From Malacoraja senta (lineage: Eukaryota), in the NCBI GenBank assembly GCA_038087875.1, contig CM075988.1, positions 27,406,001 to 27,466,000 of the forward strand: a stretch of 60,000 nucleotides of DNA. Reading direction: 5' to 3'. A model generated the notes under the pieces. The model searched no databases. It was not told where the DNA came from and worked only from the letters and a program-made list of their open reading frames with translations. Made by a program: the position numbers and the translations under genes. Each line of letters begins with the position of its first letter. The stretch's first letter is position 1. Shown here in pieces: positions 1 through 60,000 of the stretch.

Positions 1-468
1 CACAACGCATGCAGGCAATTATCTATAAGTTCTACATCACCTAATGGGTGTAAGATGAGAGAGCAGGGCACCAACCACCATTTTGAACATTAGCTCCACT
101 CTAAATATCAGTTGCACCTTTGGCCCAAGGGTGACCAGACCTTTATATTGCCAATGATGATGAATGCAGTGAAGCTGAGGACATCTAAATTCTGCAACTT
201 GGATGGTAGTGGGGAAGTGAGAGCAGTGCCAGGAGTATTTTGATTGATAGAAGACTTAGATCTGATACCAGCACATGGTGGGGCATTGGGGACATCAAAG
301 AGGTAGGAGATGCCGTGGGGAGGTCGGTGAAGTGTCAATTCAAGAGGTCAAAGCCTGGCCCAAGACATTCTAAGATTCAAAAGACAGGGCCTCAGGAATT
401 TGCAAGGTTGGGAAGACAGACTGGATCTCAGGGGATAATGACAGATTGCACAAAGGGTGAAGGTATGT

Positions 469-533
469 AATTCACTAACTTGTGAGATTCACTAACTTGT
501 GGAATTCACTAAATGGGGTAATTCACTAACTTG
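469..533. repeat. Short tandem repeat, 4 x ATTCACTAA(CTTG)
   Basis: Read directly from the sequence. Confidence 0.75.
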
Positions 534-981
534 ATAGACATCTCCATCTGGCACTACACTGGGAAGTCCCAGATTTCGTAGCGATGGTCATTGACGGAAT
601 ATTCCAAAAAGCGCCTTGCACAACGAACGATCCCACATCAGGGGCACAGGAGTGCTTCACACTCAAAAGTCCCAGTCAATGATGGAATGATGCTAAATGA
701 ACCATCAGCGATCGTTACTAGATCTCATTCTGAAAAAGAAACACTTTTGATTTGCCAATGCTAAAGAAATTGTATTGTGGAGAGAGATATCCTGCCATTT
801 CTTTGCTGGCAGTCTCTGGACAAAAACAATGGTGGGTAGGGGGTGGGGAGGGGGAAGGGTGAAGTGGTTGGTGTGATATTCAAATTGATGGGATGCCAAG
901 AAGCAGCATTAAATCGGAACTGGTGTAAGTGCCATGTAGATGTTGATTCAATTTAACTCAATAGAACAGACTATTCAACAT

Positions 982-1162
982 TTGTAGGAAAGAACTGCTG
1001 ATGCTGGTTTATATCGAAGGTAGACATAAAATGCTGGAGTAACTCAATGGGACAGGTTGCGTCTGTGGAGAGAAGGAATGGGTGAGGTTTCGGGTTGAGA
1101 CCCTTCTTCAGACTGAAGATGCTGCCTGTCCCGCTGAGTTACTCCAGCATTTTGTGTCCACG
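982..1162. mobile_element. Fold-back Penelope-terminal-repeat element
   Basis: Inverted arms GACATAAAATGCTGGAGTAACTCA.. / ..TGAGTTACTCCAGCATTTTGTGTC. Degenerate hammerhead core. Flanks TATTCAACAT / TATTTAACAT. Confidence 0.7.
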
Positions 1163-3992
1163 TATTTAACATAGTGTATAATATGTGGCTGATGCAATAC
1201 CTCCAGTTTGCACTCAGCCTGAATCTCTACTTTTTATGTCCTCTCAAAAGGTTACAGTCTACCGGAAAGCTTCCACTATATAAAACATTGCTCAGGAAAT
1301 GTTATATAAATTAAAATGTGCTCTGGCCCTGTCAGAGGCTAAGAGACTTTGAAAGAACATTTCTGCAACAGAGCTTCTGCAAGCATTTTAAATGTCATTT
1401 TACACTAATCAGAATTGCTAAGCAGTGCCCATTTGTCACATGAGGAGCTAAAAAACAAGCCAGAGGTACCAGCGGTGACATGTTGAGTCTATAATTACCC
1501 AGTCTTGTCCTCGCTGCAGAGATGCCTGATTTGAATATCCTGCCTTCACTGACATTTTAATGGGATAATATCACTACAGGCTTGACTTCTCTAAGTGAGT
1601 TTACAATCCATCAGAATTCTTCAAGTGGCTAACTTCTGTGCAAAGGTCATCATTGGGAGAATTAATTTAGCCTCCAGAAAACTGAACGTTTGACCTTCAA
1701 AGAAATGCATCACCATGTAGTTCTGCTGTTGCAGTGGAAGATGCAGATATTTTAACGGAGTAGTGATAAAAGGCATGACTTTTTTCTAACCCAGGCTCCT
1801 TCCTCCAGGAATTACAGATTTCATTTGAAGCCAAATCAGATTAATTTAAGAAAGTAGCAAATCAGGCAATGAGGTAAGAATATGAATGAATCTCTGCGAC
1901 CATTTAAAAAAATAATTTATGGATTCATGGATTGTAGACATTACTAGCAATTCAGCATTTATTGCCATTCTAATTTGCCATTAATAACCGTCAACCAGAT
2001 CAGTGGGTCGCATAAAGGCTAGAATCTGGTAAGAACAGCAGTTTGCCTTCCCTAAAGGGCATTAGTGAAACAGATTTTATTTTTTTTATTGCTGAAACTA
2101 GCTTCTTTTAATTTAATATTTCTATTGAATTATTCTTAATTCAAGTTCCACATCTGCCGTAGAAAGCATTTGAATTTATGTTTCTGAATCGACACTTCAA
2201 AACCTTGGCTCCTTGCACAGTACATGCACAATAGAATTGGAATATATTCGATCCTCCCCAGATGACATTGCAAATCGTGATTGTCACTCTGTACACCTCA
2301 CAATAGTCAGTAGAAGTTCAACTTCCTTTGTCTATCAATTTATTCACTCACATGTAAAAGGAGTTACAGGGTTCCTAAACTTCACCACTCATACAGCAAT
2401 TAATACACCCTTAATATGTAATGAATCAACAAATTCTAAGGTTATATATCATAGAGGAGCATTTTCTTGTGCAATCTCTAAATATTTAACTATTACATTT
2501 TTCCAAACCAAAAATGAGACCTTGTTCAATCAGTGTCCAATCAAATGATTCCAACCTGAAATGTTGCCTATCTATGTTCTGCAGAGATGCTGCCTGACCC
2601 ACTGAGTTACTCCAGCACTTTGTGTCCATCTTTGGTATAAACCAGCATCTACAGTTTCTTGTTAATACATTGTTAAAACAAAATATTCCTTTGATTCAGC
2701 CAATCAGTCAGTGGCACACATGTTCAAAGGTCATTTATACCCAGTACCCAACAACTGCAGCACAGTGGTGCAGCGGTAGAGTTGCTACCTTACAGCGCCA
2801 GAGAACTGGGTTCGGTCCTGTCTACGAGTGCTGTCTGTATGGAATTTGCACATTCTCCCTGTGACCGAGCGGGTTTTCTCTGGGTGCTCAACATTGACAC
2901 TTAATGGATCCAAATCTCAGTCTATGCAATCTCACCTCTTTAATCCATGTGATTGATTCCTGTCCCTCTGCAGAGGCCTGAACACATTATCTGGAATACC
3001 CTCTCAGTGTAGTGCTGCAGGTACTGGCAGTGGCAACGTTTTGGTGTGGTGTTTGACCAAATACCTTTTTTGTATGCTGTTTCATACTTGCTTTTTATTT
3101 TTTATTCTGTTCGAAATAAAGAAATATTATTATTAATATTATATACCTATCTGCCTTCTGAAGCAGAAGAGGGGAGTACTCCCCAGTGCTCTGACCAATA
3201 TTTATCCCTCATCTAACAAATGTTCTGGCCATTATATTATTGCTTGTGGGATTTTGAAAAACCTGGCTGCTGATTTTCTGCAAGAGTTACTGTATTTTCA
3301 AATGTCTTACCTTTTAGGTGATTTATACCTGATTTAACTTCCATCAGAATCTTCACCACAAATAGCAATTCTGCAGTCACTTGTGAAGGTACAATTAAAG
3401 AGACTTTCTCATGTACTGTAAACTCAGACTGAGTTAATGATGTTTGTAAAATATGAGGCATTTTGTAAATGTATAATTTTGCTTTAGGCATTATTTTATT
3501 TTTGTCACAAGAACAGCTTTGTTTTGCATGCTATCCAGTCAAATTATATCATTCATACACAACTACAATCATACACAACTACAACACCTAGTGCAAGAAG
3601 AAGAAACAACCAGAGTGCAAAGTATATTGCTGCAGCGTTACAGTGATACAGCTGCAGAGAAAGTGCAAACAAAAAAATAAAAAGTGCAAGGGCCACAATG
3701 AGGTAGGTTGGGAGATCAGCACTACACACTTAGCTTATGAAAGGTCCATTCAGTGGTCTGATAAGACCAGACAAGAATTAGTTTCTGAATTCGGGTGGAA
3801 TGTGCTTTCAAGCTTTTATATCTTCTGCCTGATGCCTGATGGGAGTGGGGAGAAGGGGGAATGACCAAGATGTAAGTGAACTTTGTTGTAGAGATGATAA
3901 TTTAGAAAGCTTCTGCTTTGAAAGACATCCTCAGTTCTTCAAGGATCTTTACAGGTTGAATGGAAATGATGGAAATGAAGAGATCCAAGGTG

Positions 3993-4088
3993 AAGGTAGA
4001 CACAAAATGCTGGAGTAATTCAGCAGGACAGGCAGCATCTCTGGAGAGAAGGAATGGGTGACGGTTCGGGTCGAGACCTTTCTTCAGC
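3993..4088 (-). mobile_element. Short Penelope-derived element (hammerhead core mutated)
   Basis: GTAGACACAAAATGCTGGAG...GACGGTTCGGGTCGAGACCTTTCTTCAG. Similar copies lie at ~20730-20823, ~39965-40045 and ~47535-47705. Confidence 0.7.
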
Positions 4089-4523
4089 TGCAAGATGACA
4101 TGGGTTGGCATGCTACAGTGCCAGCCAGCATCTGACCCCATTTTTAACACTAAGATTTGGATACATCAAATCATTTTGAGGACATTTTCCATCTCTACAC
4201 TAATCCATAAATCATGATCCATTACTTACCAAAGGAGGTCAATATAACACCTGCCCCATGCTGTCCCTGCACTTGAGAATGTTGTTAACTCACCTCTAAT
4301 GTCCTTCCAATATGTGGAACCACCTCACATCTGCCATTCTGTGGATCCAATTACTGAAAAGATGGGTATCCATGTATTTTAAATGTGCTAGGAATGCAGG
4401 GTCTTGACCTAAAATGCCGATTATTCCCTTGCCTCCACAGATACTGTTTGACCTGTTGAGTTCCGCCAGCAGTTTGCTTTCTTGCTCCAGATTCCAGCAT
4501 CTGCAACCTCTTTACATTTTTTT

Positions 4524-4815
4524 TTAGATACATTGCAGAAACAGGACCTTCGGCCCACCGAGTCCTCGCCAACCAGTGATCCCCGCACATTAACACTATC
4601 CTACTCACAAGGGAGAATTTACAATTTTACCAAGCCAATTAGCCTACAAACCAGTACATCTTTGGAGTGTGGGAAGAAACTGGAGCACCCGGAGAAAACC
4701 CACGCAGGTCACAGGGAGAATGTACAAACTCCATACAGACAGCACCCGTAGTCAGGATCGAACCCGGGTCTCTGGCGCTCTAAGGCAGCAGCTCTACCGC
4801 TGAGTCACCATGCCA
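4524..4815 (-). mobile_element. HE1-type SINE
   Basis: Full-length reverse-strand copy of the same consensus. Confidence 0.85.
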
Positions 4816-5629
4816 CACATTTTTGGTCTGTTGTATCTCCAGAGATTATTGGTGAGCATCTTGACCGGTGCCGCCAAAACAGGCAACACTTGTTCCTACT
4901 CAACTTGGCACCCTTGACTCAAACATAATTCCTGCTTGTTAATTATCTTCCATGTAATTATTGTTGGTTTGGAATTTTTCTCCTAGCATTTAATGAGGTA
5001 AATTTCTATCCCTTGTCTTTAGGTTTACTCCCGATTTATATTAATGAACACAATAAAAGGTTCTGCGACAACAACGAGAAGACAATATGCAAAGTAGAAT
5101 CATTAACAAATGTTTCTCAGCAGATTTAATTTCAAATGTGCTTCATGCTTCCTGTGGCAATAAAGTCAGAAAGTAATTTCTGGATAATTACTGAAATCCA
5201 TTAACAAAGTATCTCAGTGTAAATGTGGAATTAAAGGTCAACAAACTGATTCCGCTTCTGAAAACAATTATGCAACAATACTAGTTGCATTTGTGAATAT
5301 AAATTACCCCACAACCACCAGGGACCAGCTCCCCTCAAACACATCAGTTATCACAGCATGCAATAACCAGACAACTCGGTTCCTATTTTAGCCAGTAAAA
5401 AATAATAACTTTGTTTTTATGTCCAGTTTTAGTAGAAACTTAGTAGAAATTTAAATGAGTGAACTAAAAAAATCATTAAATAGTTTCAGCGGAGAAGTAG
5501 GCCATTTGGCCCATCAAGCCATGTATTCCTCTGCAAATATTTTATTGAGTGAAAAATATTTGCACTTATCCGCAGTAGAACTCTGATAATCTCTCACCTT
5601 AGGGAGTTTGAAGCCCTTTGTGGAGGCAA

Positions 5630-5944
5630 GGGCAGTATGGTGGTGCAGCAGTAGAGTTGCTGCCTTACAGCGCCAGAAACACGGGTTTGACCCTGGTTGT
5701 TGTCTGCACGGAGTTTGTACATTTTCCACATGACCTGCGTGGGTTTTCTCCAGCTGCTCCGGCTTCCTCCCACACTCCAAAGACATACAGGTTTGTAGGT
5801 TAATTGGCTTTGGTAAAATTGTAAATTGTCCCTAGTGTGTGATGGATAGTTTAAGTGTACAGGGGTCACTGGTCGGCGCAGACATGGTGGGACGAATGGC
5901 CTATTTCTGCGTTGTATCTATAAACTCTATTAAACTAAACTAAA
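5630..5944 (+). mobile_element. HE1-type tRNA-derived V-SINE
   Basis: A/B-box head (TGGTGCAGCAGTAG..GGGTTTGACCC), V-domain (CTGCGTGGGTTTTCTCC..CTCCGGCTTCCTCCCACACTCCAAAGAC), CR1-like tail with (TAAAC)n. Confidence 0.85.
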
Positions 5945-7559
5945 AGGGGTTGGTCAATGTTTTGAATCAAGACCAGGCATCTCTGGAGGTCTTGGCACAT
6001 TTCCCTGAGAAAGACTTGACCAACTATTTTCTCAGTTATTGTATCCACAGAACGGCAGATGTGAGGTTGTTCCACATGTTGGATAGATATATAAATTGTA
6101 CTTAATAACAACATCAAGTGCAGGGACTGTATTAGGCAGTTGGCAGATTTTCTGTACAGTAGGATTGTTTTTCTATTAATACCCCAACTCACTTTTAATT
6201 CTTTTTTTATATTTAATATTAGTAGAATATATATTTTTAAAGAGCCAGTTATGTTAAATCATCTTTCAAGAAAGGAGAGAGGTCACATTAATTAAAAACA
6301 AGCCTCCTAATATGCAGTAAACAAAGCAATGTTTTTGCACACTAAATATACATGCAATGCAACATTTAGGAGCATATTTCTTGAGCCAATTGCTGCAATT
6401 AATGGCCCTATAGTTTATATAGCAAACCTTCATAAGCCATGTAGATTGTGGAAGAGCTATGGAGTTTTAAAGAAATGATCAGAACTCCACCAGTTAGGTA
6501 AAAGTGAGCAAAGAAAGTTATTGAATCGAAAAAAAAGATGAGATATAAAAAGGGAAAAAGAAGAGTAAGAGTAGACGGAAAAAGGAGGGAAGAAAACCTT
6601 TATGCCATTTGGTCCTTTTTTCACAGAAGGAGGCAATTCAGCCCATCGGGTCCATGCTGGCTCACGGGGCAATCCCACTTCTCCTTTCCTTATTTCTCTA
6701 CAGCCTTGCAACTTATTATTTCCGTCACACATGACGATCCATTACGCTTTCATTCTCTTTTGCCATTAATCCACAGTAAGGGGTCGTTTGCAGCAGCCAA
6801 TAAAGCCCATCTTTGGTACATGAATGAAACAAATGGGGTTACGGAGAGAATGTGAAAACTGCGGACAGACACCATCCAGGGTAAGGGTCAAATCTGGTCC
6901 CTCGATCTGTGAAGCAGCAGTAGAAAATATGTCACTTTGTTGCAAATAGGCACAGTTACAAATGTCGGGCCAACACAACACCAACTTATACTGGCCCAAA
7001 CTACTCAGCTAATAAAGACATTAAGTACATTTGAATTCTAACCAACTTTGTTGTAGTGGGTTGAGGAGCAGAGGTCAAGATGTGGTATAGTGGAGAGCTT
7101 GACTGAGAGACCATAATGCAGGTGTCCTATGGTGTGTTCAGGGAGAGAAGAAATCTCCCATAAAGTAGAAGGACAAAAACTTGCCTAATATTGATTATTT
7201 GTATCCTGAACACTCTTTAGGTGAAGCACAGTTCAAAAACGTTATTCATATTCATTAGAAACAGAGACAGTATTTCCATTTGGCACAGGGTCAGGCCAGC
7301 TCTTATGTTAGTCTCAGTGCAAGTACAACTCAATCCAGGCAAGGTGCAGGAAATGACTGAACAAACGTTGCATACCTTCTGAGTAAATGCAGGGAGGAAG
7401 GAAAGGGAGAAGAGATTACGCTGCATAGCTTGCACTGAACTCTCCAGGTGCTCGGAAACCACTCAGCTAAAGTTAATAATGGATGGTGAGTAAAGGACGT
7501 CAATAACCAAAGGAAATGCAACTCATGAAGAACACACAAATATTTTATTGCCTTGAATC

Positions 7560-7747
7560 GACACAAAATGCTGGAGTATCCCAACAGGTCAGGCTGCATC
7601 TCTGAGGAAAAGGAATAGGTGATGTTTCAGGTCAGAACCCTTCTTCACTTGGGTCTAAAAAGGGGTTCCGACCTGAAACATCACCTATTCCTTTTCTCCA
7701 GAGATGCTCGCTGCCTGACCCGCTGAGTTACTCCAGCATTTTGTGTC
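7560..7747. mobile_element. Palindromic (head-to-head) Penelope-terminal-repeat element
   Basis: ~85-bp inverted arms, each with a degenerate hammerhead core. Confidence 0.75.
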
Positions 7748-10589
7748 TGTCTTGTTCTGACCACAAGTCAATGATATGAAACGTCAACTTTGCTTTTCTC
7801 CCAAGAAATGTGGCCTGACTTGCTGAATATTTCCACAATTTTCTATTTTTTTAATTTCCAACAGTCACACTATTTCGTTGCCTCTTCAATAATTCCATCA
7901 CCACAATATAACATTTGAATTTAAGTTCATTTATGACTTTGCCATTGACTTCCACAAGAAAACTTAACAACCCGTGAAATTGAAATGTTTAGAGTTGATT
8001 AGATTAACAATGTAATGAATAGTCTATTGCAATAGTCTATTGCAACAAATTGCAATATCCAAGAAACAGAGTGGCAAAATGACCAAGGACTGTAATCGCA
8101 GCATAGTTGATTTTGATCGCAGTTGAGTTAAGTCCTTGGGATTCAGCATAAAAAGGTTTGGGAAGGTTTTGGGAGGGAGGCCAAAGTGGTTGTTACCTAC
8201 AGAGGTAAAAACCTACACAGAGCTGCAGGGAAACACAATGCCTGTCCTTTTTAACTATGTACCTTGGGCTCCCCACAGCCTGAGTTCAGTGACAATCGCC
8301 TCTTCCCCATCTTGTCCAAACTATTGGGATGAGCCCAGAATATCTTTCAGAACCAGCTAATGCAATTACCATCAACCAGATGACCATGACCAGATGTCTT
8401 AGATGACAACCAACCTTCTGAGTCAACCAACTTTCATCAACAGTGCACCCTGTTAACATCCTGTTCCATCTGGTCATGGTCACCAAGAAGACAGGTTGGT
8501 CAGTCAGCTGCGCCATGTTCCTTAAAGACAATCAGCCCACTGATTTTGATTTAGCATTTGAGGCAAAACTGCAAGTGATGGTTTATTTTGAAGAGTTTCT
8601 TCTGGTGGAGTGGTCACGTTACTCTAACATTCCAAAAATGAGAAAGAACATTATTTTATTGACTTAGCATAAATGTAAAAAATATTGCATTCCCAAAATT
8701 CCCTGAGGCCCCGTGATCACTGTGCAATATTAATCTATCAGTACTTAGTATATTTACACAAAGCTCTTCTGTCAATTTTGACAAGGTGTACGATATATTT
8801 GTACATTGCGCTGGCATCACAAAATTCTAAGAAAAAAATTATTTAAGTAGGAGTGCATATTACTATTTGCAGCGTTAATTGCTCGTTCATGGTTGAAGTG
8901 GCACAGGTCAGCAAACAGTGCTGGTAGGAATAAGTGGAGGTTATTGAGACAAAGAATGGCAGGTTATCAATCAATACTGCGAGCCTACACACTGAATAGA
9001 AGCAACCTCGAGTAATCACTTAATGCCTTATTCCGCACATGACATAACAGTGTAACCCAATTTGACTCAAATAAAGAAGTCTGTGTCACAGAAACAATTA
9101 CAATTTATAATAGCTGTGGATTATCGAAACTGGCAACAGCACATAACTTCAGTCATTTGATAAATTTTTGAAGAAATTTCTAAAATCTAACATTAGAGAC
9201 AGCAAGACTGAACACTCTTGCCCAAAAATAACAGTGCATCCATTTTAGTGGCGTTAAAATAAGGATGCGGTTAGTATTAATGCTCCAATGAGCGACCTGC
9301 AAAATAAAATTGGTTAGAACGATATCCAAGTTGTTGTTGCCCAGAAAAACTAAAACAAGACCCTCATGGTTCCTGGTGGGATGTGCTTTAATTGAATACA
9401 GCCACAGACACTTTGTGTCCTTGGGCTAAGGCACAAAGAATAAAAGAAAGGCTCCTCTTATTGGAAGAAAACTCCCACAACTTTAACCTTATGAGCACAG
9501 GAGACACAGAGCCTCAAATCATCCAAGAACAGAGACCACAGGAGCTGTGCCAGGTATGCTACTAACAATGTTTGAATGGGATGACCACCTTCTTTTTGAT
9601 TTGATCTGATCTACAGTAGACTCCCTCGTTACCACATATGCACCATATATCATCACAAAGACATTTTGAACACAGCCTATAGAATGCAACTATCTTTTAT
9701 TCTGTCTATGCAGGAAAGCAAAGCGGTTCCCCCTCTGTTCAGCCTCATTAGGAGCGAAAAGAGTCGGAGGAACAGGAGGGACGAGGGAGAGGTGGAGGGG
9801 ATGATGTTATCACTGGGAGAGACATCAGGCTCTAACGGGCTACACCCTGGTAGCAGATGAAGGAAACTAGTACAGTGGTTCACAGGAGATGGAGTCCATG
9901 CATCCATATTGCCCAGGAGTACTCGGGTGAGGTCCCTGATGGGCATCTTTTCCTAAAGATGGAGATGCATGTTTTGATGGTCAGTGCATTGTTATACTTT
10001 AGTGACAAAATGCATGGAGGATTCCATCTGCAAGGTCTTGCACGGGATTGTGTGGAATCAGCAAACTCCATCGTCCATTCTTGAACCTCTGCACATATTT
10101 TGGAAGAGCCGGATTGGAATCCTGGCATGGACTCAGTGGGCCTAAGAGGCTGTTTCCGCGCTGTATCTTTAAACTAAACTAAACTAAATCAGAAAGGTAC
10201 AAGGTAGAGAATAGCAGGCAGGGAGTGGTGTTCAGGGATGCTCTTATGTTTTGTGGTGGTTGAGGTCACAGGCTAAACATTTTTGTGGCTGTAGCCCTGG
10301 TGAATGATGAGGGAGGTGTAGAATGGTGATGTTGAATGGAGTATTTTTGTAGGGTGATGGATGGAATGCCAAGTAAGCCGTTTTTGCAGATTATTGGTGG
10401 GGTTGGAAATGTTATGACAGTGGACTGTAATGTTAACAACAAACCCACCCCCCACCCTTTCTACCTCCCCCCTCCCTCCTCTAAGCCATATCTGGACTAG
10501 CACCTATTTCTCCCCTCCCTCTCCACCTACATTCCTTCCTCTAACTTCACAATTCACAACTCTTCAATCCTTTTGTCTCACACATGATC

Positions 10590-10955
10590 ATAGAATCAGA
10601 ATGATACGGCATGGAAAACCCCTTCGGCGCAACGTCCACATGTGGCTAACATGTCCCAGCTACACTAGTCCCACTTGCCCGCATTTGGCCCATATCCCTC
10701 CAAACCTATCCTATCAAATATCTGTCTAACTGTTTAGTAAACGTTGGGATAGTCCCTGTCTCAACTACCTCCTCGTGCAGCTTGTTCCATACACCCACCA
10801 CCCTTTGTGTGAAAAAGTCACTTTTCCCTTTCACCTTAAACCTATGTCCTCTGGTCCATCGATTCCACTACTCCGGTCAAGAGACTCTATGAATCTACCC
10901 GATCTATTCCTCTCATGATTTTATACACCTATATAAGATCACTCCTCATCCTCCT
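10590..10955 (-). mobile_element. CR1 LINE 3' fragment
   Basis: Reverse complement of the CR1 tail seen at 25415-25820. Confidence 0.7.
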
Positions 10956-11793
10956 ATCTTTTCATCTCTGGCATGTAATTTACTGTATATATGTTATGTT
11001 TTTATTTGCAAGCAAGATTTTCATTGTGCAACTGACATCAAAAACTCAACTCGACTTGACTTGACCTGTCAGTGACGGTTGGTGGTCTGTGAAATCAAAA
11101 GAATCATTGTAGGGGGAACTGATGAAATTCCTACACACCATTGTTAATTGCCAGAATATTCATAACAGGGTCTACGGGAATTTTCTGCCTGTCATCCAAA
11201 ACATAACTAATGACAGCAATTGAAAACGTGAAGCATCACAGGCAAGTTTTAAATACTCTCATTGTGGTGTATTGAACAAAAAAATAATTGTTGCCTAGGC
11301 CCCATAGCAGAAGCGTCCACGTCGCGGGGCTGGAAACTGGAAGTATCCTGAGCTAATTCTGCTACCACCATCATCTATTGCGACAAGTGATGGCTTCCAC
11401 TGATTGTCGCCGGAAGCTTGTGTCCTTTTCAAGACGGACGATGACAGCAAAGCCAACATTTGTAACAAGATGGACACAAAAAGAAGAAGAAGATTGTTGC
11501 CTACACTGTTATTTTGATGTGCATACAATGCTCTCATAAAAAAGGTGCAAGGAATAGTGCCATCCTGACAACATTCTCTATTTTCATTTCAACCCAGGGG
11601 TTTCCATCAGCCACACACTATTACATTTTCATCTTCAGACGCTGAATGACCTGCAATGAGCTTCTATTTATATTCAACCATTAAGTGTCTCTGTGATTCT
11701 CACTACAGCACATCTGTTGGGAGGAGAATAACTGGTAACACTCCACAAATGCAATCTCCATCTCCTTCACTTATAGATATCTGCAGTTTCAAA

Positions 11794-11909
11794 GAACTGC
11801 AGATGCCGGTTTATACCAGACACAGTTAGTTCCAACCCGAAAGGTCACTGATCATTTTCCTCCAGAGATGCTGCCTGACCTGCTGAGTTACTGCAGCACT
11901 TTGTGTCTG
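11794..11909. mobile_element. Short Penelope-derived insertion
   Basis: 14-bp TSD TCTGCAGTTTCAAA (11780-11793, 11910-11923). Family tail GATGCTGCCTGACCTGCTGAGTTACT. Confidence 0.7.
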
Positions 11910-13433
11910 TCTGCAGTTTCAAAAACTGAGTGGAGTTTTTCTTTCATTTCTTTCATTTTCCAGAAACCTGTTTGTTTTTGTTTAACTCTCAGATTCTCAC
12001 ACTCAGTAACATCTTAACCATTGTTCAGAGTATTACCTGACCCCAAATATAATATAGTCAGGGGTGTAAGTAACACATTTCTTTCCAGCACGATTGTCTC
12101 GCTAACGTTGCCAATTTAAGCCTTTTATACTCATTGCGTTAGTTTTTTTTAAATCAGTACATTGTATTGGCCTGTAGCCATTTATTGTCGCCTCTGAATA
12201 TAGCTAATGGGTCTTCAATTGGTTTGCAGTATCTTTTATGGGTTGCACCAAAAATAAGTGTGCTGCAGTATTGTAACGCATGTAAAATTTCAATCAGGAC
12301 TGCAGAAGGAATCTACATGCCACAGAGATCTGCATATTCTGCATCGTTGTAGGTTCAATCGTCTTTGAGAATTAATTTGGCTTCTTAAGCTTTTGCAGCA
12401 CATGCCTGTCTTCAGAGGTCTGGCCCTTGAGATTTGCTATTGTTACGACCCTCAAGAATAATCAGAGAACATTTATTGAGCATTATTCTAAATGGTTGAA
12501 TGGTAATTAGTTTCTGAATGTTAATTGCAATAGAATTAGCTAATGTATGCCCACAATACTGCCAGGCTTCTGGGCTGATGGAAATTAATTTGTTTGTCTC
12601 CTATCTTTCCGTATTATGTATGTTGCTGATTTATATTGCATTTTGTACGATTGTAAATAATTGCATCAAAAGACATACTTAAAAATTATGTAAAGTGATA
12701 ACATTGTCCAGTAATTAATTAATTTTATAAATCAATGTAACAGAATATCCTGGTTGATTCTTTAATGTTGTTGTGAATGGATTATAAGATTTTGAAATAT
12801 GTAACCATTCACAATTTTCTTTTCACATATTTATGCTCCGAAAGCAGCCATATGATACACAGAATATTCCACAAAATCAGTGCATAATATTCACTTGACA
12901 GAAATAAAATTAAATTTATATTCATCATGATCATTACCTTATTTATTATATTTCAAAACATTTGTTGTGTCATCGAATTTTCCAATGCAAATTGTTGGTA
13001 ATTTCAAACCTCCATTTAAAAAAAATCCAAACTAATACAATAGCAGTAAATTAAAATGCTGCTTGAGTTCTTCTGAGCTACCAAGTGGTTAATAAAACTA
13101 TGCTAACATTTCCAATCCAGCTGAGCGAATTTTTTAAATGTCTTTGTTCCTCGGATGTGGATATCAATGACAATGCCAGCATTTACTGTCCAGTATTGTT
13201 TGCCCCTGGGATAAGGAAGCAGCAGAGAATCACCACATTCCTCCAACTGTGTTGTTTAAAGAGAAACCCAGACTAATGACACACATTTAACTACTTATTG
13301 TGGAAGTATTTTGAGAGAAATTGACCCACATAAGTTTCAGGGCAATATATTTTACTGGAATTCTGAGACATTTATTTTAAACAACCATTACAACAGTGGG
13401 TGGTACAAATATGGAACAAGCTTTTAGATTTAA

Positions 13434-13738
13434 GGGCCTGTCCCACTATACGAGTTTACCCAAGAGCTCTCCCGAGTAAAAAAAAAAATCTAACTCGTGG
13501 TAAGTACGTAGAATGTACCTAGCGGGTACATCGGAGCTCGGGACGTCTCTTAGCGGCTCGTAACGCTAACGGCAGGTACTTGGGAAACGCGGTAAGCTCG
13601 TGAAGTTTTTTCAACATGTTGAAAAATGTCCACGAGAGCCCCGAGTACCTACGAGCGGCTATTACCGTAATTCTCCGAGTTCGAATCAGGGGAAACTCGG
13701 GAGAACTCTTGAATTACCTCGTACAGTGGGACAGGCCC
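13434..13738. mobile_element. MITE with GGGCCTGTCCCACT TIRs
   Basis: TIR GGGCCTGTCCCACT(A/G)TACGAG with longer imperfect arms. Flanked by TTAA on both sides. Superfamily uncertain (Kolobok or PIF/Harbinger-like). Confidence 0.85.
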
Positions 13739-13741
13739 TTA

Positions 13742-14230
13742 AGTAGTTGAGGCACGTACAATGACTTTTAAAATATATTTGGACAGGTACATGGATAGGG
13801 CAAATAGGGCCAGCATGGATGGGCATTGTGGTCAGCATAGATGAAGTTGGGCTGAAAGGTATGTTTCTGTACCATATGACTCTGGACTATCAGAAAGGCT
13901 TGGATAGAGTGGATGTGGAGAGGATGTTACCACTAGTGGGAGAGTCTAGGACCAGAGGTTATAGCCACAGGATTAATGGACGTTCTTTTAGGAAGGAGAC
14001 GAGGCAAATGTATTTATTCAGAGGGTGGTGAATCTGTGGAATTCTTTGTGGAAGTCAGTGGATATTTTTAAGGCAGAGATAGATAGATTCTTGATTAGTA
14101 CAGGTGTCAGAGATTATGGGGAGAAGGCAAGAGAATGGGGTTAGGAGGGAGAGATAGATCAGTCATGGTTGAATGGCGGAGTAGACTTGATCGGCCGAAT
14201 GGCCTAATTCTATTATCACATGATCTTATG
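13742..14230 (+). mobile_element. Two CR1 3' fragments
   Basis: KGLDRVDVERMLPLVGESRTRG peptide and CR1 tails (GGCCGAATGGCCT). Confidence 0.7.
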
Positions 14231-14814
14231 ATTATAACTGTGATAACTGGCAAGGAATCTGCATCCATGCCTCTGCTTAAATTTGAAGTGGCAAAGACGA
14301 TTACATCACAGTTTGGCGAGTCGAGATGATCGAGTAAAGTAAAATTCTTTATTTTTAACGATAATAAAGCGATTTACTCGAGCGAGTTTTAAACAGTCAA
14401 AATAATGAAACTCCCTCGAACAGGGTGGAGCTTGAATGAATGCTTTACCAAAAGCCCGCGAAAACATTCCCCCGATCACGTGACCACGAGGGTTTGTGAT
14501 TCCCCAGGCCACCACTAGGTGCCGCTACAACAGTTTACTGATGCAAAGACATTATGGCTAAATTGTGTCTGTAAATAGAAATCTTTTCTTCACTCAGATC
14601 AATGCCTCAGGGCAGTTACCTTGGGCACACAGTATAACTTTAGGCCTAGATTTTTGTAAAGCTCGGCAATTTGTAGTAGTGACTACACTGGTTCAAGTTC
14701 CGAGGCACAAATATCACCAGCAATTTGTCCTGGATCAATCACATTGAACTACAGCGGGGAGAGTTGTACCACCTTTACTTTCTCAGAAAACTCTGCATGT
14801 TCTCGGAAGGCTCA

Positions 14815-15510
14815 GAATGTAGAGAGTCTTTTACCCAGAGTATGAGAATCAAAAACCAGAGGACATGGGTTTAAGGTGTCAGGGGAAAGATTTAAGAGAA
14901 ATCTCGAGGGGCAACTTTTCACACAGAGGATGGTAGGTGTAGGGAACGAGCTGCCAGAGGAGGTAGTTGTGGCAGATACTATAACAACATTTAAAGGGCA
15001 GTTGAACAACTACATGGATGGGAAAAGTTTAGATGGATATGGCCAAATGTGCGCAGGTGGGACATCTTGGTCTCCAAGTTGGGCCAAAGGGGCTATTTCC
15101 CTGCTGTATGACTCTAAATTAGGTATGTCTCCGATGAATCTCACCAACCTCTACAGCTACACCACAGAAAGCATTCTGGTAGGATGCAGCACAGCTTGGT
15201 TTGGCAACAGTGCCCAAGACCACAAGCATGGAAACATAGAAAATAAGTGCATGAGTAGGCCATTCGGCCCTTCGAGCCTGTTCAATATGATCATGGCTGA
15301 TCATCCAAAATCAGTACCCCATTCCTGCTTTCTCCCCATATCCCTTGATTCCGTTAGCCCTAAGAGCTATATCTAAATCTCTCTTGAAAACATCCAGTTA
15401 ATTGGCTTCCACTGCCTTCTGTGGCAGAGAATTCCACAGATTCACAATTCTCTGGGTGAAAAAGGTTTTCCTCATCTCAGTCTGAAATGGCCTACCCCTT
15501 ATTCTTAAGC
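14815..15510. mobile_element. Cluster of CR1 (+ and -) and L2-like fragments
   Basis: FTQRMVGVGNELPEEVV and FFTQRIVNLWNSLPQKAVEA peptides on opposite strands. Confidence 0.7.
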
Positions 15511-16399
15511 AATTGCAGAGGGTTGTGGATGTAGCCGAGTCCATCACACAAAATACCAGGAGGAAGCCCACAGTCACAGGGAGAACATGCAAACAGTCAG
15601 CACCCTAGGTCAGGATTTAACCTGGGTCTCTGGCACTTAGAGGCAGCAGCTCAATCACTACAGCACCCTAATGGATGGAGAACAGCTGGCGAGCTGCTGT
15701 CTACCTATTTGAAAGGTGTCATGATCTCATAGAACTAAAACACTTAAATAAACCTGGCTAAAAATACCAGGACACAGAAGCAATGTGGAACTCAAGGAAG
15801 AACTCATCTGAATATTGATACCCACTCGCGCTAATCTGAAAATCACTGAGCTGAACATTTTAACATAACATCAACACCAATGGTGCAGCTTAAAAGCCCC
15901 AGTTTTGAGCTAAGCTGTGAAAATGGAGATGCAGTCAGTACTCCCAAATGAGAAAAAAAAACAAATTGAAAATGTAATAGATGATATAAAATCTTTGATG
16001 ATGCTCCTCTATCAACTGTTTATCAGCTTTTCTTAAGAAGCTTCCTGTGAGACGGTAATATGTTCATATGCTTAAACCATTGTGATCCATATCTGAATAT
16101 ATGATGTAAAAGCTAGATATAATGGAATAAAATAAAACTATACATCAAATAGATTTTTTAAAACATATTCCATAGAAATCTTTCTTGCAATGATCGATGT
16201 CTTGATTCTATTTTGCACATTGCTAACTCATGTGCTCTGATTTTGTGGGAAATTGCTTCCAATTTCTTGCAATAATGGCAATTGATCAGGGATTTCCAGG
16301 AATAAAAAACATGCATTTACTGGAAATTCAATTCAAAAGCAGAAAATGCTGTAAGCACTCAGTAGATCAGGCTATATTGATGAGGAGAGAAACAGAGTC

Positions 16400-16691
16400 A
16401 GCAGGAGTCACAGTGGCGCAGAGGTAGAGTGCTGCCTTACAGCGCCAGAGACGTGGGTTTGATCCCAACTATGGGTGCTGTTTGTACGGAGTTTGTACTT
16501 TCTCCCCGTGACCCACGTGGGTTTTCCCCGGGTGCTCCGGTTTCCTCCCATGTTCCAAAGATGTACATGTTTGTAGGTTCATTGGCTTTGCTAGTGTGTA
16601 GGATAGTGTTAGTGTACAGGGATCGCTGGTCGGCGCGGACTCGGTGTGCAGAAAGGCCTGTTTCCGCGTTGTACCTTGAAACTAAACTAAA
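16400..16691 (+). mobile_element. HE1-type SINE
   Basis: Same head, V-domain and tail. Confidence 0.85.
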
Positions 16692-18594
16692 CCAGGTCAA
16701 AGATCCTTCTTCAAAACTAAGAAAGTTAGAAGATAAGCAAGTTTAACTTCACAGAAGTGGGGAAGAGATCGAGAGACAGAGGGATGTGACATGATGCAGA
16801 CTATAGTTACAATCCTTAAACAACTGCCATTTGGAGACAGGAAGGAAAAACAAAACAAGTTGAATCAGAAAAATACAGCCACATCGGTGAACAAAGAGAT
16901 GAAAAGAAGTTAACTGAAATCATTAAATTCAATATTAAATTTTGCTGCATGTAATGTACCCAGACAGAAGACCCAGACCTACTTTCGTGATGAAAGGGCA
17001 ACATCACCCCCTGAGTTTCTCCAGCATTTTTGTCTACCTTTGATTGTTCCAGCATCTGCAGTTCCTTCTTAAACAGACAGAAGATGAAGTGTTTTTCCTG
17101 AAATGCACCGCCAGCATGGAGAGACAATTCTGGACTAAGATGGAGTTATGGGAGCGACTGTTGTGATTGGACTTGCATACTATCACTTCCTACCAGTAGC
17201 CAAATATTAATGATAGATCGCGAATGGAGAGAGTTGGCAGCTTCAAATTCCTAGGTGTAAACATCTCAGATGACCTATCCTAGGCCCAGCACATAAATGT
17301 TATCATGTTGAAGGCATGCCAGCACCTTTACTTTCTTCGGAGTTTAAAGAGATTCATCATGCCACCAAACACTCTAAACAATGTGGTTGACACTTAAACG
17401 CAGCTGAAATGCCCTAGCAAGTCATTCAATTCAAGCACAATTAGATAAAGGCTTATCAGTGATGCCCATATCTTGAATTATGAATAAATAACATAAGATT
17501 CCACAGGATCTGCCCTGAACTTGCACCAGGTTCAACCAGCTGCAGGTTCAGTAACTCCATTCATCCCAATGGTGAGGACAGCTGATAGGAAGAATAGTGT
17601 GCTCCAGCTAATTTTATCGTATTTTTGTGTTAATGTATATGTTTTTAATTGTTAGCTCAAATTATTTAAATTGTATTTAATTGTTGCGTTTTATAACTTT
17701 TGCATATTTTGCTTTATTGTTTTTGATTATGTGATTCATTTTTAATTGATCTTTTTTTCTTGTTTTGTGGGCCATTCATATTTCTGTGACAGTTTTGACA
17801 AGTTATGCCTGGAGTTATGCATCAATCAGCCCGGGGCTGGCTATTTATTACGGGAAGGTTCGGCGTCAATCAAGAAATGGTTTGGGTACAGGATACCAAT
17901 GCAAGTAAATATAGCTGGGATGCAGGTGTTGAAGTGGCTTCTCAGGTGCTTCTGTTTAAGCCTCAGTTTCTATGCTGGCTAGAGTCAAATTGCCATGTCT
18001 GTCATTCTGTGTTTCGATAGAGTGAACAAGAAAATAATGATTGAATTTACATCAAATTCATACTGTCACTGAGTGAGAAATCAAGTGAAGATTGTTGGAA
18101 TCTGGATGGTATCAAACTTCTTAAAAATAATTGCGCTCATCCAGGCAAATGGAGAGTATTATTTTATGATTCCGATTTGCATCTTGTAGATGGCATCAAG
18201 AAGTGAGTCACCCTTCATCAGATTCTCACTTCTGGCTGCTCTTGCAACCATGGTATTTATATACTTGGTCTAGTTGAGCTTCTGGTGAATGGTAACTCCC
18301 AGGATATCAACAGTGAGAGGCATTGCAATTCAATGCCATTGATTGTCGAGAGTTAGAATTTCACATTGGAAATGGTCACTGCCGGGCACTTTTATGGTGC
18401 AATGTTACTCGCACTTCTCAGACCATGCCTGAAATTGACCAGTTCTTGTAATGCCCAGGCAGAGACTTAGGTACAAGAGGAAATGAACATTGGGATCGAT
18501 ATCCAGGTGAGTATATTTATTGTCATTCCCCCCTCCACCTTTCCCCCCTCCACCCAGGACGCCAGTAACTGCACATTCTCCTGACCCGTCCACC

Positions 18595-19206
18595 AGGTGG
18601 CGCCGTACAATGGCTGCCTCGCCAACAGTCTGTCTCGTCCTTTTCTTCTTTTGTTGTCTTTAGTTTTTTGTTAAATGTATGTTTTAGTGTATCTTTAGTT
18701 TTGTATTATGTGGGGGAGGGGGGGGACTTTTTTAATCTCTTTCCTCAACAGAGAGGCGGCTTTTCCGTATCGAATCTCCGTCCGCACTGCGACCTAACAT
18801 CAAGGAGCTGGCAGCCTCTTGCTGGGGATTGACTTTGGGAGCTCCAACCACGGGAGCCTGCGGACTTAACATCGTGAAGCTGACAGTCCCTTGGTGAGGG
18901 ACCGGCTTCATGAGCTCCAAGCCGCAGGAGCTTCGACCGCCCCAATCACCACTTTGATCACCCCGACGCGGGAGCTTCGATCGCCCCGACTGCGGATGGT
19001 TCGACTGCCCCGACCGCGGGCGAAAAGGAGGGAAGAAGATAATACGTTATAGCTTTCCATCGCTCTGGTGGGTGTTTATGTTAATTTTTATGTAGTTGTG
19101 TGTCTTGTTGCTTTTTTGGTATGACTGTATGGCAAATCAAATTCCTTGTATGTTTTTACATACTTGACTAATAAATTAATTACAATACAATACAATACAA
19201 TACAAT
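18595..19206 (+). mobile_element. GC-rich non-autonomous retroelement with (TACAA)n tail
   Basis: Head GGTGGCGCCGTACAATGGCTGCCTCGCC, internal GGAGCTTCGA.CGCCCC subrepeats, AATAAA followed by (TACAA)5. Confidence 0.6.
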
Positions 19207-19297
19207 TTCTCCATGAATACTGACCCTAAATCCAGGAAATTCCTAGGTGATAGCATTGTAGATATACTTTCACAAGAAAGAAGGTTCCTCATTTCAC

Positions 19298-19600
19298 CTT
19301 AGTTTAGATACAGCATGAAAACAGGCACTTCGGCCACTTGAGGTCATTGATCACCTGTTTATACTAGTTCTATGTTATCCCACTTTCACATCCATTCTCT
19401 ACACACAAGGGTCAATTTTGCAGAGGCAAATTAACCTACAAATCCCCATGATGTGGGAGGAAACCCGAGCACCCGGAGGAAACCCACGCAGTTACAGGGA
19501 GAACATGCAAACTCCACGCAAACAGCACCTGAGGTCAGGATCAAACCCGGGTCTCTGGCGTTGTGAGTCAGGAGCTCGACCAGCTGCGGCACAGTGCCTC
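19298..19600 (-). mobile_element. HE1-type SINE
   Basis: Same consensus, reverse strand. Confidence 0.8.
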
Positions 19601-20824
19601 CCAACAGGCCTTCTTCTTAAGGGTAATTGGGGATAAACAATAAATTCTGTCCTTACAAGAGACAGCTGAATTCCTGATAAGTAACAAATAACAAAACTAC
19701 CAGAACACTTCAACCTTTTAGGTGCCAGTGAGCTGATGCGGGCATGTTGGTAACCCTGGCAATATCTTGGATGATGATAGAACATTGTTCCAACTTCTCA
19801 TGGCTTCCTGTGTTAAAGATTTTATCAAGCCCCACATTTGTCCCCCTCAAAGAGCTAACTCTAATTCAACAGTTTAGTTGGTATGTTTTCTCACCCTGGG
19901 AGGCATGCATGGAAATTCAAGCCTTTGTGTTTTAATTAACACTAAGCCTTTCATTTCCTGGATTTCCTGTCATTAATGATTCAATTGTGAGACAATTTAT
20001 AGGACACTTCTCCAAACAGTAGCAAGCAATTCAGATCCTAATATTTTAAAATACCGTTACATTGCACTTAAAAAAACATTTGGAATTGTCTTATCGGTTA
20101 CGTTTAATTGCTCTGTCTGAATGGGATTGCGCAGACTGTCAACACAGCTTATACCCACTCCCTCTGTTAATGCATTAACCTTGCCTACTGTCACAATGCC
20201 TCTAGAATTGATGCTATTTATCCAATTACGTTACTCATTCACAGATTACTGTCTGCTAAAAAAATTTGAAGACCTTTTATTTCCTTATTAAATACCCACC
20301 ACCTATAATCACGAAGAGTAGACAGATTAGTCAGCTGTCAAAGGTCTCAAAATCAATTTCTGACTTCCAAAACTATTTAACATTCAACAATTCATCAAAC
20401 TATAATAATAAATTTTTAACATTTAAAAGTTTATTTTGGGAAATCTGAAAATAAAATGTTTTTTTCCTAGCAACATACTTATTTTGACACAGAAACAGAA
20501 AATGCTGGAAGCAGTTTGCAGTTGAAGCAGCATCAGTTTGGAGAGAAATAGAGTCAAGATTTTGAGACAAAGACCCTTCACCAGAATTGGAACAGTGGGA
20601 GAACGTGTTTTAATGACATGAACATGACAGGGTGCAAACCAAAGCTGCCAAGTTATCAATTACAGCCGATCCCAGGTTACATAAGAGTTCCACTCCTCCA
20701 TTTCTCCGTAAGTCAGGATCATTTTAGTTTAGACACAAAGCGCTGGGGTTACTCAACAGGACAGGCAGTAATTCTGGAAAGAAGGAATGGGTGACGGTTT
20801 GGGTCGAGACCCTTCTTCAGACTC

Positions 20825-21095
20825 TAGTTTAGTTTAGTGAATCAGCACGGAAAGAGACCCTTCGGCCCATCAAGTCCGCACAGGCTAGCAATCCACGCAC
20901 ATTAACACTATCCTACATGCACTAGGGACAATTTACATTTATACCAAGCCAATTTACTTAGAAACCTGTACGTCTTTTGAGTAAGATTTGCATCGTGGGG
21001 ATTTGCAGACAGCAACCGTAATCGGGATTGAACCCAGGTCTCTGACATTGTAAGTGCTGTAAGGCTACAACTCTACCGCTGCACCACCGTGCTGC
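20825..21095 (-). mobile_element. HE1-type SINE
   Basis: Same consensus with (GTTTA)n tail. Confidence 0.8.
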
Positions 21096-21277
21096 TTTGA
21101 TTCTCTATAGCTAATATTACTCTACACACAATGGCTATCATCCTTTCACTCATTAAATTTTCACCCTAACACTACCTATAATTAAATTAATGGAAATCAA
21201 ACTGTATCCAGTAGTTCATGAATACTACAAAACATTTAACTATTATTATTACTATCTTGAAAAAAGCTTCACCAATA

Positions 21278-22062
21278 GGCCGCTATAGTGGCGCTAGGGT
21301 TGCCAACAGTCCCTTATTAGCTGGGACATCCTGTATATTGGGCTAAATTGGTTTGTCCCATATGGGACCACCCTTGTCCCGTATTTGACTGCTACTACTA
21401 GGGTTGAGGGGACTGTCGGGTCGGAGCGCCGCGTCCGGCCCCACCTCACCCGTCCTGACGTAGTGCAGCCCATGGAGTGCAGCAGCAGCACCACGCCCAT
21501 GGCCCCGTCGGTCGGTGGCCTGGCCAGCTGTCCATCACCACCCCTCCTTCTCATGGCCGATTATCGGTGCACGAGTTGGATGGAATGCCGGACTTTGTAC
21601 GCGACGTCGCGCGGCCCCGGCGCCTAGGCCAAAACTCCTCAGCTGGCCCGCTGGCTGGGCTTTGCATGCAGTCCAGCAACCGGGCCAACTCATCATTCAC
21701 CCAGCCATGGCCGAGTCGATCAACGAATTGCCATCGGGAATTTATCCCTTATTTTTACCTTTTGTCCCTTATTTGGGAGTGAGAAAGTTGGCAACCCTAA
21801 GTGGCGCAATGGTAGAGTTGCTGCCTTACAGCTCTAGAGACCCGGGTTCCATCCTGACGACGGTTGCTGTCCATATGTTCTCCCTGTGGATGTGTGTGTA
21901 GGTTTTTTCCAGCAGCTCCACTTTCCTCCTACATTCCAAAAATGTGCCGGTTTGTAGGTTAATTGACTGTGGGTAATTGTCACCAGTGTGTAGGATAGAA
22001 TTAGTGTATGGGTCGGCGTGGACTCAGTGGGCCAAAGTCCCTGTATCTCTAAACTAAACTAA
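21278..22062 (+). mobile_element. HE1-type SINE interrupted by the hAT MITE
   Basis: The head resumes after the TSD at 21800. (TAAAC)n tail. Confidence 0.8.
21295..21799. mobile_element. Non-autonomous hAT DNA transposon (MITE)
   Basis: TIRs TAGGGTTGCCAAC / GTTGGCAACCCTA. Perfect 8-bp TSD AGTGGCGC (21287-21294, 21800-21807). Inserted in the head of a SINE. Confidence 0.92.
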
Positions 22063-22074
22063 AAATATGGGAGA

Positions 22075-22880
22075 CTTTGTATAAAGCCATGGGCCTGGTC
22101 ACCCCATTACAGGAAGGATGTGTAAGCCTTGGAGAGGGTGCAGAAGTGGTTTACTAGAATGCTGCCTGAATTAGAGGTTGGACAAACTTGAATCGTTTCT
22201 CTGGTTTTCTGGAGGTTGAGGGGAGACCACATAGAAGTTTATAAAATGACAAAGACCTAGATAGAGTACGCAATCAGAACCTTTCTCCCAGGGTGGGAAT
22301 GGTGGCGGCATGGTAGCACAGTGGCAGAGTTGTTGCCTTACAGCGGTGGAGACCCGGGCTCGATCCTGATTACGGGTGCTGTCGGTACGTAGTTTGTACG
22401 TTCTCCCCGTGACCTGCGTGGGTTTTCTCCGGGATCTTCGATTTCCTCCCACACTCCAAAGATATACAGGTATGTAGGTAAATTGGCTTGGTAAATGTAA
22501 AAATTGCCCCCAGTGTGTGTAGGATAGTGTTAATGTGCACGGATCACTGGTCGGCGCGGACCCGGTGGGCCTGTTTCCGCACTGTATCTCTCTAAAAGAC
22601 CAGAGGGCATGGCTTTATGGTAAGAGGGGCAATGTTTAAAGGAGATGAGCAGGGCAAGTTTTCATTATACACAGAGAGAGTGAGTGCCTGGAACATACTG
22701 CTGGGATGGTGGTGAAGGCAGATGAGAATATGGCATTTAAGAGGCTTTTGGATAGGTACCTGGATATGTAGAAAATGTGGGGATATGAATCATGTGCAGG
22801 CAGAAGAGATTAGTTTACATCAGCATCATGTTTAGCACAAACATTATGGGCTGAAGGGCCTGTTACTGTTCTATGTTCTA
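22075..22880 (+). mobile_element. CR1 3' fragment split by a SINE
   Basis: CR1 ORF2 end and (TTCTATG)n tail. SINE inserted at 22300-22595. Confidence 0.7.
22300..22595 (+). mobile_element. HE1-type SINE (CpG-rich, young)
   Basis: Near-consensus copy nested in a CR1 fragment. Confidence 0.85.
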
Positions 22881-25414
22881 TACATTTCCATAAAACAGAT
22901 CAATAGATAAAAAGCAAAAAATTGAAACAATTTTAAAACAGAAAGATATAACTGTATCTGAAGAGAAAAATAAAAGATGATTGACCTGAAATTCTTAAAC
23001 AGATTTTTTTTGTCCCAAAGGTTGTATCTTTCCAGAAAGAAGAATAGAAGAAGTTCTAGTGATAGCCAAGCGGTTCGTGACTGAGTTGTTCAGCTGGCCC
23101 ACCAGATGCATTAAAACAGAATCTTGGCACTGATAAAAATGCAACATAAGGTTGCTCTACTTTCATGATAGAAACACACTAAACCAACAAGAAAATAATA
23201 TAACTTATGCATTGCCGTCTGCAAATTGTTAAAGGCACAATTACTTAATTACCACCAACTATCCTCTGTAGGTTAGAAGATTAGCACATGTGTGTATAAC
23301 ATCTCATTCACAATATAAATATCGTTAGTGATTTTAAATATTTCTCAGCTTGATTTTGTTTTATTTTTGTCCTGATTTCTTTACCTCCTACTTTGCTCTG
23401 CATACGGAATTTTTACATTGGCAGAAATATCTAGGCATGCACTTCCTGGCTATGATACTGTGAGGATGGTTTTAACCTCTCAATGGTGAATGGGGATGGT
23501 TAGCAGCAGCAACATGGAGTGGTGGGAAAAGATTAAGGTGCAAGTCACAGGATCAGACATGTCGGTAGAAAACAGGGGGAATTGGAGAGGAGGTGTAATC
23601 TCCCCACTTCGCAGCGGGTCTCCCAGGTTGGCACATGAAGTCAGGTTGAAATCAATTTCCAGTCTAAAATGTACCAGTGCCGTGTGATCGAATTTCTCAA
23701 TGATTGTTCCTTGGCCTCGCCGGACAAATCTAAGGATTCGTGCAGCGGGCACAGTGCCTCCAGTCACTGGAACTTCAAGTTCAAAACCCCATGAAAGTCA
23801 ATGAGGACCTATAAGTGCATTGAATGGTTGGCAGCGTTCATTCAACTCCAAACTTCAACTTCAGACTACAAAATCTGGCTCCGATATAGCAGAAACATTC
23901 AGCAATTTAATCTCTCTGCACCAATCTAATCAATTAGATTGAAATTATTTGGATATCAGCATTTATTGAAGTAAAGGACTGTTGTCAAATCTTATACACT
24001 GCCATATAAACTGAAGCATAATTTTGACCTGCCAGTCTACCCATACCCATTCATTTAATGTCACAATCTTTCTGTATAGCGATGGAAAACTTAGTTTCAA
24101 TTATAAGCTGTGGACAATTTGTATTGCAGATTGCTGACTGTCCAAAGAAAAATATCGTGGTGAATTCAGGACTATCTGTCAGAACACTTTATTGTCCTGT
24201 AATAACGAGGTAGCTTTAAATCCAAGTAGTACAGTACAATTGTTTATTTTCCTCTGGGATATTATAATCCATTGTTAGCAAAGCAAAACCAGCACTGTTC
24301 TGTACTCCCTCTCTTTTCATATTCACATATTTGTCAAGTTTTATTGTACTCATCTTTCTATATGAGAATCAACTTTGGATACATAATGCATCATGGGTTA
24401 ATAATCTAGTCATCCCTTTATTTTGGAATTTGTCTGTCTGGCAAAAGATGCAAAACAACAACTAACAGCAAATATTATTCATTCAATGAAGATAATTCAT
24501 GCTGGGATTTAGAGGCAACGGGCAGTGCAGTTATTTCAAGGTCTTAACTTGAAACTAATCCATTCGCTATTAGTATTCTGTACGCACAGCTTTAGATTGC
24601 AGCAACTTTGGGAATATTTGCTGTGGTTTAGTGCACATTGAAGCTGAGGCTGAACCATGCATAGGTTTGTTCTGTGCTACGGTTTACCTCTGTTGCTGAG
24701 AGTGCAGCTGCAATTAATGTGATCAAAAGATTAATAAAGTGTTCATCTATTTCATTAATAAATATTTAACCAAAACATCTCAGGATGTTCTTGTTTAATT
24801 TCTATTAAACAAGAACATTTAAAACCCACTTAAAATAGACCATTCATGATGATTTTTTTTTTAAAACAGCTTTTTCATTCGGGGGCATTTTAAGGTATCA
24901 GACATCAGTGAGGAGTTGACATATTAAAGGTATTCTGCAACCTTAATGTCACTATTTACTTATTAGGCATAATTACCTCGACATCAATGGGGATGAGCCA
25001 CACACTGCCTACTAAGTATTTCAAAGCTTTATATTCCTCTCGTCTCGCCACTTCTTCCAGTTTCACAAATTATTGTGCATGGAGCAGCTTGAAATGTTCC
25101 TGTGATGAATGAAAGAACTATTTTACATCACTTGTTAAAGTGCAAAGCACAGTTCTACAACGCTTACAGAAGGGGAAGCAGTTACTGTTTCAGAGCAACC
25201 AACCTTGATCAGAAAGATAGCACCATCTATTTTGAATTGAAGCTACATCAAAATTTCCCATTATATGTCCTTACATTTTAGTTTCTCACAGTTGTAATGT
25301 CTAGTCTGAAATTAAATCATGTTCTTAACTACCTCTACCGTGCATTTCCTAGCTACTGGTTTAATATTTTATTGTTTCATCTTGCAGAGCCTAAATAGCA
25401 TCTTTAGGGCGAGG

Positions 25415-25820
25415 TTGAGTAGGTTGAGTCTCTATTCCTTGGTGCGCAGGAGGATGAGGGGTGATCTTATAGAGGTACAGTAGGTGTATAAGATCATGAG
25501 AGGAATAGATCGGGTAGATGCACTGAGTCTCTTGCCCAGAGTAGGGGAATCGAGGAACAGAGGACATACTGTAGGTTCAAGGTGAAGGGGAAAAGATTTA
25601 ATAGGAATCTGAGGGGTAACAAGCTGCCAGAGGAGGTAGTTGAGGTTGGGACTATCCCAACATTTAGGAAAGAGTTAGACAGGTACATGGATAGGACAGG
25701 TTTGAATGGAATATGGACATAGCGCAGGCAGGTGGGACGTGTAGCTGGGACATGTTGGCTGGTGTGGGCAAGTTGGGCCAAAGGGCCTGTTTCCACACTG
25801 TATCACTCTATGACTCTATC
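25415..25820 (+). mobile_element. CR1 3' fragment
   Basis: RRMRGDLIEV..KIMRGIDRVDA coding remnant and CTCTATGACTCTAT tail. Confidence 0.75.
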
Positions 25821-26274
25821 ATGGTTCCTGCTACTTCCAACCTGTTATATGTTTTCTGAAGTAACATTTTTGTCAGACACTTTCATTTTCTTTCCCTTTG
25901 TCTTGACTAGACATTTCTTTACCGCATTCTCTATTTCAATATTGAAATAATTATCTGGTTTTTTTCTAATTTTTCATTTTGTTTCAATAAATTAAAATGT
26001 AAAAAACTGCAAATGCTAGAAATCCATAATAAAAACAGAAAATACTAGAAACACTCACACCTTATGCAGCATCAGATTGACCAGAAAACAATCAGGAGAG
26101 AAAAACAGGTCTAATTTTTTATTTGTCTCAAATTTTACTTTATTTTTTAAAGTACTCAAGTCAAATGCAATGCTCCTCGAACCAAAGTTGTTCATAAGGA
26201 AAACATAGAACAGTACAGTACAGGAACAGGTTTTTCAGCCCACATTGACTGTACTAAACATGTTTAAGCGATGT

Positions 26275-26552
26275 TTAGTTTAGATGCTTAGAGATATAGC
26301 ATGGAAACGGTCCCTTTGGCCCACCGAGTCCATGCCGACCATCGATCAACCATACACTAGTTCTGTGTTACCCCACTTTTGAATCCTACATACAAGGGGC
26401 AATTTACAGAAGCCAATTAACCTACAAATATGCACGTCTTTGGAATGTGGGAGGAAACCCGAACATTCAGAAAAAATTCATGCTGACAGAGGAAGAACGT
26501 ATACATTCCACAGACAGTCCCCGTAGTCAGGATAGCTCCACTGCTGTGCCAC
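26275..26552 (-). mobile_element. HE1-type SINE nested in a CR1 tail
   Basis: Same consensus, reverse strand. Confidence 0.75.
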
Positions 26553-27009
26553 CCATGATGCCAAGACCAACTCTTATCTGCTGCATATATTATATCCCTC
26601 CATTCTCTGTATATCCATGTACCCATCCAAAAGTCTTATGTGCCACTATTGTATCTGGCTCCACCACCAACCAACCCAGTCAGTGCATTCCAGGCACTCA
26701 CCACCTTCAGTGTAAAAATAACCTGCCCTGAACATCTCCTTTAAACTTTGCCCCTCTCACCTTAAAGCTATGCCCTCTAGAATTTGAGTAAAATGATCCT
26801 GATATCCATTGTGGTTTACTTTCTGTGCTCAGTTAATTTAGTCAAGTTGAGAAAACAAACAGGAGTTGGCAGTTGTACTGGTAACAACTGGTATTAAAGC
26901 TGTTACTCCTTCAAAACTGTAAATGCAAAAAGTATGTTTATTAATAACTGTAAATCAGCTTGGATACTCATAACAGGAGAAATATATGTTAAAAACGGTC
27001 CCAGATTTC

Positions 27010-28285
27010 TTTCTTAAAAAAAATAAAAAATTATTAGAAGTATTTTACATTACAGTAATCTGCAATAACGTAAGTTTATACTGTTCTTGTACCACTTCTT
27101 ATTTTAATCTTTAATAGGAAAAAAGGATAGAAGGAGTTAGTAAAGATAGTCAGTGAGTGAATGAAAGAGTGGTCCATGAACACCCGGATGAACCTAAACC
27201 ACAAGAAATAGTTAAAAAAGAAAAGAAAAAAACCAAAAGGAGGAAAAAGAAAAAAGAAAAAAGAAAGTAAGATTGGACATTATGAGAGGGATGCACCTAC
27301 TTCTTATCTTTACTCACCCCTCGCCAGGTCCTAAAACCGTTTATTATCAACATTTTGTTGCACCCTATGTTTGTAATAAGTCGATATATGGAGACCAAAT
27401 CTTTTGGAATTGGTCTAGTTTACCTGCTAGGAGGAATCTCATATCTTCTAGGTATAACAATTCCGACATATTAGAAGTCCACATTTTTATTGTTGGCATA
27501 GGAGCATTTTTCCAAAATTTCAGTATCCGTTTTTTTGCCGTTATTAAGCCATAATTAAGAAAACTCCTTTGAAACGAAGTCAGCTCCAAACTTGCTTCTA
27601 TTGTTCCAAAAATAATCAATTCTGCATTCGGTTTCAGGTTTATTTTAAATAATTTAGTGAAAATTTCAAAAATTTCATTCCACAATTTTTGAATTTTTAT
27701 ACAAAAAACAAAATAATGTGCTATATATAGTTGATTCTTGGATTAGGCATTTATCACAGATAGCAGAGGTATTTGGGTAAAATTTACTTAATTTAGCTTT
27801 TGAATAGTATAATCTATGTAAAATTTTAAATTGAATCAGAGTATGTCTTACATTAATCGAGCATTTATGCACATATAATAGGTGTTTATCCCAACTCTCT
27901 TTCGAGATTTTTATAGCTAGTTCCTGTTCCCATTCTCTTCTAATCCCATCCGATGATGGAATTTCTATGTTTAAAATGCAATTGTATAGGTATGATATTA
28001 AATTAGCTGATTCCGCTTTTATATTCATTATCCCATCTAATAGGTCAGGAGACATATTTTGATATTCTCGTGTATACTTTTTCAAATAGTCACGTATTTG
28101 AAAATATTTGAAATATTGATTACTATTCAAGTTGTATTTAAGTTGTAGTTGGTGAAATGTTAAAAAAACTTCCATTATCATAGATATCTCCAAACGTTTT
28201 AATTCCTACTCTTTCCCAATTTATAAAAGCTCTATCTATCATAGAAGGTTTAAACGAAGGGTTATTCATTATAGGTGAGAGAAAT
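27010..28285 (-). mobile_element. 5'-truncated L1-clade LINE (ORF2 C-terminus + 3' UTR)
   Basis: Frameshifted ORF2-like peptides (QFKILHRLYY..CDKC..; WNEIF..). Flanked by a perfect 14-bp TSD CGGTCCCAGATTTC (26996-27009, 28286-28299). Confidence 0.88.
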
Positions 28286-28416
28286 CGGTCCCAGATTTCA
28301 ATTCAATGTTTCTGGACTGTATTGTAAACTCATTCCCCTTCCAGCATACAAAAACTGCATTGCTTCCAGGATTTACCAAAATAAATGAAACATTCTCAAT
28401 TACATCTTTGGAAGAG

Positions 28417-28434
28417 ACTGCCATCTGGTGGCAA
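28417..28434 (-). promoter_or_regulatory. CTCF-like motif
   Basis: Minus strand TTGCCACCAGATGGCAGT, close to the CTCF core consensus, in unique sequence. Confidence 0.45.
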
Positions 28435-28482
28435 CACCTGATGTTTGCAACTTTTCAATCTGCTAATGTGTTCAGATATTAA

Positions 28483-28820
28483 AGGCCCTGTCAGACCATG
28501 CGAGTTTACCCAAGAGCCGAAATTTAAAAAAAAATCAAACTTGTGGTAAGTACCAAAGATCCTATAGCAAGGATAGCTATAGGATCTTTGGTAAGTACGT
28601 AGAATGTACGTAGCGGGTACGTTGGAGCTCGTGGATGTCTTGTAGCGGCTTGTAATGCTAATGGCACGTACTCGGGAAACGTGGAAACTCGTGAAGTTTT
28701 TTCAACAGTGTGAAAAATTACCAAGAATAAAAAAATACTCGTGATGAAGTACCACGAGTTTGATTTTTTTTTAAAACTCGGGAGATCTCTTGGGTAAACT
28801 CACATCGTGGGACAGGGGCT
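28483..28820. mobile_element. Related MITE copy carrying a nested 37-bp insertion
   Basis: Internally collinear with 13434-13738. Arms GAGTTTACCCAAGAG / CTCTTGGGTAAACTC. Confidence 0.8.
28554..28590. mobile_element. 37-bp hAT-like mini-element
   Basis: CAAAGATCCTATAGC-AAGGATA-GCTATAGGATCTTTG with 8-bp TSD GTAAGTAC. The paralogous MITE at ~13500 has the empty site. Confidence 0.8.
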
Positions 28821-29259
28821 TTAGTTTAAGTTTAGTTTACAAATACAGCAAGGAATGCAAGTGCCTTTCTGATAATACCAGGACCCACAAAAGCTGCCAC
28901 CATCAATCTGCCACAGTCTGAAATGCCCATCACAGAAGATGGAAAATATTTTACAGATTTTTCTTTTATCTCTGGACTTTGAAACCATAGTGATACAACT
29001 AAACTCGTCTCCGAATACAGACATTCAAAAGCACAGCAATCATTGATTGCATCAAGGTTATCTGGGCACACATGAAACTAAATGAAACTTTCTGCACTGC
29101 CCCAATCAACCATGTCAATGAATCCACTCTGCCAGAGATTACAGTGAATCATCTACCTTCATTGCTGTCATCTCCAACTAAATGTTTTAATATAATTAAC
29201 AAAAAAGCACATGTTAATTGCATATGTTAATCCATTAAAACATGCCCTTACTAACAGTA

Positions 29260-29516
29260 AGATAAACTGCTGCAAGAATTTAGATGGTCGAGCAGCATCT
29301 GTGGAGGTAAAGAGATGGTCAACATTTAGGGTCAGGCCCTACATCAGGGCTGCCCTGACCTTTACAAGCCTGTTGTGCAACTGCAAGTGAGAATTTCACA
29401 GTTCTGTTTCAGAACATATGATAATAAAACATTCTTGACAGATGCTGCTTGTCCCACTGAGTTCTTCACGCAGGTTATTTCTTGCTCCAGATTCCAGTAC
29501 AAGTAGTCTCTTGTCT
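29260..29516. mobile_element. Old fold-back Penelope-derived insertion
   Basis: 15-bp TSD CCCTTACTAACAGTA (29245-29259, 29517-29531). Diverged inverted arms. Confidence 0.65.
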
Positions 29517-31356
29517 CCCTTACTAACAGTATTTGTTAAACTGCATGGATGTGGGACTCGTGGGCTGTATTTATTCTGATTTATTCTTATACTAGCTGGT
29601 TGAGTTGCAATGCAGTCCTGAGTTGCAATGCAGTAATATTATTGTCACATTTCACGTGACAAGTAGAAAACGTAACATCTTATCCCAGTTCTACGCAGAA
29701 TAAAGCTGAGGAAGAAACTGGTATCATGGATTGAATCAGGTTGATTTTATCATTGTGATATAATAAGGGATCATACTGCAAAATATAGAGGCAAATTCCT
29801 GAAAATAGAAAGTATTTGGATGTTTGGGCTTCACATTAGAAATATATAGTGCACTCGGACTTTAACAGCCCTTTGTCTAGTTAGAGGCGCACTCTTCCAT
29901 GTCTGGTAGCCTTATGTTGGTTGTTGTCCTGAAAGGTAAACCTTCTGTAGAAATTATACTACTGTTGGCATATTGCTTTAAAATATTTTTTAAAAAAACA
30001 CTTGCTTTGTCCAAATAAGGTTAGTTGTGCATTATTCATAAATTCACATAAATTCAAAAGCCCAAGGTTTATGCAAATTTCACCACTATGCAGCAGCATA
30101 GTAACTTTCTGAAACTTATGTCCATCTGCCACAACCATAAACATTTGGTCTTGGGTCTGCACCCACCCCTCCCCACTGCATCATGAACAAGTGCGTGATG
30201 GTAATTTTTCTAGATTAGCACTAACTTTCATATTGCAGCGAATTAGATTGAAAGATAATAGTGCAAATGAAATTTAAACTCAGACCACAATTAAGATAAA
30301 CGCATTTTCCGCTTTTTCTTGATATATTATTCCATATAAACTGCCATTAAACCATACTACTATATCTATCCCTGTTAGACAGTGCATTACTATCAAGGAT
30401 TGAAAGAGTTCCTCATCTATTTCATGAAATTGGCAGTGAGAGGGAAATTCTAATTGGCCCATATTCAAATGATTGGTGCAAGGCAGAATGAGGAACCATG
30501 TCTAAATTTAGGTCATACCTTAATTATAACATTCTAAGGATTTGTAGTGCCAGTTAAGGCTTTGTGAGGCAGTTATCCACTTTTTCTTGGTTTGTGTGGG
30601 TATGGTGAACAACAGAAGAGAGGAAAAATGTAAATCCAAAATTTGATTTGTTTTTATTGACATGAATGAAGTTGACTTTCACCAACAATATTTGAGTTCA
30701 CTTGCAGTTTAGTCTTGGAGTTTTGGAAACAATGAATAATCCCAGTGAAAACCTTCCTATAAAGCAAATCCCTTCATATTCTTCACACAAATGGGAATGT
30801 TTGCTAAATACTACCCACTTACACACAATATCTATTCTTTGAAATCCTTAATTTCTCAAAGAATCTTTCCCACCTCCTCTAGGTAAACAGGGTCATATTT
30901 TAAGAAAACATTATGAACTACCAGGTTTTCTGGATTTTACGTCCCTCTAGAGATACATCACAAATACAGCTCTCGTTAAACAATTACTTACTCTTCACAG
31001 ATAAAATTAAATGAGGTAGTTCAGGCCGGCTGCAGAAGAGTACTGGATTATGTAAGTCCTCCATTCCCAAGAACTAACTGTAACCCAGAAATGTCCATTT
31101 TGCGTTGTAATCCATTATCATATTGCTCTACACACACACTTGGTAATACTCCTTCATTTCATTGAGTGATCACCTTGCTGCCTATAATTAAACTAACGCA
31201 TCTAGTAATTAATATCACAAACCATTATATTCTTATCACTAGCTTGAAAAATGCCGTAAAAAAGTATGGGAGAATTTGCAACGTTTGATTTCTGTAAATT
31301 ATATTATCCGTAACTCATGGAGTGCCCCGACCCAAAAAGTTATCTGTCTATTTAAA

Positions 31357-31655
31357 GGCAGCACAGTGAAGCAGTGGTAGAGTTAATGCCTTACAGCTCC
31401 AGAGATCCAGGTTCAAACCCAATTATGGGTGCTGTTTGTACAGACTTTGCATGCTCTCCCTGTGACCATGTGGGTATTCGCCAGGTGCTCCAGTCCCTTC
31501 CCACATTCCAAAGACGTGTAGATTTGTGCAGAGGTTAATTGGCTTCTGTAAATTGTCCCTAGTGTGTAGTATTGAACTAGTGTGTGGATGATCATTGGTC
31601 GGCATGGACTCCGTATGTCGAAGGGTCTGCTGCAACGCTGTAACTCTGAACTAAA
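31357..31655 (+). mobile_element. HE1-type SINE
   Basis: Same consensus, nested in a Penelope-derived remnant. Confidence 0.8.
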
Positions 31656-32901
31656 CATTTCCTCCACATATGCTGCCTGGCTCACTGCGATCCACCAGCA
31701 CTTCATGTTTTGCTTAAGTTTCCAACATGTACATTTTAGTATCCGTCATTTAGCCACGACTGGGCACCAATACCTCCTGGTGGCTGTTTCTACAAATGCA
31801 TCCGAAGATTAATCAAAGTGACCATTGGCCCTGTAGAAACAAGCTAGGTGAATTTGTGATGGAAAACAACATGGGAAATAAATGGAACATATTATTGTAC
31901 AAGTCTTCACTAAAGAGGACAATTAGCATCCCAGAAATAGGTGAGAAATAGGAGTGGGGAACTCAGGAAAATTACAGTTACCAATTTAGCGTGACTGAGC
32001 AAATTTCCAAACTGTGGGCTGACGTCTCCAGATCCTGAAGGTTTCACTCTAGAATCTAAAATGAAGTGGCAAAAGATGGTTGATGCATTGGTTTTAATTC
32101 CCATGCAAAAGCAGGAGATGCAACATATATCCTTCTATTTCCTTTATTTCCTGCTGTGCAGAGCTCAAATCGTAACTCGGGTAGACATGACTTGATCTCC
32201 ATGTTTCCAATTTACAGTACTGAATTTGATGCTGATGAATTGGGGGAGATTACTTTGCAGAACATCTCCATTTTGTCCCAGAGTGACCTTACAATCCAAT
32301 GACCTATTTAAATTCTTCAAGCTAATCTGATCCAAGCAGTTCTAGCCTCATACTCCTTTTCCAACAAAGCTCAATGCAAGATCAAGGGATCCTAATAACC
32401 AATGATGTGTTGTTATTCACTAGCTATTACCACCATACTTCAGCCAACACCACCTGACATTCCAACAATCCTGGTTCCCACCCTATCAGGACTTTCTCTT
32501 GGCCCTTCTCTCCATACTTTCCATATCTAAATTACTAAAAGTAAGATCTTGACCACTTCCAATTTTCTGTTTCATGAGTTTTGAAAAAGCGCTGCCACTT
32601 ACGGCTGTGATTTTTGGCCATCTTACTCAGAGTCCCCCTCTGCTGCGCAGGACAAGAGGATTTTTCCCATCGATGAAAAATAAAAGAGTTATTAATGTTT
32701 TAAAAATGTTGACATTCTCTATGCTGCCCCTGCTGGTGGGAGGGGGGAGGGACTATAAAACCCGGAAGTGTTGTGCCTCACACAGTCTCTGCAAGATGGA
32801 GGAAGCGAGAGGGTCACGTCTCTCCGAGCTGTTAATAACACTGAACACACGTCTACTTAACTGTGAGTGCCCTTAATGTGGTTTAAAAATGAAAATGTGG
32901 T

Positions 32902-33087
32902 TGCTTTGAAAGGCTGCACTGCAAAAATGGCTGTTGTTGGTGGTGGTAACTGCTTTGAAATGCTGCACTGCAAAAATGGCTGTTGTTGGTGGTGGTAACT
33001 GCTTTGAAAGGCTGCACTGCAAAAATGGCTGTTGTTGGTGGTGGTAACTGCTTTGAAAGGCTGCACTGCAAAAATGGCTGTTGTTGG
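32902..33087 (+). repeat. 49-bp minisatellite (~3.8 units) inside Helitron 1
   Basis: Unit CTGCTTTGAAAGGCTGCACTGCAAAAATGGCTGTTGTTGGTGGTGGTAA. Confidence 0.9.
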
Positions 33088-33471
33088 AAATTTGACAACT
33101 TCCTGTTTGCACTGTATATTGATTTTAGATAAAACACTACCACTTACGGCTGTGATTTTTGGCCATCTTACTCAGTCACCCGCCGCTCATCAGGTGCAGA
33201 GGATTCTTCCCATCAATGAAAAATAAGTGTTATTAGTGTTTAAAAAAATGAGAATCTCTCTCCTGTCAATCACACAATGCAGGCCACGCCCCTTCCAGTT
33301 GGAGGGCGAGGGATTATAAAACCCGGAAGTGTGGATGTGGCTCAGTCTCTGCAAGATGGGTGAGGGAGAGGTCATGACTGTCTGAGCTGTGAATCAACTG
33401 AACACACTGAATGCCTACTGAACTGTGAATGTGGTGTTTATGTGGTGTTTTATAGTGTTTTTATGATGGTT

Positions 33472-34015
33472 TCACCCTGCTTGAATTGGTATGAATGCAT
33501 TTGAATGTGGTGGCCTGGCACCCTGTATGAAATGGTATGAAACTGCATTTGAATTTGGTGGCCTTGCACCCTGCACGAAATGGTATGAAACTGCACTTGA
33601 ATTTGGTGGCCTTGCACCTTGCTTGAAATGGCAAGAAACAGCACTAGCATTTGGTGGCCTTGCACCCTGCTTGAAGTGACATGAAACTGCACTTGAAATT
33701 GGTGGCCTTGCACCCTGCTTGAAGTGGCATGAAACTGCACTTGAATTTGGTGGCCTTGCACCCTGCTTGAAATGGCATGAAACTGCACTTGAATTTGGTG
33801 GCCTTGCACCCTGCTTGAAATGGCATGAAACCACCCTTGAATTTGGTGGCCTTGCACCCTGCTTGAAATGGCATGAAACTGCACTTGAATTTGGTGGCCT
33901 TGAACCCTGCTTGAAGTGGTAGGAAACTGCACCTGAATTTGGTGGCCTTGCACCCTGCTTGATATGGTAGGAAACTGCATTTGAATTTGGTTGCCTTGCA
34001 CCCTGCTTGAAATGG
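33472..34015 (+). repeat. 48-bp minisatellite (~11 units) inside Helitron 1
   Basis: Unit GAAACTGCACTTGAATTTGGTGGCCTTGCACCCTGCTTGAAATGGCAT. It produces the 16-aa periodic ORFs. Confidence 0.92.
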
Positions 34016-36760
34016 AATTTCAAGGAATAGCCGTGAGTCAACTGCTAGCCCACCAGCCGTGAGTGAGCTGCCAGAAAGTCCCTTCAGCCCACAATACCCA
34101 TACTAGCGCTCCAGAAAGTCCCAGCCACCAATATTGGAATTGGTGGAGAGGTGGAATATTGCGTTGGGGGACCAGCCCTCCCGTGTGAACATGGGACCCA
34201 ATGGGTCCCACTTAGTCTAGTTCGATATTAAAATCTGCACCTAATATTTCACAAGTTCTGAGATGCCCAGTGTTTTCTACACACAGATCCCAATTTCCAC
34301 CATTTTATTTATTTCAGATTCCAGCATCTGCAATACTTTGCATTGGCTTATTGCAAAGGGAGTATTTTAATCTACAGCAATGGATCATAACTTGTACAAA
34401 TAAAGATCCATAATTACATATGTAGGACTAATTCTACATTGTGATAAATAGCCATACAATCCAGCTACCCCGGCATGACAGCTGATATCTTACGAAAGCA
34501 ACAACTCTTTCCCTCATGCCAGAAGACGTCATTTAGAAATATTGCATTTATCAGGAAGGCAAGGATAACCTTAGCATCAAATATATTGCCAGGTCACACC
34601 ACAGCTTCCACTGTTTAGTATCCTTAACCTCAGTACTTCTTAGTGAAATAGATATTACCTGGAAATTGCTACCCCTAACACTCACTCATATTTGCCAGCA
34701 GATTAAACTAGTGAGGAAATTGAAAGCCAAGTCTACAGCCTTCACCCAATCACTACAAAATTCACAAATAGTTCAACATTTTGAAATTTTAGTTGCCACT
34801 TGGTATATTGGTATCATTCAGCAGTTTGCTTTGTAAAGTATACAGCCCAAATTCCACATTAATAAACAATGTGGATTAGAAGGCAGATAGTGGATGACAT
34901 TTAAATCTGGCACATTATTAAAATTCAGAATACAAACGATTGTGATGAAGAATTTCATTGACAGCTTATAACTGCCTGAACATCAAGTCAGTTCTTGGAC
35001 TGTCATAATAGATTAAAATTCACACAATTTTAGCATTAGCAAGAGATGCAGCCTTGGGAAAGAAATAATGCACTCCCATTAAAAGCTACAAGCAGGAAAT
35101 TCATTGTGCAGGGCATGAAGCACTCTTAAGATTTCTCAGCTATGTGTAATTATTAACATCAAGATTCAGATGTAGATTATCTTTCCTCTCATTCACAAAC
35201 AAGCAAAAACAAATGGTCTACTGCTAATCCATTTGCAAAGTGAAGAATGTCAAATGGTTCCGATCTTAATGATCCATTTAAAACATTGGCCATCCTCAGA
35301 AGTTATTGACTCATGACTAATAGGTGGAAGACCAAACACTTGCAGCAGGATCTCTACAGATTTACAACTCAAGATTTATATTTAGAAAAAGTGACTGTAT
35401 TGCATTAACATTTTTAACATTACCTACATTACAAAGCAGCACCTTAAAGAGTCAAGAGTCATATGGCACAGAAACAGCATTCAGTCCATGTCACCTATAT
35501 TGACTAAGTTGCCCACCTGAGCTAGTTCCATTTTCTTGCATTTGGCACATAAATCTCTCAAACCTTTTCTGTCCATGTACTTACTTAAATGCATTTGTAA
35601 CTGTAACATTGTAACTACGTGTCTCTACCACTTTACCTGGCAAATAGAATCACGCTGCAACTCCCAATCAGCCTCAAGCTGGCCATCATTGTATGTAGTT
35701 GTAAGCTGTAATGCATTTGCATCTCTGTTCATAAACAAAAGTGATCAGCTCTTTGAATTATGAGACTCAGAGGCTTAGAGCCTGAAAATTCAGACCCAAT
35801 TTTATACTTCTCACTGGACTTTTAGTTTAGTTTAGAGATACAGCATGGAAACAGGCCCTTCAGCCCACCGAGTCCGCACCAACCAGTGATCCCCACACAT
35901 TAACACTATCCCACAAGAGACAAGAGTTTGATCCTGACCTCGGGTGCTGCGTGTGGATTTTGGACGTTGGCCCTGTGTCCATGTGAGTTTCTTGCCCTCC
36001 AGGTAGGTTAATTGGCTGTTGTAAATTAAGAGTGCGTACAGAGTGGATACAAAGTGGGATAACATAGAACTGTGTGAACAGATGCTCAAAGGTGGTGTTC
36101 ACTCGGTGGGCTGAGGATCTGCATCCAAGCTGTATCTCTAAGTACCAAGAAATCCAAATGGCACCATCAACATCCCATCCAGGTTACTGAAATTCAACAT
36201 TACTCCATGCCAGTCTTTGTTAGTCACAGATTTGGAACAAAACTCAGGACCAAGGTTATGAATTTATAAAAACCAAACTAGGGTCAAACCAACTATCATT
36301 CCAGGCACTCATCAGCCCGTGTGTACATTTTTAAATTTTTTTATTTGCCCCACAGCTCCTTTTAATTTTGCCCCTCCCACCTTCAAGCTATCCCCTCTAA
36401 TATTTGATTTTTCCATCCTTGGGAAAAAAGGTTCTGACTGTCTACCTTGTCCATGCCTCTCATTATTCTACATTTTATATATTTTACATGGCGAGGAGCA
36501 ACTTTGAAATTTTGAAACAGAAAATAGCTCACAAGACAATAAATTGCAGCAGAAAATTAATGTTGAATATATTTTTATCTGGTACGTGAAGAATAGCAAT
36601 TGACATGACAATACATCTTCAATGAAAAGTAGATTCCAAAGTTGTCAGAACTGAAATTCAGATCACAAACATATCATTCTATTAAAATATTGCACATTTA
36701 AAAAGTTGAAAATATAGCTGTACAACAGCTAATTAAAATGAAGTTCAACTAGGTACAACT

Positions 36761-36766
36761 TTTATT
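36761..36766 (-). terminator. Probable RBM7 polyadenylation signal (AATAAA), implying a ~1.8-kb 3' UTR
   Basis: TTTATT on the + strand at the end of a repeat-free AU-rich stretch that follows the RBM7 stop. Repeats resume just beyond it. Confidence 0.45.
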
Positions 36767-38525
36767 TGTATTTACAATTCTGCAATATTTTTCTCAGGAT
36801 ACTTTCCTACATCATTCCAAAGAAAAACAGGAGAGCATTTATTTTAATACAAAAGCTGTTAGGATATAGAAGAGTAAAGCAGCCAACACTGCACTGGGAA
36901 AATTCTAGTCCTTTTGAAAAACTCAAGTTCTGCATTTCTCTCACCCATCCCCACCCTAAAGATACATTTTTTAAAAATTCAAATAAAAATTGCCTAAATT
37001 TAGTTTATAAAACATTTTTCATTACACCAAAAATACAAATTTGTTCTTCATATGCAGCTACAAATAGGTACAAAGCAAAGTTGAATAGTTTGGAGAGCCC
37101 AGTTTTACGAGGAAAACAAATTAGAATATTTAACTGGAAGCAGTGTTAAAAATATTGACTGCAGAACAAAAAAATGAATAAGCAATATAACTGGAAATAT
37201 GTGAACTCTACAATTATTCACTGTAACTAGAATTTACCTGCGCGAAAACTACTACTCACTCATCCCCACTCCAAACAGGAGATTAAACAGCGTCCTTTTA
37301 TATTCTCAATACATACTGATAAAACAATTGGATGATTTGGAAGAAAAACAGCAACCATAATACAAGAATAGATGCCACTCCATTGGATTAAGTATGGGGA
37401 TCAATGCCTGGTATTAAATATTGTAAAATAGAGTTGTAGACAAGTTGTAAAACAAGATGGGTTAAATTAGCAGTTACTTCTTTCCCACATGCCAAACTGC
37501 TAAATTAGATTCAATTTAAGAATGAGCCAACTTCCTATGCAGGCTCAGATACTATCAAATTTAAAATCTCCTTTATAATTCTTAGTCTTCGCTAGAGTTG
37601 ATCCTTTAAAAGCAGGTCCTCCGCAATTATTCAATATCCAAACCATTATCCTATTCTGAAGTAATCTTTTTTGCAGATTGATGGCAGCTTGGAGAATTCC
37701 AATCTATCAAACACTGGTCATTGTGCCAAGGAAAAAACCCTTGTGACGCAAGAATTAATTACAAATACAGTGGAATTCAATTGTTTTGACTGGAAGTTCT
37801 AAGGTTCACGATAAGGACTGAACAGTTACAGGCAGATCCTCCCTGCTGCCAGACTTTTAAAAAGATACACACACACCAACTGATTGATGTGCTGAGGTAT
37901 ATGTAGAGGAGACAAGCAGAGCACCTGATGCAGGTCAACAGTTAAAAGGATTGGGCACTGCTACTTATTTATTCAGAGGTTGGTCATTGCTCCCAAGATA
38001 CATTAGAAGGTAAAATGGAAGAAAATGCTGATTTATATAATCAATATAAAAAGTCCAGTTCTATTCTTTGCATTAGTACTCAAAACTATTGCTTTCACAT
38101 TACAATTACATTTCTACTCACATGCAAGATACAAATCATTTACAAGTTATTTGCTCTGTTGTACATAATACTTTCATTAAAACTGCAAAGATAATTCCAT
38201 AACGGGCGCACCATGCACTGCAGAACCAGAATCACTTAATGAGTTGGGGGGGGGGAAGAGTCAGAGATAATTTAAGTAAAATGCAATGTTATACAACTCC
38301 GTCACTCTCATCCTGAGCAATGTGCAGAACAAGTTTACAAGTACTACTGAAGCAGAAACTGGCACTGATGAAAAATTGATATTTATGTAAACAGAAAGAG
38401 GAACTCAACTTGTACATTAGAGAAAATAATTTTTTTTTTTTTTTAAACAATTTTGTTAAATTGCAATCTAATCTTCCAGAGAAAATTTGAATTGGTTAAC
38501 TCCCACCATACAACACTGTGTCAGT

Positions 38526-38942
38526 TTACTGCCGATTTCCTCGCCATCTCCCACCTCTAGAGAGCTCTCTTTGAGCATTATATTCATGCTCCCAATTTCT
38601 GCTGTGATGAGAAGTTTGGTCTTGTCGGTACTCAGACTCACGGTTTCCCCGATAGTGCCAGTCGGGATTGTGATCTTGGAAACGAGCCTCTCGTGGGTAT
38701 TGACCGTTGTCAGACTGATAGGAACTATATGCTTGTTGCCTTTGGGTGCCAGATATTTTTTCTACATTCCACGCATTTTGTGAATTTGGATTGGCCAAAT
38801 TCTGAGGTGCCATTTGCGAGCCAGAAGGCATTCCTCGATTTGTTTGCTGCTGGTTGGAACGATTATTAATGCTTGGCTGTTGCACAGAAGAACTGCAACT
38901 CTGCTGCCCTCCCCTGGCATTCTGCTGCCACATATTATTTAT
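38526..38942 (-). CDS. RBM7: RBM7 terminal coding exon 5 (Q/N/R-rich disordered tail)
   Basis: Acceptor ttttgattttactttcag|ATA, phase 0. Open to TAA at 38526 (INNMWQQNARGG...SRGGRWRGNRQ). Total CDS 831 nt, 276 aa. Confidence 0.85.
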   Translation of the reverse strand: MNNMWQQNARGGQQSCSSSVQQPSINNRSNQQQTNRGMPSGSQMAPQNLANPNSQNAWNVEKISGTQRQQAYSSYQSDNGQYPREARFQDHNPDWHYRGNRESEYRQDQTSHHSRNWEHEYNAQRELSRGGRWRGNRQ

Positions 38943-39014
38943 CTGAAAGTAAAATCAAAATAGTTTAAAACGTGCATGGTGCTCAATGAAATACAATAAA
39001 CAGTAAAAGTGTAA

Positions 39015-39960
39015 ACATAGAAAATAGGTGCAGGAGTAGGCCATTCGGCCCTTAAAGCCTGCACCACCATTCAATATGATCATGGCTGATCATCCAACTC
39101 AGTATCCTGTACCTGCGTTCTCTCCATACCCCCTGATCCCTTTAGCCACAAGGGCCACATCTAATTCCCTCTTAAATATAGCCAATGAACTGGCCTCAAC
39201 TACCTTCTGTGGCAGAGAATTCCAGAGATTCACCACTCTGAGTGAAAAATGTTTTTCTCATCTCGGTCCTAAAAGATTTCCCCCTTATCCTTAAACTGTG
39301 ACCCCTTGTCCTGGACTTCCCCCAACATCGGGAACAATCTTCCTGCATCTAGCCTGTCCAACCCCTTAAGAATTTTGTAAGTTTCTATAAGATCCCCCCT
39401 CATTCGTCTAAATTCTAGTGAGTACAAGCCGAGTCTATCCAGTCTTTCTTCATATGAAAGTCCTGACATCCCAGGAATCAGTCTGGTGAACCTTCCCTGT
39501 ACTCCCTCTATGACAAGAATGTCTTTCCTCAGATTTGGAGACCAAAACTGTATGCAATACTCCAGGTGTGGTCTCACCAAGACCCTGTACAACTGCAGTA
39601 GAACCTCCCTGCTCCTATATTCAAATCCTTTTGCTATGAATGCTAACATACCATTCGCTTTCTTCACTGCCTGCTGCACCTGCATGCCTACTTTCAATGA
39701 CTGGTATACCATGACACCCAGGTCTCATTGCATCTCCGCTTTTCCTAATTGGCCACCATTCAGATAATAGTCTACTTTCCTGTTTTTGCCACCAAAGTGG
39801 ATAACCTCACATTTATCCACATTATACTGCATCTGCCATGCATTTGCCCACTCACCCAGCCTATCCAAGTCACCTTGCAGCCTCCTTGCATCCTCCTCAC
39901 AGCTTCGTGTCATCCGCAAACTTGGAGATGTTGCATTCAATTCCCTCGTCCAAATCATTA
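39015..39960 (-). mobile_element. CR1 LINE 3' fragment (RT C-terminus) in RBM7 intron 4
   Basis: Peptides CNISKFADDTKL, WQMQYNVDKCEVIHFG, LYRVLVRPHLEYCIQFWSP. CR1 3' tail. Confidence 0.9.
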
Positions 39961-40054
39961 AAGTAAAGAAGGGTCTCGACTCGAAACGTCACCCATTCCT
40001 TCTCTCCGGAGTGCTGCTTGTCCCACTGAATTACTCCAGATTTTTTACAAGACA

Positions 40055-40838
40055 AGATAGACAATAGACAATAGGTGCAGGAGTAGGCCATTCGGCCCTT
40101 TGAGCCAGCACCGCCATTCAATGTGATCATGGCTGATCATCCCCAATCAGTACCCCATTCCTGCCTTCTCCCCATATCCTCTGACTCCGCTATTTTTAAG
40201 AGCCCTATCTAGCTCTCTCTTGAAAGCATCCAGAGAACCCGCCTCCACCGCCCTCTGAGGCAGAGAATTCCACACTCACCACTCACTGTGAGAAAAAATG
40301 TTTCCTCGTCTCCATTCTAAGTGGCTTACTCCTTATTCTTAAACTGTGGCCCCTAGTTCTGGACTCACCAAACATCGGGAACATGTTTCCTGCCTCTAGC
40401 GTGTCCAAACCCTTAACAATCTTATATGTTTCAATGAGTATCCTCTCATCCTTCTAAACTCCAGAGTGTACAAGCCCAGCTGCTCCATTCTCTCAGCATA
40501 TGGCAGCCCCGCCATCCCGGGAATTAACCTTGTAAACCTACACTGCACTCCCTCAATAGCAAGAATGTCCTTCCTCAAATTAGGGGACTAAAACTGCACA
40601 CAATACTCCAGGTGTGGTCTCACTAGGGCTCTGTACAACTGCAGAAGGACCTCTATGCTCCCATATTCGATTCCTCTTGTTATAAAGGTCAACATGCCAT
40701 TTGCTTTCTTCACTGCTGTACCTGCATGCTTACTTTCATAGACTGATGTACAAGGACCCCCAGATCCCGTTGTACTTCCCCTTTTCCCAACTTGACGCCA
40801 TTTAGATAGTAATCTGCCTTCCTGTTATTGCTACCAAA
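40055..40838 (-). mobile_element. Second CR1 LINE 3' fragment (different subfamily)
   Basis: Peptide RKDILAIEGVQCRFTRLIPGMAGL. (TTGTCTA)n tail. Confidence 0.85.
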
Positions 40839-40839
40839 G

Positions 40840-41640
40840 ATTTACAAGATACATTTGTCATATGTACCAATTGGTACAGTGAAATGTGTGGTCGCCATAC
40901 AGCCATACAAATAATAAAGACCATACAACACGATAGTTTTTAACACAGACATCCCCACACAGCGGGATCAAAGTTTCCCACTGTGAAGGAAGGCTCCAAA
41001 ATTCAGTCATCCTCCTCCGTTGTCCTCCCGTGGTCAGGGGGCTCCCGAACGCCCCCGCAGTCGCAGTTAAGCAGCCGATGTTGAGGCCCGCTCGCCGGGG
41101 TGATGGACGTCCGATGTCGGGACTGGAGGACATCCTCAACGGCCACCTCCTATTAGAGTCCGCGGCTCCCGAAGTCCACAGGCCACGCTGGGCAGAGATT
41201 CAACACTGGCAGCCTTCGGCAAAGGGCCCCAGGTCTCAGCGATGTTGAAGTCAGCGCCGCCCGCACTGGAAGCGCTGCAGACCACAGCTCCGATGTTGAT
41301 GCAGCAGGTCCAAACGGCGATCCCAGGTAAGGCATCGCCCGCTCCGTGGTGAATCCAGCGCTGCGCCGCCGCTGAAGCTCTGGTCCGGATCCCCAGCAGG
41401 AAAGGCCGCTATAATCCAGGTGGTAGGCCGAGAGGAGGGGGGGCGAGGATGCAACTCGGAGAAATAGTCGCATCATCGCCAGGAAGCGACTGAGAAACGG
41501 TTTCCCCCTTACCCTACCCCCCTCCCCCACATAAAAAAGTTAAAGAAACATACTTTTAAAACTAACTAAAAATAAAAAAGATAGAAAAACAAACAGACTG
41601 TAGGCAGAGGCTGCCTTCTGTGCAGTGCCTTTAGTGGCAT
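40840..41640 (-). mobile_element. GC/CpG-rich non-autonomous retroelement
   Basis: Same architecture as 18595-19206: GC head, T-rich tract, GC-rich body, LINE-like tail (..CTGTATGGC...ATTTCACTGTACC..ATGACAAAT). No ORF homology recognised. Confidence 0.55.
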
Positions 41641-42470
41641 TTTTATGTCTATCTAAGGAAATTGAAATGCATTCCAGTGCCAATAGTGTGACAAAGCAAG
41701 TAGAAAACAAAGGTCACACCACCAAATACCAATGACCTGAGAGACAAAGAATGATTAACTCAAACTGGATAAACACCCAAGGAGAAGGAGCAGAGGGGAG
41801 TTAACTGGATAGCCCTTTTTTTTTTTTAAACCCTGCACTCTGCAGAAAGAGCAGAGGGGAGAACTGGATAGCTCTTTAAAACAAACAGCACAGGAATGAA
41901 GGACAAAATTGCCCTTTATCGGCACGATTCTGAATAGAAAACCATTCTAATTAAATAGGGGCAAAGGAACTTCCCATTAAATTCAGTATACAGCAGTGAG
42001 CTTCTTCATTACTCCCTCGACAGATGCAGCAAATGACAACATTTGTTACACATGCTATATTTCAATCACAAAATTAAAACTAAATAGTTTGGTATTCATC
42101 TCAGGCCTGGCGGCCCATGCAAAAGACCGTTGAATCCAGCTCACAAATTTGATTGCTATTAAAAGATAATCTGAAATTGAAGAAAACCACCAGATGCTTT
42201 CATCCCACGACTTGAATCCTTTTCAAATATCAAGCAACATGAGCACTCACGTCTGCCCCAAACTTTACCACTTCAATAAGCAAACTGGATAAGAAGCACT
42301 GGAATTTGTTATTAAGACCGAGAACTCTTGCTCTCATCTCCACCATCCCTGCCCACCAGATCATAATTTCCTCCAGAGGGCCACTGACACCTCTTCATTA
42401 AAAATATATTTTGAAAATGAAGTTTATTGCAGGATCAAGACATACTTTTTCACAAACATGATTCACTCAC

Positions 42471-42537
42471 CATGACCTGCCTTTGAAGATTATCAGGTGT
42501 AGAAAATGATCTCTGTACATTTTGTGGAGTTGCAAAT
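42471..42537 (-). CDS. RBM7: RBM7 coding exon 4
   Basis: Strong acceptor tttccctttttccttcccccttggtag|, 67 nt. Encodes FATPQNVQRSFSTPDNLQRQVM, matching the RBM7 motif QRSFSSPENFQRQAV. Donor ATG|gtgagt. Confidence 0.9.
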
Positions 42538-43226
42538 CTACCAAGGGGGAAGGAAAAAGGGAAACATGAATACAATGCAGAAAGTAACAGACATCTCAAA
42601 ACTATGCAAGTTCATTCAGAGCAGTACAATTCGCACACAGAATTTCATAACTACTTTTATCAGCATTCTTCCTGTTACCACTGAATGAAACAACTAACAT
42701 GCGTTTTGAACTAATAGCACTCTTCTAATCTCCATAACAAATACACAAGCAAATTCCTGAAGTTAAATTATCCCCATTGCTATAATCAGAAACTGAGAGC
42801 CTATTTTCACCACAGAAATGTACAGTATGAAGTACATTTTGTATCAACCAAAGAATGAAAGTGAATGTTGGTGGATGAATTAACTTTATTAAAACAGAAC
42901 TACAGATAGAACAGGTGAGAAAACAGATAGAACAGGTGAGAAAAAAGTTTGAGGCCAACCTTAATTGGGGTTTTTTTAATTAAAGAAGTCTAATGTCAGG
43001 ACCAGATTTTGCCACAATTAACTATAGTTTTGATTTGGGCACAATAGCATCTGCTATTAATTTTGGACTTGACACCCTAAAGAACCCAAGAGACTAATAA
43101 ACTCTAATTTCTGATAACATTTAAGCCATTATAGAACCAATATACACAATGGATTAGCTGGTTTCATACTTAAATTATAGCAGTATGTAGAATAAAAATA
43201 GCAGAATCACTAAATAAAGATTATAC

Positions 43227-43317
43227 CGATTATTATTGAACTGGCTGGTCTGGTAGGGGCCAGGAGAAGCATTTGAATTCTGAGATTGGCTTCCTTCCCG
43301 AGATTCATGACAACTAC
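43227..43317 (-). CDS. RBM7: RBM7 coding exon 3
   Basis: Polypyrimidine acceptor ttttttgttctcatcctag|, 91 nt, phase 1->2. Encodes (G)SCHESREGSQSQNSNASPGPYQTSQFNNN(R). Donor CG|gtataa. Phases fit exons 2 and 4. Confidence 0.75.
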
Positions 43318-44159
43318 CTAGGATGAGAACAAAAAAGATTTGATTGTAATTCCAAGTACAAACACAATACAATTTAACATTCCCATGTTACATTGAAAAA
43401 ACGATGACAATTCATTTTACCCACACAAAACCAACATTTATACTATTTTTCACAATTTAGCAGCTCAAATTTCCATAATTGGCTACTTTAAATTGCCCCT
43501 AATGTAGCTGGGTGATAGAATCTGAGGAGAGATGATAAAAATGCAAAGAAAATAAAAATAAAATTAATGATTAGTGCATCTGGATGGTTGATGATTTGTG
43601 CCAACTTGGTGGGCCGAACGATCTGTTTCTTTGCTGTATGACACTATAATTCCTGAAAGATAAGCACCATCTAGCTACCTTTCAGGCAAAAGCCAAAAAT
43701 CGAATTGTTTTTCAGGTTAGCTATGACAGCAATATTATTCCACATCTCAGCTGCATTTCTCATACCCGTAATCTCTACCACAGAAAAAGGACAGATGGAA
43801 CAAAATCAACTGCATTCCTCTCAAACTTGCCAACACTGGGCCAAAGTGCTGGAACTCCTTGCACAGTATTTTCACCAGATTCGCTACAGGGATTTTTTTT
43901 CTTAATGCCTAATAACATACTTTGCTTAACACTCAGAATGTGTTTCCATGAACAAGACCCCAGAGAATCTGTGCTAATTTATGGCAGACGCATTACTAAG
44001 AGTGTTGCAGGGCAGAAACTGGGCATGAACCCCTATCCTCCTCAATTAAATCAGACCAGCTACATGCATATTAGTCTATAAGAGGCGGAAGGCTGATATA
44101 TTGTGGCAAATGATTAGCCAAAGACTTTTAGTTATCAATGAGGCACTAGTTGGATAAGT

Positions 44160-45720
44160 AGAATTCTACAGCACAGAAAGAGTCCTTGCAGCTCACCACA
44201 GTCATGTGATCCCTGCCTAATCCCATTTACCTGAAATAGGTCAGTATCCTTCTATAACTATAGGTTTAAGTGCCTATGGAGATGCCTTTTAAATGTTGTA
44301 ATTGTATTCACATCTACCACCTTCTCTGGCAGCTCATTCCCCATAACCCAGTGTGCAAGATGTGTCCCACAGATCTTCCTAACATTTTGCACTCATGTTG
44401 TACACTTTTCTGCCCATGTGAACAAAAATACCAATCTTACATGAAGAGCTCTAGAATGTTAATTTATCATATGTACTAGGAACTGAAAAATGAAATTCTT
44501 ACTTGCTGTTGCTACTTTACAGAACGTTAACACAACAACAATATTCTAATACTCCAATAAATCATCAGTAATAATAGGTATACCTGCAAATGCCCTTCTC
44601 TTTTATAAACTTCTGCAAAGTAATTCCTCAATTTCCTATATTCTAGCAAGTTAACCCAGCCTCTTCAATGTTTCATTATAAGTACAAGACTTCATTTCAG
44701 GTAATTCCTGGTGAATCTCATCTGCACTCTCTCTATTGCTGCATCATTCCTGTAGTTCGGCGACCAGAACTGTCTACAATTCTCCAGGAAATTGATGAGG
44801 CCCACTACACTAGGATAGAAATGTGGAGCTTCACTGTAGTCATGTCCATAATATGCAGGTCATCGATCACCATGACCATCCACTCATCATCCCTCTTTCC
44901 ACTATTTACACCACTACTGTCTCCACGTCTATCTAATAAAACACACTGCACTTCCTCAGCAAGGCTCAGACCTATACCCCAGAGGGAGATACAGAGACAC
45001 CACCACTCTTTCCTCCCTTCAAGTCACACAGATAAACTTCTCCTCTAAATATAATTTTGAGCATGATGAGGACCTTCACGATCTGTTCAATACAGCTAAG
45101 TATGAAGTGTAGTATTCTCGGAAGTTAAGCAAGACTTGCACAGTAAATAGCAGGGCTCTGGTGAGTGTTGAAGGACAGAGAGATGCAAGGATACAAGCAC
45201 ATAGTTTCCTGAAAGATTTGACGCAATTAGGCAGGGTTGTGAATGCAGCGTTGGTAACACACTTAGAGTATTATGCAAAGCTCCGATCACCATTGGAGGA
45301 AGGATAACATGAGCTGCAGAGTAATGAAAAGATTCATTAAAAAAGGGCTTGAATTATAAAGAGAGACTGGGTCTTTTTTCATGGAGCATAAGAGGCTGAG
45401 AGATGATTTTATAGAGGTATGCAAAATCATAAGGTGTATCAGGTGAATGGTTAGTCTTTTTCACTTATTACGAGAGTAAAACTAGATGGCAGAGTTTTAA
45501 GGTGAGAGGGGGAAGATTTTTTTTTAAAGGGCCTGAGGGTCAACTTTTTCCCCATCTGGTGGATATACAGAGCGAGCTACCAAATGAAGTGGTAGAAACA
45601 AGTACAAATATGCTTAAGGCATTAGAGAGAAATGCGAGTAGAAAAGGATTAGAGAGATACGAGCCAAGGCAGATAACACTGGTTCAGGTCGGCAACATGG
45701 GCCAAAGGTGGGATAAGTAA
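44160..45720. mobile_element. Degraded CR1 fragments in RBM7 intron 2 (both strands)
   Basis: Similarity to the other CR1 3' ends in this window. Confidence 0.55.
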
Positions 45721-46202
45721 ATGTATGTGTGGACAGGATGTACAAACAAGGGGTGCCCCCTCTGCTTCCCCTTTGTACTGCCCTCCGTGAGATATAATGG
45801 GCTTCCACTCCATCAGTCTGCACATGAAATAGATCATCATTGTCGACTTTCAGCTTTCACATAGCTTCAAAGCATCACAACATTAGAAACTTGCAGGCTC
45901 AATACAGAGGTAGATATTTTCCAAATCAAGAAATACTAATGTGTCCTGAGGCAATGATTTTATACTAGCTCCGTTTTCAATTTAATTTCCAACACCCAGT
46001 CTCAAATAAAAACCATTGTAATCTCAGGTACTACTTGCATTCTCCAATCAAGCATCCCAATCCCAGGCTTCGGTTTAGTCTCTGTACTTATCAAAACCAC
46101 TACCTTAAAAATTGACTAGTTTCTCCAGAACATTTCGAATTGTTTATTGCATATTTCAAGCACCAAGCAAATATTTTGATTGACCATTATGTTAATTCTT
46201 AC

Positions 46203-46365
46203 CTGATCTGAACTGGACTTTGATTGCCCTGCCATACAACTGGATTCCATTCAGCAAATCCTTCCCGTAATGGACCGACTCCTCGTGCTTAAAATTCACG
46301 AACGCGAACAGTTTTGATTTCCCGTCTTTATCCCGAGGAATTTTTACCCCCATCAGCGGGCCAGC
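46203..46365 (-). CDS. RBM7: RBM7 coding exon 2 (rest of RRM)
   Basis: Acceptor ..taccag|, 163 nt. Encodes AGPLMGVKIPRDKDGKSKLFAFVNFKHEESVHYGKDLLNGIQLYGRAIKVQFRS(G), including RNP1 FAFVNF. Donor G|gtaaga, phase 1. Confidence 0.95.
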
Positions 46366-46998
46366 CTGGTAAACAGAAAACGAATCTGTCAATTGTACAT
46401 TGTGAAACTGCGATTTGTGGGATGCGAGGGCTGCCTCAGAGACCTGGGTTTATGTGTCGTGCGGTTTTGTAGGTAGATTGGCCTCTAAAATTGCCCCGTT
46501 TGTGGAGGAAGTGAATGAGAAGTGGGATAACAGAACTAGTGTGATGATTGGAGTGGACTCGATGGTGGGTCGAATGATCTGTTCCCATTTGTATCTCTAA
46601 ACAAGGGTTAAAGTAGAGTTTTAAATAAAGTGGTTAAAGCCTGTACAACGATTTAATCTGCAGGAGCGAGAATAAAATCCCTCCTGGGAGCCTTTCGGAG
46701 TGTAAATAACCCAAATCCCGCCAGCAGGGCAACGACTCTGCGAGACGGCGTCTGCTTCTGATTAGATGGAAACTTTGCGGGAGTTTCGTTTAAACTGAGA
46801 GCGCCGGTCAAGTTCGCCGCAGAACGAGGGGAGGGGAGGGGATATATCTGAAATCAAGCAATTCGAGGGGGAGAAAAGGGACGAAGTCCACCAGAAAATA
46901 TTACAATCAGCCCGTCCCAGGGTGTCGGCACCTCGGGAGCACAAGGGACGCGGCCGGACGAGGCAGGCCGGCGCCTGAGCAACGACAGGCCTCGATAG

Positions 46999-47126
46999 AA
47001 ACAAAATGCTGGAGTAACTCAGCGGGACGGGCAGCATCTCTGGAGAGAAGGAATGGGTGACGTTTCGGGTGGTGACCCTTCTTCAGACTGAGAGTCAGGG
47101 GAGAGGGGGTGGATAGAGGGGAGAGA
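46999..47126 (-). mobile_element. Short Penelope-derived insertion with intact minimal hammerhead core, in RBM7 intron 1
   Basis: 12-bp TSD AGGCCTCGATAG (46987-46998, 47127-47138). Core CTGAAGA-A-GGGT-CACC-ACCC-GAAACGTC at 47086-47059. Confidence 0.8.
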
Positions 47127-47157
47127 AGGCCTCGATAGGCCGCCCGCCCTCCCTTAC

Positions 47158-47250
47158 CTGGAGGAACAGCTCGAACAGGAGCTCCTCCGTCACTTTAATG
47201 TCCAAGTTCCCGATAAACAGCGTCTTATTCGCATCGTCCGATACCCCCAT
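47158..47250 (-). CDS. RBM7: RBM7 coding exon 1
   Basis: GCAGCCACC-ATG-G Kozak context. Encodes MGVSDDANKTLFIGNLDIKVTEELLFELFLQ (RNP2 LFIGNL), matching the vertebrate RBM7 N-terminus (..RTLFVGNLETKVTEELLFELFHQ). Donor CAG|gtaagg. Confidence 0.95.
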
Positions 47251-47410
47251 GGTGGCTGCAGTCCCCTGCCCGCCCGGCACCCGAGGGTAAAACCAGCCCG
47301 TAAATCCGATTAAGGCGCCTTTTTAAAAGCCGCTTCTTCCCCTTCCTCAGGCCCCGCTTCCGCCCCGCTGGTTTCGTCACCCGGGTACACTTCCGCCCCG
47401 CAAGCCTCCA
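47251..47410 (-). promoter_or_regulatory. RBM7 CpG-rich promoter / 5' UTR
   Basis: CpG-dense. Two GGGGCGGAAG(C/T)G composite GC-box/ETS motifs on the minus strand (~47355-47367, ~47388-47400) lie directly upstream of the ATG exon. Confidence 0.7.
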
Positions 47411-49147
47411 TCTCAGACAACAAACTAAAGTCATCTTCTGTGGTATAAAAGTAATGCTCAATGACCTACTTCACAACTTTTTTGATAGTGTATTTATTAG
47501 TATTTAGAAACTGATATGGAATAGTAGTAGAAATAAGGAACTGCAGATGCTGGTTTACAAAAAAAGACACTCAGTTGGTCAGGCAGCATCTCTGAACAAA
47601 AATGGGATAGGTGACGTTTTGAGTCAGCACACCTACTTTAGACTGACATGCAACAAAATGAAGGTGGTTCGAAGAAGGGTCCCAACCCAAAACATCGCCT
47701 ATCCAGGAACAGAAACCAATTTGTAAAATAGTTTCAAATTATTTTTATTCTCTAGTGGTGGAAATGTTTCCCAACTACACTTCTGCAATGGATAATACAC
47801 GTGGTGATGGAGCCAAGTGAAAGATACCAGTAAAAAAACAGGGAGTACATCAGTTAGAGGCAAGATGATGAGTAAAATCTGAAATTAACAAAAGAAAATA
47901 AACTATGAATTCTGTAAATGTGAAAATCAAAAAGCTAATTATCTGAAAGAGTTGAAGTCAATGTTTAGCCTACAAGATTGTAATGTAAAAGATAATGCAG
48001 TCATAAGACAAGGTATTATTCTTCTGTCTGGAAAATAATGAGAATGACAAATCCAAAGAATCAGATAGATTCAATGCTCAGTGCTTTAACACACATAGGT
48101 GAGGATAATGCTGTTATACTTCTCTTTCAGCTTTACTTTTGTTGCGCTGACTGGATAGCACACAACAAAAGCTTTTCACTGTACCTCGGTACATGTGACA
48201 AACTAAACTAACTTCAGGAACCGCTCTGTTAGACATAAAATTATACATTATACTATTCTTTAGGAAAGAGGGATAAAACTGAATTCTAACAGCGATTTAG
48301 GTGACAAGATGGAGATGCAAAGAAACTAAGATATTAGGCATATTTGAAACAGTCAGACAGATTTTGTAAACAAAAACACACTTCAGTTTGTTGCTTTGCT
48401 GTATATTATATCCAATCTTGAATGATGGTTGACATATAGTCAACTAACCAGAAGAAACTCCAAAAACATCTCCATCCTCAACATAGCAGAGCTAACAGCA
48501 AGGCTGAATTATTCAGAACCACGTTTCGGCAGAAGTGAACACCAGATGATTTATCTTGACTTCTTCCCGAGATTCCCATCATCACAGAAGTTGGCTTCCA
48601 TTCACTCCAAGAAACCGCTGAAAGCACTCAATGCAGCAAAACATATGGGACCAGAGAGCATCCTGGGCGTAGTACTGAAATTTACACTTAAAAACTAGCT
48701 GCGTCTCAAGCCAAGGTGTCATTGTACACTTACAACATTGGTATCCACTCGAGGTGGAAAAACTACCCAGGCATGACCTATTCAGAAAATGCACGACAAA
48801 TCCAATCCAGCTAATTGCCAACAACTCGGTCTACTCTCAATGATCAGTAACATGATGAAAGATACCAAAGACAATATTATCAAACAACACTTACTCACCG
48901 ATAACTCAAATTAGAGATTAACCAGCAGGTTTCATCAGAACCATTGGGCTCCAGACCACATCACAGTCTTGGTTAAAATGTGGATCAAATAACTGAATTC
49001 CAAAGGTGAGCTGAGAGTGAAAGTGAATCAAATTAATGTCTTTTAATCTAAATGTGGACATCGAGCCCTGCTAAAGCTGAAGTCAATAGGATTCAAAGAA
49101 AAAAAACATTCCAGTGGTTGAAAGTTTAAAAGAAACCACACATAAAG

Positions 49148-49242
49148 GTAGACAAAAATGCTGGAGAAACTCAGCGGGTGAGGCAGTATCCATGGAGCAA
49201 AGGAATAGGTGACGTTTCGGGTCGAGACCCTTCTTCAGACTG
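49148..49242 (-). mobile_element. Short Penelope-derived insertion with intact hammerhead core
   Basis: CTGAAGA-A-GGGTC-TC-GACCC-GAAACGTC at 49238-49211, inserted into an old LINE. Confidence 0.75.
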
Positions 49243-49404
49243 AGGAAGATGATTTTGTTTGCGGGTCAAAATCCAATCCCTGAACATCATTATAGGAATT
49301 CTTCAGGGCGATTTCCCAGAGTCAACATCAATGCTTCTTCAATGACCCAACTACTACAGCCACAATTGCCAAGCAATGACGAGAGACCAGCTAACCTTGA
49401 CATT

Positions 49405-49625
49405 CAGCGTAGGAAGGAACTGTAGATGCTGGTTTACACCAAAGATAGACACAAAATTAACATTAACTCAGGGGGGTCAGGCAGTATCACTGGAGAAAAG
49501 GAATAAGTGGTTTCAGGTTAAGACCCTTCTTCAGACCGAGTCTGAAGGATTGCAACCTGAAACATCACCTATTCCTTTTCTCCAGAGATGCTGCCTGACC
49601 CACTGGATTACTCCAGCATTGTGTC
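49405..49625. mobile_element. Palindromic Penelope-derived insertion
   Basis: 12-bp TSD AACCTTGACATT (49393-49404, 49626-49637). Two head-to-head degenerate hammerhead cores. Confidence 0.72.
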
Positions 49626-50499
49626 AACCTTGACATTTAATCGCTTAACAATTGCCAAGTCCTTGACCATCAATAGGCTGAGGATTCCCATTGACCATAA
49701 ACTCAACTAGAACAACCAGATACTGTAACTGTACAAGCAGATCAGAGACTGAGTGTCCCGAGGTGAATGACAACCCAAAGCTTTTCAACCATACACAATG
49801 CAAACGTGGGGAAATGATGGAATACTTTGCACTTGCCTGGATGAATGCAGCACTAATAACCCTCAAGAGCTTGGCATCATCTAGCACGGCAACACACTTG
49901 ATTGGCACTTTGTCCACCACCCTAAACATAATTTCCTTTCATCAACTACAAAATACACTGGCCCAGGTTACTCCAAGAGCACCTCCTAAATACATGATCT
50001 CTACCACTACATAAGGGCACAGAACCTGCAAGTTATTTTCCAGGATGTACACCATCTTCCAGGGGTTATGGGGCGAAGGCAGGGGAATTGAGTTGAGAGG
50101 GAAAGATAGATCAGTCATGATTGAATGGCAGTGAAGACTTGATGGGCCAAATGGCCTAATTCTGCTCCTAGAATTTATGAACCATCTGATTTGGAAATAT
50201 ACATTACTAGACTAAGTGCGACCCGTTGGGTCCCATGTTCACACGGGAGGGCTGGTCCCCCAACACAATATTCCACCTCTCCACCAATTCCAATATTGGT
50301 GGCCAGTGGGGGGGGGGGGGCTTTCTGGAGCGCTGGTATGGGTGTTGTGGGCTAAAGGGACTGGTCTCCAGAGGGCTGGTATGGATATTGTGGGCCAAAT
50401 GGATTCTTGGGGTGGCAGCTCAGACCCTCAAGCCTGATGTGCTGGCAGCTCACTCACGGCTGGTAGGCTGGCAGTTGACTCACGGTTATTCCTTGAAAT

Positions 50500-50805
50500 T
50501 CCATTTCAAGCAGGGTGCAAGGCCACCAGATTCAAATCCATTTTCCTACCATTTCAAACAGGGTGCAAGGCCACCAAATTCATGTGCAGTTTCTTACCAC
50601 TTCAAGCAGGGTGCAAGGCCACCAAATTCAAGTGCAGTTTCTTACCACTTCAAGCAGGGTGCAAGGCCACCGAATTCAAGAGCAGTTTCATACCACTTCA
50701 AGCAGGGCGCAAGGCCACCAAATTCAAGTGCAGTTTCATACCACTTCAAGCAGGATCCAAGTCCACCAAACTCAAGTGCAGTTTCATACCATTTCAATCA
50801 GGGTG
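50500..50805 (-). repeat. 48-bp minisatellite (~6 units) inside Helitron 2
   Basis: Same unit as 33472-34015, on the opposite strand. Confidence 0.9.
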
Positions 50806-51185
50806 AAAGCACCATAAAACCACACAAAACACCACACTCACAGTTCAGTAGACATTCAGTGTGTTCAGTTGATTCACAGCTCAGACAGAGTCGTGACCTC
50901 CCCCTCCCCCATCACGCAGAGACTGAGCCACACCCACACTTCCGGGTTTTATAATCCCCCCCCCCGGAAAAGGTGTGGCATTCATGGCATGATTGACAGG
51001 AGAGAGATTCTCAACATTTTTTAAACACTAATAACACTTTTATTTTTCTTTGATGGGAAGAATCCTCTGCACCTGATGAGCGGAGGGGGACTGAGTAAGA
51101 TGGCCAAAAATCACAGCCGTAAGTGGTAGCGTTTTATCTAAAATCAATATACAGTGCAAACAGGAAGTTGTCAAGTATAGACTTC

Positions 51186-51410
51186 CAACCATTTGCAGTG
51201 TTTTACTTCAACCCAACCCCCACCAACCATTTGCAGTACTTTTACTTCAACCCAACTCCCACCAACCATTTGCAGTGCTTTTATTTCAACCCAACCCCCA
51301 CCAACCATTTGCAGTGCTTTTACTTCAACCCAACCCCCACCAACCATTTGCAGTGCTTTTACTTCAACCCAACCCCCATCAACCATTTGCAGTGCTTTTA
51401 CTTCAAACCA
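51186..51410 (-). repeat. 39-bp minisatellite (~5.5 units) inside Helitron 2
   Basis: + strand unit ACCATTTGCAGTGCTTTTACTTCAACCCAACCCCCACCA. Confidence 0.9.
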
Positions 51411-52300
51411 ACCACATTTTCATATTCAAACCACATTAAGGGCACTCAAGGTCAGTAAAACCACACTCACAGTTTAGTAGACATGTGTTCAGTGTTATTC
51501 ACAGCTCAGACTGAGAGACATGACCCTCTCACTTCCCCCATCTTGCAGAGACTGACTGAGGCACAACACTTCTGGGTTTTATAGTCCCTCCCCCCAGCAG
51601 GGGCAGCAGAGAGAATCTCAACATTTTAAAAACATTAATAACTCTTTTATTTTTCATCGATGGGAAAAATCCTCTTGTCCTGCGCAGCGGAGGGCGATTG
51701 AGTAAGATGGCCAAAAATCACAGCCGTAAGTGGCAGCGTTTTTTCTAAAATCATGAAACAGAAAAACAGGAAGTGGTCAAGATCAGACTTTTAGTAATAT
51801 AGATTGTCAATCCTTTGGTGTTACTGTTTATAATTCCTGAAATTCCTTTTTCAGTGGTACTGTGGCAGTATCATCACCACAAAGACTGCAGGTCAATGTG
51901 GCAGCTCACCACCTTCACAGGAGCAACAAGACAACAAACACAGATATGACAAGCAATGTCTTGATCCTGGAAAATGAATGCAATTAAAATACTGGAATGT
52001 TTACTGATGAGAGAGCCAGTGATGTATAAAAAAAGTCATGTCCAATGAACCAAAAAGGCGTTTATTTTACAAGAGGTTTATAAATAGTAGACAACGGAAC
52101 ATTTATTTATTTAGGCTTCCAGTCAATAGAGTTTGCCACAAGACAGAATTAGCAACACGAAAACTCGTGGAATTGAAGACAAGTTATTGATGTCTGAGAT
52201 ATTGACTGAAGCACAGTGGTGCATTTGGAAGAGCTGCTGCCTCACAGCGCCAGTGTCCCGGACCCGCTAAGTTAGCAGCCCTACATTCCATAGCCTGGTG

Positions 52301-52415
52301 AAAACAAGTTTCCAGACGCGTTAAGCCTCTCGAAAACAAGTTTCCAGACGCGTTTGCTTCTAAAAACAAGTTTCCAGATGCGTTTGCCTCTCGAAAACAA
52401 GTTTCCAGACGCGTT
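52301..52415. repeat. Tandem repeat: 4 x AAAACAAGTTTCCAGA(C/T)GCGTT, period 30-32 bp
   Basis: Units start at 52301, 52333, 52363 and 52394. Confidence 0.9.
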
Positions 52416-53861
52416 ATCTCCTCGCACCTGTGATCCTTGCCTGGGAACGCAGTCTTCAAGGCCATTCTAAGGGAAAGTGTAACATTGGCAAACACAACAT
52501 AACAGCAAAGGTTGGGTAGACCACCCGCACCCCCTGCCGCTAGTAGCGCATTAATGTTGCAGACAAGAGGGGCTTATAATTGTTTCAGGGAGGGGGCAGT
52601 GGCACGGTATGCTCTGATAAGAAATGCCATAAAGATTGGTGTTGGGCGCCCTTTTGGTGTGAGAACTTCAGCCTCGGACTGTGTCGCGAACAGTGCCAGG
52701 TGATCTTGAACGAAACATCCTGTGGCGTGCACTGATAAGTTTGCGAGTCTGTACGGGTTTACGTGAGTGTATGTAGAAACATCCTGCGGCGTCCTCTGCT
52801 GTATACTCGGGGTTTGCGAGTGCGTTCGGGGATAATCGTGGATACATGAGTTTAATGTGCGTTATTTAGTAGTGTAATAAATTACTGAGTGAATCAAAAC
52901 TGTTATCTGACAGTGATTTATCAAACACAACACCGTCTTCGAAAAGTCCATGCTTGGCCTAAAGATATGCAATTTCTCACTTTCTCACTCTGAGGCACTG
53001 GGTCCTGGCAACACTGGATTGATGAAGTAGGGGTCAGCCTGGCCCAGCACAATACCGTTGGCACCTTCCACTGCCACTCCATGCAGCTGCTTGCCCGCAG
53101 ACTCCGTTCAATTCACTCACTCAGCTACTGTGGGGCCTAGCATTGCTGCCGCCACAATCACCAAGATCTGCGACCACATAATCCATCCTTCCAACAGCCC
53201 CTCTGCTTCCTTGTACCATTCGCCATGTCCTGCTTCGCAAGCTGATTACAGAACTTTAGGGAACTTTGCCGGAGCGTGGGAGGCGAGTTTGTGGACCGTT
53301 CACAGTTGTCAATTTTCCCCTTCACCTTCCACTAGCGCTTTGTATGGCGATGGAGTCTTGGATGAGCTACCCTCATTGATAGGACAACACTCATTTATAA
53401 CTGACTGGTGGCACCTCATAGTAATCAGTATTGTGCTCTCAAATATTCATTGCATTTTTCGTCAACTTTGCATGACTGGACAATATTAAGGTAAAGCAAG
53501 ATATTTTTTTTTAATTAATCCACATATCCAAGTTTGCCGATACCACAAAGCATCAAAGATATTAAAAATATAATTGATTCAAATTAGAACAGAAAATGTA
53601 GTACTCTTCACATCGAGAATACAATACTAGAGCTATGCATAGTCCTGGCTCCATGTACTACTGCCCCTTTGTATTGACACAGATATCTTCTGAACATTGC
53701 TGGAACGATGAATGTCATGTTAAATGTGATGCATAAACAGATTTCCATCAACCAACTTTATTAAATTACTCACGATGTATATATAGCTGGATTCGATAAC
53801 ATGATTAAAATTAGAGGTCCTTTATGACAATAAACTTGTTATTGGAAACATATTCATGATT

Positions 53862-54300
53862 TGCAGGTACACAAAAATGCTGGAGAAACTCAGCGGGTGC
53901 AGCAGCATCTATGGAGCGAAGGAAACAGGCAACGTTTCGGGCCGAAACTCTTCTTCAGACTGATAGGGGGTGGGGAGAAGAAAGGAAAAAAGGCGGAGGA
54001 GGAGCCCGAGGGCTGGGGGAGGGGAGGAGACAACCAGAGGGCTGATGAAGGGGAAGGGACAGCAAGGGCTAGCAGAATTGGGAGAATTCAATGTTCAAGC
54101 CCCCAGGATGTAGACTGCCCAACCGGAATATGAGGTGCATTTCCTCCAATTTCCGGTGTTGCTCGCTGTGGCCATGGAGGAGACCCAGGACAGCGAGGTC
54201 AGATACGGAATGGGAGGGGGAGTTGAAGTGCTGAGCCACCGGGAGGTCAGGTTGGTTATTACGGACCGACGGGAGGTGTTCGGCGAAACGATTTGCAGTT
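53862..54300 (-). mobile_element. Penelope-like element 3' fragment (GIY-YIG endonuclease C-terminus + terminal repeat with hammerhead motif)
   Basis: Peptide RFAEHLPSVRNNQPDLPVAQHFNSPSH..RKLEEMHLIFRLGSLHPGGLNIEFS, followed on the same strand by CTGAAGA-AGAGTTTCGGCCC-GAAACGTT (~53958-53931). Confidence 0.85.
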
Positions 54301-55429
54301 TGTTCCATATATGACTCAGCAAATAATACCAGGGCCTGGGTACATCATATAGACAAACAAGGCCTTCTGTTCGACCCCAGTCTGCTAATTTAACAAAGGT
54401 AAATCAGAAATAGGATGATGCACATCCCATCAGTGAATTTGTCAGTGAGAAGAAAGTGAGCCACAGCTATTTCTCATGAATTCCAAAGATTTAAATGCCA
54501 AGAATGATTTGCCTGCATCTTATCCCGAACTGGTTAAATACGCTGCAAGCTCAAAATTCATATGCTACGGAAGGCAACAAAAGTTTCTCAAACATTACCA
54601 AGTACTCCCAGTCGCCGCAAAAGACGAGATAAAATTGATAAGACAAGTAATCAAAAATAAATTTTAAAAAGACATATAGCCATTTTTCCTGGACCAGCCT
54701 CATCATCTAGAATCACCACAATAAGGCCCAGGGCTTCCACAAGTATTTGGGCTGATACTTGAAGCTGCCTTCGCTTTAACTCACTCCAGTTGAGGGCAAG
54801 GTTTACCTGGTAATGAGTTACTGGCAATGTAATTTAAAAAAAATCCTGCTCCAGGAACTCATTGGCCAACTGACAGTAGACAAATCTAGATTCTTGATTA
54901 GTAAGGGTGTGGGAGAGGCAGGGGAATGGGGTTGAGAGTGAAAGGTAGATCAGCCGTGATTTAATAATGGAGTAGACTCGATGGGCCAATTCAGCTCCTA
55001 TGACTTATGAAGCTAGAACTGGAGATTCTGTCGAATCGGTTGTGAGTAATGAGTTTTCAAATATCTTGCTTTAAACATACGAAATGAATATAACTTAAAT
55101 GTTAATAATGAAACGGTAAACATGAAGGTAAAGCAAAATATTTTTTAAAACCTACCTTGTGGTTGGTCACCAATCTTGGATCCCCAGTAAATCAATGAGA
55201 TCTTGGTTCTCCTCGAGTCTATAACAACCGATTACACCAGCAAAGATAAAAGGTGAACTACTGGATGAGGCAGCGTCTCTGGAGGGAAATGTTCAGCCGA
55301 CGGTTCGGGTCCAGACCTTGCAGGTGGATTCCAGGCAGTTTCCCTCCACTGATGCTGCCTGGCCTGCAAGTTGCTCCAGCAAATCTCCTGCTTTTTGCTC
55401 CGGGTCCCAGCATCCGCAGTCTCTTGCCC

Positions 55430-56110
55430 AAGCGTCCAGTCTGACGCCGCTGCATCCCAAGCGGTGGATCCAACTGATAGAAGGTGGTCGGTAAGTCCCG
55501 GACTTGGTGCACTTCGAGAGGATGGGCGGTGGCAGCTTTGTCGGTGTCAATGAACTGCGATTTATTCTGCACCAAGGCTCGACCACGGCGACAACATCCA
55601 TCCATCTCTCTATATATCTATCTATCTCACCGTACAACAGATGAGGGAGAACCGACAGGACAACTGCAGCGTAAATGGGCATCTACAGTCAATATTAAAC
55701 AAGGCGCATCCTCACTAAATGAAGTGGGAGGATAAACAAGCCGTGGCTCAGCGCCAGGCGGAGCTCGGGTCGGCGCCCGCCTTTACGACATGTTTTTGCG
55801 ACAATGCGGGAGTGGGCGAGGTCTGTTGCTAGGCAATGCCGGAGGGCCGATTGGCCGCCATGTTGATGCTGCGTGGTCACAGGGCCGCTCTTAAAGCTAA
55901 GAGCCTACCCCTTGTCACCGCCACTCAGCTTTCCCGCCATTTCACCAACCGCTCACTCGGTGGATTCGCGCCCGCTGTCGGCCGTCCTCACTCGCCTTCT
56001 CCTCATCTACCCTTCGTCTATGGACCGGCAGCTCGGCTGATGCCCCGACGTTTGACTACCATGGCAGCACAGGACATGGCAAAGAGGATGGTCTGGGTGG
56101 ACCTGGAGGT
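55430..56110. promoter_or_regulatory. REXO2 CpG island / probable bidirectional promoter
   Basis: High CpG density, GC boxes, inverted CCAAT (ATTGG 55850-55854) and a YY1-type GCCGCCATGTTG at 55854-55865. Confidence 0.65.
55836..56108 (+). CDS. REXO2: REXO2 (oligoribonuclease) coding exon 1, with putative mitochondrial presequence
   Basis: Ends MAAQDMAKRMVWVDLE (ExoI motif; human MAAGESMAQRMVWVDLE), donor GAG|gtaact. The start is uncertain: in-frame ATGs include 55836, 55860 (gccgccATG) and 56061 (accATGg). Confidence 0.9.
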
Positions 56111-57161
56111 AACTTGCTTTGCTGCACGAAAACTCTTTCAATGCGAAATCATTCGATCTGCTTGGAGTCTGGAAAGCGAAAAGCAAAGTTTCATCATCCA
56201 CTTAAGTGCATAATTTGTAAAAATAATATTTATTGTACCCCGAGCTAGTAATGTCATTGTTTCATTAATGTGGCTTTTCTTGAATCGTCCCGTGTTTTAA
56301 TTAACCCACATTTAGGCACTCGTATTTGCCTTTGCTGTTTTTATTGACGATTTTTTGCATTTAATCTAATGGGGGAAATAAATTTATCTTTTTGCAGAGG
56401 AGGGCTAAAGCTAAAACAGTACTGTATATAGTGTGACATTTGTTTAATTCCCCATTTTCGCAGTAGTAAAATCATAATGTATTTACTATAAGTTGTCTTA
56501 AATATGTTGAACTTCAATTCAACAGGGATTTAAATGAGGGAAGATTATTACGCTTGGAGCTGTTGTCCTGCATATATAATGTGCCAGTGATATAAATTCT
56601 CCAAGTTACTTTTATTGCTGGTGAACTGTTTCGTTGATTATGGAGGTGTTCGATGTAAAATGGCCACAGGGACATTATTAAAAAGAACTGGGATATGAAA
56701 GTGAATTAAGAGGGAGTTAAACCTAAAGGTCCAAGGTATCTGCCCCAGTTGGAAAAGTTTAGTGATGTACACAGCTGGGTAATTAATGAAGGAGATACAC
56801 ATGAGAAGTATCTATCCAGTTAAAATTGGTTTATGTACTGAGAATGTAAAATTGAGTAAGCATATTTTGCTCTACACTGCAAATGTAACATTGTCATGTT
56901 GTACTTAATGCTGCAAATCATGCTAATAATTAAAGGATTAATATGATTTTTTTTTGCTGTGGAGCTTGTGAAAAAGGATTACATCCTTGGAAGCATTTTT
57001 CTCTCATGCATGTAAAAACAAAGCAAGATCATTCTAGGTTATCAAAGGAGTATTACACTTTCTAAAGATACTCATTGCCAATGTGGTAGTACCAGGCTTT
57101 TACTATCCATCAAATCTTAATTTGTACTGTGGTCTGATAATTTCCTTTTTTACCCAAATAG

Positions 57162-57245
57162 CTGACCGGATTGGATATAGAAAAAGACAAAATCATAGAA
57201 ATGGCTTGCATTATAACCGATTCAGATTTGAATATATTGGCTGAG
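57162..57245 (+). CDS. REXO2: REXO2 coding exon 2
   Basis: tttccttttttacccaaatag| acceptor, 84 nt. Encodes [28 protein letters not shown]. Donor |gtaagg. Confidence 0.95.
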
Positions 57246-57353
57246 GTAAGGTGCCTAAAAAATTGACGTGATTCACCTGATAATTGTGAAAGTTGTCAAA
57301 ATTTGTATTTTTTTTAATTTAATACTGAATCTCTAGTATTTCTTTATTGTCAG

Positions 57354-57431
57354 GGTCCACACTTGATTGTTAACCAACCAAATGAGCTCCTGGATGGCAT
57401 GTCAGAATGGTGTGTGGAACACCATGGAAAG
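57354..57431 (+). CDS. REXO2: REXO2 coding exon 3 (gene continues beyond window)
   Basis: tttctttattgtcag| acceptor, 78 nt. Encodes GPHLIVNQPNELLDGMSEWCVEHHGK. Donor |gtatag. Confidence 0.95.
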
Positions 57432-58169
57432 GTATAGTGTTTCCTACTAATGTTTACATTGGCAGTTCTGCACAGCAAATGTTAAAGTCTCTGCTCTTTT
57501 GATCCTGCCAAAAAAATCTGCTTGCCTTTCAATGGAAGACATATCAAATTTTGTTTGCTATACTCTTACTTTGGTTTATATGTTGCTTTTAATGATTGGT
57601 CATTGAAGTTCAAAAAATAGAATGAAATATTTTCTCTAAAAATTGAAATATTGTACTTCAACATTATCTTTGTACATTATTTAAACTGTTTTGATATCTT
57701 TGAAGGATTTTCTGTGATATCCTCTGTGGTATTGTGGACTAAATATCTTTTTACTTTTCAAAACTATTTTGATGATCTTTATGAAATGTTGTTATTTGGC
57801 TAACTGACATCTTGATTTCAACTTTGTTCCACAAGGTAAATTGAAACTAAATGTAAGTAAATGTTTTTTGTGAAGTACAGTCGTGATAATTGCCATTCTT
57901 TGTTTTTGTGGAGATAGAAATAGACGCATTTAATCTTGCAACAAAAGTGCAAATATTTGAATTTAATATCATTTTCCCAAGACAAGAAAATAAGAGCCTG
58001 AGGAGGCTACCATGCCATCAAGCCTAATTTTCCATTCAGTATGATCATTGCTTATCTTTGCTAGCCTCAACTATTCTGTGTCATTCCCCATACTCTTTGG
58101 TTCAGTCTTTCAAATATTGTCTCTCTTAACGTGTAATGATATACATACTTTGCATCTATTTTCACCAAG

Positions 58170-59880
58170 GAGAAAGACATTGAAACAGTGAGATCAATGT
58201 GGAGAATACTAATATGCAAGGGCAGTTTGAGATTAAGAAGGAGGTACACTTCAAAAGTGGATAAATCCCCAGGACCTAATGGAATCTTTCCTAGATTATT
58301 AAGAGAGGAAGTTGCATTTAGTCGTATGGATTCAGAACTGACTTACTGATAGAAGACAAAGGGTTATGGTAGAAGGACAATATTCAGGCTGCAGGTCTGT
58401 GACTAGTGGAGATCCATACGGTTCTATGCTCGGGCCTCTGTTTGTGATATATATATAAATGTAGGCGGAAAGGTTACTAAATTTGCAGATGACACCAAGT
58501 ATTGTGATAGACTATAAGGAAGTCTATCAAAGTATACAGCAGGATATGGAACAGTTACAGAAATGGCAGATGAAGTTTAATCTGAGCAATTGTAAGATTT
58601 TGTACTTTGGGAGGCCAAATGTAAGAGGGATATAGGCACAAAATGCCCGAGTAACTCAGCGGGACATGCAGCATCTAGAGGGAAGGAATGGGTGACGTTT
58701 CAGGTTGAGACCCTTCTTCAGTAAGAGAGATATGGGTGTTTCCGTAAATACAGCACTCAGTAGTGAAACTGAAGGTCTCCATACTTCCAGGTTATTTTCC
58801 TGTTTTTATGTAATATTCCCATTGTTTCAAATCCTGTATTTTAAGTAGTATAGATCATGGTGTATAGTCAAAATAATGAGATGAAGCAAAAATAAATAAA
58901 TCTGTTTTTACAAATAAAAATATCAGATATGTCCCTGTGTTTTCTTGCCTATTTTGTGACATTTTTCAAGCGGGATTTCATCAAATCCTTGGGGTAATTT
59001 ATACCAGAACGATTACACAAATTTTAAGTATTAAATTTTGATCACAAATTAGAGCAAAAGGACCATGGGTGGGCCCGTTTTTAATGCTGTGGTATTTTGT
59101 TATAATTTAATAACTTTCAAATTTGGCCACCCATGTCGCAGGTTAATACCTTTATTTATGGAAACGCCCATATACAATTAATGACATGACCCTTAACGGC
59201 ATTGATGTACAGAGGAATCTTGATATCCAAATTCCTAACTGCAGAAAATGACAACACAAGTAGAGTGGTAAAAGAAGGCATATGGTATGCTTGCCTTTGT
59301 TCATCAGACCATTGAGTATTAGAGTCAGGGATCCAACTCTATAAGACTTTGATTAGGCTGCATTTTGATTATTACGTACAGTTCTAGTTGTCACATAACA
59401 GGAAGGATGTGGAGACTTTAGAGAGGATGCAGAGGAAGCTTACCAGAATGATACCTGGATTAAGCTACATGGAGAAGTTTGACAGACTCTGATTGTTTTC
59501 TCTGGAATTTTGAAAGTATTACATTTTGATCAATAGACCTAATAGAAGAATATAAAATTATGAGGTATCGATAGTCAGAACCTACTTACCAGGAAGGAAA
59601 TATCAAATACTAGAGGATATAGCTTTAAGGTCAGATGGTCAAAGTTTAAAGGAGATGTGCAGGGCAATTTTTTATTTTATTTTTTGCAGTGTGGAGAATG
59701 CCTGGAATGTGATTCCAGGGGTGGTGGCAGATCGTGGTGCTTTTAAAAACCTTTGCATATGCATATAGATATATGGGGCTGGAGGGATGCTGATTATGTG
59801 CAGAAAGATAAGGGTTGGTCTTTTTCACAAACATTGTGGGCCGAAGGGCCTATTCCTGTGCTATTCTGTTCTATGTTATA
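58170..59880 (+). mobile_element. Degraded CR1 LINE in REXO2 intron 3 (with internal insertions)
   Basis: DKSPGPNG, KFADDTK and WQMKFN remnants. GGGCCGAAGGGCC..TTCTATG tail. Confidence 0.7.
58637..58720 (-). mobile_element. 84-bp Penelope-derived hammerhead insertion in REXO2 intron 3 (antisense)
   Basis: Imperfect 16-bp TSD GTAAGAGGGATATAGG / GTAAGAGAGATATGGG. Core (C)TGAAGA-A-GGGTCTCAACCT-GAAACGTC. Confidence 0.7.
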
Positions 59881-60000
59881 ATAACTGGAAGCGCATATCT
59901 TTATTACAGGAAAATCCTGGCCTTTGGCATGGGTTTGGTGTAAAAAAATGAATAGAAATGGAAATTGAATGTTAATTTTAGTATCAACTGTACAAGATTT

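Follow-up and report, generated by a model that had tools for sequence, protein, structure and literature searches.

A doubled, promoter-like left end in an abundant non-autonomous Helitron of the skate Malacoraja senta

Beyond the 3' end of RBM7, the genome of Malacoraja senta holds a transposon in which TATA boxes, initiator-like sequences and tandem repeats follow one another twice. Does this element carry a promoter, where would such a promoter come from, and is it still at work? We addressed these questions in a window of 60,000 nucleotides (position 1 being its first letter), of which a preliminary description had already been made from the letters alone. The explanation that we favour as a whole, with a probability of roughly 0.55, is a high-copy Helitron of the canonical class (HLE1) whose parental left-end promoter was doubled and is now a drifting passenger.

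Identity, ends and abundance of the element

The identification as a Helitron made in the preliminary description is well founded, given the TC start, the CTAG end, the 19-bp hairpin, the A|T insertion and a second copy in the window (Table 1). Copies A and B are about 93% identical outside the arrays and their ends match exactly. The element is mobile: in the copy-to-copy comparison both insertions (2/2) lie at an A|T target, lack a target-site duplication and have unrelated flanks. TCTA opens both copies exactly where their homology begins, and the 3' terminus is of the CTRR type, CTAG at 34217-34220 in copy A and likewise at the corresponding end of copy B. The hairpin is a perfect 19-nt palindrome 10 nt before the end of copy A and is imperfect in copy B; its energy was matched by 17 of 200 shuffles in A and 69 of 200 in B (z of -1.5 and -0.3), and being thus unexceptional it lends support by its position and not by its energy. 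Ends and target of both copies fit the HLE1 definition (PMC11417382; PMC4778049). The HLE2/Helentron (DINE-like) class was discarded, the target being A|T and not T|T and terminal inverted repeats being absent by eye.

No RepHel domain was detected in the 9 of 11 frames of at least 62 aa scanned in the 1.7-kb element. Pfam searches on 150 of 195 frames matched two minisatellite frames and no others; with 0 passing stretches, these matches were treated as repeat artefacts. Against Rfam the element had no match with an E of up to 1.

Read coverage was queried with a 601-bp stretch made of module 1, 176 bp of flank and one repeat unit, in four of 24 listed runs, all four consisting of contigs. 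In the DNA run X1, 10,684 contigs fell on this stretch and the element bins summed to 6e4-1.9e6, against a flank depth of 34, with a sharp step at 32518-32538 that coincides with the 5' end of copy A. The family is dispersed and very abundant in the genome. Runs of six other organisms (B to G) hold 0.29-0.35 of the query words, close to the element's share of the query, and these organisms presumably carry the family as well.

Table 1. Features of the Helitron copies and of their genomic context (positions in the window)
Feature	Position	Strand	Description
Copy A	32526..34220	+	Non-autonomous canonical Helitron (HLE1), 1695 bp; A/T insertion
Copy B	50206..51803	-	Same Helitron family; second copy in window
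Module 1	32526..32901	+	Current left end: TC terminus, sub-terminal block, promoter-like core, short exon-like stretch
Module 2	33092..33446	+	Older left end minus its first bases (first 13 missing in copy B)
34-bp block	32595..32628	+	Invariant in all four modules; paralogue 33140-33173
M4 motif	32752..32764	+	ACTAYRNNNCCCR (THAP11/ZNF143-type); overlaps module-1 TATA
Module-1 core	32754..32799	+	TATAAAA 32754, ETS CCGGAAGTG 32762, Inr-like A 32784, CAAGATGG 32792
Splice-donor hexamer	32863..32868	+	GTGAGT (5' splice site), at +79 in A1
Minisatellite 1	32902..33087	+	49 bp x3.8; in copy B 39 bp x5.9, units related
Module-2 core	33263..33359	+	PBX-like CTGTCAATCA 33263, KLF/SP CCACGCCCC 33284, TATAAAA 33315, ETS CCGGAAGTG 33323, TCAGTCT 33342 (Inr A 33344), CAAGATGG 33352
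Minisatellite 2	33473..34015	+	48 bp x11.4; in copy B 48 bp x6.4
Right end	34192..34220	+	19-bp hairpin 34192-34210, then 10 bases ending CTAG
RBM7 coding span	38526..47250	-	Context gene

A doubled left end with a non-random layout

Each copy contains two related modules (A1 and A2 in copy A, B1 and B2 in copy B). They had been described as paralogues of about 290 bp; the duplication is real and the modules are longer than that, since the aligned parts in copy A span 32549-32882 and 33092-33446, with 72% identity over 369 columns. The modules remain homologous as far as base 14 of the terminus, without a junction that can be seen, and from this base on module 2 of copy B can be aligned with the left terminus of the element itself. 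The only long invariant run among the four modules is the 34-bp block, which is sub-terminal, lies outside the promoter-like core and is a candidate site for the transposase or a host factor; searches of viral, metagenome and prokaryote genome contigs yielded 0 matches to it. As had been proposed, a true array stands behind each module in both copies. Arrays 1 and 2 are weakly related (pairwise tests matched by 8, 149, 29 and 34 of 2000 shuffles), and a four-way MAFFT alignment of their repeat units was uninformative.

Every promoter motif of the preliminary description lies where it had been placed, and the conserved spacing that it reported for copy 2 is found in both copies, the distance from TATA to the initiator A being 30 and 29 in copy A and again 30 and 29 in copy B. 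TATA thus stands 29-30 upstream of the initiator position in 4/4 modules, with a consensus Inr in 3/4. The complete motif set is present in only one of the four, A2, and at least one motif has been lost in each of the other three. A1 lacks a consensus Inr, one Inr base being a change private to copy A; B1 lacks the ETS core and B2 the KLF and CAAGATGG matches, while PBX and KLF matches are absent from both module-1 copies. We also observed two features that had gone unmentioned before, the M4 motif (as defined in PMC5006282), which is matched in the window solely by the module-1 sequences of copies A and B, and the GTGAGT splice donor near +80, which is at +83 in both copy B modules and altered in A2, and is therefore present in 3/4 modules.

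These positions agree with the Puffin rules, in which TATA lies at about -30, YY1 just downstream and the U1 site from +50 (10.1101/2023.06.27.546584). In this sense the arrangement is promoter-like, but the term "textbook" core promoter does not suit it, because TATA is mixed here with motifs of ubiquitously expressed promoters in a module that is no CpG island (CpG o/e of 0.34-0.51, versus 0.76-0.97 at the RBM7 and REXO2 promoters).

Is this layout beyond chance? We scored nine motif classes in fixed position windows, using 4000 dinucleotide shuffles and 292 other 380-bp tiles as controls; the consensus strings were written by ourselves and the position windows were chosen after inspecting the sequence. 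A1, A2, B1 and B2 score 5, 4, 4 and 3 classes, equalled by 0, 7, 1 and 84 of the 4000 shuffles, and none of the 292 tiles attains 4 classes. With a stricter panel A2, B1 and B2 are equalled by 2, 1 and 30 of 5000 shuffles, and A1 scores nothing because its Inr fails. The promoter-like layout that had been reported is therefore non-random, with 4-5 of 9 classes in 3/4 modules. The same panel gives only 3 and 1 for the real RBM7 and REXO2 promoters, so these scores speak for a non-random layout and not for activity.

One could still suppose that no promoter ever existed and that the motifs came together by chance in the left end of a transposon, or are non-promoter binding sites that serve transposase loading or protection from methylation. 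The choice of motifs after inspection and the low scores of real promoters would agree with this, as would the 11 TATA-Inr sites of the window, 8 of them outside the elements, and the fact that the four modules are not independent. Also, the reverse strands of A1, A2 and B1 score 4, 3 and 3, in part because the same two-strand motifs are counted. However, three modules are equalled by only 0-7 of 4000 shuffles, no control tile reaches their level, and TATA, Inr, the YY1-like site and the donor follow each other on one strand in the expected order, and in our opinion this reading is very improbable.

The motifs had also been expected to be more conserved than their flanks, and over the four modules they are not: 32 of 38 motif columns are invariant against 199 of 265 elsewhere (p=0.31). 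The orthologous comparisons give no motif excess either (36/38 versus 253/273; 45/50 versus 265/284). Two of the four paralogue comparisons do give one (37/38 versus 208/271, p=0.002; 37/38 versus 217/267, p=0.01), and both include A2, on which the choice of motifs had been based; this excess could reflect selection at an earlier stage. The second-longest invariant runs among the modules are TATAAAACCC and CAGTCTCTGC. Among the 40 of 103 variants listed for read contigs over module 1, none falls at TATA positions. At the CpG of the ETS site (32764) a G>A change makes up 20% of the X1 depth, which would fit drift of the motifs; it leaves the M4 motif intact, however, and may thus be a tolerated variant and not decay.

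Transcription and the RBM7 context

The preliminary description went further and proposed a mobile promoter cassette that would be active and give rise to tandem-repeat RNAs, copy A firing antisense toward RBM7. Several observations are in line with it: the layout is non-random and directional, an array stands behind each module, the motif set of A2 is intact, the element is present in runs guessed to be RNA, and an AATAAA at 51044, directly behind minisatellite 1 of copy B, could terminate a short repeat RNA. RBM7 being on the minus strand, copy A does point toward its 3' end. But seven plus-strand poly(A) hexamers (34227-35078) lie past the end of copy A and before the candidate 3' ends of RBM7 at 36345-37973, including the most distal plausible one, so that antisense transcription into RBM7 is unlikely and an antisense effect on the gene is not supported. 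Repeat RNAs as the product are likewise called into question, the splice-donor hexamer preceding the arrays in 3/4 modules and the start site being a predicted one; nor is there an overall excess of motif conservation.

In the reads, contigs 15, 16 and 24, from two runs guessed to be RNA, span the predicted start with at least 31 bases on each side, and those molecules must have begun elsewhere; this evidence is weak, as X18 is flagged as probably DNA and the assignment of X20 is a guess. No clustered molecule starts are listed in the four runs, which, being of contig type, cannot reveal a start. The depth downstream of the predicted start relative to upstream is 0.75 (X1, DNA), 0.33 (X18), 0.92 (X20) and 0.40 (X24), that is, without a step at +1 in the four runs, where contig depth cannot rank transcript parts and species differ. 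X24, from the same organism as X1, has only 3 contigs on the 601-bp stretch and none over the core. A drop of depth into minisatellite 1 was also seen and was set aside, as the repeat unit differs between copies. Altogether we consider an active cassette of this kind unlikely.

RBM7 has its own promoter near 47300-47400, which is TATA-less, with GC-box/ETS motifs and a CpG island. Copy B lies upstream of RBM7, some 3 kb from exon 1, in the same orientation as the gene. A wider possibility is that the family has spread working TATA/M4-ETS-Inr-YY1 promoters, each with a first exon and splice donor, across a group of related species, in the order of 10^4 tandem pairs, a subset of them being active as co-regulated alternative promoters, exon traps or sources of minisatellite RNA. 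We think this improbable; if it were true, copy B would be a candidate alternative first exon of RBM7.

Origin of the module and comparison with known systems

Helitrons can capture host sequences, and the preliminary description attributed the module to host regulatory DNA. On the model of bat HelibatN3/NUBPL, a host promoter captured along with its first exon and splice donor would serve as a mobile promoter or exon trap, its transcripts being spliced to exons further downstream instead of reading through the arrays. The promoter-like core, an ATG whose context is strong and, in 3/4 modules, the GTGAGT at +79 to +83 resemble the anatomy of HelibatN3 (PMC4778049), and in bats promoter captures attained the highest copy numbers (PMC4224331). 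Against this, the homology of the modules runs into the terminus up to base 14 without a junction to be seen, the ATG is gone in B2 and opens unconserved frames of only 9-26 codons, and no spliced joint at the donor occurs among the contig rows listed. The window holds no donor either (best E of 0.77 for module 1, no match for module 2). We regard a capture as rather doubtful.

Module 2 is an older left end from which the first 13 bases are missing, so the promoter in question probably belongs to the element itself. We infer that the layout was once a working promoter, the parent's own, which is now mostly silent. The left 350-380 bp or so would constitute a Pol II promoter together with a short first exon, comprising TATA/M4, ETS, Inr, YY1-like/ATG and the splice donor. 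Their most likely source is an autonomous parent, where they would have driven the RepHel transposase; as this parent was not found, position and precedent are the grounds for the attribution. An element would then have acquired a new, related left end upstream, module 2 being the old end, now internal, and the sequence behind each module would afterwards have expanded into a minisatellite. RepHel supplied in trans may have spread the element. Its promoter would now drift as a passenger within the left end, silent or weak in most copies and probably in copy A too.

Few native promoters of vertebrate Helitrons have been mapped well. The start-site layout of this left end is clear and exists in many copies and two paralogous versions, which makes it a natural mutational series for core-promoter rules, and the module also offers a handle toward the autonomous parent. 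If even 1% of the copies fire, they would be a sizeable lineage-specific source of start sites, as HelibatN3 is in bats. The family was not found in titles and abstract starts of the skate and cartilaginous-fish literature, and may be named in Repbase or Dfam; a search with the 15-base TATA-ETS string returned 0 papers. Promoter-bearing Helitrons, doubled left ends and internal minisatellites are each already published.

Among the closest systems is HelibatN3 of Myotis, also a non-autonomous HLE1 present in many copies with promoter, ATG and splice donor behind the left end, its promoter, first codons and donor being those of NUBPL (PMC4778049, PMC4224331); composite Helitron ends also occur in bats (PMC4224331). 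There the host donor was identified and exon-trap activity shown, whereas the skate element is known from sequence alone, and its module is doubled with a minisatellite behind each copy. HelenXT233 of Xenopus tropicalis has two non-identical left ends as a direct repeat in one element (PMC11417382), but it is an autonomous HLE2 with a T|T target and inverted repeats, unlike the non-autonomous HLE1 of the skate, whose inner left end lacks its first bases. PMC12001565, which makes no mention of sharks or skates, describes two elements of Xenopus laevis. The autonomous Heli1Xen1, likewise a vertebrate HLE1, starts in a similar way (TCTAT..TAAAA) and has ChIP peaks at its presumed 5' left-end promoter; its first 570 bases or so (supplement) show, by eye, NRF1-, GC-box-, CCAAT- and X-box-like motifs. 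Heli2Xen is built largely of minisatellite arrays, and DINE, bivalve and bat elements are cited there as minisatellite-rich Helitrons too. Both Xenopus laevis elements differ from ours in sequence and motif set, as compared by eye only. Finally, minisatellites borne by C. elegans Helitrons are proposed (bioRxiv 10.64898/2026.08.08.743475) to be linked to transcription and to give rise to PATCs; in that case it is host-gene transcription that remodels the repeats into 10-bp-periodic insulators.

Identity and abundance of the element

Both copies of the element in the window start with TC directly after an A and end in CTAG directly before a T (2 of 2 copies), their flanks are unrelated to each other, and a 19-nt palindrome ends 10 nt from the 3' end, which is unexceptional by shuffling (17/200 in copy A, 69/200 in copy B). 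Ends, A|T target and palindrome agree with the HLE1 hallmarks given in passages of PMC11417382, PMC2997563 and PMC4778049. Since it is 1.7 kb long and 9 of its 11 longer frames, those scanned, hold no RepHel domain, the element is non-autonomous. In the DNA sequencing run X1, 10,684 contigs align to a 601-bp test stretch of it. Depth there climbs abruptly at the 5' end, from 34 in the unique flank to element bins summing to 6e4-1.9e6; the resulting ratio of 1,900-56,000 should not be taken for a copy number, and the test stretch collects sequence of both modules. It is therefore read only as a family size somewhere between thousands and tens of thousands. The sequence was also matched in runs of two further organisms (H and I), and six more, whose runs contain about the element's share of query words, may carry it. 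By the look of its SINEs the window is probably from a cartilaginous fish. Overall, the element is a genuine non-autonomous Helitron, well formed and abundant, whose promoter-like left end is doubled.

Features of the window and their coordinates
Feature	Position	Strand	Remark
Copy A	32526-34220	plus	
Modules 1 and 2, copy A (A1, A2)	32549-32882; 33092-33446	plus	
Second whole-element copy (copy B; modules B1, B2)	50206-51803	minus	93-94% identity to copy A outside arrays
Minisatellite 1, copies A; B	32902-33087; 51185-51413		unit 49 bp; related, 39 bp
TGCACCC in 48-bp array, copy A	33565-33997	plus	8 units
TGCACCC, copy B	50519-50663	minus	4 units
ACTTCCT (reverse ETS-type)	33098; 51774; 51168		near start of 3 of 4 modules
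TGAGTCA (AP-1-type)	34034; 50482	plus; minus	
Poly(A) hexamers	34227-35078	plus	seven, two AATAAA
Candidate RBM7 poly(A) signals	36345-37973		
RBM7	exon 1 near 47250, stop 38526	minus	gene context
REXO2	starts near 56070	plus	gene context
HDV-like ribozyme	11286-11363	plus	Rfam CPEB3 family, 39.5 bits, E 4e-7

The two paralogous modules of the preliminary description are real (72% identical over 369 columns) and longer than the roughly 290 bp claimed, and all four minisatellite arrays exist. Module 2 of copy B can be aligned with the terminus of the element itself, starting at base 14; module 2 is therefore an older left end, probably made internal by a related left end gained upstream. Between arrays 1 and 2 the units show a weak relationship (8, 149, 29 and 34 of 2000 shuffles), which fits duplication of a module with its repeat seed, then separate expansion. 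Unit turnover in minisatellite 1 is fast, given that the flanking modules are 93% identical between copies. Among the four modules the most conserved part is a 34-bp sub-terminal block, followed by invariant runs of 10 bp each at TATA and Inr. The ACTTCCT matches lie ~200 bp upstream of TATA.

Layout and conservation of the promoter-like motifs

Every motif listed earlier is present where it was placed, and the distance from TATA to the Inr A, the predicted start, is kept between copies (30 in module 1, 29 in module 2). The full set is complete in A2, but in A2 only: A1 does not match the Inr consensus, the ETS core is gone from B1 and the KLF and CAAGATGG matches from B2, and the stretch bearing the PBX and KLF matches is absent from module 1. 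We scored nine motif classes from the Puffin list (10.1101/2023.06.27.546584) by consensus strings, within position windows fixed after the sequence was inspected. With a relaxed Inr, the mutually non-independent modules A1, A2, B1 and B2 score 5, 4, 4 and 3 classes; 0, 7, 1 and 84 of 4000 shuffles attain these scores, and none of 292 other tiles reaches four; with a strict Inr, four classes occur at 2 of the window's 1564 Inr sites, only 33344 and 51553. The test has limits: the same panel gives the actual RBM7 and REXO2 promoters just 3 and 1 classes and the module reverse strands 2-4. That the layout is a matter of chance seems very unlikely.

In module 1 the TATA falls within a perfect match to the M4 motif, ACTAYRNNNCCCR, which the window contains only in the two module-1 copies, and a GTGAGT donor hexamer occurs at +79 to +83 in three of the four modules; neither had been noted in the preliminary description. 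Both copies also have two further GTGAGT hexamers and the AP-1-type site in the conserved sequence that follows minisatellite 2. TGCACCC fits the metal-response-element core TGCRCNC; it is a single 7-mer that the array has amplified, and may be there by chance.

The ETS site falls at -21 to -13, a region bound by the basal machinery, and the YY1 match lacks the GC bases that usually follow downstream. Since TATA is, besides, mixed with YY1, ETS and ZNF143-type motifs, the layout is not the textbook one announced: Puffin associates TATA with tissue-restricted promoters, and YY1, ETS and ZNF143 with ubiquitous ones (10.1101/2023.06.27.546584), and M4 is a THAP11/ZNF143-associated site (PMC5006282). 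Neither are the modules CpG islands, with CpG o/e of 0.34-0.51 versus 0.40 in the window and 0.76-0.97 in the RBM7 and REXO2 promoters.

Across the four modules the motifs are not conserved in excess of their flanks (invariant columns 32/38 versus 199/265 elsewhere, p=0.31), nor in the orthologous comparisons of copy A with copy B; two of four paralogue pairs have an excess (p=0.002 and 0.01), both including A2, the module that supplied the motifs. Across the family, in data covering module 1, A replaces the ETS G at 32764 in 20% of depth in X1, 44% in X18 and 24% in X20, abolishing the ETS core with M4 retained. The Inr base missing from A1 is present family-wide in 99.7% of depth, and the 40 listed of 103 variant rows include no TATA variant. 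Where loose ends are of module-2 type, the PBX match varies separately from the KLF match (one contig of X24, which shares X1's organism code, and six of X20).

Activity and neighbouring genes

An active cassette producing repeat RNA, as proposed in the preliminary description, is quite unlikely. Among the contigs listed for two runs guessed to be RNA (one, X18, flagged as probably DNA), three bridge the predicted start, but contig-type runs cannot show starts, and such bridging is as expected of copies carried within other transcripts, or of DNA. A 954-nt contig of X20, guessed to be RNA (depth 482), carries a copy with an internal deletion, whose altered Inr/ATG region extends across the predicted start; this copy may sit in an abundant transcript of the host.

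Copy A does point toward the RBM7 3' end; antisense reach into the gene is countered by the plus-strand poly(A) hexamers standing between. Judged from position, copy B may be of more interest for RBM7, being sense to it and ~3 kb upstream, though the gene has a GC-box/ETS promoter of its own. Copy B lies between RBM7 and REXO2, which are divergent in this window; in human the two genes are co-oriented. Elsewhere, the HDV-like ribozyme has an ATG ~27 nt behind it and may be a self-cleaving ribozyme at the 5' end of a LINE.

Origin of the core and known Helitrons

The core is found 230-270 bp in from each left end, no junction being visible, and this position favours a promoter of the element's own. 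Capture from a host, which the promoter-ATG-donor anatomy also fits (HelibatN3 type, PMC4778049), is less likely; a search of the window found no donor. We favour, at a probability of roughly 55%, a promoter inherited from the autonomous parent and mostly silent.

The literature searched, with Repbase and Dfam outside the search, held no description of this family. Promoter-bearing Helitrons (PMC4778049, PMC4224331), minisatellite-rich ones (PMC12001565; bioRxiv 10.64898/2026.08.08.743475) and one with a doubled left end (HelenXT233, PMC11417382) are published. In the same sources, bat Helitrons have composite ends (PMC4224331), and the doubled left end here resembles the two direct-repeat left ends of HelenXT233 (PMC11417382). 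The autonomous Heli1Xen1 shows ChIP peaks at a presumed 5' promoter (PMC12001565), and its first ~570 bases contain, by eye, several promoter motifs (supplement file 5), a precedent for a promoter of the element's own.

Follow-up and report, generated by a model that had tools for sequence, protein, structure and literature searches.

A solo Penelope-like element end bearing a minimal hammerhead in RBM7 intron 1, most likely silent

Among the described systems, the closest to the locus reported here are the minimal hammerhead ribozymes (min-HHRs) of Penelope-like elements (PLEs). In the available part of the work of Cervera and De la Pena (2014, PMC4209133), min-HHR monomers showed no cleavage and dimers cleaved little, and a helix I of 2 bp occurs in the PLE ribozymes of D. 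virilis. In the study of Frangieh et al. (2024, PMC11167929), the PAc ribozyme of Anolis required the protein of the element for cleavage, and none of the anole RNA-seq reads had an end at the PAc cut site. The insert analyzed here lies in a window of 60,000 nucleotides (the whole stretch of DNA that was analyzed) and is another member of this already known PLE min-HHR kind. Altogether, sequence comparisons and folding predictions argue with good confidence for a real, old, solo Penelope pLTR stub carrying a textbook minimal hammerhead that is most likely silent. In the literature searched, no paper joined RBM7 and a hammerhead. Weaker searches for this Penelope family in skates or cartilaginous fish found no report on it among the papers listed, and the supplementary alignments of Cervera 2014 may include cartilaginous-fish motifs.

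The insert and its host gene

RBM7 is a subunit of NEXT, the complex directing RNAs to the exosome. In the window, the gene lies on the minus strand, with coding exon 1 (start of the RRM) at 47158 to 47250 and exon 2 starting at 46365, and the top matches are RBM7 structures. Exon 2 matched RBM7 with an E value of 2.9e-22 and RBM11 with 1.5e-12; both exons match RBM7, far ahead of RBM11, which confirms RBM7 intron 1 as the host named in the original prediction. This intron spans 46366 to 47157 on the minus strand (792 nt, GT..AG, donor CAG/GTAAGG), and a CpG island surrounds the RBM7 start (46700 to 47420), with observed/expected CpG ratios of 1.05 and 1.00 on two flanks versus 0.40 for the window. 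Across RBM7 intron 1, insert included, there is no GTRAG donor-like site besides the true donor, and the intron contains a single ATTAAA hexamer, on the minus strand at 46657, downstream of the insert. Another contig duplicates the whole RBM7 locus with 2 differences in 3,112 nt, both outside the insert, and is probably the other haplotype. Elsewhere in the window, a probable REXO2 coding exon at 55833 to 56210 on the plus strand (weak match, E 0.19) points away from RBM7; its position near 56 kb fits the neighborhood expected for RBM7. Two stop-free tandem arrays of a similar repeat unit lie in opposite orientations at 33.4 to 34.1 kb and 50.2 to 51.5 kb.

Within the intron, the 12-nt direct repeat AGGCCTCGATAG is present at 46987 to 46998 and at 47127 to 47138, with 100% identity between the copies and 128 nt between them (46999 to 47126). 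The predicted lengths of both repeat and insertion are therefore exact, and the start of the proximal copy after 19 intron nt from the exon 1 donor, as well as the sense orientation of the insert on the RBM7 pre-mRNA strand, was upheld. The repeat is best read as a target-site duplication (TSD), a label that rests on the sequence and on the behavior of the family, since no empty site was seen in the 6 relatives. Along the pre-mRNA (all features on the minus strand), the proximal copy, an exact repeat consistent with the excess of TSDs in the family, is followed by a pyrimidine-rich 5′ junction segment (47111 to 47126), which may be diverged family sequence, junction filler, or a templated copy of the target; a second exact genomic copy of this segment is absent except on the duplicate contig, organism D resembles the target there, and one family copy (L135) is also similar. 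Then come the pLTR upstream of the ribozyme, common to a family variant (47089 to 47110), the minimal type I hammerhead recognized by a sequence descriptor (47057 to 47088), and the 3′ part of the pLTR, which terminates at the family's short, tail-less end (46999 to 47056). The first 5 letters of the distal repeat copy on the RNA strand (CTATC) also equal the family's 3′ end; as a consequence the 3′ boundary of the insert is ambiguous by 5 nt, and the match may reflect either microhomology priming or chance. The RBM7 copy is a solo, tail-less end without an inverted partner, and it differs from the commonest family letters at 4 of ~95 positions, two of which fall within the loop of helix II.

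On the pre-mRNA strand, the motif reads CUGAAGA-A-GGGUcaccACCC-GAAA-CGUC, with C3 at 47086 and C17 at 47059. Helix I is 2 bp long (47088-47087 paired with 47058-47057). Its 5′ strand is followed by the core (47086-47080), one additional A (47079), helix II, whose CACC loop is rare (47078-47067), GAAA (47066-47063), and the ACGU palindrome (47063-47060). The intact catalytic core and helix II and the loopless palindrome acting as helix III, all read correctly in the original prediction, are upheld on this strand, and the predicted cleavage position, 47059/47058, agrees with C17. The locus displays the PLE min-HHR signature in its CUGANGA and GAAA..UH core, in the extra nucleotide before 10.1, in G10.1-C11.1, and in a palindromic 15.2-16.2 without loop 3 (ACGU), but not in helix I, which spans 4 to 5 bp in most consensus families. 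The caution that helix I had only about 2 bp was correct, although it reflects the family norm rather than damage to this copy: of 90 intact copies, 64 have 2 bp and a single one has 4 bp. An Rfam scan of 44 to 50 kb returned 7 matches at E up to 10, with no hammerhead and none at the gathering score; the hammerhead at RBM7 was called by the descriptor, not by Rfam.

The comparison with relatives covered 8 of 24 sequencing runs and 6 relatives. The insert is present in 7 of 7 organisms counting its own: contigs of organisms B, C, and E enter it from both flanks, with 9 to 14 substitutions in ~320 nt of the left flank, and contigs of D, F, and G carry it at the right junction. Of the two outcomes envisaged for related species, presence was found in 6 of 6 and an empty site in 0 of 6. 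A loss of 2 nt immediately upstream of helix I is common to F and G, with G in addition lacking the catalytic C3 (one contig, depth 34.7). The core was readable in 2 of the 6 relatives, with its 5′ half intact in F and broken in G, and was unreadable in B, C, D, and E because other family copies swamp the difference tables; with C3 lost in G, on one contig, the core at the orthologous site is not conserved across the two readable relatives, as it would be in a domesticated ribozyme. In a second sample of the insert's own organism, depth was low and the right junction fell in a gap. At 47432, upstream of RBM7, 27 additional letters are present in B, C, E, and G and 4 in F, suggesting a likely loss in the window's lineage.

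A very abundant Penelope-like family

The Penelope origin and min-HHR identity originally proposed are supported by a longer copy, in which the family sequence lies directly behind an open reading frame with HTH_animal/GIY-YIG look-alikes, and by the fit of the motif to Cervera 2014. Longer family copies share up to 1.1 kb upstream. In sequence L055 (7137-8330, minus strand), about 100 nt separate the end of an open frame of 397 aa from the hammerhead copy that follows it. The Atlas clusters nearest to this frame (score 0.96) contain HTH_animal in 98%, 31%, and 78% of members; two of the three best clusters also contain GIY-YIG, in 26% and 16% of members, and RVT_1 is found in part. A Pfam scan of the 397-aa frame gave no family. 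The sequence accordingly adjoins an RT/GIY-YIG open reading frame, as a pLTR does, an assignment made through Atlas look-alikes and without Pfam support. Adjoining this frame, open frames at L055:8852-9723 (plus strand) look like what is presumably a Tc1/mariner transposase fragment. Many small contigs (L014-L030) share a near-identical unit of several kilobases containing 3 to 5 hammerhead repeats, which suggests an amplified larger repeat. At G000:C1:154.70-155.08 Mb, LDL-receptor class A exons form a cluster in which blocks recur about four times with the same scores, reflecting either recent tandem duplication or an assembly artifact.

The window holds 20 family copies by blastn and 27 by profile. 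Three gene-body samples of 998, 800, and 90 kb contained 410, 277, and 54 copies, that is, 741 copies in 1.888 Mb or 1 per 2.5 kb. Extrapolation to the 1.94-Gb assembly gives about 760,000 copies if the samples are typical, a rough estimate because the samples were picked as gene bodies. Two 3′ ends exist in the family, with a ~36-nt tail in 76 of 196 copies and none in 120 of 196. Flanking repeats of at least 12 nt were found for 27 of 265 copies, including a few family-internal repeats that are not TSDs, versus 1.9 in shuffles, and they reach up to 17 nt in family copies. An inverted partner lies within 200 nt of 308 of 687 sampled copies. Of 410 copies, only 8 have their start no more than 2 nt from the cut site. 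Fold-back pairs of opposite-strand Penelope ends occur in the window at 1028-1154, 7564-7743, 47565-47704, 49464-49623, and 55263-55382. Helix II has 5 bp in most family copies and 4 bp in the RBM7 copy.

An intact core was recognized by the descriptor in 96 of the 741 copies. With about 13% of all copies equally intact, an intact sense copy in some intron would be expected many thousand times. CpG decay is visible across 109 copies: 71% retain G12 and 74%/72% retain C15.2/G16.2, compared with 93 to 97% retention for the non-CpG core purines. The core of the RBM7 copy is thus likely intact because its CpGs sit in a CpG island and were spared the decay seen elsewhere, without selection on catalysis.

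Capacity to cleave and strand orientation

In folding predictions, the probability of helix I was <0.01 and that of helix II 0.02 to 0.30 in 9 of 9 sequence contexts, and in 6 of 9 contexts GGGU was predicted to pair instead with the ACCC that follows the cut site (probability 0.4 to 0.7). By prediction, therefore, the RBM7 copy does not adopt the active monomer fold of a domesticated ribozyme. A dimer with helices II and III, with its helix I left out, reached -12.5 kcal/mol versus -23.3 kcal/mol for the best cofold MFE. Within the RBM7 coding span, no second sense copy is present; the sole other copy (39964-40045) is antisense and broken. The closest copy on the same strand (47645-47565) lies upstream of the start codon and has degenerated. 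Mutual information across 109 ungapped copies highlighted subfamily-linked columns and no compensatory pairs in helix I or II, giving no grounds for a longer helix I. The true activity may be higher than folding models suggest, because D. virilis PLEs have a 2-bp helix I and PAc cleaves with its protein. We infer from these models that the RBM7 hammerhead is likely inactive.

The insert is the short end, tail-less and carrying the ribozyme, of a highly abundant Penelope-like family. In the model that we propose, it likely entered RBM7 intron 1 before the split from the six relatives and is likely catalytically silent and neutral there. The element's endonuclease would have nicked the target in RBM7 intron 1, and insertion would likely have followed by target-primed reverse transcription. 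The latter would have begun at the upstream one of two internal start sites and halted ~25 to 40 nt past the ribozyme, and repair would have produced the 12-nt duplication. Helix II is predicted to lose its 5′ strand in the pre-mRNA to pairing with the ACCC just after the cut site, making the active fold rare. Without a partner copy or the element protein, no cutting would then be expected during the brief existence of an intron of 0.8 kb. The influence first suggested for this insert, on splicing or decay of the RBM7 pre-mRNA, is not supported, given the lack of a cis dimer partner in the coding span, the predicted fold, the missing C3 in one relative, and the absence of an overall depletion of sense copies among intact ones.

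This last point comes from strand orientation across gene bodies, since intact copies able to cut pre-mRNA would be expected to be rare in sense. The strand of each gene was taken from runs of same-strand Pfam exon matches, which may include nested genes, and two large genes made up most of the sequence. The sense:antisense counts in gene bodies were 368:373 for all copies, 49:47 for intact copies, and 36:39 for intact copies with a helix I of at least 2 bp. The strictest class (ACGUC with a Watson-Crick 2-bp helix I, which includes the RBM7 copy), one among about ten classes and selected after sample 1 had been seen, gave 5:12, 2:8, and 1:1 in the three samples, the third being a 90-kb sample with only 2 strict-class copies. 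Pooled, this amounts to 8:21 (p = 0.024), with 3:9 held out (p = 0.15) and 2:8 in the replicate fixed beforehand (p = 0.11). We treat this deficit, which could reflect a selective disadvantage of cleaving copies in sense, as a hint; it counts against our model, and so does the persistence of the insertion, in all 7 organisms, at a sensitive site. The catalytic positions showed no difference by orientation, the sole core position at p < 0.05, A9, being better kept in sense, and orientation differences fell mostly at subfamily markers. In an alignment-based comparison of full-length subfamily A copies, core and helix I were intact in 11 of 81 sense versus 16 of 98 antisense copies (p = 0.68), a ratio of 0.83 compared with a median of 0.81 for control position sets, i.e., no ribozyme-specific deficit. 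The sense copies of subfamily A carried slightly more downstream differences (4.1 versus 3.5).

The strict-class imbalance is among the points in favor of the alternative of low-level cleavage aided by the element protein or by a second family transcript in trans, in which cutting would incidentally hit a minor fraction of RBM7 pre-mRNA with no selected function. The PAc ribozyme is indeed assisted by a protein (PMC11167929), the family is abundant enough to supply partners, and an engineered intronic hammerhead reduced mRNA up to 20-fold in zebrafish, in the portion of that test accessible here, where less optimized ribozymes stayed below 3-fold. The RBM7 copy lacks the tail and the downstream RNA that served PAc as template, a requirement that may by analogy apply here; moreover, the dimer fold is about 11 kcal/mol less stable than the MFE, anole RNA-seq gave no reads stopping at the PAc cut site (PMC11167929), and the subfamily A control is without a ribozyme-specific deficit. 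We consider such cleavage improbable, and still more so its general form, in which hammerheads with a 2-bp helix I cut host pre-mRNAs with a Penelope protein or a second transcript, explaining the 8:21 counts and making the RBM7 copy a retroelement-responsive switch. If it were true, expression of Penelope would bring about cleavage of the pre-mRNA encoding a NEXT subunit, NEXT itself being the complex that directs such RNAs to the exosome, and a retroelement ribozyme would be linked to the control of nuclear RNA decay.

Still less probable is the co-option of the copy as a regulator, by which cleavage ~100 nt past the donor would route RBM7 pre-mRNA to decay and thereby tune NEXT; the sense orientation, the intact core, the donor-adjacent position, and the retention in 7 of 7 organisms would suit it, but C3 is missing in organism G, 96 of 741 copies are equally intact, the CpG island likely accounts for the intact core, and the copy has neither a cis partner nor a favorable predicted fold. 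Least credible of all is a splicing effect without catalysis, through the C/U-rich 5′ part near the donor (the pyrimidine tract starts 31 nt after it) or through looping out of the insert by pairing of the repeat copies, which the MFE fold of 46987-47136 does join over 7 bp via the AGGCCT palindrome, but this fold is no better than shuffles (z -0.18) and the insert is without a cryptic GTRAG donor.

Under our preferred model of a silent and neutral stub, the RBM7 insert is one among an estimated several hundred thousand Penelope stubs and a useful shared-insertion marker for related species. With tens of thousands of intact minimal hammerheads in this one genome, counts of sense and antisense copies in introns could indicate whether host RNA is cut in vivo.

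Comparison with known systems

The metazoan PLE min-HHRs of PMC4209133 differ from the RBM7 copy in the length of both helices, as far as the available text of that source goes: helix II has 7 to 8 bp in S. mansoni versus 4 bp here, and helix I has 4 to 5 bp versus 2 bp here, the latter as in D. virilis. The copy numbers given there for coelacanth and Xenopus, 4,000 to 9,000, are far below that of the skate family, with the reservation that counting methods differ. Features shared with PAc, a Poseidon PLE of Anolis (PMC11167929), are a hammerhead near the element end, two 3′ ends depending on an optional tail, and, in the longer copy of the skate family, an EN at the C terminus of the open reading frame. 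The two reverse-transcription starts of PAc (PMC11167929) match the two 3′ ends of the family. PAc favors AT-rich targets and uses homology-free priming, whereas the RBM7 target lies in a GC-rich CpG island and matches the element end over 5 nt.

In the accessible portion of the work on EN+ Penelope elements of Adineta (PMC3846280), TSDs are variable with 8 to 10 bp, compared with 12 at RBM7 and up to 17 in the family, and the part of PMC8557442 at hand contains nothing on TSDs. Solo and inverted pLTRs are described for Adineta (PMC3846280, same portion) as in the skate family, to which the RBM7 copy contributes a solo stub, its empty site not found among the 6 relatives. Non-LTR retrozymes, according to the available text of bioRxiv 10.64898/2026.07.22.740005, are likewise PLE-derived, non-coding, and equipped with a type I hammerhead, but they form tandem units with at least two hammerheads, whereas a single copy lies between the RBM7 repeats.

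With the CPEB3 intronic self-cleaving ribozyme, in the material accessible on it, the RBM7 copy shares its sense orientation within an intron of a protein-coding gene. The amniote RECK hammerhead is also a host intronic self-cleaving ribozyme, in sense in an intron of a protein-coding gene, and both the CPEB3 and RECK ribozymes are single-copy, conserved, and fold as monomers. Unlike these two, the RBM7 copy is one among hundreds of thousands, is broken in one relative, and is predicted not to fold.
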